Part shown: positions 1-59,929 of the stretch, one piece after another
Layout: each line of letters begins with the position of its first letter
How positions within the stretch are numbered: position 1 is the stretch's first letter
NCBI GenBank assembly: GCA_004796365.1
Contig: QZLE01000201.1
Span: 1-59,929, forward strand
Direction of reading: 5' to 3'
From: Gammaproteobacteria bacterium
GTDB taxonomy: Bacteria > Pseudomonadota > Gammaproteobacteria > QZLD01
Length of the DNA stretch: 59,929 nucleotides
Made by a program: the position numbers and the translations under genes
Notes under the pieces: model-generated
Told to the model about the DNA's origin: nothing
Databases searched by the model: none
Seen by the model: the letters and a program-made list of their open reading frames with translations, nothing else

Positions 1-192
1 CCTATCTATAAAGAGACATACGTAAAAAAACGCAATAAACAGGTTATTATACCTTCCGAGCTACCTACAGAAATCCAGTCTACTGCAACAACACCTAACA
101 ACACCGGCAAATATAGCGTCAAACGAACAATTTACGCAAACAGCATAACTCCTAAAAAAAACCTGAGCTTTGCTAAGCCAAAGATATCCTCC

Positions 193-906
193 TTGGCATC
201 AATGCTAACTGAAGAACCCCCCAAAAAATATACTGGAATATCCAAAGCTCCATTTGTTGGCCCTCCAACCATAAACCAATTTAAAGCTGACAACATCCAA
301 AACGAGGATAATATTCAGCTGGCTATGGTAGAAAGAAAACCTGCAACAGATACCCCTATATATTTTTATCAAGCAGAAGATAAAGAAATCGACCATTTTG
401 CCAATTTCAACCAAGATCAAGCAAAAGGCCGCTGGATTCTTATTGATACTGAGAAAAGCACTATATCAGTAATGCAAGATAATAAAGCCACCATGGTATT
501 GCACGATATTTCTATAGGTAGAAACGGAATTACCACAGATAAAACCATAAATGATGAGCAGACTCCCATCGGCAAGTTCAAAATAAACCGCATAAATAAT
601 AACAGCCATTACAAGTTATTTTTCGGAATAAACTACCCAACAAAGTCCTACGCAACGCAAGCTTACTTGAATGAGAAAATAGATTTCAGCACCTATAGCA
701 AAATTATTCGGGCCATCAACAAGGGTATCACACCACCACAACTCACTGATTTAGGTGGACATTTAGGAATTCATGGACTTGGAAAAGCTGATCCAGACAT
801 ACACAGACGCTTTAACTGGACAAAAGGATGCGTTGCTGTAACAAATAAGCAAATAATGAAACTTCGTAAGTATATAAAACTTGGGACAATTGTTGTTATT
901 AAGTAA
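193..906 (+). CDS. L,D-transpeptidase family protein (YkuD domain, YafK/DpaA-like)
   Basis: C-terminal motifs TPIGKFKI...INYP...GGHLGIHG...WTKGCVAVTN give the His/Cys catalytic pair. The TTG start is uncertain. Confidence 0.85.
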   Translation: MASMLTEEPPKKYTGISKAPFVGPPTINQFKADNIQNEDNIQLAMVERKPATDTPIYFYQAEDKEIDHFANFNQDQAKGRWILIDTEKSTISVMQDNKATMVLHDISIGRNGITTDKTINDEQTPIGKFKINRINNNSHYKLFFGINYPTKSYATQAYLNEKIDFSTYSKIIRAINKGITPPQLTDLGGHLGIHGLGKADPDIHRRFNWTKGCVAVTNKQIMKLRKYIKLGTIVVIK

Positions 907-1069
907 ATAAGTGTTTAATTAATTACGTTTTTTTAATTGAAACTTGTTTTTTTGTCTGTTAATTAGTGTATCGACCTTTATTACTGAAGGATTTATGCCT
1001 ACACTTACTGATGAGTGTTAATTTTGGAAAGTTCGGACAATTAAGCCGAAATGTTAAGGAGAAAAAACA

Positions 1070-1390
1070 ATGTCAAAAATTTTAGACGTTCTTAAATGGC
1101 CAGTACTAGGTGCATCTTTTGCTCTAATGGTTGGTTGCGCTTCAGACGGAAGTGTAGAAGCAATGGCTAAAGAAGCTAAAGCTGCTGCTGCAGCTGCTCA
1201 AGAATCTGCAGACGCTGCACAAGACACAGCTGACGAAGCTGATGCTAAAGCAACAGAAGCTCTAATCATAGCTAAAGAAGCTAATGCAAAAGCTGGTAAG
1301 GCTGGTGGTATGGCTAAATCAGCAGATTTCAGAGCTACAAGAAACACTATGAAAATCGATCGTATGTTCAAAAAGGCTATGTACAAGTAA
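1070..1390 (+). CDS. Lpp/OprI-like alanine-zipper outer-membrane lipoprotein
   Basis: RBS AGGAGA; lipobox LMVGC; Ala-rich coiled coil; ends ...KIDRMFKKAMYK with a terminal Lys; lies next to an L,D-transpeptidase gene. Confidence 0.85.
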   Translation: MSKILDVLKWPVLGASFALMVGCASDGSVEAMAKEAKAAAAAAQESADAAQDTADEADAKATEALIIAKEANAKAGKAGGMAKSADFRATRNTMKIDRMFKKAMYK

Positions 1391-1408
1391 TTAACCTGTA
1401 TTTAGTTT

Positions 1409-1440
1409 AAAAGCCCTGGTCTAACCCAGGGCTTTTTTTT
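1409..1440 (+). terminator. Rho-independent terminator after the lipoprotein gene
   Basis: Stem GCCCTGG/CCAGGGC followed by T8. Confidence 0.9.
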
Positions 1441-1606
1441 ATTTTTAATACACTATAGAATCACAACGCCTTGTTATTTTGGGCCTAATGTAGTTTTGGA
1501 ATATAAGCAAAGGGAAAACACTGATTTCTTCGAACTTTTTCTGAATTACCTAATCAAATGACTAGTTGATAGCCATATACGAATAATTGATGTACGAGAA
1601 TTAAGA

Positions 1607-2548
1607 ATGAAGCAAACTCTTCATATACTTGCAATGTTGACCATTTGCATTTTACCTTCACTTTCATTCGCAGGAACCTATATCCTTCCACCTGAAGGAA
1701 TCGATGTATTTGGCGAAACATTTACCATAAAGGCAAAAGAAGAAGACACTCTTTTGGATATAGGGAGGCGTTATGGTGTTGGCTTCAATGAAATGAAATC
1801 TGCGAACCCAAATGTTGATATGTGGGTTCCCGGCAAAGGTACAGCTGTCACCATTCCTACCCAGTTCATTTTACCTCCAGGCCCTAGAGATGGCGTAGTT
1901 GTGAATGTGGCAGAAATGAGAATCTATTTCTACCCTAAACCTAAAGATGACGAAAAACCAATCGTAACCACATTCCCTATAAGTGTAGGCAGAATGGATT
2001 GGAATACACCACTAGGTGAAACCAAGATCACCGCTAAAGTAAAAGACCCTGCATGGTATCCACCCAAATCAATACGAGATGAACATGAGGCTGATGGTGA
2101 CCCACTCCCATTAAGAGTTCCACCTGGTCCCGATAATCCACTAGGCAACTATGCTATGCGGCTCGGCATTCCTGGATACCTAATACATGGCACCAACAAA
2201 CCCCAAGGACTTGGGATGCGCGTTACACATGGCTGTATACGCATGTACCCTGAAGATATCGAATATTTTTTCAACATCGTGCCAAAAGGTACAAAAGTGC
2301 GCATCATTAACGCACCCTACAAAGCTGGGTGGCTAATGGACCAGCTTTATTTAGAAGCTCATGAACTACTTGAAGAAGATGAGGTTGAGCACAAGGCATT
2401 TGATAACTACGAGCCTCTTGTAGATGCAGTTGCACGCGCTACAGAGCTAAGGTTAGAGAAGATTGATCGTTTTGCAATAAAGCGTATTTCTAACGAAAAG
2501 ACAGGGGTTCCTCAATTAATATCACGTACAGAGGCGACTATTCGCTAA
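1607..2548 (+). CDS. L,D-transpeptidase, ErfK/YbiS/YcfS/YnhG family (LysM + YkuD + C-terminal domain)
   Basis: Signal peptide; LysM-like DTLLDIGRRYGVG...ANP; PPGPDNPLG; YLIHGTN...RVTHGCIRM. Confidence 0.93.
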   Translation: MKQTLHILAMLTICILPSLSFAGTYILPPEGIDVFGETFTIKAKEEDTLLDIGRRYGVGFNEMKSANPNVDMWVPGKGTAVTIPTQFILPPGPRDGVVVNVAEMRIYFYPKPKDDEKPIVTTFPISVGRMDWNTPLGETKITAKVKDPAWYPPKSIRDEHEADGDPLPLRVPPGPDNPLGNYAMRLGIPGYLIHGTNKPQGLGMRVTHGCIRMYPEDIEYFFNIVPKGTKVRIINAPYKAGWLMDQLYLEAHELLEEDEVEHKAFDNYEPLVDAVARATELRLEKIDRFAIKRISNEKTGVPQLISRTEATIR

Positions 2549-2761
2549 CAACAATACAATTTTTTTTCAACTGTTTTTTGAACTAGAAAATTGAATTACG
2601 TCACAAAAGAAGTATAATTAATTTATATAAAAAAATACAAACTTTAATATCGATGATGAAATTTGCGCAATATAAAATTGCCGCCAGAACAAATGATAAC
2701 AACCTACATGGAATGAGGTAAAAAAAGGCTGCAAAAAAATGCGTAACAGGAGAGAGAAGTT

Positions 2762-3241
2762 ATGGCTGACAATGACCTACTTCAGAGCTTGGTGGATTCA
2801 AGTTATACACTTGTTCACATAAAAACTGACGATGCTGAAAGGATACTAGACATATTCCAGCGCTTTAACCATGAGACTGGATGCGCCGTATACAACTGGC
2901 ATAATGACACTGGCTTGCACAGGGTTGGTTTTGAGCATATTCTGATTCCACGCACAAAATCTGACCTAGATTTAGCAAACTACATACGCACAGCAAGACA
3001 CTTTGGCATTTACTTTTTAAGCGACTTCCAAAAAACCCTTGATAACGAAGCTATTCAAAACCAAATTCTTGAGATATCGCAAAAGAAAGACGGTGTGCGT
3101 AGACTGCTTGCTATAATTGGCAAAAACATTGTCATACCAGAACAACTTAAAGGGATTACTTGCACTATTAAGCACGGTCATAAACCTGTGCAGCAACCGC
3201 AAACCAATATTCATACATTTGCCGCTGCAGCCGGATACTAA
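2762..3241 (+). CDS. Hypothetical protein resembling the N-terminal non-catalytic part of Ycf46-type AAA ATPases
   Basis: RBS AGGAGAG; pattern of hydrophobic strand, YxW...GL, GIYFLxDF; no P-loop. Confidence 0.55.
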   Translation: MADNDLLQSLVDSSYTLVHIKTDDAERILDIFQRFNHETGCAVYNWHNDTGLHRVGFEHILIPRTKSDLDLANYIRTARHFGIYFLSDFQKTLDNEAIQNQILEISQKKDGVRRLLAIIGKNIVIPEQLKGITCTIKHGHKPVQQPQTNIHTFAAAAGY

Positions 3242-3551
3242 TACTTTCTGACTGCTTATCTTTCTTCGTATTGTGCCGATTTTTTACAGTCGATACATAC
3301 AAGCACCTATTCCTTTAGCCTGTTATACCCTTAACATGTTCTGTTTATACATTCTATGCGCAACAGCAGTCGCAACTACCAAACTAGTCATTTCATTCAA
3401 AATCAGACAATTACATCATTAGATATTTCTTCAATTTTTTTTATTCAGTGAACCAGATTACGAAAACAACAAAAACTTCAATAACGACACACAAAATAGT
3501 GCTACTATTTGCATAGGTAATGATAATAATATGTAAAAAAAAGGTGTATTC

Positions 3552-4433
3552 ATGGCTGAATTTGTTCGCGTTAGGGATTTTAATTGTAAATATGAAGTTA
3601 CTGGTAATCTATCAAGCAAAGAAAACATACTGTTTCTTAACGGTATAGCAAGCACTATCGAATCTTGGTCATATCACAGAAAGCAGTTTGAAACCGACTA
3701 TAAGGTTATTGGGCTTGAATACCGCGGCCAATGGCATTCTGATGCAACTCCTGGCCCATACACTTTTAAAAATCATGCTGAAGAGGTAGTAGAGCTACTA
3801 AAAATCCTTGAAGTTAATAAAGTACACATTATCTCAACAAGCCTTGGCGGCGAAATAGCAATGCAACTTAGTGTAGATTTCCCTGAAATTGTTCAAAGCC
3901 TCACTGTAATTGCATCTGTATCAGAAGCGGATGACATCCTTGTTAGCCAGGTTGGTAGGTGGGGAGCCTTTGCAAAGGATACTATTGAACAGCACGATAT
4001 ATTACCTAAAGAGCAAAGAGGTGATTATTTAAAGGGGGCAGCCCACTCTTTCTTACACAACGCTATTCCTGAGATGTATGGCAACAAATTTTATAACAAT
4101 AATTTTCATGTCATCAAAGAAAGGGACCTCCAGTTTATGGAAAATATCACCCGCAACTTCTTTGCTGGCCATCAATTGCTTTGCGAAATGTTCGCGGGTA
4201 TTGCAGATAAAGAAAAGATGACACCAAACTTGCATAAGATTAAGTGCCCATCACTGATTATTGCCGGCGGCATGGATATTTTAAAACCCCCTTCATACAG
4301 CAAGATTATTGCTGACAACATCCCTGATTCTGATTATGTAGTCTTTCCCGATGCCGGCCACGCTGTAGCTATTGAGAGAGCGCCTAGAATATGCGATCTG
4401 GCATTGGGGCATATCAAACGCAGCAGCAAATAG
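3552..4433 (+). CDS. Alpha/beta-fold hydrolase (enol-lactonase/aminoacrylate hydrolase-like)
   Basis: LFLNG oxyanion region, RGQWHS, nucleophile STSLGG, GGMD acid, AGHA His. Confidence 0.85.
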   Translation: MAEFVRVRDFNCKYEVTGNLSSKENILFLNGIASTIESWSYHRKQFETDYKVIGLEYRGQWHSDATPGPYTFKNHAEEVVELLKILEVNKVHIISTSLGGEIAMQLSVDFPEIVQSLTVIASVSEADDILVSQVGRWGAFAKDTIEQHDILPKEQRGDYLKGAAHSFLHNAIPEMYGNKFYNNNFHVIKERDLQFMENITRNFFAGHQLLCEMFAGIADKEKMTPNLHKIKCPSLIIAGGMDILKPPSYSKIIADNIPDSDYVVFPDAGHAVAIERAPRICDLALGHIKRSSK

Positions 4434-4487
4434 TTTTCCTTTTTACCGCTGAAACTTTAAGCGCAAGTCATTGTTAATTGAATACAA

Positions 4488-4505
4488 CATGATATTATTA
4501 TCATG
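4488..4505. promoter_or_regulatory. Palindromic operator candidate upstream of the Fur-family gene
   Basis: Perfect inverted repeat CATGATA-ttat-TATCATG, resembling Fur/Zur boxes, overlapping a possible -10 (TATTAT). Confidence 0.45.
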
Positions 4506-4524
4506 ATTTTTAATATGCTAATGG

Positions 4525-5010
4525 TTGACCATGAGAACTACAGAAAGGCTTATTGACAATATTGATCTTGAACAAGCTATGGCTAAGGCCGTAGACCTAT
4601 GTAAAAGCAAAAACATTAGGCTGACTAAAACTCGCAAGCGTGTTCTGGAAATAATATGGCAGAACCAGGGCATCTTAAAAGCATACGATATCCTTGAGAT
4701 CCTTGAAAAAGAGGATAAATCAGCAAAGCCTATTACGGTGTACCGCGCACTAGACTTCTTAATTGAAAACGGCCTTGCATACAAGGTTGAAAGCATTAAT
4801 TCCTTCTTCAGCTGCCCTAAAATTGACCAAACATGCGAGTTCCAGTTGTTAATATGTGACAAATGCGGAAAAGTCGAAGCAGTACCAACCCCAGAGGCCT
4901 GCAGATCGCTTGACCAATATGCCAATGAACTGGGCTTTAAGGTCACCTCAAAGGTAATTGAGGCCCACGGAGCATGCAAAGAGTGCCAAAACTGCACTGT
5001 AGGCAAATGA
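4525..5010 (+). CDS. Fur-family transcriptional regulator, Zur-like
   Basis: RLTKTRKRVL, KPITVYRALDFL, KVESINSF, and two CxxC motifs (CDKC, CKEC). Confidence 0.9.
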   Translation: MTMRTTERLIDNIDLEQAMAKAVDLCKSKNIRLTKTRKRVLEIIWQNQGILKAYDILEILEKEDKSAKPITVYRALDFLIENGLAYKVESINSFFSCPKIDQTCEFQLLICDKCGKVEAVPTPEACRSLDQYANELGFKVTSKVIEAHGACKECQNCTVGK

Positions 5011-5016
5011 TCTATA

Positions 5017-6117
5017 ATGAAAATTGATGGCCAATTACGCACATCGATTTGGTATGACCGAAACAAAAGCTGTGTTTCAATACTTGACCAAACACAACTC
5101 CCTTTTTCAATCAAATATATCGATCTGACCGAAGTCGATCACTTTATTACTGCCATAAGAACGATGCAGGTACGCGGAGCGCCACTGATTGGTGTAACCG
5201 GGGCCTTTGGTTTGGCTTTTGCATTAAAAGAAAATCCTTCTGATATGTATATTGAAGAAATCTCTTTCAGAATTGCCAATGCACGCCCTACTGCTGTCAA
5301 TCTACAATGGGCTGTGGATGAAGTACTGAATGCGATCAAATATGTAGATACCGATTCCCGTTTTGATATAGCCCTTAGAACTGCAAAAAAAATCAGGCAA
5401 GACGATATTGAAAACTGCTCTTTGATCGGCGACTACGGGCTGAAAATTATTCAGAATTTATACGATTCTATTTCGAATAAACGTACTATAAACATTCTTA
5501 CCCACTGTAATGCCGGCTGGTTGGCTACCATTGACTGGGGTACAGCAATTGCACCTATATATAAAGCTCAAGAAGCTGGGATTCCTATTCATGTTTGGGT
5601 GGATGAAACCAGACCTAGAAACCAGGGCACAAGCCTGACTGCTTTTGAGTTAGGGCAACAAGGCATTGCTCATACTATTATTCCAGATAATACCGGCGGC
5701 CATCTAATGCAGCACGGCATGGTAGATCTTTGTATTGTCGGCTCCGACAGAACCACAACGCAAGGCGATGTGTGCAATAAGATAGGCACTTATCTTAAGG
5801 CATTAGCTGCATTCGATAATAATGTGCCATTTTATGCCGCTCTTCCCTGCTCAACCTTTGATTGGTCAATCACTGATGGCATCAAAGAGATTCCGATTGA
5901 ACAACGTGATGCAATCGAAGTTACTCATATGACTGGTGTAAATTCTGACAACATAATTAATACGATAAGGATTTCTCCAGAAAGCAGCCCGGTCGCAAAT
6001 TATGGTTTTGATGTTACCCCGGCCAAATACATCACCGGGATTATAACCGAGAAGGGCATTTTCAAAGCCAACAAAGACTCACTGTATCAACTAAAGCAGC
6101 AACTAGGTTTATCATGA
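5017..6117 (+). CDS. mtnA: S-methyl-5-thioribose-1-phosphate isomerase
   Basis: MQVRGAPLIG, ARPTAVNL, LTHCNAGWLAT, VDETRP, GSDR, NKIGTY, FDVTP motifs. Confidence 0.95.
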   Translation: MKIDGQLRTSIWYDRNKSCVSILDQTQLPFSIKYIDLTEVDHFITAIRTMQVRGAPLIGVTGAFGLAFALKENPSDMYIEEISFRIANARPTAVNLQWAVDEVLNAIKYVDTDSRFDIALRTAKKIRQDDIENCSLIGDYGLKIIQNLYDSISNKRTINILTHCNAGWLATIDWGTAIAPIYKAQEAGIPIHVWVDETRPRNQGTSLTAFELGQQGIAHTIIPDNTGGHLMQHGMVDLCIVGSDRTTTQGDVCNKIGTYLKALAAFDNNVPFYAALPCSTFDWSITDGIKEIPIEQRDAIEVTHMTGVNSDNIINTIRISPESSPVANYGFDVTPAKYITGIITEKGIFKANKDSLYQLKQQLGLS

Positions 6118-6776
6118 TCACCCCTGATGACTTACAACACAACCCATCACAGAAACAAAGCTCACAACAAATAATTTCTGCTATTAACAAGCTTTGTCAA
6201 GCACGGCTAATTTCCGGCTCTTCTGGCAATGTTAGTTGCCGCTATGAAGATGGCTTTTTGATCACACCCTCAGCAGTAGGGTATGAAGATTTAAAGGCTG
6301 AAATGATCGTTTATGTTGATATGGACGGTAATAAACAAGGTGATTGCAATCCATCAAGCGAATGGCGCATTCACAGAGATCTTTATGCTATTAACAGCGC
6401 AACCCGTGCAGTAATTCATACCCACTCTATGTATTGCTCGATACTGGCTTGCTCACACCGTGAAATTCCTTCGTTTCATTATATGGTTGCCATAGCCGGT
6501 GGTAAAAAAATACCATGTGCTCAATACGCAACCTTTGGCACTAAACAGCTCTCGGATAACATAATTGACGCTATAGATGGATATAAGGCATGCATTATGG
6601 CAAACCATGGAGCCGTTTTTACAGGCGCCGACCTAAACTCTGCATTCGATCTTGCCGTTGAAATCGAACAACTTGCACAACAGTATTGCGAGCTACTGAA
6701 GATCGGTGAAATTCAACTGGTGGATGATGCTGAAATGGATATAATTCTAGAGAAGTTTAATTCATACAAGGCTTAG
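6114..6776 (+). CDS. Class II aldolase (FucA-like; probable Ald2/DrdA-type methylthio- or deoxy-ribulose-1-phosphate aldolase)
   Basis: SGNVS, PSSEWRIH, HTHS, FHYMVA, NHG motifs; ATGA overlap with mtnA. Confidence 0.88.
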   Translation: MITPDDLQHNPSQKQSSQQIISAINKLCQARLISGSSGNVSCRYEDGFLITPSAVGYEDLKAEMIVYVDMDGNKQGDCNPSSEWRIHRDLYAINSATRAVIHTHSMYCSILACSHREIPSFHYMVAIAGGKKIPCAQYATFGTKQLSDNIIDAIDGYKACIMANHGAVFTGADLNSAFDLAVEIEQLAQQYCELLKIGEIQLVDDAEMDIILEKFNSYKA

Positions 6777-6782
6777 CATTTC

Positions 6783-7538
6783 CTACCTGGCCAGATAACC
6801 GCCATCAACTTCCATTGCTGTTCCAGTTACAAAACTAGCTTCATCACTAAAGAGCCACAAAACAGCATTTGTAACCTCTTTGCAACTCCCAAGCCTTTTA
6901 ACAGGGTGCATATTTTCAAGGGTTGTCCTTTGCTGTTCATCATCTATGACCCCAATTCGTTCCAGCATCGGTGTTTCAATATATCCTGGACAAACGGCAT
7001 TTACCCTAATCCCTTTGGTTGCATACTCAAGAGCAGCCGTCTTGGTTAAACCAATAACCCCATGCTTGGAAGCACAATATGGTGAAGCAGTCTTATGGCC
7101 TACTTTACCCAGAATCGAAGCGTTATTCACAATTACGCCACTTTTTTGCTCTTGCATCACCTCTAGTTCATATTTCATACTACGCCAAACGCCACTTAGA
7201 TTTACATCAATCATTTTTAAAAACAGGTCTTCTTCATAGTCTGCAGTAAAACCTGCAAAACCTGACTCTATACCGGCATTGTTAAAGGCGTAATCAACAG
7301 AACCAAAACTACCCAACGCCACTCGTATGGCATCCTGAAGGCTTGACGACATGGTCACGTCGGTTTGCTGAAATAACGCTCTGCCTCCGGCACTGATTAT
7401 CTCAAACTGGAGTCTTGAGCCTTCAATATCGTCAATATCAGCAATTACAATCGCGGCTCCCTTTTTGGCACAATCCAAAGCAACCTGCTTTCCAATTCCA
7501 GATGAACCCCCGGTAATTAAAACAACCTTTTCTTGCAT
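6783..7538 (-). CDS. Short-chain dehydrogenase/reductase
   Basis: TGGSSGIG, NNAG, YCASK, NAVCPG motifs; convergent on the aldolase gene. Confidence 0.93.
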   Translation of the reverse strand: MQEKVVLITGGSSGIGKQVALDCAKKGAAIVIADIDDIEGSRLQFEIISAGGRALFQQTDVTMSSSLQDAIRVALGSFGSVDYAFNNAGIESGFAGFTADYEEDLFLKMIDVNLSGVWRSMKYELEVMQEQKSGVIVNNASILGKVGHKTASPYCASKHGVIGLTKTAALEYATKGIRVNAVCPGYIETPMLERIGVIDDEQQRTTLENMHPVKRLGSCKEVTNAVLWLFSDEASFVTGTAMEVDGGYLAR

Positions 7539-7547
7539 AGTTTTTCC

Positions 7548-8138
7548 TTAAACAGTTACCCCAAATTCAACTGACTGTTTTATCACCTCGTATGCCTGAC
7601 GTACTGCAATAAAGTCTGAATGACTACCTCCTTTGTCAGGATGGCATTTTGTGACAAGTTTGCGATACTTCTTTTTAACCACATTTATTGGTTCTCTTTG
7701 TGCTAATTCCAGCGTTTTATATGCTGAAATCAGCTTATCCTGATTAAAATACATCTGCCAGAAACTATTAAGCATCTCTAATACCTGTTCTTGATCGGTT
7801 TTATTATAGTTTTCCCAATCAAGGTAGTATTCTCTGACCGAACTAGTCTCTGACAAAGCATTATAAGATGACTTTTCAGAACAATACTCTGTCACAACGG
7901 ATACTCTAACAGAGGTTATATCAAGGTATATGGCATCATTTTCCCAAAGGCTCAGTTGGAGCTGATAAAGGGCATTCATAGTTATAAAATGTTTTTGAAA
8001 TAAGGCAAGCTCATCCTCATCTGCCAGATTATTAAAATACTCTTTTGCTTCAAGCATTTTAATAATTTCGAATTCAGTTATGCCCTCAGGTTTTTGCTCA
8101 ATAAAACTTAGGATTTCAGCTATTAATGGGTTTTTCAA
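7548..8138 (-). CDS. DnaJ-related protein (N-terminal DNA-J-related domain + C-terminal J domain)
   Basis: LFQKHFITMNALYQL and LREYYLDW-like N-terminal region; C-terminal HPDKGG. Confidence 0.85.
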   Translation of the reverse strand: MKNPLIAEILSFIEQKPEGITEFEIIKMLEAKEYFNNLADEDELALFQKHFITMNALYQLQLSLWENDAIYLDITSVRVSVVTEYCSEKSSYNALSETSSVREYYLDWENYNKTDQEQVLEMLNSFWQMYFNQDKLISAYKTLELAQREPINVVKKKYRKLVTKCHPDKGGSHSDFIAVRQAYEVIKQSVEFGVTV

Positions 8139-8182
8139 GTTGGTTCCACAAATATTTATCTACGTTATCTATATTCTAGACG

Positions 8183-8215
8183 AAAAAAAACCTGGCACAG
8201 GACCAGGCTTTTTTT
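8183..8215 (-). terminator. Rho-independent terminator of pduL
   Basis: CCTGG/CCAGG stem flanked by A8 and T7 tracts. Confidence 0.8.
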
Positions 8216-8233
8216 AATGGAAATCTGCAGGTA

Positions 8234-8809
8234 TTACTTGATGATCTCACCCATTGTACCGTTACCGATACCACAGGCATTACCTTCATCAAGATCAAGG
8301 TGAGCTTCAAGAGCATACGCCTTGTTTACGCGAGCAACAACGTCACCAAAGATAGTCTCACGACCTTCAACACCAACTTTCAGTGAAACAACTTGATTAT
8401 CTTCAATACCAAAGTTTGCTGCGCTTTCTGGATCCATGTGTATGTGACGCTTCGCAATCATTAGGCCTTTGTCTTTATTTATAGAACCAGCAGGGCCAAT
8501 AATTTCAAAAGATGCACTACCATCCAGCTTACCAGACTCTTTTACTGGAACTTGCTGTGTAGTAAGTTTGATTGCGTCAGATTGCATGATTTCGCACTGA
8601 CTTTCCGGGCGACACGGACCAAGTACACGAACTCTCTCGATCTTGCCTTTATCACCAGCGATAGTAACAACTTCTTCACACGCATACTGACCAGGCTGCT
8701 TAAGATCTTTGAATTGTTTCAGAGCATAACCAGCTCCGAAAAGAACATCAACGTCTTCTTGAGAAAGGTGGATGTGACGGTTTGATAGGTTTACTAGTAC
8801 TTCTGCCAT
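8234..8809 (-). CDS. pduL: Phosphate propanoyltransferase (PduL-type phosphotransacylase)
   Basis: SNRHIHLS, QPGQYA, RVLGP.R...Q.E, ESG.L.GS, AKRHIHM, HLDLDEGNA motifs; RBS GGAG. Confidence 0.92.
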   Translation of the reverse strand: MAEVLVNLSNRHIHLSQEDVDVLFGAGYALKQFKDLKQPGQYACEEVVTIAGDKGKIERVRVLGPCRPESQCEIMQSDAIKLTTQQVPVKESGKLDGSASFEIIGPAGSINKDKGLMIAKRHIHMDPESAANFGIEDNQVVSLKVGVEGRETIFGDVVARVNKAYALEAHLDLDEGNACGIGNGTMGEIIK

Positions 8810-8856
8810 GTTCAGCTCCAGTATTGATTGGTTTATGGAATTATTAACTGGCGGAA

Positions 8857-8885
8857 ATTATATATGAGGCACCAAGCCCTTTCAA
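8857..8885 (-). promoter_or_regulatory. Sigma70 promoter for pduL
   Basis: On the minus strand TTGAAA-N17-TATAAT, about 50 bp upstream of the start codon. Confidence 0.7.
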
Positions 8886-8948
8886 TAAAAACCCAGCAAA
8901 AGCAAGCTAACAAGAAAACTATTCACAGCCTTAATGTTGACCGTTTTC

Positions 8949-11900
8949 CTATTTCAAGGTTATCTCGAGCATGGTAGCTAAATCGCGCAAGGTTAGTTCG
9001 GCATCCTGATAATCAAAGCAATGCAATAATTCGATAATTTCATCCGTTTTAGTGGCCTTAGACTCGTCATTAATATGACGCGCTATCTTTACGATTATTC
9101 CCTTAGCATTTGGATCATGATCCTTTATAGCCTGTATAGCCTGCCTGAAATATATCGATGTTTTATAAAGATCATTGACTTCAATAGATTCAGCTTTATC
9201 GCTTACTTCTTGAATATCTTTTTCATCAGCGGCCTTGATCATTTCTTGTTCTGAATTAAGACGTTCTTCAAGCGCATTGACCGTTTTACAGAGAAGGTCC
9301 TTATATTCATGCAGCAAGATAATTGCTGTTTCATGATTGTTATCTTCAAGCGATTTTTGCAACTGATTGCTGACGTCGTAAAGCGAATCAGAGCCAACTG
9401 ATCCAGCCGCACCTTTTACTGAATGAGCGATTCTTATAGCAGCTTTAAAGTCATTTTCCTCAAGTGCTTCACTTATCTGTTCAAAAGAAAGGGAGTATTG
9501 GCTGACAAATTCGCGAGAAATAACATCAAAGATTTTTTTGTTGTTATTAATGCGCTTCATAGCCGCTTCAATATTAAGAATGTTAACCGTTACATTTTCC
9601 GGCTCTGGAATTACTTCGTTATTTAATTCAACCTTTGCCAAATCTTTTTCTGCATCAGGAGCAAGAAACTCGATTAGTTTGGTGTTTAGTTTTTGTAGAT
9701 CAATTGGCTTAACCAAAAATCCATCCATTCCTGCTTGCAGGCATTCATTTTTAACTGACTTCATCGCATCTGCTGTCATTGCGACAATAGGTAGTTCATC
9801 ACTTAGAAAGTCTTCTCTAATAGCCTTGGTGGCATCAATACCATTCATGCGAGGCATTTGGATGTCCATAAATACCAGATCATAGTTATTATCATTAACC
9901 ATATCCACAGCATCAATACCATTGTCTGCAACATCAACATGAAGACCTACTTGTTCCAGTATTTCAATACCAACCTGTTGATTAAAGATGTTATCATCAA
10001 CAAGGAGCACCTTTGAGCCACGTAGCCTTTCTGCCAAAATCTGGTCAGTATAGTTACTTGAAATGGAATCCATACTAACGGAACTGCTTTTGCCACTAAA
10101 TAACAAAGTGACAACATTTACAAACATACTATATGAAAATGGCTTTTGCAGCACACCACTTATGTCACCCTTCAACAAGGCGCTTTCTACCTCATCAACT
10201 CCATTGGCACTCATAATAATAATTGGAATAGACTTTAAGGTTGAATTGCTTTTTAGTAGTTCATTAACAGCAGTCCCTTTCGCGCAACCAATCTTCCAAT
10301 CCAACATTATAAGGTCATATGTTATCCCTTTTGCAGCCTGATCAGTTATATGCTTATTTATGCTGTTCGCAATTCCTTCTTCTGCGCTTTTGCTATCTGT
10401 TTGCTTAGCAAATCCACAGACAACCTGCCCGGCATCAATAGCTTCATATTTCATATTGCAAGCTGTAGCAATATTTCTTATTGATTCCTGTACTGATTGA
10501 TTATCATCGATAACCAGCAACCGTTTATCTTTGCTATCTTCACATAAAGGGGTTGTTGTTTGAGATTCTGCAACTAAAAAAGGAATAGTGAAAATAAATT
10601 TACTCCCTTGACCAGGAGAGCTTTCAACCCAGATTTTTCCCCCCATTAGATCTACCAAATCTTTGCAAATGCTCAAACCAAGGCCTGTGCCACCAAATTT
10701 TCTCGTTGTTGACTGATCAGCCTGTGTAAAGGCAGAAAACAAAGTCTTAATTTTTTCCTTCGGAATACCTATTCCAGTATCAGAAATAATAAATTTTAGT
10801 ATTTGTTGATTACCCATATCCTTATAACGGGAAACATCTAACTTAACCTCGCCATGATGAGTAAATTTAATAGCGTTATTTATCAAATTAATAAGAATTT
10901 GCTCCATGCGGACTGGGTCCCCAATAAGGGTACTAGGAATAGAGTTATCAATATCAAACACAATATCAATATCTTTCTCTAACAGTCTGTTGGAAAACAG
11001 GTTAGCCAAATTATCAGTTATCTTCGGTAGTTCAAACTCAATATTTTCGATATCAAGTTTTCCGGATTCAATCTTGGAGAAATCTAAAATATCATTAATT
11101 ATCTTAAGTAATGACTTGGATGAGTAATTAATTTTATTCAGATAATCCTGTTGTTTAGGGGATAGATCCGTTTTAATGGCAAGCTCTGTAAATCCAATTA
11201 TGGAATTCATCGGCGTTCTAATTTCATGACTCATATTCGCCAAAAATGCACTTTTTGCTTTGGTAGCTGCTTCTGCAGTCTCTTTTTCAAGCCTAAGTTT
11301 TTCTGCTTTTTTTCGCTGAGTTATATTTTCAACCAACCCTTCAATAAAAACTTCATCATGTTCATCATCCTGAACAGCTCGGGCTGTAATTGATACATCG
11401 ACAACATTGTTTGAGCGGTCGTAGATCTGCGCCTCATATCTTCTTATTACCCCATGCTCATTAAGAAGCCCTATCAACTTATCAAGAACTGTTGGTTGTA
11501 CAAAATATGGGCGAACAACAGGTATATTTCTTAAAAGTTCTTCAGGGCTTGGAAAATCCAAAATATCTGCAAAAGCTTTATTAACGGTAATAAATTTTCC
11601 TTCCAAGTTTATCTGGAAAATACCTTCTACAGCATTTTCAATAATTCCTCTGTATCTTAATTCTGAAAGCTTAACCTTTTTATATAACTTTGTAGTATGA
11701 ATTGAGATAGCTGCTTGTGATGCAATAAGGGTCAAAACCTCTACCCTTTCTGATGAAAACACACCAGTAAGCGAATTATTTTCCAGATAAAGTACACCTA
11801 CTGACTGCCCCTGCCTTACAACTGGCAAGCAAAGAACTGAGCTGATTTTATTTGTTTCAAAATACTCATCTTTTATAACATCAACATCTTCTTTGGCATC

Positions 11901-14900
11901 ATCATAAACCACTACATGGCTACTACGCCCAACATAATTTACAAGACTCTTTGGTAGTTGATTGCACTTTTCAAGTTTAAGGGGCAAACGCACATTATCT
12001 TCTCCAGATAATGTTTTATACCCTTCAATTATATATTCCCCTTCATTGTCCAATATTAAAAATGCTTTCTGTGCCCCGGCATTTTCAATAACTATATCAA
12101 GAAGACATTTAATCAGATCATCAAGGTCTGTGTTTCCGGAAATGGTTTGTGACGCCTTTAAAATCGATCTGAAATCGAGTGAGTTATCCTCACGAGCAGC
12201 ATTTTCAGCTTCACTTACAGCGTAGTCCTTTTGGCTATGAATGCTAACATCTTCGAAGTAGAAATATTCCGGATACAGCTCTTTTAGCTGAGTTAGCTTG
12301 GAGGCAGCCCCCCATTTTTTATAGCCATCGTACGCATCCAGTATATACCCCATTGCAAATTTAGTACGTCCCATACCCAAGTAATATTTCGCCGCTAACT
12401 CATTTGCAATTGCTTTTTCTTGCACAAAGTTATTTTCACCTGCATGGTCTATTGCGAGGTCATAATATTCCCGGCATTTTTTATTACCATCAACTCTTAA
12501 TCTTTCAGCCAAAACCAGTTCATACTTATGCAAATAATTCATTGGAGCAGATTCAGCCCATTGCTTAAGAAGCTTTAAATGTTCATCTAGACGAGCATCT
12601 GCCTGCTGCTTCTGGTCTCCAGGAAAATCAGGGTAGTTTTGTAATAGAATCAGTGAATCAGTGAATGTATATTGAGCATTTGTAACGCAAGTAGGCTCAA
12701 GATACCTGTATTTTTCAGCCTCTACAGAAACAGTCAAAGCTTTGTCCATCTCACCAATAACAAAGTAATTAACCACTTTGTGCAAATATTGGCAAAATAA
12801 AAACTGATGTAAATCATGTTGGTCAGCGAGTAACTTAAGATCTTCAGCACAATAATCCCTTTCAGTATGGTCATAGTAACTGCTGCCAACCAAGCACTGA
12901 ACGGATTTATACATAACATCAATATATGAAGCTGTTCTTTCCTGTTTAATCGCGGTTAAACCATTCTGAAAATCAAAAAGCTGATGTTCTAAATCAACAA
13001 GATTCATGCCACTTGCATAGGCCTGAGTTGCATAGTGGTATGCAGCATAGCCGGCAAATTCATTATCGCCGGAATCAAGAAACTGCTGATAACAATTCAA
13101 CAGGACCTTATAGCAGATCTCAAGCTTTGAATTCCAGTGTTTAAGGCTGGTATATACGATGTATTCTACTTTATGGTTCTGGGATGCATTATCAGTTCTG
13201 GGTAGCAGCTTAAGAGCCAAATCTGCAAAGTCGAATGAAATATATAAATCACCTAATGCGTTTATCATGGTGCTATACGAGGCAAATGCCATCGGAGTTT
13301 GCGGTGCAAATCCGTATCGCAGTGACAACTCTACCCGGCGTGCAACAGTTAATTTATGTAACTCAGGATGGGTTACTATAATTACCCCTGCCAACGCAGT
13401 AAGAACTCTAAGTGCCGATAACTTAATCTCATCAACCATATCCGGCATATCTGCCAACTCATCTAGCTTGCGGTCACCAATTATTTCATTGATTTTTTCT
13501 TTAGACTTCATCACATGATTCTGCGTAGGTTTTGCAGGAAAATCTTCCCCCATATCTTTAAGCACTTCCAACGCAAAATCTTCAGCCAGTTGCATCTCAT
13601 CCTGGGCAATACATGCCTGCAACTTGAGCTCATATATTTTCAATTTATCCTTCAGTGTTTTGGCATTCTTTAAAACAACCTCTGCAAAGAAATCCTGCAA
13701 TACAAAATTGGCATTAACATTTGCAGCTTCAGCTGCATTTGCATAGAGCTGGTAGGTTTTATCATAATCACCTTTCCAGCAATCTTTTCCCAAGAGTTTG
13801 ATTCCAGTTTTAAAATAATTTAATGCAAGCTCGTATGCAGATGTACTATTTGCTTTTTTACCAGCCAAGAGGTTAAGTTCTGACAAATATTCTATTTGTT
13901 CTTTTGAAACCAGCAATTCATGACATTTATTTAGATGATCAACTACTTTAAAAACATTGTCTTTCAGTTGCTCATCTGAATAGCTATCCAGCAATAATTT
14001 ACCAAGACGACAATGTATTTTCGAAAGCTGCTCATCATTAGCTAGTGAATAACAAACCTGTTGTATTCTGTCATGCACAAACTTTAAATATATATTTGAG
14101 CCACTAAACTTGGTTTCTAGGACACTAGTATCTGTTAGATTTGTTCCTGGAATTGAAACAACCATATTGTCAGCGATAGCATCGTATAACTGCTCGGTAA
14201 TTTTCTTGGGATCATCGTCTGTTAGTTCAGCCAGGGTGAAAATATCAAATGAACCGCCAACACATGAAGCAATCATTAAGACATTTCTGGTAGCATGGGG
14301 CAATTTATCTAACTTCGATAGCAGAAGATCGACTACATTTTCAGATATTTGATGCTCTACTATATTCTTAAGGCTCCATCCCCAACTACCTGTTTCAGTA
14401 CAAAAATTGATCAGCTTCTTGTCATATAACATCTGCAGCAGTTCTTCGATAAAAAATGGATTTCCAGATGTTTTCTGATTTACAAGTTTTGCTAGCTCCG
14501 ACACTTTAGATTCTTCATGATGCAGTGAGTCAGCACACAGCCAGTTTATGCTTTCCTGATCAAGTGGAGGTAATGATACTTCTGCTGGCAAAACACCGTT
14601 TTCCTTGATGTTATTAATCATCGTGATAAGTCTATGAGTGGAATCAACCTCATTATCACGATATGCCCCAATAACAAACAAGTATCCTAATTTTTCATCA
14701 TGCATCATAAGTTCTAATAAGTTGCATGACGCTGGATCAATCCACTGCAGATCATCAATAAAAATCACTAATGGATGTTCACTTTGACAAAAGACCCTAA
14801 TAAAACGTTGGAATAGTAGCTTAAACCTCTTGTTCATAGAGACTGAATCTAGTGGCTCAGCCTGCGGTTGTTTTCCGATAATAAGCTCTAGCTCAGGAAT

Positions 14901-16148
14901 AACATCAACGATAACCTGCCCTTCATCACCAAGCGCATCATCAAGCTTATGGCGCCAATGCTGTAGACGAGATTTATCTTCACTCAAAATAAACTGAAAT
15001 AGTTGACGAAACGCATTTACTATCGCGCTGTAAGGAATGTCTCGCTGATATTGATCAAACTTGCCAGTAACAAAATAGCCCTTGCTTTCAGTAATTGGCT
15101 CATATAATTTTTTAATTAATGAAGTTTTGCCAATCCCAGAGTATCCAGACACAAAAAATAGTTCTTTCGCACCTGATTTAACCTGAAAATAATGTTTTAA
15201 TAAGGCGCTTATTTCATATTCTCGTCCATAAAGTTTTCTGGACAAATGAAATTTTTCTGAAACGTCGTGTTCGGCAATTTTAAAATTCGGAATACTGCTT
15301 CTATTTTCAAGAAATTCTAAACATTTCTCTAGATCTTTCCTCACACCATATGCACTTTGATATCTGTCATCGGCATTTTTTTCTAATAACTTATCAATAA
15401 TTTTTGATAAAGCCATTGGAACATCAGGGTCGACTTTTACTAAAGGTTCAGGCCTTTTTGCCAGGTGCTGATGGATTAACTCCATACTATCTATCGAAGC
15501 AAATGGTGTTCTACCGCCAAGACAGTGATATAAAGTAACTCCTAAGGAATAAAAATCACTCCGATAATCTAAAATACTATTGGTTCTACCAGTCTGCTCT
15601 GGTGAAATATAAGATAAATCAAGCTGAAGACTTTCAGGGCTACAAAGTTGAATGACCTCTTTCTTTCCATGTGTTTTAACAGTAGAGGCATCAGCAAAGC
15701 CAACAAGGTTTATATCCAGCGTTTCTTTCTCTATAAGAATATTCTGTGGGCAAATTACTTTGTGTATAACATCAAGTTTATGAACATCATCCAAGGCTTT
15801 GCATAGTTTAATAAAGATATGCAATAAGTCTTTAAGAGGTATTTTTTTATTATCCTGAATATAGTCAAGCAATGATTCAGTTGCAAAGTGCGGGTACACA
15901 ATTACCGGATAGGCACCTTCACAAAGTTTAACCGGAACGTTTATATAATCGTTGCCTAATGAGGATGTGACATAATATTCATGATGAAGTCTATTGAATG
16001 CATTATCGTAATCGGCCCCACTCAAATCATCATTTATCGTCTTCAGGGTAACCTCATCGCCATTATCAATGCACGTTCCTCTATATATAGAGCATCTAGC
16101 GCCCTGATATAGTTGTTCCTTTACTTCATACCCTGCAATAGAAAGCAT
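8949..16148 (-). CDS. Multidomain sensor: Ser/Thr kinase-like domain, AAA/STAND ATPase, TPR-like region, GAF, PAS, HisKA, HATPase, 2 REC, Hpt
   Basis: [17 protein letters not shown]; P-loop GYSGIGKT; Walker [10 protein letters not shown]; GAF LCLPV; H-box MSHEIRTP; G-boxes DTGIG and GGTGLGL; DWK and DIQMP receivers; HSVKG Hpt. Confidence 0.92.
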
Positions 16149-16507
16149 AAACTTCTTCTAAATAATATTAGTTACAAAAACCCCTTCTAAAAGAATAGCT
16201 TCAGCCGCCAGATTATCAAACTTCTTATGCCAAGCAGGTCAAATTTTGAAACTTTTTAGTATCTATAAACTTTTATTACAGCGCTTTGTAAAAAAAACAT
16301 AATATTTTTCGTTAAAACAAAGCTTTACTTTGGGAGCTTTTAGTTTAAACTAGAAGCGCTGGTAAAGATTACAGCAGTTATTTATGTCCTAGCAAATTAG
16401 ATACACCTCATTATCTCCATTGTTTGTTCGTAAGTAATCAGTTCTTCTTTCCGCAAAAAGCAAACATTCAAGTTTGTGACGATTTTTACATTAATTGGAG
16501 ATTACAT

Positions 16508-16714
16508 ATGGCAAGTGCTACTGGAAAAGTTAAATGGTTCGATGAGAAGAAAGGCTTTGGTTTTATTGAAAGAGATGGCGGCAGTGACGTTTTTGTTCAC
16601 TTTAGAGCAATTAGCGGCAATGGTTTTAAAACTCTTGCAGAAGGCCAACAAGTTGAATTTGATATTGAAGACGGAGCTAAAGGTCCTCAGGCCTTAAATG
16701 TTACTATTCTTTAA
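16508..16714 (+). CDS. Cold-shock protein (CspA family)
   Basis: RNP1 KGFGFI and RNP2 VFVHF. The true start is probably ATG 16508 after GGAG, not the 16424 ORF start. Confidence 0.95.
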
Positions 16715-16734
16715 TGAGCTTGTAGCTTAAAAAC

Positions 16735-16762
16735 AAAAAAGGCCGCACTTGCGGCCTTTTTT
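16735..16762. terminator. Bidirectional terminator between csp and tpx
   Basis: AAAAAAGGCCGC-actt-GCGGCCTTTTTT. Confidence 0.92.
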
Positions 16763-16787
16763 GTACATTTCTACAACACGAAACCGA

Positions 16788-17285
16788 TTATATAACCGCC
16801 AAAGCTGCATCGTAATCAGGCTCCTGGGTAATTTCCGGAACCTGCTCGGTATATTTAACATCACCATCTGCCCCGACCACGACTACAGCTCTGGACATCA
16901 TACCAGCAAGTGGACCAGATACCATTTCCACTCCATAATCTTCACCAAATGTAGCATTGCCAATTGTAGAAGCGGAAACTACATCTTCAAGTCCTTCAGC
17001 TCCACAAAAGCGAGAATGGGCAAACGGTAGATCAGCACTAATGCATACTACTGCGGTATTTTCATTTGCCGAAGCAGCGGTATTAAATCTTCGAACAGAA
17101 ACCGCGCACACATCAGTATCAATACTTGGGAAAATATTAAGAACAACTGTTTTACCAGCATAATCTGATAGTTTAACTTCTGATAGGTCAGTTCCCTTCA
17201 ATGTGAGCTCTGGAGCTTTTGATCCGACTGCGGGAAGTTCGCCAACAGTCTCTATTGGATTACCTTTAAGTGTTATTGATGCCAT
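16788..17285 (-). CDS. tpx: Thiol peroxidase (atypical 2-Cys peroxiredoxin)
   Basis: FPSIDTDVC, SADLPFA..RFC, RAVVV, EPDY motifs. Confidence 0.96.
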   Translation of the reverse strand: MASITLKGNPIETVGELPAVGSKAPELTLKGTDLSEVKLSDYAGKTVVLNIFPSIDTDVCAVSVRRFNTAASANENTAVVCISADLPFAHSRFCGAEGLEDVVSASTIGNATFGEDYGVEMVSGPLAGMMSRAVVVVGADGDVKYTEQVPEITQEPDYDAALAVI

Positions 17286-17506
17286 GCCTTAGTATCCTTT
17301 ATATTTGAGTTAATTTTTCTAGAAGTTGATTTGATTCTAGCATGCCCAAATAACTTTAAAAGCCATTTCCGACTATTTTAGTCAACTTTTTTTAGATCAT
17401 AGCAATCGGTTTAATTGAATAACGGTTTTTATTTATTATTACAATATGTTACAAACTATTGTAATAATAAGACAAACTCAAACTGAACGGATATGTGGGA
17501 TAGGAA

Positions 17507-19804
17507 TCAAATTTCGTGAACGCTATCAGGAGGAAGCCATTTCTCTAACATCTCTTTAAGAGACTCTGGCTTAAAAGGTTTGGCAAGATAGTCGTCCATT
17601 CCCGACTCGATACATTTTTCCCTATCACCTTCCATTGCATTTGCTGTCAGGGCGATAATTGTTGTTTTACTTTTGTCCCCATCGATGTTTCTAACAGATG
17701 CCGTAGCCTCAAATCCACTCATCTCCGGCATCTGGCAATCCATCAATACAAGATCATAGTCATTGGCGCATACATTGTCATAAGCTTCACGTCCATTATT
17801 AGCTATATCTGCATCTACCCCAAGTTTCAATAGCATTCCCAGCGCAACTTGTTGATTCACCAGATTATCTTCAGCAAGCAAAATCTTAGCTTTTCTTCCT
17901 AATGATTGCATTTTCTTTTGAGTTTGGGTTGGTGCGGCAACGCCTGACTCCTCCAGCCCAAGTGCTTTTTGCACCTCATAGTAAAGGTTTTGCTTCCGAA
18001 GCGGTTTAAATATACTTCTTCCAAAGTCTATCTCTTGCTTGCTCTGGTTTGCTGCTGTACGCGAAACAAACAGCAGTTTAGGGGTATCAGTAACTTCCTC
18101 CAAAGGTTGAAGTAGTTTTGGGTCGGCGTTATGCAAGATACTATCGTCCACAAAAATCATATCGTACTTATCACTATCAAGTGACTTTTCAAGCATTTCG
18201 AGAGAATGTACGTAATCGATATCAACCTCCCATTCTTCAAAATATTTTGATGTTATCTCTTCTACTACCCCTTTTGAAGAAATGAGTAGCGCTTGCTTCC
18301 CTTTTAATTCTTCATTTATTTCAGCTTCTTTGCTTTGCTCATCCTTTCCAACAATTATGTTGAAGATAAAATTACTACCTTCGCCTAATTCCGACTCTAC
18401 ATGAATATCTCCACCCATTTCCTGAACTAAAAGCTTACTAATAGCAAGCCCAAGTCCTGTTCCACCAAACTTTCTGGTAGTAGAGTCATCCGCCTGGGTA
18501 AATAACTTAAAAATATTGTCATGTTGTTCTTTTGGTACCCCGATACCAGTATCAATAACTTGACACCTTATTTCATACCCATCATCAGTTTCGCTAATAA
18601 GATCAAGCTCAATTTTCACATATCCATGGGATGTAAATTTAATTGCATTCCCAGTTAGGTTAGTAACTATCTGTCTGAAACGCGTGGTATCACCCAAGAT
18701 GAGGCCAGGGACCCTTTTGTCTATTTTTACACCAAGCTCCAATCCTTTAGATACGGCTCTTTCCGAAAGAATTTCCGCAACCTCTTCCACGGCCTGTGAA
18801 ATTGAAAATGATCTTTTTTCCAGAACCATTTTACCAGCTTCAATTTTGGAAAAATCAAGGATATCGTTAAGGATCTCAAGAAGGGTTTCCCCTGAATTAT
18901 TGGCAATTGTAAGTAGTTCTCTTTGTTCATCTGAAAGATCAGAATCCAATGCCAAAGCTAACATGCCTAGCACACCGTTCATTGGCGTTCGTATCTCGTG
19001 GCTCATATTGGCTAGAAATGCACTCTTGGCCTCATTAGCTGATTCTGCTGCTATTTTGGCATCCTGAAGTTCTAGCTGAGTATTTTTAAGTTGGGTAATA
19101 TCCGCGCCATAGGCACGGGTTACAAATGTTTCCATCATGTAATGAAAGTGCCACAAAAACCATTTACCGTCGATATTACTTTCTACATCTAATATTGGCT
19201 CCATATTTGTGCTGCACTCTTCAATTATTTCCATAAAGTTTTCAGGAAATACATTCGGCACGCCAAAATCATCATACCCGTACTCAACCAAAAGGTCGGT
19301 CATAGCAGGATTTACATAACGCATTGCTCCGGTTTCATCCATCTCTGCAATTGGCGATGGGTGCAATTCTGCAAATGAAACAAGCTGCTCAGATTCTTCC
19401 TTGCTATATTCCTGTGAGGATACATCATTGAAAATAATGACATAAAATTGGACGCTATCACCACCAATAGTAAACGGAATAATTCTGTAATCTACCCTAA
19501 TAAATAGTCCATCTTCTTTAATCCACACCGATTCCTTTGATTCTTCATGATCAGCCACATCGTCGACGTTAAATGGGCATGAATCTGGCTCATGCAGTTC
19601 ATCAATACCATCGGTACAAAGAAGCTCATGAATATTATTTCCTTTAACCTTTATTATTTTCCAACCTAATAATTGCTCGGCCTTAGGGTTCATATTCATG
19701 ATATCACCTTCAAGGGACATCAAAATCACACCATCAGGCCACTGGCTGATGATCATCTCAGCATCGTATTCGCTAATAGATTTACTTATTTGACCTGCTG
19801 CCAT
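17507..19804 (-). CDS. Hybrid histidine kinase PAS-PAS-HisKA-HATPase-REC(degenerate)-REC
   Basis: Two PAS-like repeats; MSHEIRTP; DTGIG/GGTGLGL; terminal receiver EDN..DCQMP..KPF. The first receiver lacks the acidic pair (LISS). Confidence 0.92.
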
Positions 19805-19810
19805 TGAAGA

Positions 19811-21001
19811 TTAACCCTCCCCCTCATCCATTTTGAGAATTTTAAATGGATCTATGCCTTCTGCATTAGGGTCTATTATCCCTTCAATTTTTCTTGAATC
19901 ATCTCCTTCTTGTGCAGCAAGGTTTACAATTATGGGCTTTATTAAGGGTTTTATACTTGGGTCATAACAAATTTTAACCGTCGGGTTCACTGGAGATTTT
20001 CTATTCATCTCAATTACAATGCCGCGTTCACCGGTATTTAGCTGAACCGCGCTAGTTAAGGGGTATACCCCTAAAACATGTACCAAAGGCACAATGATTT
20101 TATTGTCAATCTTCCCTTCCTGTGAAGCTTTATATAAAACTTTTAGGGCTGCATTAGGCGTTCTACCCTGATACCCCATAAATCCATGCACCATCGCATC
20201 ATAATAATCAACAACGCATAAAATATGCGCTAATTCAGATATCTGATCACCTTTCAGTTTATGTGGGTAGCCAGTTCCATCAAGAAACTCATGATGCTCT
20301 TTTATTATCCGTATAACTTCTTCCGGTAAGTCTTCGCTTTTTTTAGTGATAGTTTCACTAAATATTGGATGTTGATGCACAAGTTTTAATTCTTTTTCTG
20401 TATATGGCTTATCTTTTGAAACAAGGTTGGCCGGCATACGCACCCACCCAACGTCATACATCATCGCGGCCATACCCAGAAGTTCAATCTCTTCATACGA
20501 ATACTTCAAACGATTCGCAACAGCTGTAGCCAAGCTAAGTACACTAAATGCATGTGAAAGCAAAACTTGTCCATGTCGCTTCATATGCATTAACGTCAAC
20601 AAGGCTTGGTCATTTCTGGTTAAACTTTCAAAGGTTTGATTTACAACCGGAGTCAACATCTTAGCTTCAACAGGTTGGTCCTGCAGCGCCATATCCATAA
20701 CTTTATTTATTGTCTCTTTAGCCTTCTCTTGAACCTTTTGCGCAACCTGAAGTTCTTGTTTAAGCTCTTTAGATGGTCCAGAAACAATACCTGCTGCTGA
20801 TGCAACTGGCTTTTCCTCTTTTGATTTAGAATCATCAACATATACAGTTTTAATTTGCGCTTTAATCAATCTGGCAATATCTGATTTGCTTTTAATATGA
20901 AAATTTTGAAAGGACTGAGGCAAAGAGAGGGATTCTGAGCTTACCTTGACGACAAACATCCCTGGTTTTAAATCTGTAGTGTGAATCTTTCTGACTGACA
21001 T
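19811..21001 (-). CDS. HD-GYP domain protein with N-terminal DUF3391-like region; HD motif altered
   Basis: LKPGMFV N-terminus; HHEFLDGTGYP; VVDYYDAM; YDVG at the expected HDIG position. Confidence 0.85.
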   Translation of the reverse strand: MSVRKIHTTDLKPGMFVVKVSSESLSLPQSFQNFHIKSKSDIARLIKAQIKTVYVDDSKSKEEKPVASAAGIVSGPSKELKQELQVAQKVQEKAKETINKVMDMALQDQPVEAKMLTPVVNQTFESLTRNDQALLTLMHMKRHGQVLLSHAFSVLSLATAVANRLKYSYEEIELLGMAAMMYDVGWVRMPANLVSKDKPYTEKELKLVHQHPIFSETITKKSEDLPEEVIRIIKEHHEFLDGTGYPHKLKGDQISELAHILCVVDYYDAMVHGFMGYQGRTPNAALKVLYKASQEGKIDNKIIVPLVHVLGVYPLTSAVQLNTGERGIVIEMNRKSPVNPTVKICYDPSIKPLIKPIIVNLAAQEGDDSRKIEGIIDPNAEGIDPFKILKMDEGEG

Positions 21002-21196
21002 AGAATTCCTTTCGGTTGATACCTTAAAACTAGTTCAAGCAGTTTATAAATTCTAATTTATTAGTTTGAAATGGGAACTATGTCATATATCATAATTTTA
21101 TGAATAGATTTAGAATGTTAGATAAAATCATCAACATTATTTCAATAAAGGAATAGTAATCTTGATATTGAGTTATAATGACCCCTTATTCAACAA

Positions 21197-21508
21197 TTGA
21201 ATTACGCAATGAATCAGACTTTTACAACCATAAAAAACAAGCTTATTGAGTATTCTAAGGTCGTATTTAGCTTTATCCTGGCGCTGGGGATAGTGTTATT
21301 TTATGGCTTTATAATCTATTATTTAATTGATGTTGTTTGGCCCGGCCTTCCTGACTGGGGAAAAGCGATAGGTTATATATTGCTAGCTGTATTGGTAATC
21401 AGCTCACCAATCATGTGGTATTTGCCGCGAGCCAGGAAACAGTTAGCAGAGAAAAGAAAGCGCTTAGCCGATAAAAGACATGACAGCAAAAGTAAGCAGC
21501 TAAAATAA
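21197..21508 (+). CDS. Small two-TM membrane protein, hypothetical
   Basis: Two hydrophobic helices and a basic C-terminal tail. The start may be the second ATG (21209). Confidence 0.6.
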   Translation: MNYAMNQTFTTIKNKLIEYSKVVFSFILALGIVLFYGFIIYYLIDVVWPGLPDWGKAIGYILLAVLVISSPIMWYLPRARKQLAEKRKRLADKRHDSKSKQLK

Positions 21509-21565
21509 CAGCGGAATATGCTGTTTGTTATGCTGGAATTAAAATAGTGCGGAAAAAGGGATAGT

Positions 21566-22762
21566 ATGGAAAGAAATACCATAGATAACACTATAACCTC
21601 ATTTGGATATAGAATTCTTACACTTTTTATCGCAATCTCTTCTATTATTATTCCGATTTTGCTGTTTCTGTTTACTGACATTTCACTTGAATTGAAATTT
21701 CTTATTTTCGGCATTGGATGTTTTATCTGTGGAGCTATATCTGCTAACACAACTGCGCAAAATCAAACGAAATCACCGTGTCGCAAGTTCATCTCAAATG
21801 TAGAAATCATTAATGATCTAGCGCATAACATTGGTGATATTTCAGATCCCGATGTAATTTATAACAGAATAACAACTGCGCTAAACAAAAGGTTTGCTGA
21901 CTTTAATTGCGTAATTGCTAAATATGACGCATCAGCAAACACATCTACGATCTATTCGTTATGGCTTGAAGCTTCGAAGCCAATAATAGTTAATGAGGCT
22001 AATAGAGCTGATATTGAATATGATATAGAAGCTATAACCAAAGAAATTTCAATCCTTGATGAAACAAACTGCATTTTACAGCCAATCTATACGCAAAATC
22101 TTAGTATGGGTGAGATCAGAATCTGGAGTGACTCTTCTCAACCATGCATTATTAACTCTGATGATAATCAGTTTCTCGTTACTGCTTCTAATATTTCTGC
22201 TCTTGCTTTGGCAAATATCAAGGCAAACTCATGCATTATGAGTAATTCTGTTAGAGATCCAATAACTGGCCTATATAATAAAGGATACCTTTTTGACACC
22301 GTACAGCGCGAGCTACATCGAGCCCATAGATGCAACTTTCCTATCGGTATTTTAATGATTGAAATCGATAAGTTTGACGATATTATCGAGCAACATACCA
22401 GCGAAGCAGGTAATAAATTACTATCATCTGTAGCTGGTCTGCTTCAAGGAACCTTTCGTGGTCATGACATCAGCTGCAGATTCAGCAAAAATGTCTTTGT
22501 TCAAGTTCTACCTGAAGCCAGCTTGGAAAGCACCCTTAAGCGCTCTGAAGAGCTAAGCCAATGGATTAACGAGCTAAACATAAAATATATGGGAGATTCA
22601 TTGCCTGCAGTTACATGTTCAATTGGTATTGCATGCTTCCCAAACCACGCTGATAATAGTGACGAATTAATGGAAGCAGTTGTAAGCGCCACTTTCAGGG
22701 CAAAACAAGCAGGAATGGATCAGGTTGTTATTGCGGAAAGAGCCTTCAGCGAGGATGAATAA
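21566..22762 (+). CDS. Membrane-bound GAF-like + degenerate GGDEF protein
   Basis: Two TM helices; DPITGLYN; SKNVF at the GGDEF position; RGHD I-site; TCSIGIA.FP. Confidence 0.85.
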   Translation: MERNTIDNTITSFGYRILTLFIAISSIIIPILLFLFTDISLELKFLIFGIGCFICGAISANTTAQNQTKSPCRKFISNVEIINDLAHNIGDISDPDVIYNRITTALNKRFADFNCVIAKYDASANTSTIYSLWLEASKPIIVNEANRADIEYDIEAITKEISILDETNCILQPIYTQNLSMGEIRIWSDSSQPCIINSDDNQFLVTASNISALALANIKANSCIMSNSVRDPITGLYNKGYLFDTVQRELHRAHRCNFPIGILMIEIDKFDDIIEQHTSEAGNKLLSSVAGLLQGTFRGHDISCRFSKNVFVQVLPEASLESTLKRSEELSQWINELNIKYMGDSLPAVTCSIGIACFPNHADNSDELMEAVVSATFRAKQAGMDQVVIAERAFSEDE

Positions 22763-22764
22763 CC

Positions 22765-23232
22765 TTATACCTGCACCATATCTTCATAACAGCTTTTTAT
22801 ATCATCAATTGTTGCAAAGCAATCATCCCTTACCTTTTGCATAATCTCCTGATGTTTAACCAATTCTATATATGCCTTAACCCTGTTTTTGACGATTATT
22901 ATATTAAAAGGTTTTATAAAGTAATCTACAGCACCTAGCTCAAGTCCTTTTATCTCATCTTCATCATCTGACTTTGCGGTAATAAAAATAACAGGTATAC
23001 CGTTTGTTGTTTCATTTTGCTTAAGTTTTTTGCACACCTCATAGCCGTCCATCTCAGGCATTACAATATCGAGCAAAATCAAATCCGGTTTATTATCTGA
23101 AAATGCAATTTTGAGTGCATCACGGCCATTATTAGCAACTTGGATTACATAGTCGTCACATAATGTTTGCCCTAGAATTTTAATATTAGCTGGAGCATCA
23201 TCAACGATTAGTATGGTGCCATTTTTAGTCAT
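22765..23232 (-). CDS. Single-domain response regulator (REC + short helical tail)
   Basis: VDD, LLDIVMP.MDG, FITA, IKPF. Confidence 0.92.
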   Translation of the reverse strand: MTKNGTILIVDDAPANIKILGQTLCDDYVIQVANNGRDALKIAFSDNKPDLILLDIVMPEMDGYEVCKKLKQNETTNGIPVIFITAKSDDEDEIKGLELGAVDYFIKPFNIIIVKNRVKAYIELVKHQEIMQKVRDDCFATIDDIKSCYEDMVQV

Positions 23233-23253
23233 TTCTATTACTTCCTTTTATTC

Positions 23254-26200
23254 TTAATCCTCTGCCCTTTTTCTACAATCCACCCCATAATGATCAGCTA
23301 TTTTTCCAAAAACCTCCAAGGCGCTATTAAAATCAAACTTCCCCAGTAATTCATTTATATTATCAATATCTGCACCAAACATATTTTGGTCAAATAAGGT
23401 TTTTATCTCTTCTAAATAATCCATCGCTAAAAAATCGTTTGTGCGGAGATAGTCAATAAAGATCAGGGATTTCTTCTTAATTTCATCATGCGAAATAGCT
23501 GAGCCATTATTCGACTCTGCCGCCCCATCTTTTGCAAGTTCCATTTCATTTAGCTCAATCAATAAATTTGCTGATTCGAAAATTGGTTGCAAAGATGATC
23601 TAAACTGTGAAAGTAATACGGAAATCAAATCTTGCTTATCTTTCCTTATTGCCTCTTCAAGGGCAACTGTATCATCAATAATTTTCTGCGTTGAAAATGT
23701 TTTAACTAGTCCTTTAACTGTATGTGCAATTCTGGCTGCTTCTTCTTTATCATTATTCTTAAGACTACTCTGAATTATTTCTGGCGCATTATAAAAGTCC
23801 TTTGCAAATGATGTTATGACAGATATTGCTAATTTTTTATTCCCTGCCATTCTTTCAATTGCATTTTTCAGATTTATTCCAGGTAGCTCCAGTTCATAAT
23901 TAATTTCATGGGCACCTGAATTTGGATTTAGATGATTTTCTCTGCGATTATTTTTATAAGTGTTTACAGATTCTGTATATTGCGGTGTAACCCATTTCGA
24001 AAGGGTTTGTACTAATTCAGAATAATTAACCGGTTTGGTCACATAATCATTCATTCCAGACTTCAGGCACTGTTCCTTTACCCCAACCACTGCATCAGCA
24101 GTCATGGCAATTACCGGGATTTCGGAAAACCTAGCATCTTTTCTTAGTTGTTCACAGAAAGTATAACCATCCATTTCTGGCATCTGAATATCAGTTAGGA
24201 CTACATCATAGTACTTAGGATTTTTTTCTAATACTTCCAGCGCCATAATACCATCATCAGCAAGGTCAACAGAAAGACCTACCCCCTGCAGCATCTCCTG
24301 AGCTACCTGCTGATTGATATAATTATCCTCAACTAATAGCAGCCTGGCACCAAATATCTTTTCATAAGCCTGAGAAAGATTCGTATTGAATATTTGCTCT
24401 TCCTTATCACCAATATCTACAAAAATGTCGCTAATTATTGTATGCAGATCTTTATCTTTTATTGGTTTATAAAGCCAGTAGTTTACCCCTTTTTGAAACG
24501 CTTGCGCTTTGACCTCTTCTGATTGGTAGGCTGAAATCATAACAATAGGGGTTGTTTTATCAGCATATTCTTCACGTATTGTGTCAACAAGTTGAATGCC
24601 ATCCATATCAGGCATCTTCCAGTCAGTAATGATTAGATCATAACTGAAATATTTATTGACATTTCTATATTCATCGAGCAATGATTCTGCGCTTTCAGCT
24701 GCAATAACATTCATGCCGACTTTTTGTAATTCGTAAGTTAGATAAACCCTTACAGCCTCATTATCATCTGCAATTAATACCTTTTTACCTTTAGCATTAT
24801 TTTTTAATTTGGCCTCAATGCCTTCGGATGAAGTAGCAAAAATAACGGTAAATGCAAAAGTACTTCCCTCACCGAGCTCACTTTCAACCCAGATTCTTCC
24901 ACCCATTAATTCAATAATCGATTTACAGATCGCAAGACCTAGGCCAGTTCCACCAAACTTTCTAGTTGTAGAGCTATCAGCCTGGGTAAACGAATCAAAA
25001 AGTTTATCAACCTTGGTATCACATATCCCAGAACCAGTATCATGCACAGCAAACTTGATCTTTGCCTCGTCATAGCTCTGCTTTACAACGCTAATTTCAA
25101 TATCAACCGTACCATTGTGCGTAAATTTTAATGCATTATTGGTAAGGTTAATAAGAACCTGCGACAGTCGCAGCGGGTCTCCAATTAAATGCACAGGCAC
25201 GTCATTATGTATATTAATTGCCAATTCATTATTGTTTTCATGCACTTTAGTAGCAAACATATCTTTGATGTGCTTAACAACACTATTCAGATTAAAGAAA
25301 GTTTTCTCAATATCTAGCTTACCAGCTTCAATCTTGGAAAAATCTAAAATGTCATTGACCAGCCCAAGCAAAGACTTGGATGAACTAAAAATTTTCTTGG
25401 TGTAGTCAAGCTGCTTATCATTTTGCTCGGTCTGTAATAGCAGTTCAGTTAGACCGGTGATAGCATTTAACGGGGTGCGAATTTCATGGCTCATATTTGC
25501 CAGGAATCCGCTTTTGGCTTCTGTTGCAGCTTGGGCAGATTCAACTGCGCGCTGCATTGCATCTAGCCTGCTTCTTTCTGTTTCTACCAACTGTTCCTGA
25601 GTATGCTTCAATTCTTCCAAAGTATTCTCTAACTCATCCTTCTGCTTGCCTATTTGCGTATAAAGATTGGCATTAACAATAACCGAATCCATAAATGAAC
25701 ATAATCGAAAAATTATTTGTTGCTCATCATCTGTTAGAACAGCCTTATGCTCAAAACTCATTAGGCTCAAAATCCCTATAGCTTCACCATGTTTTTTAAT
25801 CGGGATTTGCAGCAGTGTACGCATCTGCGGAAATTTAACTATTGTATCCCGATCAATTTTTGCCATTGGCAGATCCAAAATCGCCTGGGCATCAGGAATA
25901 TAAATTGGGGTGTCATTTCGAATAGCAAGCACTAATGCCCCACCATCCTTATTCATCGGGAAGTGCGTATCAGCTTCAAAGTAACTTTCCAAGTCATCCA
26001 GGTAGGGCTTATTATCATTTGGCCGCCGATATATATAGGTATAATCTAAAGCATTATCCTGGATTAAGAAAACGCTCGCGGTATCAAAGTTATACCTTTT
26101 TAGAATCTCTTCAGAAAAAGCATGATAAACGTGCTCAACAGAAGATACTGCATTAATCTCAGATATAAATTGTAATAAGGAGCTGTTAAATTCAAAAGAT

Positions 26201-27435
26201 TTATTAACTTCAGTCTCCTTAGACTTCATCAGATCATAGTAATAAGAAAACTCGATCTTTGAAGCCAAAAACGGAGATAGCTGATCAATATTTGCGCTGT
26301 CAATATGACTTAAATTCCGGGATTGGCTCAAAAAAACCATCACACCAAATGATTTGGTTTCATTTGCAATCGGTAAAATTGTAAATGACTGCAGTTCCCA
26401 TAGTTCTAAAATGTGATGTGCATACTTAGAATAACCGCTTTGTTCAGACTTAAAGTAGGTTTCACTTTGGTTAGATTTAAATACCTTTGAATACGGACTT
26501 TCATCATTAAGATCGACACGAAAACTGGCATAAGTCTCTTCGATAGATGCAAACTCGCTTGGCAATGAAAGAGATTCACAAACTAGCGAATCCTCGGACT
26601 CGGACTTCAAAAGTATTAAATAACCATCAAAATCATTTTCGCTGGTAACTGTCCTGCCAAAAATTTCTAAAATCTGTCTAAGGTCAATTGTTGACCCCAA
26701 CCTGTTAACCAGATTAATTATCTGCTGCTGTTCGGTTTTAACTCTTTCGCTTTCAATGTTGTTTTTTAACAACCTGATTGTGCCAGACAAGCTAGAAATA
26801 AATCTTTTGATCTCACGAATATCTTTAATAGATAGATTCAGACCATGATGAATTGAGAATAACTGCAGTACACCAATTGTAATTCCGTGATCAACAACTG
26901 GTATCAATAAATTTTCTCTTATATCCAGATAGGAAAGGGTTTCCGCATCAAATTCAAGCAAATCTTCATGCGCGCGTAAGTCTTTTTTTCTGGCATAAAA
27001 TAACTTTTGTCTGATCGCGACCTTTGTGCTAATTGATAGTTCAGGCCTAGACAAATCAAGGCTTCTGGTAAGATTTTCTTCAAGTGCAAGATCATCAATA
27101 TCCAGCCCAGTATAACGATGGCATATCAGCTGATTTTTTTGCTCATCAATTATCTGTACTATAAACGCACTAAAGCCCCATTTTTCACGTAAATAATCAA
27201 GTACTTCATCAAGCAGCTCATCAAGAGACCACATTGAAGAGGCAATTTTCTGCAACAGTTTTTTCTCTTGACGTTCTCGAGTCAATTCTTTTGCAAGAAC
27301 ATCAAGACTGGTCTCAAGTGAAATAGCCTCATCGCCTCGATCAATACACTGGTCATGGACATAATTGTCATTCCGCACGCCATCAGCAGCATCATGATCA
27401 AAGTCTGTATTTGAATCGTTGATGCAATTGCTCAT
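23254..27435 (-). CDS. Hybrid histidine kinase GAF-GAF-GAF-HisKA-HATPase-REC-REC-Hpt
   Basis: Three GAF-like repeats ending in LLIPV, ILPIA and LQIPI; MSHEIRTP; two receivers (DWKMP, DIQMP); HTVKG Hpt. Confidence 0.9.
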   Translation of the reverse strand: MSNCINDSNTDFDHDAADGVRNDNYVHDQCIDRGDEAISLETSLDVLAKELTRERQEKKLLQKIASSMWSLDELLDEVLDYLREKWGFSAFIVQIIDEQKNQLICHRYTGLDIDDLALEENLTRSLDLSRPELSISTKVAIRQKLFYARKKDLRAHEDLLEFDAETLSYLDIRENLLIPVVDHGITIGVLQLFSIHHGLNLSIKDIREIKRFISSLSGTIRLLKNNIESERVKTEQQQIINLVNRLGSTIDLRQILEIFGRTVTSENDFDGYLILLKSESEDSLVCESLSLPSEFASIEETYASFRVDLNDESPYSKVFKSNQSETYFKSEQSGYSKYAHHILELWELQSFTILPIANETKSFGVMVFLSQSRNLSHIDSANIDQLSPFLASKIEFSYYYDLMKSKETEVNKSFEFNSSLLQFISEINAVSSVEHVYHAFSEEILKRYNFDTASVFLIQDNALDYTYIYRRPNDNKPYLDDLESYFEADTHFPMNKDGGALVLAIRNDTPIYIPDAQAILDLPMAKIDRDTIVKFPQMRTLLQIPIKKHGEAIGILSLMSFEHKAVLTDDEQQIIFRLCSFMDSVIVNANLYTQIGKQKDELENTLEELKHTQEQLVETERSRLDAMQRAVESAQAATEAKSGFLANMSHEIRTPLNAITGLTELLLQTEQNDKQLDYTKKIFSSSKSLLGLVNDILDFSKIEAGKLDIEKTFFNLNSVVKHIKDMFATKVHENNNELAINIHNDVPVHLIGDPLRLSQVLINLTNNALKFTHNGTVDIEISVVKQSYDEAKIKFAVHDTGSGICDTKVDKLFDSFTQADSSTTRKFGGTGLGLAICKSIIELMGGRIWVESELGEGSTFAFTVIFATSSEGIEAKLKNNAKGKKVLIADDNEAVRVYLTYELQKVGMNVIAAESAESLLDEYRNVNKYFSYDLIITDWKMPDMDGIQLVDTIREEYADKTTPIVMISAYQSEEVKAQAFQKGVNYWLYKPIKDKDLHTIISDIFVDIGDKEEQIFNTNLSQAYEKIFGARLLLVEDNYINQQVAQEMLQGVGLSVDLADDGIMALEVLEKNPKYYDVVLTDIQMPEMDGYTFCEQLRKDARFSEIPVIAMTADAVVGVKEQCLKSGMNDYVTKPVNYSELVQTLSKWVTPQYTESVNTYKNNRRENHLNPNSGAHEINYELELPGINLKNAIERMAGNKKLAISVITSFAKDFYNAPEIIQSSLKNNDKEEAARIAHTVKGLVKTFSTQKIIDDTVALEEAIRKDKQDLISVLLSQFRSSLQPIFESANLLIELNEMELAKDGAAESNNGSAISHDEIKKKSLIFIDYLRTNDFLAMDYLEEIKTLFDQNMFGADIDNINELLGKFDFNSALEVFGKIADHYGVDCRKRAED

Positions 27436-27474
27436 GATATAATACTTCCAACCGAACCCAATAGACCAAAACCC

Positions 27475-29346
27475 TTATTGGGGTTTATCAACCTTCCATT
27501 CGGCTTCTTTGATCCATTCAAGCAAATCAGCAACAGGTACCGGACGGCTAAGATGGTATCCCTGAGCAACATCACAACCCATCTTTTTAAGCTCTTCTAA
27601 TGATTCCTGGTTTTCTACGCCTTCCGCTACAACCTCAAGCCCTAGGTTATGACTCATTTCTATGGTTGTATGCACAATCATCATGTCATCTTTTTGCTCA
27701 ATCATATCCATTACAAAAGAGCGGTCAATTTTGATCTCTTTAATAGGAAGCTGCCTGATATACGCCAAAGATGAATATCCGGTTCCATAATCATCAATTG
27801 AGATCCTGAACCCTTTATCATCAAGATCATTCAATACCTTTGTGGCATGATCGCGATCTTCCATCATAGCGCTTTCGGTAATCTCCAGCACCAGAAGCTC
27901 TGGCGGAACATTATGCTCTGTTATAAGGTCAATTAGATAATCTGTAAGCTCTTTTTCCTGCAGGTTTCTAGCGGAAAGGTTAATACCCATCCTAATTGAC
28001 ATTCCCCTATTTAGAAAATCTGCGCACTGAGTTATTGCTGTCTTTAACACCCACCTGGTTAGTGGTTTGATAACACCAGTTTGTTCAGCAAGAGGAATAA
28101 ACTCATCAGGTGGGACAAACCCCAGTTCCTCATGATTCCAGCGCAACAGTGCTTCAACCCCAATCAGTTTTCCATTAATTACGTCAATTTGCGGCTGATA
28201 GGCCATTTTCAATAGATCTTTATCTATAGCCGTCCTTAACTCGCCCATAAGCGTTAACCTGCGGGCACTATATGGGTCAACTTCAGAAGAGTAGATCGCA
28301 TAATGATCGTTTTTACGCTGTGCAAATTCAAGGGCGATATACGCATGCTGCATTAAAATACCCGGCTCAGTCCCGTGGCTAGGGAAAATTGCCATGCCGA
28401 TATGTGCGCCAATATCAAGCGACATACCCTGATATTCAAACGGTTCTTCCATTTTAGCTAACAAATCATTAGCTATCTTAGCTAATTGTTCTTGCAAACC
28501 ATCTTCGCCTGTTGAATCGATTTTATTGTTATCAATCAATAAGCCAAAGTTGACCCCTTCTAAAACGGCAATGCATTGATCTACTCCGTCAACTGATTCA
28601 ATTACCATAGAGCTATCTATTGCTAAACTTAACTGACTAAGACGTTTGGCAACCTTTCCGAGTAAAGCATTACCATTATGATGACCAAGGGTATGGTTAA
28701 TCTCGTGAAACCTTTCAAGATAGATAGACATTAAGGTAAATGACTGCTGTTCCCCCATATCTATCAATTTCTGTATATTATCCTCGAGTAATAATCTGTT
28801 CGGCAAACCGGTTCTAGAGTCATGCATTGCCAGATAGATATTTCTCTCTTCGGCATCTCTTCTGTTTTGCGATTCTAGTTCAAGCTCTTGGGTTCTTTCA
28901 CTTACCAGGATATCCAGATTCTTGTTTTGCTCAAGTAGTTGGTTATACATCCACCTTATCGACAATAAGCTCTCAACACGAGTTAGGCCTTCAATAAAGT
29001 CAAATGGTTTATTGAGAAAATCACTTGCACCAGACTGCAGAGCCTTTACTCGATACTCCTGATCAGTTTCAGATGTCAGCACTAGGATTGGTGCGTATGC
29101 TTCCGGATCAATCTCAAGAATCTGCTCCATTACATCGAACCCATCTAAATGCGGCATATTAAGATCGAGAATTACCAGATCTGGCTTGAATTTTTTATAT
29201 GCCTCTGCAGCATCTCGCGAATCAATTATGTCATTAATTCTGGAATACCCGGCTTCCCGCAACATTCCGTTTAGCAGTTCATGATTTATAGGTTGATCAT
29301 CTACAATAAGTATTTTTAATTTGATCAACTCGTGCCTGTTATCCAT
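27475..29346 (-). CDS. Response regulator REC-GGDEF(degenerate)-EAL, probable c-di-GMP phosphodiesterase
   Basis: LDLNMP receiver; EGVNF at the GGDEF position; EALLRW, EITES, DDYGTGYSS, KIDRSF, EGVE, QGY. Confidence 0.92.
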   Translation of the reverse strand: MDNRHELIKLKILIVDDQPINHELLNGMLREAGYSRINDIIDSRDAAEAYKKFKPDLVILDLNMPHLDGFDVMEQILEIDPEAYAPILVLTSETDQEYRVKALQSGASDFLNKPFDFIEGLTRVESLLSIRWMYNQLLEQNKNLDILVSERTQELELESQNRRDAEERNIYLAMHDSRTGLPNRLLLEDNIQKLIDMGEQQSFTLMSIYLERFHEINHTLGHHNGNALLGKVAKRLSQLSLAIDSSMVIESVDGVDQCIAVLEGVNFGLLIDNNKIDSTGEDGLQEQLAKIANDLLAKMEEPFEYQGMSLDIGAHIGMAIFPSHGTEPGILMQHAYIALEFAQRKNDHYAIYSSEVDPYSARRLTLMGELRTAIDKDLLKMAYQPQIDVINGKLIGVEALLRWNHEELGFVPPDEFIPLAEQTGVIKPLTRWVLKTAITQCADFLNRGMSIRMGINLSARNLQEKELTDYLIDLITEHNVPPELLVLEITESAMMEDRDHATKVLNDLDDKGFRISIDDYGTGYSSLAYIRQLPIKEIKIDRSFVMDMIEQKDDMMIVHTTIEMSHNLGLEVVAEGVENQESLEELKKMGCDVAQGYHLSRPVPVADLLEWIKEAEWKVDKPQ

Positions 29347-29547
29347 CTAATTACCTATAAGCTAATAATTACTAATCAACACCAAATAATTTCACACTAT
29401 ATAGGATAGTAAAAGATGGCGCTAAATCATCGAATTGATCTACTTTTTTGCTGAGAATTTTAAATTTGTGAACTTCATTCAAGAATTATTAGCCACCAGT
29501 GACTGGTCGCTGATGAAAAAGGTTGCTTCTTACAAAATAAATTAGTG

Positions 29548-32500
29548 TTACGCCTTAAGAAGTTTGGTCATCAACATACTTAGTTTTGCAGCCGTCTGAG
29601 CATCATCAATTGTACCGGCCTGCTGTTCATCATTCTGTTTTTCAAGAAATACCTGCTGAATAAACTCCATGACCGCTACTCTGGCATTACTAAAATCAAA
29701 TTTCTCAACACTAGCCTTAATTTGCTCAATATTTTTTGAGTATTTAGTTTCCTGCATTTGCTTATATATTTGTTCGATGGTTTGATTAGCACCAAAATCA
29801 TTTAGGATAAGCTGTTCAACCAAATCAGATAAATCTGCTGCAATTTTATTTATGTCACATGCTCCGGTAATATCCTTTACTTTATGCTCAAGTTGCTGGT
29901 TCTTAGTTATATTTTTGACGATAAGAGCATCGATTGCAGAAAAAACTTCAGAAATAGAGTTTGAAAAACCTTCAATTTTATCATCAATATCAGAACTTTT
30001 GTTCTTCATACTTGATTCAAGATCGATAGTAGCAGTATGAAGCTGAGATGCAGCAAAAGTACCTGCCAGTCCTTTTATCGTATGCACAATCCTTAACGGT
30101 TCCTCATACAACTGCTCCTGGATTGCCTGCCTGATTTCATCAACAACTCCTTTATAATCACGAGCAAACTCTTCGAACAACTTCATCATAAGCTTGCTAT
30201 TCCCAGCCATTTTCTTTAAGCATGAATTTACATCGATTACCCCGGTTTCATCTTCAATTATATCATCTAGAAGCTCAGTTACACTGCTGGCTACAAGCTC
30301 ATCCTTAGTTTGCAGTTTTTTATCACTAGATGTTACCCACCTGGAAAGAGCCTGATAAAGATCATTCACATTGATCGGTTTGGTTACAAAATCATCCATA
30401 CCTGCATTAAGGCACTTTTCTTTATAGCCTGCCATAGCGTGGGCTGTCATGGCTATGATTGGAATTTTCGAGATTTTTGGGTTATTTCGAATATGAGAAG
30501 TAGCGGTATACCCATCCATTACCGGCATTTGGATATCCATCAAAATCACTTCATAAGATGCACCTTCAAGAGCTTTCAGAGCCTCTTCACCGTTACCTGC
30601 AACATCAACATCAATATCAGCCCCCTGAAGAAATTCAGTTGCAACTTGCTGATTTATGGGATTATCCTCAACTAACAGAACCTTAGTACCTGCAATCTGA
30701 TTTATTAGCTCACTATCATTGGCTTTATCACCATTTACATGATTGGAACTACTTTCATTTCCTGTCAGGCAAGAAACAACAATTTCATATAACGTACGCT
30801 GATTAAAAGGCTTGACTAAATTATCAAAAACACCGATCTCTAAAGCATCAGCTCGCTCTTGATCCTGATTGAGCGATGTCATAAGCACATATTTTGCTGG
30901 CCTTGGATCAACTAACGATTGAATTTCACTTATTATTGAAATTCCATTATTATCAGGTATCTCATAGTCAACAATAAATAGTTCGTACCTATCATTACCT
31001 TCCTCAACATCTTTTACGTTAGCTAAGGCCTGATCGGTTGATGTAAATGCATCAACCTCAAACCCTAACTGGAACATCTCGTGCCTCAGATACTCGGTTA
31101 CATACTCATTATCATCCAGAACAAATGCTCTAATTCCGTGATATTTTTCAGGAAGCACAGGCAAATCACTTTCTAGTTCGAAAAGTTCAAACTTCAGATC
31201 GAAAATAAAAGAACTTCCCTCTTTAACTTTACTTTCTGCTCTAATGTCTCCACCCATAGCCTGAACCAATGATCGACAAATGCTCAATCCCAAGCCAGTA
31301 CCTCCATACTTTCTTGTTACAGAACCATCAACCTGAGTGAATGACTTAAATAGCCCTGGAATAAGCTCTTCTGGTATTCCGATACCAGTATCAGTTACTG
31401 AAAAGTTCAATCTGGCCTGGTTATGTTCTAGTTCAAGCGTTTCAACCTTTATCGTTATAGCTCCATGTTCAGTAAATTTAATCGCATTACTGACAAGGTT
31501 AATCAGAACCTGGCCTAAACGCAGGGAGTCTCCAACAAGCCCCAATGGGACATCAGAGCCAACATAAACGATTACATCTATCTGTTTTTCAGAAATTAGT
31601 CCAGAAAACATATCGCAAACATTGTCGAGAACGTCATGTAGATTAAAATTGACACTTTCAATTTCCAACTTGCCTGCTTCAATTTTTGAAAAGTCCAATA
31701 TGTCATTGATAACGCCAAGCAGTGATTGCGATGAATTACTAATTTTATATAAATAGTCTTCTTGTTTTTCAGATAATTCAGTATCCAAAGTTAATTTTGA
31801 AAGACCAATAATCGCATTTAAAGGCGTTCTGATCTCATGACTCATATTTGCCAAGAAATTACTTTTAGCCTCTGCCGAAGCTTCCGCAGCCTCCTTTGCT
31901 ATCTTAAGCGCATCAGCTCTTTTTCTTTCTGTATCAACAAGTTGATTTTGAGTAGATTTTAGCTTTTCAAGTGTCTTACTAATCTGATTTTTCTGATCAT
32001 CTACCTTGGTATATAACTCAGCATTAATAATAGCTGTGCCTATGAACGAACATAGCAACTCAATAAGATTGATCTCTGAATCAGTAAGATAGATATTTTG
32101 ATTAAGGCTAAGCAGAGAAAGCACGCCAATCGCCTCATGCTGCTTCCGTATCGGAACATGAGCAATTGACTTAACGGTTTCCATAATATCCAATGCTTTT
32201 CTGTCCAAACGTGACATTGGAAGGTGCATGATTTTATCGACTTCAGAAATTACAATATGGATGTTGTTACTAACCGCCGCACCGATAGCCCCAGAAGAGA
32301 CAGAAACACTATAATGATCAACACTAAAGAACTCATCCCATTGCTTACACTTTTCGCTATAGCGCTCATCACTACAAATACTGTTGGTACCGATAATACT
32401 ATCGCCTTCAACCATAGAAATCAGAGCAACATCAAAATTAAACCGCTTTAAGAACTCAGATGAAAGCATCTGATATATGCGCTCACTTGATGTGATGCTG

Positions 32501-33126
32501 TTTATTTCAGTTACAAATTCTAAGAACTCTTCACGCTCTAAAGCAACGTCCTGAATCTTTGCCTCTTTTTCTTTTAATATTGCGAAGTCTCTTAATTTAC
32601 TCAATACAAGATAATAATCATCTAGATATACTTGTAATGAATCAAACTCTTCTTTCAAGAATTCTTTATGCTGGATAAGAAGATTAATAGTACCCAAACT
32701 ATTATCACAATATATTATTGGCAAAGTAACTAGCTGCTTTATTTCCCAACGTACAAATCTTTCTGTAGTACTTTCTGGATAACTTTCCGCTCCAGCCTTT
32801 TCAAGAACTATGGGCTCTTTTATTTGAAGAGCTCGGACATTAACATCAGGGTATGATCCATCAACTTTTTTTCTATCCGTTAGTCTATGTTGGAATTTTT
32901 TATATGCCCTTTCAATACCTTTATAATTTTCAGGAAGTTTTATATACTTGCAGACTAAATAACGCGCCTTATCATCTATGAGATTGATAACTACGCCATC
33001 TACAAATGATAAATTCAATAAATCATCTGCAAGAAGTTGGATAACAACATCTATATCCTCTTCGCCAAAAAGCCTATCTAACAACTGGTATCGCTTTACA
33101 TCAATTTTATTTGTAATGTTTACCAT
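29548..33126 (-). CDS. Hybrid histidine kinase GAF-GAF-HisKA-HATPase-REC-REC-Hpt
   Basis: Paralogue of 23254..27435; MSHEIRTP; DYEIP and DIQMP receivers; HTIKG Hpt. Confidence 0.9.
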
Positions 33127-33287
33127 TCTCTTACCGGATGTAATAAAACAGCTGCAAAAATAACTACTCCACCCATTGCTATATCGGGTTATTACTTTAC
33201 AATGCGTGCAGATGTTTCCAATTAATATTAATAGTCTGATTTTTTTTCTATATATTAACCAAGTGTAGTATATTTTTTAGAATTCAT

Positions 33288-33956
33288 ATGATCAATTTCA
33301 CAGAACTAACAGATTGGCATAACAAACTTAGCGAAGAGCTCACCAAGCCATACTTTGTTAATTTAAAAAAAAGCCTCGCAAAAGAATACAACGGTTACAC
33401 AATTTACCCGGAAAAACACAATCTGTTTAACGCATTTAGAGCTACCCCTTTTGAAAATACCAAAGTGGTCATACTCGGACAGGACCCATATCATCAGCCG
33501 GGACAGGCTCATGGACTAGCATTTTCCGTAAATGATGGAATAAAATTCCCTAAGTCGCTGCAAAATATCTTTAAAGAGTTGAATGAAGATTTGCAGATTG
33601 AAATTCCATTCTCCGGCAATCTGAGCAAATGGGCTAAGCAAGGGGTTTTATTGTTTAATACCGGTTTATCCGTGAGAAAAGACCACGCAAACTCTCATAA
33701 AGAAATCGGCTGGCAACCACTTACTGATGCAATAATTAAGCTTTTAGGTCAGCGCCCGGAACCAATTGTATTCATACTTTGGGGCAAACACGCTCAGGAA
33801 AAGGCCAAATTCATAGATAATCACCATCAGATTATTAAATCCGCACACCCTTCTCCCCTTTCCGCTTACCGCGGTTTCTTTGGAAGCAAACCGTTTTCAA
33901 AAGCCAATAGATTCTTAAAATCTTTTGGCAATAGCGAAATTAACTGGCAACTGTAA
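33288..33956 (+). CDS. ung: Uracil-DNA glycosylase, family 1
   Basis: GQDPY, HGLAFS, WAKQGVLL, LWG, HPSPLS motifs. Confidence 0.97.
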   Translation: MINFTELTDWHNKLSEELTKPYFVNLKKSLAKEYNGYTIYPEKHNLFNAFRATPFENTKVVILGQDPYHQPGQAHGLAFSVNDGIKFPKSLQNIFKELNEDLQIEIPFSGNLSKWAKQGVLLFNTGLSVRKDHANSHKEIGWQPLTDAIIKLLGQRPEPIVFILWGKHAQEKAKFIDNHHQIIKSAHPSPLSAYRGFFGSKPFSKANRFLKSFGNSEINWQL

Positions 33957-33980
33957 AGCCAAACATATCACAAAACTGTA

Positions 33981-34009
33981 TTGACACAGTTCACATTTTT
34001 CTGCAAAAT
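33981..34009 (+). promoter_or_regulatory. Sigma70 promoter candidate for the esterase-like gene
   Basis: TTGACA-N17-CAAAAT with TG immediately before the -10; overlaps a CRP/FNR-like site ATTGA-N6-TCACA. Confidence 0.45.
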
Positions 34010-34072
34010 ATCTTTATTAGAAATCAATAATATAAATTTAATTAGTACTAATATTTTGCCCCGGACACGATA

Positions 34073-37171
<3,099 letters not shown>

Positions 37172-37318
37172 AAACATGGTAATTGATCATTGTTAACCTG
37201 CTGTAAACAAATATGTATGAATAATTAGCAAATGTACGATATAAGTATATTGCCATATACAACATAATATCGAACATCCAAATTCATTTACTTTTTATTT
37301 ACTATCGTGGTGGGTATT

Positions 37319-40300
37319 ATGAAAAATAACTTATTATCTTTTTTTAATGGACAAACGACCAAGGCAGTAGCTCTATCAACTGCCCTTTTGATTTCCGGTG
37401 GAGCATTTGCTGCCGATAACCTTATTCCTAGAATCCCAGTTAACCCTGCAAAATACCAAGTACTAGACGGTGTGGAATATACGTCCATTACCGTAAAGTT
37501 TAAAGAACTAACTGGTATTAGATTAGGCAGTTCTGGCCTTTTCAGTAAAATCAGCAATCCTGAAATGCCAGCCAGTCTAAATTTGGACTGGACTGGATTC
37601 GATTCAGAACTTATTAATTTACAGAGTTTAGTTGCTTCTCAAGGTCTAAATCTGACTAAATCATCTCCTTTCTCGGATGAAAAACTTGCCGAGCTAAAGA
37701 AGAAAGCTGAAGAGAGATCTGGCAAAGAACTTGCTGACATGGGGCTATACTTTAAACTGCCTATACCTAAAGGTTTCAGCACAGAACAAATTAAAGCATT
37801 AGTAGACTCCCTGAATAGTTTTACAACTGTTGAGGCAGCATTTGCTAAACCGCCAGCAGTACCTGCTGCAATCACTCCAGACTTCCAGGATTACAATCCT
37901 GCCAACACCTACTATCAAGGTTACCTGGATGCTCCAACACCAGGGGATAACGATGCATATGACGGTATTAACGCCAAATATGCCTGGAATTTCAGCGGTG
38001 GCCGTGGTGAAGGTGTTAACATTATCGACGTTGAGGGTGGTTGGACAACTTCCCATGAAGACTTTCCCGTTTTAGCATTCAGTTATGACACATCAGAAAA
38101 CAGTTCTGGATGGATCGATCATGGAACTGCTGTGGTTGGTGTTATTGCTGCTCAAGACAACGGATTTGGTGTTACAGGTATTGCTAATCAAGCAAATATT
38201 GGGCTTTCCAACATTTACGGTGATAGCTATGTAGATGGAAACGGTGACACTAGAACTGGTACAGATGCAGCAATTCTGCGAGCAGCTGATATGGCAGGTG
38301 AAGGCGGCGTAATTCTAATTGAGGTTCACAGAAAAGGCCCAACACTTCAAGAAACTTGTGCATGTAATAATGGGCAATGTAACTACATCGCTGTTGAATA
38401 CTGGAGTGATGACTACGAAGCAATAGAAATTGCAACTGCACTAGGTGTAACTGTCGTAGAAGCTGCGGGTAACGGAAGCGCCAATTTTGATGATCCAATT
38501 TATGGCGGCGCATTTGACCGCAACCAAAAAGACTCTGGGGCAATTATTGTTGGCGCTAGCCGTTCTAAAAACAGTGACCCAATGTGCTGGACTAACTATG
38601 GTTCACGTATTGATGTTCGCGGCTGGGGTGAAATGGTTGCCACCCTGGGTTACGGAGAGATGTATAAAAATTCAGCTGACTCAAGTAATCAAGATTACTG
38701 GTACACTGGCACCTTCAGTGGTACATCTTCAGCTGCTCCAATCGTAACTGGTGCTGCAGCAGTTCTTCAAGGTATTTCGGAAAATGTTTATGGCACAACT
38801 CTTTCTCCAATGCAAATCAGAGATATTCTAAGCACCAACGGAACAGAACAAGATATCGACCTTGAAAAAAATATTGGTTTGCTTCCCGATCTAATGAAGG
38901 CTATAGCCACAATTAATTCATCTCATGGATTCGTGTGCAATGACTTTACATCAACAGTTGCTGATCATGAAACCGCTGGCCGCGCATATAGCGAAACTGT
39001 AACTGAAGGAGAAACTTGTTGGGGTACATTCTGCTACGGTGGAACACAGGTAACTACTTGGTATACTGCAGGTTCGAATATTGAACTAGGAACTGATAAC
39101 TCTATCACTAATACTCTACATGAAGGTGTTCAAGGCGAATTTGCAATCGGTAATTGCCCATCTATTGGGAATATAGAACCAACAAATTCAGCACCAGTTC
39201 TTATTCTTAACGGCAACGACCCAATGACAATTTATGTTGGTGAAACTTTTGTCGATCCTGGTGCAACTGCTTCAGATTCAGAAGATGGTGATCTTACTTC
39301 AGAGATTGTTACAACAGGCTATGTTGATTCAAACACCATTGATACATACACACTAACTTATACCGCTACAGACTCTGGTGGCTTATCAGATACCAAAACC
39401 AGAACTGTAAATGTTATTGCAATTCCTACATGTCAGGAGTTTACTGATACTGTTTCCAACCACGAAACTGCTGGCCGTGCATACTCAGTAACAGAAACAA
39501 CCGGTCAAACATGTTGGGGTACATTCTGCTACGGTGGAACAACCACTACAACATGGTACGCGGAAGGTTCTGACGAAAATCTTGGCACTAACGGTAACGC
39601 AACTGTTACTCTTAGAACCAACGAAGGTGGATACATCACCGGTAACTGCCCTTCTGACCCAGTTGCACCTGTATTAGTATCTTACCAGGTAGCTTCAAAT
39701 ACCAATGTACAGGCAGTTATCACTGGTACTGCATCTGATGCAGATGGCGACATCGATCGCGTAGTGCTTGGCCTTGGAGCAGTTACTGGCATCGTATGTG
39801 AAGGCACAACAAGCTTTACCTGTACCCTTGACTGGGATGCAAACGGCTTTGACACTGGAGCAGAAATATCTCTATCAGTTTCTGCATGGGACTCAAGAAA
39901 CGAAGTTTCAAATATTGAGCACTTCACACTTACACGCCCAGAACAGCAGCCTGGATCAGCTCCGGTAATCTCGAACCTCGATTATACTGTTGATGGGCAG
40001 AACATGGTTGTTACTGCTGATGTAACAGATATAGACGGAGATCTATATGCAATTAGATTAATGTATGCAGATCAACCAGGAGAATTACATTGTGACAATT
40101 CCGGTGGCTATCAATATACATGTAATCTAACTAACCATGACGTAGGAGCATTCAACTTTAAGGTTCACGCTATTGATAGCGAAGGTAACGCAGCAGAAAC
40201 AGCTCCATTTACAGTTGAGTTTGTCGAAAAGGTCGAAACAACCTGTTTCACCACCGTTAACAGCGACCACGTAAGTGCTGGCCGTGCAGAACTAAAATAC

Positions 40301-40414
40301 AACGTTCTTATCTATGCAATCGGTTCTGGCGATTATCTTGGTATGAGTAGTGATACTACATCACTGGAAGAAACTTCTGCAGGTATATGGACCAAAGTAA
40401 CAAGCTGTGACTAA
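37319..40414 (+). CDS. Secreted S8 (subtilase) serine protease with propeptide, three PHB-depolymerase-SBD-like modules, one DUF5011-type and two other Ig-like domains
   Basis: Catalytic triad IIDVEGG (D at 38027), DHGTAV (H at 38120), GTSSAAP (S at 38726); AAGNG oxyanion hole; signal peptide ...AFA. The ORF track starts at GTG 37307; ATG 37319 is more likely. Confidence 0.88.
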   Translation: MKNNLLSFFNGQTTKAVALSTALLISGGAFAADNLIPRIPVNPAKYQVLDGVEYTSITVKFKELTGIRLGSSGLFSKISNPEMPASLNLDWTGFDSELINLQSLVASQGLNLTKSSPFSDEKLAELKKKAEERSGKELADMGLYFKLPIPKGFSTEQIKALVDSLNSFTTVEAAFAKPPAVPAAITPDFQDYNPANTYYQGYLDAPTPGDNDAYDGINAKYAWNFSGGRGEGVNIIDVEGGWTTSHEDFPVLAFSYDTSENSSGWIDHGTAVVGVIAAQDNGFGVTGIANQANIGLSNIYGDSYVDGNGDTRTGTDAAILRAADMAGEGGVILIEVHRKGPTLQETCACNNGQCNYIAVEYWSDDYEAIEIATALGVTVVEAAGNGSANFDDPIYGGAFDRNQKDSGAIIVGASRSKNSDPMCWTNYGSRIDVRGWGEMVATLGYGEMYKNSADSSNQDYWYTGTFSGTSSAAPIVTGAAAVLQGISENVYGTTLSPMQIRDILSTNGTEQDIDLEKNIGLLPDLMKAIATINSSHGFVCNDFTSTVADHETAGRAYSETVTEGETCWGTFCYGGTQVTTWYTAGSNIELGTDNSITNTLHEGVQGEFAIGNCPSIGNIEPTNSAPVLILNGNDPMTIYVGETFVDPGATASDSEDGDLTSEIVTTGYVDSNTIDTYTLTYTATDSGGLSDTKTRTVNVIAIPTCQEFTDTVSNHETAGRAYSVTETTGQTCWGTFCYGGTTTTTWYAEGSDENLGTNGNATVTLRTNEGGYITGNCPSDPVAPVLVSYQVASNTNVQAVITGTASDADGDIDRVVLGLGAVTGIVCEGTTSFTCTLDWDANGFDTGAEISLSVSAWDSRNEVSNIEHFTLTRPEQQPGSAPVISNLDYTVDGQNMVVTADVTDIDGDLYAIRLMYADQPGELHCDNSGGYQYTCNLTNHDVGAFNFKVHAIDSEGNAAETAPFTVEFVEKVETTCFTTVNSDHVSAGRAELKYNVLIYAIGSGDYLGMSSDTTSLEETSAGIWTKVTSCD

Positions 40415-40481
40415 ATTAGTATTGAATAAATAATATTGGGTTACGCCCCTCTAACCCAGCTTACAATACTTTTAAACAAAC

Positions 40482-40529
40482 AAGCCCTCTCAGACTTTCT
40501 TTATAAGAAAGCCCTGAAAGGGCTTTTTT
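40482..40529 (+). terminator. Terminator after the S8 protease gene
   Basis: Extended hairpin AAGCCCTCTCAGACTTTCT/AGAAAGCCCTGAAAGGGCTT plus T tract. Confidence 0.8.
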
Positions 40530-40628
40530 ATTTGCGTTACCTAAAACCGAACTAACAAACATTATAAATAACTAAAAGCACATCCAAGATGATGAATTAT
40601 CAGGAAAACATTACTGACTCTGTAATAA

Positions 40629-40650
40629 TATTGTGATATAGTTCACATAA
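40629..40650. promoter_or_regulatory. CRP-type binding site upstream of the metalloprotease gene
   Basis: TGTGA-tatagt-TCACA (40632-40647) is an exact match to the core consensus, about 150 bp before the ATG. Confidence 0.7.
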
Positions 40651-40799
40651 ATTATGCAACATAATTTAAGTTCGCTATTTATCACTGAAATAAGCCTGAA
40701 AGATTTAATGGACATTAAAATATCCGGCTTGGTTTAAAAAACGGTTTGCTGACATCTACTGCTGTCGCCAACCCTTAAATATTACAGGACATCAAGATC

Positions 40800-43700
40800 A
40801 TGAGAAGATCATCTTTTGCTAAGAAATTTAGCCTTGCTGCTTCGTTTGTATTATCCACTTTTAATTATTCACATTCCTTTGCGTACGAACTGCCGGAAAA
40901 CACTCTGAAATGGGAAGTTATTCCAAGTGCAATCCGTGCTGATGGCAACGACTCATTTGTTATTGAAGTCTATTCTCCCCAAACAGTAAGCACCATACAG
41001 CTTAATAAAATGCCAACAGACATTAATGACGGCGATTATGTTAAGCCAAAGAGTGGCTACTTTTTCACCAGCATCGCACTAAAAGATGATGGTACAGGAG
41101 CTGACCGCATTGCCGGCGATAGTATCTATACCGCAGGCCCTTTTGTTTATGACACCAGTAAAGCATTCCCGGTAGATGGCTTTGAGGGTGTTGAAGGAAT
41201 ATTCAATGACGCAATAGGTGATCTTCAGGTTACCTTTACCGATAACCAATACACCTACTCTTCAAACGGAATCTTCGTTCGTGTTGGTCTGGTTAGAGAT
41301 GATATTGAAAACGTTGAAACTACTGAACTAAGCGATAATATTCAAGCATCTCCATATGTTATAAATATGGTAGATGACAACTATGCATCTGAGCGTAGAA
41401 TGCGCAAAATGTATGAATACTCTTCCCACCAAGCAGGCCTGGATCAAACCTCTGAACTCTATTCAGTTTTAGAAGATGACTTTGACCAAATCCTTATTTT
41501 CTCAACCACAACGCTAAATGATATTTCTCAAAGTCCAAAGACCTCAATCAAAGGTATGCACTACAATGTCAGAAATGATATCGAAGGGATAGGGTTAAAT
41601 ATTTATGACAGCACTGCTTCATACGGTTCTAACGGAATCCTACAGGGAATTAGTTATTTCTCACACGGGCGCCTTGACTCAGATCTAGTAATCCATGAAA
41701 TTACTCATCAGTGGGAAGCCTTTCTTGATTCTCCAATTGAAGGAGTTGAAATAACAGACGGTGGAGGACACTGGAACTCATTTGTAAACTGGCATTCATA
41801 CTATGATTGGGTCGAAAATGTTGATGGAACTTTTACAAAAAAATGCCGTTACTCTGAAGGTTGGCGCAACCCTTTGGACAAGAAATTCCTTAAATATGTC
41901 ATGGGGTATTCATATTACACGGACATAACAGAAGATCTTCGTGTCGTTGATAGGAATGACAGTGCAGGCGACTTTATGTGTGATAAAACTATCACTAAAA
42001 CCATCCATAATTTCACCATGGAAGATATTATCGCTGTAAACGGAATCAGAACTCCTGGTCCAGAAAATGCGCAGCGCGATTTCAAAGCTGCGGTTGTTTT
42101 CTCAACAGCAAACCGTAAATTTAACGCTACTGAAATGACTTTCGCATCAATCTACGCTCAAAACATTGGCACAATAGTTGGCGATGCACTATTCGGCAGC
42201 ACATGGACAACTGCTCTACCGGCATTCCCAGATACAACTCCACCTGTTATCACTCTAAATGGTGCACAAGAGATCAATGTAATCCTTGATTCAGAGTTTG
42301 TAGATCCTGGCGCTGTAGCAATTGATAATGTAGATGGAAACATCTCTGGGCAAATTATTACCGTAGGTGACGTAGATACCACAACAACTGGCGAATACAC
42401 AATTACCTATAATGTTAGCGATTCAAGTGGTAATGCTGCCGAAGAAGTTACAAGAACAGTAATAGTTAGCGAAGAACCTTTATGCGATGAATTTACAGCA
42501 ACGAACTTAGAGCACGAAAATGCTGGCCGCGCATACAGCGAAACCAAAACCGAAGGCCAAACCTGTTGGGGTACTTTCTGTTACGGAGGTACTGAAGTAA
42601 CAACATGGTACGCAAGTGGTTCAGACGAGAACCTAGGTACCAACGGCTCTGCTTCTGTAACTCTTCATGAAGAAACTCAAGGAGTTTGGAAGACTGGTGT
42701 TTGCCCTGGTCCAGACGTAACTGCCCCAGTTATTACAATAGCTGGTGACAACCCAATGACTGTTTTTCAGAGTTCAAACTTCACAGATCCTGGCGCTACT
42801 GCAGAAGACAACATTGATGGCGACGTAACTGCAGATATCGTAGTAACTGGCTATGTTGACACTAACACTATCGGTTCATATGAACTGGTTTATACAGTAT
42901 CCGATGCTGCAGGTAATGAAGCTTCTGAAATTAGAACTGTAAACGTTGTTGCAATACCCGCATGTCAGGAATTCACTAGTACTTTATCCAGCCACGAATC
43001 TGCTGGACGCGCATACTCTATAACTGAAACAACAGGTCAAACTTGTTGGGGAACATTCTGCTACGGCGGTACAACTACCACAACATGGTACGCGGAAGGG
43101 TCTGATGAAAACCTTGGCACAAACGGTAGCGCTACTGTTACTCTTAGAACCAGCGCAAACGGTTACATTACCGGAAATTGCCCAACCGATCCACAACCTC
43201 CGGTAATTGAGTCTTATGAGGTTGCAGAGCACACTTATCTTAGAGTAGTTGTAACCGGTACTGCTTCAGACCCGGATGGCGATATCGACCGTGTAGTACT
43301 TGGCCTGGGAGCTGCAACTGGCATCTACTGTGAAGGCACAACAAGCTTTACCTGTACTCTTGATTGGGATGCATACGGCTTTGAAGTCGGCGCAGAAGTA
43401 TCTCTGTCGGTTTCAGCTTGGGACTCTCGCGAAGCAGTATCAAATATTGAGACCTTCCTTCTTACCAGACCAGAGAAACAGGATTCTGTTCCTCCAGTAA
43501 TCAGCAATATTCAGCAAACCAGAGAAGGTACAGTGGAAATTGTTACTGTTGATATCACGGATGTGGACGGCGACCTTGCCGGAGCCTTCCTTTACAGAAT
43601 CGATGATATCGGGCGTGTTGATTGTTACAACACAAGCGGTTCTCAGTATAGATGTGAGATGCAGCTTCAGGGCGCAAGCTATGCCACAATGACCTGGAAA

Positions 43701-43946
43701 GTCAGAGCATACGATCACGCTGAAAACGTAACTGATTCTTCTGAGTTCACAGTAGTATGGGAAGAACAAGCTTCATGCTTCACTGCTGCGAACAGCGACC
43801 ACATTAATGCTGGACGTGCAGAGCTGAGATATAACATTCTGGCTTATGCTATCGGTTCTGGCGACTATCTTGGAATGAGCGGGGATACTACATCACTGGA
43901 AGAAACATCTGACGATGTTTGGACCAAGGTTACAAGCTGTAACTAA
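40800..43946 (+). CDS. Secreted HExxH metallopeptidase-like protein with choice-of-anchor-X-like motif, two DUF5011-type Ig domains, three PHB-SBD-like modules and two further Ig-like domains
   Basis: Signal peptide; LKDDGTGADRIAGDSIYT; VIHEITHQW (41694-41708) followed by GGGHW; C-terminal half homologous to that of the S8 protease. Confidence 0.8.
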   Translation: MRRSSFAKKFSLAASFVLSTFNYSHSFAYELPENTLKWEVIPSAIRADGNDSFVIEVYSPQTVSTIQLNKMPTDINDGDYVKPKSGYFFTSIALKDDGTGADRIAGDSIYTAGPFVYDTSKAFPVDGFEGVEGIFNDAIGDLQVTFTDNQYTYSSNGIFVRVGLVRDDIENVETTELSDNIQASPYVINMVDDNYASERRMRKMYEYSSHQAGLDQTSELYSVLEDDFDQILIFSTTTLNDISQSPKTSIKGMHYNVRNDIEGIGLNIYDSTASYGSNGILQGISYFSHGRLDSDLVIHEITHQWEAFLDSPIEGVEITDGGGHWNSFVNWHSYYDWVENVDGTFTKKCRYSEGWRNPLDKKFLKYVMGYSYYTDITEDLRVVDRNDSAGDFMCDKTITKTIHNFTMEDIIAVNGIRTPGPENAQRDFKAAVVFSTANRKFNATEMTFASIYAQNIGTIVGDALFGSTWTTALPAFPDTTPPVITLNGAQEINVILDSEFVDPGAVAIDNVDGNISGQIITVGDVDTTTTGEYTITYNVSDSSGNAAEEVTRTVIVSEEPLCDEFTATNLEHENAGRAYSETKTEGQTCWGTFCYGGTEVTTWYASGSDENLGTNGSASVTLHEETQGVWKTGVCPGPDVTAPVITIAGDNPMTVFQSSNFTDPGATAEDNIDGDVTADIVVTGYVDTNTIGSYELVYTVSDAAGNEASEIRTVNVVAIPACQEFTSTLSSHESAGRAYSITETTGQTCWGTFCYGGTTTTTWYAEGSDENLGTNGSATVTLRTSANGYITGNCPTDPQPPVIESYEVAEHTYLRVVVTGTASDPDGDIDRVVLGLGAATGIYCEGTTSFTCTLDWDAYGFEVGAEVSLSVSAWDSREAVSNIETFLLTRPEKQDSVPPVISNIQQTREGTVEIVTVDITDVDGDLAGAFLYRIDDIGRVDCYNTSGSQYRCEMQLQGASYATMTWKVRAYDHAENVTDSSEFTVVWEEQASCFTAANSDHINAGRAELRYNILAYAIGSGDYLGMSGDTTSLEETSDDVWTKVTSCN

Positions 43947-44002
43947 TAAGTATTGATTGAATAATGTTGGGTAGCTTTTGCTTCCCAACCTTCAATACCA
44001 AC

Positions 44003-44037
44003 AAGCCCTCTCAAATCATTTGCGAGGGCTTTTGTTT
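44003..44037 (+). terminator. Terminator after the metalloprotease gene
   Basis: AAGCCCTC...GAGGGCTT followed by TTGTTT. Confidence 0.8.
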
Positions 44038-44097
44038 ATCTGGCATTTTCACCTGTATGTTCTATATTTTTTTTATAAGCATTTACTGGAGTTTTGG

Positions 44098-44475
44098 ATG
44101 ACAACTTACACTGATGACCTGGAACAATATGTTGTAAAGCTACACCACGAATTTGAAGATAGTGGAAAATGTGTAGTTGAAATCAGACCTCGTGCTGGCA
44201 CATGGCCAACTTTTTTCTGTGCTATGCCAATGGATGAAAAAAAGGCAACAGAACCTCATATGACTAGAGGCCCCAAGGATATCCCTATCGATAAAGCCTA
44301 TATGATTAATAACAAGAATTATGAAGAGAATGGAAAATGGGTTATGAGTGCTGAAAACAAGGCTTCACCAGCATATAGCTATTTTCTTTGGTGCAAAGAA
44401 TTTCCTACCCACCTGCAATTTGGTGAAATCGGTAATCCTGAAAAAACATTCAGCTGGGTGAATGATCTGGATTAA
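44098..44475 (+). CDS. Hypothetical protein, 125 aa
   Basis: ATG 44098 preceded by GGAG. The longer TTG start at 43978 overlaps the upstream terminator. Confidence 0.65.
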   Translation: MTTYTDDLEQYVVKLHHEFEDSGKCVVEIRPRAGTWPTFFCAMPMDEKKATEPHMTRGPKDIPIDKAYMINNKNYEENGKWVMSAENKASPAYSYFLWCKEFPTHLQFGEIGNPEKTFSWVNDLD

Positions 44476-44487
44476 ATCTCAAACAGC

Positions 44488-44507
44488 ATTCCCGCCTACG
44501 CGGGAAT
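44488..44507. repeat. ATTCCC-N8-GGGAAT palindrome (dRS3/REP-like)
   Basis: ATTCCCGCCTACGCGGGAAT between convergent stop codons. Confidence 0.6.
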
Positions 44508-44540
44508 TGCATTCTTATTGCCTACAGCATTAACTCAAAG

Positions 44541-47500
44541 CTACATCTTCGGTGGCCTAACCTCTTTTATCAAAGCACCATTGTTATCGCTCAGAATAAG
44601 CATAGCAAACTTCTCTATCTGCTCAAGGTTATCATGATTCTGGGAAAGATAATCAAACATTCCGCGCATATCGGTATAGCCATCTTTATAGAACTTTACA
44701 TCACCATTTCGCATCTGAGCATAAACCTTCACATAAACTGAGTTTATAGATTTGCCATCTTCAGATGAGATAACTCTGGTAATACCATAGTTCTCACTGA
44801 TATGAGTTACCAATGTATTAGGATAATAATTGGTGCTGTCAGAAACTCCTGCGGCCGATGCTTCAATGAGAAGGCTTTTACCACTGAGGTTTTGCGGAAT
44901 ATTAACAATTGCTATACCAGAATCAGCACCCTTCTCAATTTCAAGGACTAGATTCGGCTGTATCATGGCGAACTGATCAGAAAGCTGCATAGCAAATGGC
45001 TTTCTGGAAAACAATACCTCAAGGTCCATTGAATAGAACTTAAGGGCACACCTGTTAATGTTTTGCATCCTTACCTGCACTTCGTTACCAACTGTTTTTA
45101 TATCAATAGCTGGCTCTTGTGACGCAAAACTGAACATCAAACGGGAACGATCTTTAAGCGCATCAGTAGAATGTGCCTGGTGGGCAATTTCAACCTGGCT
45201 AATCTGATCTACCTGATTGACCTGTTTAGCCTGACTCAAGATATCAGCGAACATATCTCGCCAGCGTTCCACCGGATATTTTTTATATCTTTCAGCAATA
45301 GAGTACGCCTGTTTTATATCCTGATTATAAAACGCAATATAAGCTGACATATAGTCATACTGCATCTGCTGCGCTACTTTGCTACGCTGCACCTTACCAA
45401 ACCATAATATTGCGTCATCAACCCTATCTTGCAGCAATAGATAATAACTGATTGCAAGCTTATCAGTATCCGATAACTTACCCTTATAGCTAAGAAAACT
45501 CATTAGCTTGTTGTATTGATTAAGTAGGTTTGTATTTTCAATATATCTCTTATTTCCAAACTGAAAAACACGCTTATTAATTAACGGCCAGAACTCAGTG
45601 TGCAGATATTTTCCACTTTCTTCAGCGCTTATATTAATAAGTTTTGACTTAAGATAGTCACCGCATTTGTCAGCAAAACCGTTCAGATGCAGATAATCAG
45701 CAATATCCTTCGGTATATTGTGTTTAACCGCATATGACCATGTCGTTTTATCGTAATAATGCTTGTCTTTAAGAATTTTTATCATTCTCATAAAGAACTC
45801 TTTATCTTTAAGACGGTAGGCTATCTTACTTAGGTCAATCCTATTCAGATTTTTATTCTGCAAGTAATCAAGTTGCTCCTTTTCAGTTCCATTTTGCGAA
45901 ATATAGTCCCAGGAATTTTTATCCGCAATGATAGAAGATTTATGTACAGTAAATTTCCTACCTGTTGCAAATGACATTGAACCATCAAGACCGAATGCGT
46001 GTGCAGGATAAAGACTGAAATTTCCACTTACCGGGAAATAAAAATAGTTCTCGAAGGTTCTGGTGGCAAATGGTTCCAACCGAACTTTCATGGATTTATT
46101 ATAAAAACCGTTAGCTACAGGAATAGCTCCTTGAGGAATCTTGATGAACAACTCCTGCATCTCCTGCAGAGATGTGGTGTTGGTAAGTACAGTTTGCATA
46201 CCGTATACCTTGCCCTTCACAAATCCATCCTGAATAAAGTTTTCCTGCTTGCGATTATTTATGTACTTATATCGTTGCTCCTTAGGAAATATATTTTGTC
46301 CAAGCAAGATACTGGTACTATGCTTAACCTTGGATTCCTTATTGATAATTTTTGCAAAGACAACACCTTTTTTCCCATCACTTTTGAGTTTATCTCTGGT
46401 TGGCAGGTCAATTACTGCCAAGGCAAAAATCATCTCGGTAAGATTATTCGAAGCAAGCGCAATATGCTCTGTAAGTACAAACGCTTGCTTAGCACTGATA
46501 TAATCAAGCCAGAATTGGTTGAGCTCGACCCTGTTGCTGGAATTATCCTTTGGCAGAATTCCATAATACCCATGCTCTATCCAAGACTTTGTTTTATCCG
46601 GTGCTGTATAAAACTGCTTAATCAACTGCCTTTGTTCACGCTCAAATGCCTGATCAGCAGCTTCAGCCATAAAATTCTGCTTGACCATCCTTCCCGCTGC
46701 AGCAGATACCATTGGCGCCTGTGGCTTCATTGGGCTACGTTTTCTCCTTGGCATTAACTTAGATTTTTTGGCCTCCATACCGAAGCTATCGCCTTTTGAA
46801 ATTGGAGTATCAACCCTTGTATCAACACCTCCCGTGAGTGCGATTGAAAAAAGCCTGTCGAGTTTATACAGGTCCGGTTCCTTGCTACTAAACCTGTCTG
46901 TAAGTTCAGTTAAAATCGGTTGTTTTTGGCGCTTAACCCTTTTCGCAAGCAAAGCCTTTTCAACAACATTAAGTTCAGCATATCTATGCTCTTCAGTATA
47001 TTTTGTTAGATCATTATTGAGCAGCCAGTCATCAATAAAATCTTTTTTTATCTTGCTAGATATAGCTGGCTTTACGAACGATTTGAAGAACTGTTTATCA
47101 CGATGGTATAAATAAAAATTGACTTCATGCGAACCGTATTTCGAATAATTATGCAGCTTCTGGCTTTGATCAAGCTTATTCCAGCTCAGTAGAAACTTAA
47201 ATTCATTTAGGCGATGATCAGTACTTATTGCCTTATACAGTGCATATACCTCATCTATTGATCTATAAATTTCGTAATCAGAAACTCCCTGCTTTTTCGG
47301 ATTAAACTTTTGCAGGTTGTTAAATACCTTTATCTGATTTTCCTGGCGATAATGATCACTATTGGCATATTTCTGCGTCTGCCTAATATCTCTGAACTTT
47401 GGTTTTGAATCCCCAAGTATATGGTAAGCATAGGTAGTATCCTGACCGTTAGTAACCACAATTGAAAGCTGTTCAACCCCTTGAAGAAGTGATTCATCTA

Positions 47501-50500
47501 CACGCACAACCCCTTCTTTATCAGGTGTTTGGTTGAGCAGGCTAAAAGAGCTACCATCCATAAAATTATAGCTTGGGGAATAGAGCAAAAGCTGCCCGCC
47601 AACTGTCCGCCCAGCAATACTCATTGGAGACGCCATAGCTTCCTCCATAACCTCCTTATCCCATCTGCCGCCATCCTTAAAGCTTTGTGTTTTAGTAGTA
47701 GTTTTACCCAACTCAAGAGGATTAATAATCAGACTTGGACGCTTGAGCATATTCCCAGGATAGTTATTAGATTGCTTGCGCTCCATAATATAACGCAATT
47801 CATCACTCAGGCGTCTTCCAGAACTGTATTTAGACCACCCTCCATGTAGAGGTATACTCTTCAGATCTTGATTAGGTATCGGATTGTAAATTGAGGACAA
47901 ATCTTCACTAAAGAAACGAGTTCCAAATATATGCACCCTGGTTTTGGCATCATGGTTAATCGTTTTAATCTTAAGCTTATTTGAAAATACTCCGTTTTCG
48001 CTAATATCTGTCACCAGCAGCGGTTTATGAGTTGAGCTTTGAACATAGCGATCACTAGAAAGTATAAACCCACTCTCTTCTACGCCGGATTCAACGGTTA
48101 TTGTGAACTTTTTATTGGCTGCAATAAACTGGTAGTCACCTTCCTTAATCTTTTCCAAGGTAGCTGCACGCTCGTCTAAATCAATTGTATTACTCTTATC
48201 GTATAAGTAATGTCCGTCTGCCAATTCAAATAGGCTAATCCTTTGCTGGCTATTAATCGGAATCACAAGATTTTGACCCTGTTTAACAGTTAGATGCTGC
48301 GGTGTATTAGCAACCTCTTTGATTAAATCCCAGGTCCGTTCAATTCCATCGCCATCATACACCTTAATCTGCTCAATCCCCTTTAATTCACCCAGCTCAA
48401 TCTTTCCTGAAGAATCACTTTGTAGATTGACCATAAGTTTGCGAGTAAAATTGCGATGTTTAAAATCAAAGCGCAACGAATGATCTGGAATTAGCTCACC
48501 GTTACGGCCAATTATTTCAACTAAATAACTCCCGCCATATTTGCGTAAATATGCATCAGCAATAACGTCTTTATAAAGTTCAAAATTTAATGGGCTGGAA
48601 AATGAATACTCGAGCTTATCTGTTTTATTCTTACTGGTGTTTTCAATATCAGCTAAAAGTTTCACCCCAAGCTTTAGAGCGCCGGAATCAGCGTTAATTA
48701 CAAACGGGATCTTAATATCCTCGCCGTCAGTAATTTGCAAATCGGAAAATAACTTCTTTTCAATTATCTCCGTACCGTTATCGGTAATTTTGGAAAGGTT
48801 AATTTCGACCGTAATATCTTTAAGAATTTTATTATCTACCGGATTCGAATTCAGTAATAGCTGAGGACTAATAACTATGTCAGTCTGATTTCCTGATATC
48901 ATTGCTTCTCTATTAAAGAGTACACCAGCATGCAGACTATACTCTTCACTGTTATGATAAAAATTGTGCAATGATGCGATACCATTTCCACTTACGATTA
49001 TGTCTTGGGAAGTAGACTTTTTGGTATAAGGAACGATAATTCTGCCATATTTATCACTGGTATAGGTATGGCCTTTAAGCCAAACAGAAGAATCTATAAT
49101 TAGTTTATTATCTGAGTCATACACCCGAAAAAGATGTCCTGAAACACCTGCCCGCTGGGTATAATTGAGACCGCCCTTCTCAATAACTGCACGGCTATTA
49201 ATACCGTTTCCTACAAGATCTACCACATACACACCGGCCTTACTTACATCAGGCAGTTTCAACTTATAGCCATGCCTGATATGCGAAGGCTTATCAAATT
49301 CTATAACCTGCTGATAATTTGGCTCTAATCCTTCAAGGTTTATCGCTACAGATACTTTTTCAGACAGCTTTTTGTAATAATTCATGGTATTAATCTCATA
49401 GATATTCACCACTAGGCTGTCGATATTTTTCAGGTTCAAGGCAAGTTCAACGGTGTCATCTGAACCATATTTAACCTTGTTTTCAGGAATTATTGTCAGT
49501 TCGACTCTCTCTGTAATCTGCTCATATTTGCTTGCTGGTAGCTGGGCAAACCACTTCTTCTTATCACCAATCCCATTGAGAATCTTCACCTCAGCAAATG
49601 TGTACCGAAGAAATTTTTCCTCAAGGTACGGTAAAAACACATCATAGTTTTTGTCTTTTGCAAAAAAATGATGTAGGTAAGTGTTCACCAGCTTTTGATC
49701 GTTATCAATACGCTGGAAACCTGACTGCATGGCTACTGTTGAGTTAAATCTGGCAACCTTAATTTTTGATCTTTTTTGGCGAGAATATTTTGCATAAGCT
49801 GTATGTTTAGGGATTTTTAAATACTCAATAAAAAGCTGCTTGTCATAGTTTCCAACTTTACGCCCGGTTTTTAACAGGTCATATAATAGATGAATTTTGA
49901 TAGAATTTTGGGATTCGGGAAGTGTGGAAACAAATTCCCAAACATTTTTTAGGCCTGAATATTTTTTGTGCGGATCTTTTTGCAGTCTAATCTTTTCAGT
50001 AAAGACCCGCTTCATGTAAGCTGCTACAAACTGATCATTGCTGGTTAGTCTCTTAATACTTTTTTTAAGTTTATCAAGTTGGGTAAGAGTTAAATTGTGA
50101 TGAATAGTAAACGAACCAAATCCGGAGCTGTGTTTATCCTTTAGTTCACGTTTTATCAGATCCGTCAATCCTGGGTAATCTGGTGTATCTATCCTCCGCA
50201 ATAGCTCACGCAGCTGAGATATATTCAGGTCATTCGCATCCAGTTCATAAAGACCATCAGTAGTAAAACCAGAAAGGGTCGCGTTCCTTCTATTCAGCAA
50301 TTCTCTGGAAATTGTTTTTGTTGATATGCGTCCCTGATCCAGGCTTGACGGATAACTTCTTTGCTTCGCCCCACTCTTTTTAAAGTGGCTAAAACCTAGC
50401 CCTAGCTCTTCTTTCAAATATTTAAGCGTCTTACCAGGGTCTTTATCATACTCCAGCATAGCCTGTCGATTTTTCAAATGGTTAAAACGTACTGACCTTA

Positions 50501-50804
50501 TTCCGGGATTATCTTTGTTGTTTTCCCATTCAAACAACATACGCGCAGAATTCTTTAGTTGTTCCTTGTTTTGCAAGGAAAGGTTTTGAAAATAAAGGGT
50601 ATGGAAAAAATAGTATTCTTCACTTCCAGGTACCAAATCCGCAAGCGCATCCTCTTTATTTTCTGAAAACACATAATCCTCAAGCACACCAATTTCACCA
50701 CTATTGGTAGCAATATGTGCAGGATTTCTGGCATATATTGCCGAGATATTAAAAGAAGATGTCAAAGCGATGAAAACTACTATATATCCATATATACGAA
50801 CCAT
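44541..50804 (-). CDS. Large exported protein of unknown function (2087 aa), possibly alpha-2-macroglobulin-like beta-sandwich architecture
   Basis: Uninterrupted ORF; N-terminal signal peptide; helical N-terminal region; beta-rich blocks; C-terminal YVKVY...FYKDGYTD.RG.FDY; no CxEQ thioester motif. Confidence 0.7.
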   Translation of the reverse strand: MVRIYGYIVVFIALTSSFNISAIYARNPAHIATNSGEIGVLEDYVFSENKEDALADLVPGSEEYYFFHTLYFQNLSLQNKEQLKNSARMLFEWENNKDNPGIRSVRFNHLKNRQAMLEYDKDPGKTLKYLKEELGLGFSHFKKSGAKQRSYPSSLDQGRISTKTISRELLNRRNATLSGFTTDGLYELDANDLNISQLRELLRRIDTPDYPGLTDLIKRELKDKHSSGFGSFTIHHNLTLTQLDKLKKSIKRLTSNDQFVAAYMKRVFTEKIRLQKDPHKKYSGLKNVWEFVSTLPESQNSIKIHLLYDLLKTGRKVGNYDKQLFIEYLKIPKHTAYAKYSRQKRSKIKVARFNSTVAMQSGFQRIDNDQKLVNTYLHHFFAKDKNYDVFLPYLEEKFLRYTFAEVKILNGIGDKKKWFAQLPASKYEQITERVELTIIPENKVKYGSDDTVELALNLKNIDSLVVNIYEINTMNYYKKLSEKVSVAINLEGLEPNYQQVIEFDKPSHIRHGYKLKLPDVSKAGVYVVDLVGNGINSRAVIEKGGLNYTQRAGVSGHLFRVYDSDNKLIIDSSVWLKGHTYTSDKYGRIIVPYTKKSTSQDIIVSGNGIASLHNFYHNSEEYSLHAGVLFNREAMISGNQTDIVISPQLLLNSNPVDNKILKDITVEINLSKITDNGTEIIEKKLFSDLQITDGEDIKIPFVINADSGALKLGVKLLADIENTSKNKTDKLEYSFSSPLNFELYKDVIADAYLRKYGGSYLVEIIGRNGELIPDHSLRFDFKHRNFTRKLMVNLQSDSSGKIELGELKGIEQIKVYDGDGIERTWDLIKEVANTPQHLTVKQGQNLVIPINSQQRISLFELADGHYLYDKSNTIDLDERAATLEKIKEGDYQFIAANKKFTITVESGVEESGFILSSDRYVQSSTHKPLLVTDISENGVFSNKLKIKTINHDAKTRVHIFGTRFFSEDLSSIYNPIPNQDLKSIPLHGGWSKYSSGRRLSDELRYIMERKQSNNYPGNMLKRPSLIINPLELGKTTTKTQSFKDGGRWDKEVMEEAMASPMSIAGRTVGGQLLLYSPSYNFMDGSSFSLLNQTPDKEGVVRVDESLLQGVEQLSIVVTNGQDTTYAYHILGDSKPKFRDIRQTQKYANSDHYRQENQIKVFNNLQKFNPKKQGVSDYEIYRSIDEVYALYKAISTDHRLNEFKFLLSWNKLDQSQKLHNYSKYGSHEVNFYLYHRDKQFFKSFVKPAISSKIKKDFIDDWLLNNDLTKYTEEHRYAELNVVEKALLAKRVKRQKQPILTELTDRFSSKEPDLYKLDRLFSIALTGGVDTRVDTPISKGDSFGMEAKKSKLMPRRKRSPMKPQAPMVSAAAGRMVKQNFMAEAADQAFEREQRQLIKQFYTAPDKTKSWIEHGYYGILPKDNSSNRVELNQFWLDYISAKQAFVLTEHIALASNNLTEMIFALAVIDLPTRDKLKSDGKKGVVFAKIINKESKVKHSTSILLGQNIFPKEQRYKYINNRKQENFIQDGFVKGKVYGMQTVLTNTTSLQEMQELFIKIPQGAIPVANGFYNKSMKVRLEPFATRTFENYFYFPVSGNFSLYPAHAFGLDGSMSFATGRKFTVHKSSIIADKNSWDYISQNGTEKEQLDYLQNKNLNRIDLSKIAYRLKDKEFFMRMIKILKDKHYYDKTTWSYAVKHNIPKDIADYLHLNGFADKCGDYLKSKLINISAEESGKYLHTEFWPLINKRVFQFGNKRYIENTNLLNQYNKLMSFLSYKGKLSDTDKLAISYYLLLQDRVDDAILWFGKVQRSKVAQQMQYDYMSAYIAFYNQDIKQAYSIAERYKKYPVERWRDMFADILSQAKQVNQVDQISQVEIAHQAHSTDALKDRSRLMFSFASQEPAIDIKTVGNEVQVRMQNINRCALKFYSMDLEVLFSRKPFAMQLSDQFAMIQPNLVLEIEKGADSGIAIVNIPQNLSGKSLLIEASAAGVSDSTNYYPNTLVTHISENYGITRVISSEDGKSINSVYVKVYAQMRNGDVKFYKDGYTDMRGMFDYLSQNHDNLEQIEKFAMLILSDNNGALIKEVRPPKM

Positions 50805-51007
50805 TTTATGAGCTCCTAAAAATATTGCCCGAACAATACAGCTAAAACAAACAACAATTTAGATATTTTTTACTGCAAATTCAGATCGTTAACAGGCAAA
50901 TTTAATTATAGATTAATTCTGGAACTTTTCTGGAAGGCAAAAAACTATCAAACACATTAACTTCCCTTTAGCAACAAGTATCCATAGCTCATGTGACAGG
51001 CATACAC

Positions 51008-51021
51008 TTGATAAGTTTCAA
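51008..51021. promoter_or_regulatory. FNR-like site in the divergent intergenic region
   Basis: TTGAT-aagt-TTCAA, a 9/10 match to TTGAT-N4-ATCAA. Confidence 0.35.
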
Positions 51022-51238
51022 ACTTATGAATTGATTGAATTGCCCTTTAAATATGTCGTATCATATTCAACCGCAATAATTGAACAAATCAATAATCACA
51101 GCAATAAGGCTTTATAACAGGGATATTAATAAAAGGAATTGGGCCAATTAATCACAGGTTCTAACAACTTAAAAATCCAAACAATCTGCCATTGCTAATT
51201 AATATAGAGCTAAAAGCTTAGTACCAGGAGAGGAATTA

Positions 51239-52573
51239 ATGAATTCTGATAATTTATTGAAGAAAAGGCTAATTACCGTTGATGATGCTCTAAGCATGAT
51301 TCAATCAAACTTCAGCATCGTTTCAGCTATGGCTGCTTCTGAGCCGACAGGGATCTGCACAAGACTGCATGAAGCCGCCGATAGGGTAGAAAATGTTTCT
51401 GTATGTACCTGTCTGCCAATGCAACCATATAAATGGTACATGGACCCTGCCATGAAAGGTAAGTTCTTCAACGAAGGCTGGTTCTACGGTCCAGCTATCA
51501 GAAAGGCTCACAAAGAAGCCGGCACCTGTTCATTTATTCCAAATCATCTGCATCAAGCCGGCACAGACCGCCTTTACAACCACAAACCAAACATCTTCAT
51601 TGGTACATGTACAAAACCAGATCGTTTTGGCTATGTGTCTCTTTCACTAGGTGTAACTTATGAAAGGCTCATGATCGAAGCAGCTGACACCGTTATTCTT
51701 GAAGTTAATGAGAATATGCCAAGAACATATGGTGATACCATCGTTCACATGGATGAAATAGATTACCTAATTGATAACACTGCCCCAATCCCTGAACTTG
51801 GTGAAGTTCCAATCTCAGACAAAGACCGTATGATTGGCCGTTATATCGCAGACTTAATTGAAGACGGTTCAACTATCCAGCTTGGTATCGGTGGTATTCC
51901 AAATGCGGTAGCTGCTGAGCTTATGCATAAAAAAGACCTATCGATCCACACTGAGATGTTTACCGATGGCATGGTAGACCTATACGAAGCCGGCGTTATA
52001 GGCACTGTTCCACGAAGTGTTCGTGAAAAGATCCTTACCGGTAAAATGGTTGCCACATTTGCTCTTGGTACTAAGAAGCTTTATGACTTCCTACATGAAA
52101 ATCCTGCTGTTGCGATTATGCGTGGTGACTGGGTAAACGACCCATATGTAATTGCACAAAACCATAAACAGGTTTCAATTAATACTTGCCTTGAAATTGA
52201 TCTTACCGGACAGGTTAGCTCTGAAAGTATTGGTCCAACTCAATTTAGTGGAACTGGTGGACAAGCCGATACAGCAATCGGTGCACAAAAATCAGATGGT
52301 GGTAAATCATTCATTGCCCTTTACTCAACTGCAAGTATCAAACAACCAGACGGAACCAGAAAAACTGTTTCTAAAATTGCTCCACACCTTGCACTTGGTG
52401 CAGCAGTAACACTACATAGATCCAATATCGATCATGTAGTAACTGAATATGGTGTTGCAAAGATGAAAGGTGTTTCCATCCACGAAAGAGCAAAACGCCT
52501 TATCTCAATTGCCCACCCAGACTTTAGAGACTGGCTGGAAGAGGAAGCGAAAAAAGTTGGATTTATTGTTTAA
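51239..52573 (+). CDS. Acetyl-CoA hydrolase/CoA-transferase (4-hydroxybutyrate/butyryl-CoA transferase-like)
   Basis: TIQLGIGGIPNAV, IHTEMFTDG, NDP..IA, DLTGQV.SESIG, GTGGQ.D, VVTEYGVA, LI.IAHPDFR. Confidence 0.92.
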   Translation: MNSDNLLKKRLITVDDALSMIQSNFSIVSAMAASEPTGICTRLHEAADRVENVSVCTCLPMQPYKWYMDPAMKGKFFNEGWFYGPAIRKAHKEAGTCSFIPNHLHQAGTDRLYNHKPNIFIGTCTKPDRFGYVSLSLGVTYERLMIEAADTVILEVNENMPRTYGDTIVHMDEIDYLIDNTAPIPELGEVPISDKDRMIGRYIADLIEDGSTIQLGIGGIPNAVAAELMHKKDLSIHTEMFTDGMVDLYEAGVIGTVPRSVREKILTGKMVATFALGTKKLYDFLHENPAVAIMRGDWVNDPYVIAQNHKQVSINTCLEIDLTGQVSSESIGPTQFSGTGGQADTAIGAQKSDGGKSFIALYSTASIKQPDGTRKTVSKIAPHLALGAAVTLHRSNIDHVVTEYGVAKMKGVSIHERAKRLISIAHPDFRDWLEEEAKKVGFIV

Positions 52574-52593
52574 TAAATCCTCTAGCGTTTCGG

Positions 52594-52617
52594 ACGGCTC
52601 TTCGGAGCCGTTTTTTT
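52594..52617 (+). terminator. Terminator with UUCG tetraloop
   Basis: ACGGCTC-TTCG-GAGCCGT followed by a T tract. Confidence 0.9.
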
Positions 52618-52638
52618 ATAGGTTTTGGACAAATAGAC

Positions 52639-53217
52639 ATGAATAAAATTGCTGTATTCGGCTCAGCCTTCAACCCCCCCCACCGCGGCCACATGGATGT
52701 TATCGACCAATTAAAACCTAAGTTCGACAAGATCCTTTTGGTACCAAGCGCAGCCCATGCGTTTGGCAAAACTCACCTACCGATTGAAACCAGGTCTGAA
52801 ATGCTGGATCTTATTCTGGCTGACTATTTTGCAAATGATCCTAAAATTGAAGTATCAGTCATAGAGTTTGAAATGGTAAAAGAGTGCACTGACGATAAGC
52901 CCGTTTACAGTTATGACCTGCTTAAAAAACTAAATGAGAATGATCCGGCTGAATACCACCTAATAATCGGCCCTGATAACGCCGCTCCGGATACATGGTC
53001 AAAATTCTACAAACATAGCGAGATTGAACAGGAGTTTACAATTACAACGGTTGTTGAGCGCCGCAAAGTACGCAGCACAGAGATCAGAGAACTTCTTGCA
53101 CTTATTGCAAAAGAGCCAGCAAAGCGCAGTTTGTGTAATAAGCTGGAAAATTATGTAGGGAAAAGCCAATGCAAATACATAATTAAAAATATTGAATCTA
53201 TAATTAATGCAATCTAA
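52639..53217 (+). CDS. nadD: Nicotinate/nicotinamide-nucleotide adenylyltransferase-like (HxGH nucleotidyltransferase)
   Basis: AVFGSAFNPPHRGH, PS.AHAFGK, IIGPDN, RSTEIR. Confidence 0.75.
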   Translation: MNKIAVFGSAFNPPHRGHMDVIDQLKPKFDKILLVPSAAHAFGKTHLPIETRSEMLDLILADYFANDPKIEVSVIEFEMVKECTDDKPVYSYDLLKKLNENDPAEYHLIIGPDNAAPDTWSKFYKHSEIEQEFTITTVVERRKVRSTEIRELLALIAKEPAKRSLCNKLENYVGKSQCKYIIKNIESIINAI

Positions 53218-53223
53218 TTAAAA

Positions 53224-54351
53224 TTGAGTCTGGTAATGGAACAACTAGTTATTCTTGATGAAATAATAACCGCACATGGGAAAAAAATTGCGCACCTAAC
53301 TATTAACCGCCCTGGTCGTTTAAATGTGTTATCACTAGCTGCTATTAAAGATCTGCGCAGCAATCTAGCGGCCATTGCAAAAAACGATAATTTTGCTGCA
53401 GTTATTTTAGATGGCGCTGGAGAAAAAGCCTTTTGCGCCGGCGGCGATGTAACAGAGATCGTCTCCTTCGTTCAATCAGCCCAAGGTGGCGAACTTAATC
53501 CGGCCAGTGAATATTTTATTAATGAATACACTGTTGATTACACAATTCACACCTACCCTAAACCAATCATAATATGGGGCGATGGCATTGTAATGGGGGG
53601 TGGCATGGGATTGATGCAGGGTGGTAGCCACCGCATCGTTACCGAAAAAACAATGTTGGCAATGCCGGAAATCACTATTGGATTGTTTCCAGACGTCGGT
53701 GGCACCTGGTTTTTAAACAAGATGCCGGATAAATCCGGTATGTTCGCAGGCCTAACAGGTTTACGCATGAATGCAGCAGATGCAATTTTATGTAACCTTG
53801 CTGACCATGCCCTCCTCTCTTCTGCAAAAGCCGATCTGCTAAAAAGTTTGGAAAGCCTGGAGCTAAGTGATAACGCCAAAGAAAATAACGATATCATTAC
53901 TGACCTGCTTGAAAACATGTCCGGACAGCACCCAAAACTTCAGGTATCTGAAATTGAAGCTCACTTTGAGCTGATTGAACAAATTATCGACATGGAAAAC
54001 CATGTAGACTCTTATCACAAAATAATTGAACAGCAGGCGCACAGTGAATGGATGCAAAATGCAGTTACCCCAATGGTAAAAGGTTCACCTACCTCTTTTG
54101 CCGTTATCTTTGAGCAGTTAGACCCAAAGCACAACCTTTCGCTAAAAGAAGTATTTATGAAAGAGCTAGACATGGCTATCAATATGACTGCGCACAGTGA
54201 TTTTGCTGAAGGCGTTCGTGCACTGCTGGTTGATAAAGATAACAACCCTAAATGGTCACCGAGTGACCTGAGTGAAGTTGAACAAGCAGTTGTGAATGGA
54301 ATTTTTGCTTCACCATGGAGTGATGATAAGCACCCTTTGATGGATTTGTAA
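53224..54351 (+). CDS. Enoyl-CoA hydratase/isomerase family, 3-hydroxyisobutyryl-CoA hydrolase-like
   Basis: FCAGGDV, GIVMGGGMGL, AMPEITIGLFPDVG, DFAEGVRALLVDKD. The start may be ATG 53236. Confidence 0.92.
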   Translation: MSLVMEQLVILDEIITAHGKKIAHLTINRPGRLNVLSLAAIKDLRSNLAAIAKNDNFAAVILDGAGEKAFCAGGDVTEIVSFVQSAQGGELNPASEYFINEYTVDYTIHTYPKPIIIWGDGIVMGGGMGLMQGGSHRIVTEKTMLAMPEITIGLFPDVGGTWFLNKMPDKSGMFAGLTGLRMNAADAILCNLADHALLSSAKADLLKSLESLELSDNAKENNDIITDLLENMSGQHPKLQVSEIEAHFELIEQIIDMENHVDSYHKIIEQQAHSEWMQNAVTPMVKGSPTSFAVIFEQLDPKHNLSLKEVFMKELDMAINMTAHSDFAEGVRALLVDKDNNPKWSPSDLSEVEQAVVNGIFASPWSDDKHPLMDL

Positions 54352-54560
54352 TCCATTTTAATTAAACTTAAAATCAACATGTTAATTTTATTAGCACATA
54401 CTCTGCAAAACCACTATATGTCTGCAATTAAAAAATGTTTGCGGTAACTAGTTGGGCTGTAATATTTTTTTACGTAGATATGATGCAAAAAGCAACATCA
54501 TAAATTTATGATATAAGCGTCAATTTGAGTTCTAATAATTGTTAGAACAAGGAGTTAATA

Positions 54561-54920
54561 ATGAAATTATTTATTCCACTAATAGGTATATTGCTTGTTG
54601 GATGTGGGAGTGAAACATCGCATACCACTACATTTACGATATCTGAAGGCGGTATTTATTATGGAGAAGCAGTTGATTCAGTTGAAGCTAATGGTAAATA
54701 TTATCTTGAAATTTGCTGTAATCATGATTCAGATGAAGGCTGGACAGTAGAAATTGATAACTTGGTTTTAGAGCAAGCAGGTATGGAACCTAATTCATTG
54801 AGTCCTATTGGAATAGAGGCTAACTACCATTTAATTCCAAAGCATTTTCAAAGTAGTCCTCATGAACAAGTTGAATTGTTAAGTTTAAAATTTGTAGTTA
54901 CTAAGATTGAACCAATGTAA
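54561..54920 (+). CDS. Hypothetical lipoprotein, cassette-like
   Basis: Lipobox LLVGC; preceded by GTTAGAAC and GGAG; the stop codon abuts an attC-like sequence. Confidence 0.75.
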   Translation: MKLFIPLIGILLVGCGSETSHTTTFTISEGGIYYGEAVDSVEANGKYYLEICCNHDSDEGWTVEIDNLVLEQAGMEPNSLSPIGIEANYHLIPKHFQSSPHEQVELLSLKFVVTKIEPM

Positions 54921-54980
54921 TCTAATATTTCAATCAACGGAAAACAAAACCGCTGGCGGCAGTTATTGATAAACTTAAAG
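54920..54980 (+). mobile_element. Degenerate attC site
   Basis: R''-like ATCTAAT; L'' TCAAT(C)AACGG pairs with L' CAGTTATTGA leaving an extrahelical C; R' decayed (CTTAAAG). Confidence 0.5.
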
Positions 54981-55004
54981 AACAGTTATCTGAATGAGTT
55001 TAAC

Positions 55005-55091
55005 AACTAGCATCACCATCAACCATCGTGCCTTCGACAGTGGAATCAAATACACTGCGCGCTTTCTCGCCGGTTATGGCGGGCGTTATGC
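55005..55091 (+). mobile_element. attC site (87 bp), R'' partly decayed
   Basis: L'' CCAT(C)AACC / L' GGTTATGG; R' GTTATGC; same length as and similar in sequence to the attC at 55653. Confidence 0.75.
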
Positions 55092-55161
55092 GCTTATAAG
55101 CAGAAATCGTAATTTAAAAGTAGTATAATAAACCATCTTTGAACACTGCGGTGCTTTAATC

Positions 55162-55365
55162 ATGAAAAGTCAAGAGCTTACAGTTTCAGAAAAAATTATA
55201 TTAGCTGAAAAACTATGGGATAGCGTGGCAAATAACGACTCTACAATTGAGCTATCTGAAGCCCAAGAAAGAGAGCTAGATAAACGTATTGAAAGTTATT
55301 CAGTTAACAAAGATAAGGGCAGTTCATGGTCTGAAGTTAAAAACAGAATAATTGGCAATCAATGA
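55162..55365 (+). CDS. Putative addiction-module antitoxin (TIGR02574/Unstab_antitox-like)
   Basis: EKIILAEKLWDS...ELDKR...SWSEVK.R pattern; ATGA overlap with the toxin gene. Confidence 0.85.
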   Translation: MKSQELTVSEKIILAEKLWDSVANNDSTIELSEAQERELDKRIESYSVNKDKGSSWSEVKNRIIGNQ

Positions 55366-55658
55366 AATATACCCTTACAGTTCGCCGTGTTGCCGAACTT
55401 GATATTACTGAAGCATTTAATCACTATGAATCTGTGCGTTTAGGACTAGGGCATGACTTTTTATTATGCCTTGAAGAAGCGCTTTCAAAAATAGAGCGAA
55501 CTCCAAAGCAATATCAATTCATGCATAAAGAATTGCGCAGGTGTTTAGTTCATAGGTTTCCATATGTGGTTTTGTATTTCATTGAAGATAGCTGCATTAT
55601 TGTTACAGCAGTGCTTCATGCACGAAAAAATCCATCTTCTTGGGATGAGCGCACATAA
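55362..55658 (+). CDS. RelE/ParE-family toxin
   Basis: AELDITEAFNHYE...LG.DF...RRCLVHRFPY.VLY...I.AVLHARKNP; the stop codon lies in the attC R'' box. Confidence 0.9.
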   Translation: MKYTLTVRRVAELDITEAFNHYESVRLGLGHDFLLCLEEALSKIERTPKQYQFMHKELRRCLVHRFPYVVLYFIEDSCIIVTAVLHARKNPSSWDERT

Positions 55659-55739
55659 CATCGCCATCAACCATCGTGCGTACGAAACTGGACTCAAAAC
55701 CGCAACGTGCTTTTTCGCTGGTTATGGCGGGCGTTATAT
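55653..55739 (+). mobile_element. attC site (87 bp)
   Basis: R'' ACATAAC; L'' GCCAT(C)AACC / L' GGTTATGGC; R' GTTATAT. GCACATAAC complements the cassette start GTTATGCGC at 8 of 9 positions. Confidence 0.85.
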
Positions 55740-55797
55740 AACAAATAAGTTTATTCATATGATCCCTGAGAATAACTGATATAAGTACAAACATTTA

Positions 55798-56013
55798 ATG
55801 ATTAATGAATTGGAGTTTTGTTTGGCATTTAATAGAGATGAAAACCTAAAAAGCAGATTATTAATCCTTGGTGGATTTATCATCTTTGCTAGTATCATGA
55901 TTTTGAAATCCCAAATTGAGTCCCAGGGTCTTCAATATTTTATTGGTGGTGGTGCAATAGTGTTTCTACTATTTATTATAATCTATGCATTAAACCTCAG
56001 GCCAAGGAAATGA
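55798..56013 (+). CDS. Small two-TM hypothetical protein following the last attC
   Basis: 71-aa ORF with two hydrophobic helices; no downstream attC seen. Confidence 0.45.
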   Translation: MINELEFCLAFNRDENLKSRLLILGGFIIFASIMILKSQIESQGLQYFIGGGAIVFLLFIIIYALNLRPRK

Positions 56014-56319
56014 ACTGTACAGGCAAAATTATTCTCTGTATTTTGTCACACGATCAAAAATGAATAATCTACATAAAAACATCTATTACACTTTTACATC
56101 GTTTATTGTGCATTCAACACCTGTCTGATTCGGTTGTAGCTAGACTGAAACCAGTCAAAGCAGGGTAATGTCATAGTTATTTACATTATTAAATTTTCAT
56201 GAAGATATCACCAAGTATGTTGCTAGTCACAAACCTTGATGCTAGATTTGTCGTGCTGCAGCAATTTGTTTAATCCCCATTTATCAAAATGGACTTCTTA
56301 TTACTTTTCGGAGATAATC

Positions 56320-56667
56320 ATGAAAAAAGCAATCATTTCTGCCATTTTTGCAATTAGTGCAGCGACCTCTGCTCATGCTGGCGAAGCACCAACAATCCAA
56401 AGCGCACTAGCAGTTCCAAATACTCTTACTGGTGAAGTAACAATTAGTGGTATGGTTTCAGACCCAAACTTCGACGTAACCAGAGTTGCACCTATACCTG
56501 TTGGTATTTGCCTTCCTTCTCTATTGCCTAATGTTGTAGGCAACTTTTTTACATGCGTAGTACCTCTACAAGGAAATTCTGGAGATACCATTAGCTTAAC
56601 TTTGGTAGCAGGAGATTCTGAAGATAACTATAGCGAACCATACTACGTAACTTATACAACTCCTTAA
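56320..56667 (+). CDS. Secreted single-domain Ig-like protein homologous to a domain of the two proteases
   Basis: ATG 56320 after GGAG; signal peptide ...AHA; TISGMVSDPNFDVTRV..GIC..FTC..GDTISLTLVAGDS. Confidence 0.75.
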   Translation: MKKAIISAIFAISAATSAHAGEAPTIQSALAVPNTLTGEVTISGMVSDPNFDVTRVAPIPVGICLPSLLPNVVGNFFTCVVPLQGNSGDTISLTLVAGDSEDNYSEPYYVTYTTP

Positions 56668-56688
56668 TATATGCACTGCATATAATGC

Positions 56689-56719
56689 AAAGCCTCCGGC
56701 AAATATTGCTGGAGGTTTT
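56689..56719 (+). terminator. Terminator, possibly bidirectional
   Basis: AAAGCCTCCGGCAA-ata-TTGCTGGAGGTTTT. Confidence 0.8.
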
Positions 56720-56831
56720 CAATATAACAAGATCACCATAAGTGAAAATAGCAACTTCTTATTAAGTAGGATATAAGACATATGTGACTGCACATGGAAA
56801 ATAAGCATTTTTAGCGTCACTAGCGCAGTAG

Positions 56832-59393
56832 CTAAAAACCGAGAGTTGGTTTAGGTTTGGATACGAAGTACCCTTGCGCATAATCAATACCAATAGCTTC
56901 CAGCACCTCAACAATTTCGCTGTTATCAACATACTCTGCAACAGTCTTTTTATTAAATGAATGAGCAATCTGATTAATTGACTGCACAACTGCTTTGTCC
57001 ATGGAGTCCGATATTATTCCCTGAATAAACATGCCATCGATCTTTACATAATCAATATCAAGATGCTTTAAGTGCCCAAAAGATGAGAAACCACTACCAA
57101 AGTCATCCAGCGCAAACTGACAGCCAACTTCTTTCAGCTCTGAGATTAATTTATTGGCCGCATCGATATTAGTTATTGCACAAGTCTCTGTAATCTCAAA
57201 GGTTATCAGGTCTCCTGCTATTTCATATTCCTGCAGCATCTCTTTGATATCACGGCCGATAGTTTTATCAACCATAGTGCTACCGGAAAGGTTAATAGTA
57301 AACCTTATATCGCGACCAGTAGTTCGCTCTAAAGAAAGTCTTTTCAGAGAATTGCGAACAACCCATCTGTCGATTTCAGGCATCATATTAAAACGCTCTG
57401 CCGTTGGTAAAAACATATCTGGGGCTACAATTTTGCCACCCTCGTCGGTTAACCTTAGCAGCACCTCAAAAACAACCTGGTTCTTCTTGCCATCCTGATT
57501 CAGCACTGGCCACGGAGTAGCCTCATCAACAAGCCCTTCTCGCTTTAGGCTTAAACCTTCCAGCATAGTCAGTGGAACAATAGGTTGAAAGACCAGTTCA
57601 AATTTATCATTTCCAAGTGCATCCCTCAGCCTTGTTGACCAGCCAAGTTCTTTGTCCATTGCCAATCTGGCATCTGATGCGGGGTCGTATATATGACTTT
57701 GATTCCTACCTTTATTTTTTGCGATATGACAAGATACGTCTGCATTAGCTAACACTTCACCTGCACCGAGCGATGAACCTGAAATAATTGCGCCACCAAT
57801 TGAAACGCTGACACTGTATGCCTTGCCTTCAAACTGAAAACAGTGTTTTTCAAGGATCTCTCTAAACCTATCCGCTGCAGTGGCGACCTCATCTAGTTTT
57901 ATATCACGCAGAATAATTGCAAACTCATCGCCGCCAAGCCTGGCCAAGGTATCTGCGGAACGCAAATTGGTCTGCAGTTGATGGCCAACTTCTACTAGCA
58001 GCTGATCGCCAGCTACGTGACCAGCTGTATCATTAAGATATTTAAACTGATCCAGGTCAAAATATAATAGCGCACTAATTTCATCAGAGTCTGGATGCCT
58101 TAATTTCCTGCTCACCTCTTGCTCTAATTGCTGCTCAAAATAATGTCTATTTAGTAGCTTAGTTAGCGAGTCGTGGTTTGCTTGCCAGCGTAATTCATCC
58201 TGGAATAGTTTTTTCTCACTTACATCCCGAAAAGCAATCACTGAACCCTCAATATTTCCATCTATCTCCAATGGATAAAGATCACACTCAACTGTAATTT
58301 TTTTACCATTTGACTTAACAAACATCAGCTCAGATTTATTGATAAAATGGCCTTTCTTATGCGCCTGGAATAAAGGTATTCCATACTCAAGGTCCAACTC
58401 TTTTTCCTGGCCAACTAGATGCAACTTTGAAACTATAGAACTGCCAAGCAAATCTACATCATCCTCAAGCCCGAGTATTTCTTTGGCAGAAGAGTTCATA
58501 AAGGTTATGTGCATATCGTGATCTATACCAAACACCCCATCAGATACCGATTCAAGAATACCTAGCAGCCTTTTGCTTTCTGAACGAGTCTGTTTTGATG
58601 CACTAATAACCTTCGATATTGAAGAAAGTCTGGCCAAAAATAAGTTTTCTGACTCATTCTTAAACATAAAATCTATAGCGCCGGACTCTAAACCATCTAA
58701 TACAACCTCTTCCTGGTAACTGGTGGTAAGTATTGTTCGAACAATATCTTTGGTATCCTTGTCATCCCTAAGCTTACGGCAAAGCTTGCTACCAACTTCT
58801 TTTTCCAAGTAGTAATCGATAATTGCAATATCAAAAAAAGAAGATTTAGCAATATCAAATGCTTGATCAATGTCATCTGCAAACACGGCTTCATAGCCGT
58901 TTCTTGCTAGCAATGTCGAAAACTGTTTTCTAACAGTTGCGGAGTCATCAACAAATAGAATTCTAATAGGAGCAGCCTGGTGCACAGAAGTCAGCGTAGC
59001 TAATGATCTACCGCTAGCTCGATCAATTAGATTTTGCAAATGTCCTTTAATAAAGGTTTTATAACTATCCCATAGCAATAGCCCATTGTTTTTACGAGAA
59101 TTTGAAAATGTAAGAACATCTTCACATGCGGTGTCAGAGATAATCTGAATTGGGATATTTATAAGATTATCGTTGCAAAGAAATTTTTTTAAGGCCGGAA
59201 AAGCATCATTACTATCACGGCACCACCCAAGAACAACAGCATCAAAATCTAGCTGCTCATACGAAGCAGACATAAGCTTAACTGCATCAGCATATGAGCC
59301 AATACATTCTAGCTCATAAAAATCATCCTCAATTTCAATTGCCAATGAATTTAAAAGCTTTTCATCTTCTTCTATGAGTAATATTCTTTTCAA
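56832..59393 (-). CDS. REC(pseudo)-REC-PAS-GGDEF-EAL protein
   Basis: First receiver has Gly at the phospho-Asp position (VVLGW); second receiver IIDYYL; intact RLGGDEF; EVLLRL, EITET, DDFGSGFSS, QGY. Confidence 0.92.
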   Translation of the reverse strand: MKRILLIEEDEKLLNSLAIEIEDDFYELECIGSYADAVKLMSASYEQLDFDAVVLGWCRDSNDAFPALKKFLCNDNLINIPIQIISDTACEDVLTFSNSRKNNGLLLWDSYKTFIKGHLQNLIDRASGRSLATLTSVHQAAPIRILFVDDSATVRKQFSTLLARNGYEAVFADDIDQAFDIAKSSFFDIAIIDYYLEKEVGSKLCRKLRDDKDTKDIVRTILTTSYQEEVVLDGLESGAIDFMFKNESENLFLARLSSISKVISASKQTRSESKRLLGILESVSDGVFGIDHDMHITFMNSSAKEILGLEDDVDLLGSSIVSKLHLVGQEKELDLEYGIPLFQAHKKGHFINKSELMFVKSNGKKITVECDLYPLEIDGNIEGSVIAFRDVSEKKLFQDELRWQANHDSLTKLLNRHYFEQQLEQEVSRKLRHPDSDEISALLYFDLDQFKYLNDTAGHVAGDQLLVEVGHQLQTNLRSADTLARLGGDEFAIILRDIKLDEVATAADRFREILEKHCFQFEGKAYSVSVSIGGAIISGSSLGAGEVLANADVSCHIAKNKGRNQSHIYDPASDARLAMDKELGWSTRLRDALGNDKFELVFQPIVPLTMLEGLSLKREGLVDEATPWPVLNQDGKKNQVVFEVLLRLTDEGGKIVAPDMFLPTAERFNMMPEIDRWVVRNSLKRLSLERTTGRDIRFTINLSGSTMVDKTIGRDIKEMLQEYEIAGDLITFEITETCAITNIDAANKLISELKEVGCQFALDDFGSGFSSFGHLKHLDIDYVKIDGMFIQGIISDSMDKAVVQSINQIAHSFNKKTVAEYVDNSEIVEVLEAIGIDYAQGYFVSKPKPTLGF

Positions 59394-59633
59394 AAAAAAT
59401 TCCTAAATATATTTATGCTTAGATTAAATATGGTGTACCAAACTGCATAATGCAATTTTAAACTAACCAATATTTGAACAGCTTCACCTTTTATAACAAT
59501 GTTATATAATCATTTTGTTGATACGAAACTTAGTCTACCACTAACATACAAGTTAACTTCTGCAATACCATCAATAACACCTTGTATTTATTACAAAAAG
59601 CACTAATTCATTCTCTAATATTAAGGATCAAAA

Positions 59634-59870
59634 ATGAATAACTCAAAATGCTTTACTAACACTGAATGTGAATACTATCCATGTCATAGTGTCAAAGGTG
59701 ATCTGAACTGCCTATTCTGCTACTGCCCGCTGTATTTTCTAGATTGTCCAGGCAACTTCATAATGATTGATGGAAAAATTAAGGACTGTTCCAGCTGTGT
59801 TTTTCCTCACCAGGGTGAAAAGTCGTGGGATTTGGTTCAGGCTGAGTTACAGAAGGCTATTTCAAAATAA
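59634..59870 (+). CDS. Cysteine-rich small domain protein (zf-like)
   Basis: CEYYPCH...NCLFCYCPLY..CPG...KDCSSC.FPH; RBS AAGGA. Confidence 0.85.
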   Translation: MNNSKCFTNTECEYYPCHSVKGDLNCLFCYCPLYFLDCPGNFIMIDGKIKDCSSCVFPHQGEKSWDLVQAELQKAISK

Positions 59871-59929
59871 TTACCTTATTTTTTAATAAAAATCAGGTAT
59901 AATCGCCCAACTTTTCCTTTCCCCTAACC

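Follow-up and report, generated by a model that had tools for sequence, protein, structure and literature searches.

The DNA analysed here, referred to as the window, is a stretch of 59,929 nucleotides covering positions 1 to 59,929 of the forward strand of contig QZLE01000201.1 (assembly GCA_004796365.1, from a gammaproteobacterium). The gene of interest encodes an S8 protease predicted to be secreted, whose C-terminal half carries three modules resembling the substrate-binding domain (SBD) of PHB depolymerases. The features of the locus, all on the + strand, are as follows.

34073-37171, +: upstream gene, encoding a 1032-aa protein with an Esterase_PHB-type N-terminal domain (PF10503, 28.4 bits)
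37319-40414, +: gene of the secreted multidomain S8 subtilase, a listed open reading frame, 1031 aa from the ATG at 37319, with the Pfam domains Peptidase_S8 and Bact_surface_Ig-like
37319-37411, +: predicted signal peptide MKNNLLSFFNGQTTKAVALSTALLISGGAFA, followed by ADN; read from the translation (hydrophobic core and AFA-A cleavage-type motif)
37967-38842, +: divergent S8 subtilase catalytic domain (Pfam PF00082, a mycosin-type NCBIfam model and alignment to solved subtilases)
38027-38029, 38120-38122, 38471-38473 and 38726-38728, +: catalytic residues Asp241, His272, Asn389 (oxyanion) and Ser474, respectively, from the subtilase alignment
38936-39160, +: module L1, long-variant SBD, aa 544-618, CNDFTSTVADHETAGRAY...GNCP (comparison of the long-form profile with the depolymerase SBD profile)
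39206-39415, +: Ig-like spacer, Bact_surface_Ig-like, aa 634-703 (PF16403, 80.2 bits, cut-off 27)
39431-39652, +: module L2, second long-variant SBD, aa 709-782, CQEFTDTVSNHETAGRAY...GNCP
39653-40243, +: two more Ig-like repeats with one Cys pair each, aa 783-979 (weak Big_9 match)
40244-40411, +: module S3, short-variant SBD at the extreme C-terminus of the protein, aa 980-1035, CFTTVNSDHVSAGRAELKY...TSCD
40800-43946, +: gene of a secreted 1048-aa protein with an HExxH motif (HEITHQWE) and the same tail (modules at 42483-42707, 42963-43184 and 43776-43943)

The reading frame of the S8 protease extends upstream to a GTG at 37307, from which the product would be 1035 aa long, and all three modules lie within it whichever start is used (37307/37319-40414). 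The residue numbering used here starts at 37307. An entry identical to the 1031-aa product is present in the protein collection. A scan for promoters and terminators returned nothing beyond chance.

The Pfam family Peptidase_S8 (PF00082) matches residues 261-512 with 61.5 bits (cut-off 21.8), and the match to the mycosin-type NCBIfam model spans residues 223-508. Residues D241, H272, N389 and S474 fall on the catalytic positions of the solved subtilases 7y6m, 8ehe and 7xr8, in the order Asp-His-Ser. The gathering score is passed and the catalytic set is complete, which upholds the S8 assignment made in an earlier note on this DNA. The domain is divergent: it scores 61 bits, compared to about 200 bits for the eight paralogues of the same genome. 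Inspection of the translation by eye predicts that the N-terminus is a signal peptide; the encoded protease is on this reading secreted, and it is predicted to be catalytically competent. Neither Pfam nor NCBIfam detects in this protein an Esterase_PHB or NF050058-type catalytic domain with a G-x-S-x-G lipase box. The protein is not a PHB depolymerase, and it shares with that system its binding modules alone.

The translations of the three modules match exactly the description given of them in the earlier note. L1 and L2 are 60% identical (BLASTP E 1e-25); the pairwise likeness of S3 to L2 is weak and restricted to the motif region (BLASTP E 0.002). When profiles are compared, the long form is clearly a homologue of the short one (hhalign 98.1%, E 8.6e-14), and forms intermediate between the two are present in the same genome. 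The first and last Cys, the His and the AGRA, GS...LG and T.L blocks are kept in all three modules, whose sequence likeness is far beyond chance. The alignment places in L1 an insert of about 18 residues, TEGETCWGTFCYGGTQVT, which holds an extra Cys pair; the long modules thus align as SBDs with a Cys-containing insert of about 18 residues. The AlphaFold2 model of S3 is that of a 56-residue disulfide-bounded domain (pLDDT 97.8, pTM 0.83), and L2 is also modelled with confidence (pLDDT 94.8, pTM 0.77). According to these models, the modules would be compact, independently folding domains of about 40-60 residues. As for the spacers, the Ig-like domain between L1 and L2 (aa 634-703) matches PDB entry 2kpn by sequence (E 1.9e-10), and the Big_9 match over residues 885-963 (E 4.4e-4) is under the Pfam cut-off. 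The region that contains the latter (aa 783-979) is conserved, with 63% identity in the tail of the downstream neighbour and 50% in the tail of the PHB depolymerase of the genome.

The modules were compared with a reference profile of 30 SBDs from named-genome proteins that have an Esterase_PHB catalytic domain. These include Paucimonas lemoignei DSM 7445, whose ORF scores 201 bits with NF050058 (cut-off 150) and has a classical Thr-rich linker followed by the SBD. The hhalign comparison with this profile gives 99.2% (E 1.6e-19) for the short-module profile and 97.4% (E 9e-12) for the long-form profile. Reciprocally, an HMM made from the depolymerase SBDs alone recovers the S8 protease among the ORFs of the genome (E 2e-14). 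In direct comparison, S3 is 38% identical to the SBD of P. lemoignei PhaZ (BLASTP E 2e-8). Of 120 module-positive ORFs (120 loci, collected with a hand-made degenerate DNA pattern for NY.HV.AGRA), 103 have Esterase_PHB upstream of the C-terminal SBD. These results support the homology of the modules to the SBD of extracellular short-chain-length PHB depolymerases, as the earlier note had suggested. The PhaZ sequence that it quoted is also near a real one, from Trinickia: VCTETTATNYAHVQAGRAHDSGGIAYANGSNQSMGLDNVFYSNTLAQTSAGYYVIGNCP.

On the contrary, PF06850 (PHB_depo_C), which had been named as the family of the module, gives no hmmscan match to any of the three at E up to 10. This family and the modules have only a name in common, since both are labelled C-terminal regions of PHB depolymerases; PF06850 is a domain of PhaC-like or intracellular alpha/beta-hydrolase-type proteins and matched a PhaC_N/Abhydrolase protein. 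More generally, none of the modules matched a Pfam or NCBIfam model in hmmscan, even with E values up to 10 admitted. This is uninformative, because the classical P. lemoignei SBD likewise matches no Pfam family. No PDB sequence matched the module profile, and Foldseek, run with the confident AlphaFold model, found nothing significant (best E 2.5 in the PDB and 1.7 in BFVD). The SBD has neither a Pfam or NCBIfam model nor a PDB structure. Conserved His, Arg and Cys residues are said, in the account of Jendrossek and Handrick in 2002, to define the SBD family. A review reports two types of SBD, and states that the SBD of PHB depolymerase binds several polyesters and does not need the catalytic domain to do so (PMC11893044).

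The tail is not specific to the S8 protease. That of the downstream protein (40800-43946) is 63% identical to it over 495 aa, although a Pfam scan of this 1048-aa HExxH protein found no catalytic family. The genuine PHB depolymerase of the genome (ORF C62), which is of type 1 and scores 258.8 bits with NF050058 (cut-off 150), has a tail that is 50% identical over 419 aa. By these alignments, a tail of about 490 residues is common to the S8 protease, the adjacent predicted HExxH metalloprotease and the genuine type-1 PHB depolymerase, which suggests that, in this lineage, it has passed from one catalytic head to another. The upstream 1032-aa protein does not have the SBD module: it consists of a domain that scores 96.9 bits with NF050058, under the cut-off of 150, and in whose lipase box (GLGAGG) the nucleophile Ser is replaced, together with thrombospondin-type repeats and a C-terminal hydrophobic anchor. 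A related genome does not keep the gene order: its S8, metalloprotease and esterase genes do not lie next to each other.

At least 24 ORFs of the genome bear the module; nine are S8 proteases and one is the genuine PHB depolymerase. More widely, the module also occurs on enzymes of the beta-lactamase-fold, M6, M12 and metzincin, C1, C13 and SASA types. In about 20 proteins per genome it makes up the extreme C-terminus, but it is also found internally or directly after the signal peptide (in C101, C164, C10, C166 and C128). A full-length Esterase_PHB domain is matched in 13 ORFs, about 11 of which have the lipase-box serine intact, and just one of these 13 bears the module. Its presence on nine proteases but on a single esterase in 13 would be odd if PHB hydrolysis were its sole purpose.

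An HMMER scan of 1.84 billion proteins returned 427 clusters that match the module. Of the 150 best representative clusters, at least 25 have both the S8 domain and the module, and none of these is annotated. Among the shorter hits of the 427 clusters, which were scanned with Pfam, Esterase_PHB is the commonest catalytic partner (12 of 54). The earlier remark that the module is known from esterases, not from proteases, is thus correct for the literature, in which our search found no report of an SBD on a protease, but not for sequence databases. Likewise, the combination of S8 and module is not unique, since this genome and public clusters hold others, but we found no paper that describes it. 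Genomes of the genus have 19-33 module matches each and the sister genus has 11, and none is seen in 26 other families; elsewhere in the class, only 3 of 298 other genomes have a match. In this bacterial family, the module has thus undergone an expansion of at least 10-fold, to 11-33 copies in each genome compared to 0-4 elsewhere in the class. Since about two dozen secreted enzymes of the genome bear an SBD, this uncultured marine gammaproteobacterium probably targets an entire set of enzymes to polyester granules.

We consider it reasonably probable that the SBD tail tethers the S8 protease to PHA or other polyester surfaces, where the enzyme would digest proteins; both the binding and the cleavage targets are what we infer. 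The C-terminal half of the protein would be a polymer-binding tail, made of two long and one short SBD with Ig-like spacers between them. As they do in PHB depolymerases, the SBDs would adsorb to particles of polyhydroxyalkanoate (PHB-type polyester), whose surface is hydrophobic, and having three copies on flexible spacers would make the binding multivalent. Adsorption would concentrate the protease on the particle, so that the proteins that cover it could be digested. Candidate targets would be the protein coat that surrounds native PHB granules once dead cells have released them, or films of protein that cover polyester debris. The removal of these proteins would nourish the cell and make the polyester accessible to the many PHB-depolymerase-family esterases of the organism; that the genome is rich in these polyester-oriented enzymes was counted in favor of such a tether. 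PMC11178483 describes adsorption as important for the attack of subtilisin on polyester. The specificity of the modules may have drifted, because the short and long variants of the window are distinct subtypes that share only about 35-40% identity with classical SBDs, and an insert is present in the long one. The wide spread of the module over unrelated enzymes fits a general role in sticking to particles equally well as a PHB-specific one.

A broader proposal, which we make tentatively and would not yet bet on, is that this small, uncultured family of marine gammaproteobacteria has made the SBD of PHB depolymerase a general address label. It would direct 20-30 secreted enzymes per genome to storage-polyester granules, forming a non-covalent secretome that strips the granule, the protein coat first and the polyester next. 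The labelled set would comprise the nine subtilases, metalloproteases, cysteine peptidases, beta-lactamase-fold hydrolases and the genuine PHB depolymerase. If true, this would be an undescribed way of foraging on the native PHA granules of dead or lysed cells, a major marine carbon reserve.

Another hypothesis, which we regard as rather unlikely but which survives best among the alternatives, is that the SBD homologue has been retargeted to general adhesion to another insoluble marine substrate, for instance chitin, the cell walls of algae or bacteria, marine snow or organic particles of a hydrophobic nature. The proteases would then be ordinary particle-attached scavengers with no special link to PHB. 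The occurrence of the module on many unrelated hydrolases agrees with this, as does the fact that most of the Esterase_PHB enzymes of the genome lack it. The subtypes in the window have also diverged from the classical SBDs, with an insert gained by the long form, and the binding of SBDs among polyesters is known to be broad (PMC11893044). However, the sole type-1 PHB depolymerase of the genome that has a binding tail has exactly this one, and worldwide the catalytic domain that most often accompanies the module, in the shorter hits scanned, is Esterase_PHB. The core residues (N..H..AGRA, A.GS...LG, T.L.ET and the terminal Cys) are all kept, and PHB-depolymerase-family esterases are unusually many in this genome.

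It is improbable, in our opinion, that the S8 domain itself cleaves polyester esters once the SBDs have docked, as proteinase K and other subtilases do with polylactide, which would make the enzyme a polyester depolymerase with a protease fold. Polylactide is not a natural substrate, and hydrolysis of (R)-3-hydroxybutyrate polyesters is not known for S8 enzymes, which counts against this reading. Dedicated esterases are already numerous in the genome, and the occurrence of the same tail on metalloproteases and on cysteine peptidases points to protein substrates. On the other side, the domain diverges from the eight other S8 domains of the genome (61 against about 200 bits), the layout mirrors the order of catalytic domain, linker and SBD in PHB depolymerases (PMC11893044), and subtilisins depolymerize poly-L-lactic acid in a process where adsorption matters (PMC11178483).

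We give slightly less credit still to the idea that the short C-terminal module is mainly a lineage-specific tag for sorting, secretion or surface retention, and not a substrate binder. Its position at the very end of about 20 proteins per genome and its confinement to, and expansion in, one family within the class would be expected of such a tag, but the SBD of classical PHB depolymerases is C-terminal too, S3 is modelled as a folded 56-residue disulfide-bounded domain (pLDDT 97.8) homologous to a domain with demonstrated binding, and a dedicated sorting enzyme was not seen beside these genes. Since copies of the module are also found N-terminally and internally, this idea was rejected as the principal explanation. 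Last, a chance motif match in Cys-rich, low-complexity spacers, to which the weak BLASTP match of module 3 to module 2 (E 0.002) and the lack of hits in Pfam, NCBIfam and PDB might point, is refuted by the hhalign scores of 97-99% and the reciprocal HMM recovery (E 2e-14), in keeping with the 427 clusters of the exhaustive scan and the confident AlphaFold models, and deserves practically no credence.

Returning to a protease tethered to polyester, the modules resemble the SBDs of PhaZ from P. lemoignei and from Alcaligenes faecalis/Ralstonia pickettii T1 in being bounded by Cys residues, about 56-60 residues long, and in having the blocks N-x-x-H-[VI]-x-A-G-R-A, A-x-G-S-x-x-x-[LM]-G and T-x-L-x-[EQ]-T. 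As in PhaZ, they are found C-terminally after linker domains, and several copies per protein also occur among depolymerase-type hits. Unlike in PhaZ, they are on an S8 protease instead of Esterase_PHB, in three copies with Ig-like domains between them, and two copies have the insert with an extra Cys pair (TxGxTCWGTFCxGGT), which is not seen in the 30 depolymerase SBDs. They share only about 35-40% identity with classical SBDs, and that they bind PHB is predicted by homology.

The protein is also comparable to multidomain secreted subtilases (MEROPS S8, with PPC, PKD, Ig-like or carbohydrate-binding tails), which have a signal peptide, the S8 triad and a tail of small beta-rich domains believed to keep the enzyme attached to insoluble substrates. 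It differs from these in that its binding module is the SBD of a polyester depolymerase and its catalytic domain a divergent S8.

Work on the SBD of PHB depolymerase has for about 30 years treated it as an accessory of a single class of enzymes, and biotechnology uses it as a tag that binds plastic. Among natural proteins, the module is promiscuous and occurs on proteases as well as on at least six other hydrolase types. Extracellular depolymerases have been studied mainly on denatured, protein-free polymer, and for this reason the access of bacteria to native, protein-coated PHA granules is poorly understood. If the modules bind PHA as expected, the proteins described here suggest a route to such granules.

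Regarding applications, the SBD of PHB depolymerase has been fused by engineering to other enzymes (cutinases, LPMOs) with the aim of improving their action on plastics (PMC11835289). The proteins of this family resemble these fusions in that a polyester-binding module is linked to a foreign catalytic domain, but they are encoded by natural genes, 20-30 per genome in one family, in which as many as three modules are joined to a protease or another hydrolase. Tandem SBDs with Ig-like spacers are natural templates for the engineering of enzymes that act on polyester plastics, and a curated domain model made from the present alignments would annotate hundreds of metagenomic proteins now called hypothetical.

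The S8 protease and its modules are encoded in a single open reading frame (37307–40414, + strand), and its translation agrees exactly with the earlier note's description of three modules (two long variants, L1 and L2, and a short one, S3; residues are numbered from 37307):

Residues 544–618, + strand: module L1
Residues 709–782, + strand: module L2
Residues 980–1035, + strand: module S3, at the C-terminal end of the protein

The start of the gene is likely the ATG at 37319, since the recorded product (P0001) has 1031 amino acids. Judged by eye, the N-terminus resembles a signal peptide (MKNNLLSFFNGQTTKAVALSTALLISGGAFA, followed by ADN). Pfam detects a Peptidase_S8 domain at residues 261–512 (61.5 bits, cut-off 21.8) and a Bact_surface_Ig-like domain at residues 634–703. 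Asp241, His272, Asn389 and Ser474 fall on the catalytic positions in an alignment to solved subtilases, so that the protease head, though a divergent S8, looks active. A GC-rich hairpin at 40437–40458, about 20 nt past the stop codon, may be a terminator; here the terminator scan reported the minus strand only, with counts not above chance.

The modules have no match in Pfam, NCBIfam or the PDB sequences, and the classical substrate-binding domain (SBD) of PHB depolymerases itself matches no Pfam family. These missing matches are uninformative, and the identity of the modules was therefore tested in four other ways. First, a profile of the short module, searched with HMMER against 1.84 billion representative proteins, retrieves 427 clusters with E-values of at most 1e-3; Esterase_PHB (Pfam) is the commonest catalytic partner in the hits of at most 760 residues (12 of 54), and about 20 of the 165 collected proteins have the module, as located by our own HMM, on the C-terminal side of an Esterase_PHB domain. 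Second, scanning GTDB species genomes with a degenerate DNA pattern for N-Y-x-H-V-x-A-G-R-A gave 120 loci, in which the HMM of the window lineage matches 120 ORFs; Esterase_PHB lies upstream of the match in 103 of these, the remainder being mostly short fragments, often truncated where the locus ends. The locus from Paucimonas lemoignei DSM 7445, for instance, encodes a 458-residue protein with LHGCAQT, GLSSGG, a Thr-rich linker, which is a reported feature of P. lemoignei depolymerases (PMC11893044), and a C-terminal CYTSSNYAHVTAGRAHNSSGYALANGSNQNMGLNNTFYTSTLKQTSPGYYVIGTCP; it scores 201 bits with NF050058 of NCBIfam ("extracellular catalytic domain type 1 scl-PHA depolymerase"), above the cut-off of 150. 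Third, hhalign aligns a profile of 30 depolymerase SBDs (A5) with the short form (99.2%, E 1.6e-19) and with the long form (97.4%, E 9e-12). Last, among the ORFs of the own genome, an HMM built from depolymerase SBDs alone recovers the S8 ORF (E 2e-14) and 25 others. Taken together, the exhaustive search, the named genomes, the profile comparison and the reciprocal search establish, at the level of sequence, that the modules are members of the depolymerase SBD family. The earlier note had thus named the right type of module; PF06850, the family it cited, is a different domain that accompanies PhaC-like proteins. A chance resemblance is excluded.

L1 shares 60% identity with L2 (E 1e-25), and the pairwise match of S3 to L2 is weak (E 0.002). 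Profiles made from the short (A1) and long (A6) forms of the window lineage align over their full length (98.1% probability, E 8.6e-14), the sole real difference being an insert of about 18 residues in the long form, T-x-G-x-T-C-W-G-T-F-C-x-G-G-T, which brings an extra Cys pair. The own genome also has intermediate forms, such as a Trp-rich insert without cysteines (...TKTSGWWWYATTTWY...). AlphaFold2 gives very confident SBD predictions for the short form (m1c7629082ed1, pLDDT 97.8, pTM 0.83) and the long form (m5eb4cb8d0343, pLDDT 94.8, pTM 0.77), with identical strand order and one short helix each; the long model has extra and longer strands across the insert region. Foldseek finds no fold neighbour among solved structures (best E 2.5) or BFVD viral models (best E 1.7), in agreement with the absence of SBD-like sequences among PDB chains; the models suggest that the depolymerase-type SBD may be an unsolved small fold. 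In alignment A3, the module family consists of two sequence subtypes, C-x-[ED]-[FY]-T...G-x-C-P (L1 and L2) and C-[FVIY]-T...K-V-[ST]-S-C (S3), which are possibly equivalent to the types SBD1 and SBD2 of the literature.

The genome to which the window belongs is a MAG of 2.77 Mb (83% complete), which RecA relatives place in the Gammaproteobacteria, the nearest named ones (Neptuniibacter, Oleiphilus, Zooshikella, Pseudomonas) being no closer than about 86% identity. The module occurs on at least 24 of its ORFs, among them the following (assigned by Pfam, except C62):

S8 subtilases: nine, including that of the window
M6-like metalloprotease: one
Beta-lactamase-fold hydrolase: one
Genuine type-1 PHB depolymerase: C62 (NF050058, 258.8 bits, cut-off 150)
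No recognised catalytic domain: several

The tail of the S8 protease (about 490 residues, arranged as L–Ig–L–Ig–Ig–S) is 63% identical to that of the adjacent HExxH protein and 50% identical, over 419 residues, to that of C62; clearly, different catalytic heads have exchanged this tail. Thirteen ORFs of the genome match the Esterase_PHB domain over its full length, about 11 with an intact lipase-box serine, and only one of the 13 (C62, of the intact-serine group) carries the module. Intact-serine ORFs lie on contigs C32, C43, C68, C73, C78, C85, C138, C19, C9 and C168; most of the approximately 11 also retain the oxyanion motif LHGC, and their number is large for a genome of about 3 Mb.

Expansion of the module is specific to this bacterial family: genomes of the genus have 19–33 matches each, the sister genus has 11, and 26 other families of the class have none. 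Of 298 further genomes, drawn evenly from the class, only 3 have any match (1–4 each). The combination of S8 and SBD pointed out in the earlier note is real; it is not unique, since it recurs in the genome and in at least 25 of the best 150 of the 427 representative clusters, all of them from metagenomes or unannotated MAGs and labelled "hypothetical protein" or not at all. Other partners of the module are beta-lactamase-fold, reprolysin/metzincin, papain-like, legumain-like and SASA domains. We found no paper on natural proteases bearing a PHB-depolymerase SBD, and the SBD fusions in the literature are engineered (PMC11835289). What is new is a known binding domain on new catalytic partners, a subtype that carries an insert, and a striking expansion within one lineage.

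The depolymerase SBD binds the surface of several polyesters and does not require the catalytic domain to do so (PMC11893044). We consider it rather probable that the S8 protease is tethered multivalently to particles of PHA or another polyester, where it would cleave surface proteins. Three SBDs with Ig-like spacers would provide the attachment, the substrates could be the proteins coating native granules or films of adsorbed protein, and their cleavage would feed the cell and bare the polymer for esterases. That the module binds another particle surface in this lineage is the main alternative, which we regard as unlikely. A minor one is that the S8 head itself hydrolyses polyester, as subtilases are described to do with PLA (PMC11178483). 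Another minor reading, in which the terminal module serves as a tag for sorting or retention, is at odds with the N-terminal and internal copies of the module.

Two genes flank that of the protease tethered, as we propose, to polyester:

34073–37171: upstream gene, Esterase_PHB-type protein of 1032 residues
40800–43946: neighbouring gene, protein of 1048 residues with the HExxH motif HEITHQWE

The former has a lipase box, GLGAGG, in which the nucleophilic Ser is replaced; it also has thrombospondin repeats of type 3, a stretch rich in Pro and Glu, and a hydrophobic anchor at the C-terminus (GGGGAPNAFILLFCLLSLLITKRKH). Another esterase-like ORF of the genome, on contig C2, has GFGAGG in place of this lipase box. 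The latter matches no catalytic family of Pfam, and its N-terminal part (about 550 residues) may represent an undescribed metalloprotease family; it has orthologues (P0008, 1047 residues). In a related genome (GCA_033852075.1), PF06850 matches a PhaC_N/Abhydrolase protein (locus L149, 16006–17145) that is encoded 3 kb from such an orthologue. The organisms of the window lineage may also synthesise or mobilise PHA of their own.

Two other module-bearing architectures were observed. In the alpha/beta-hydrolase-like proteins P0016 (955 residues) and contig C122 (locus L143), a long-variant module (CAEHTSTLDDHVYHNRAS...CWGTFCYGG...GSCP) seems to be inserted in the N-terminal catalytic region, before the GHSAGG nucleophile elbow, and two further modules follow downstream. 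P0019, a protein of 5013 residues from the representative library, has 40 separate matches to positions 29–53 of the module profile, and its repeat looks like the second half of the module only.
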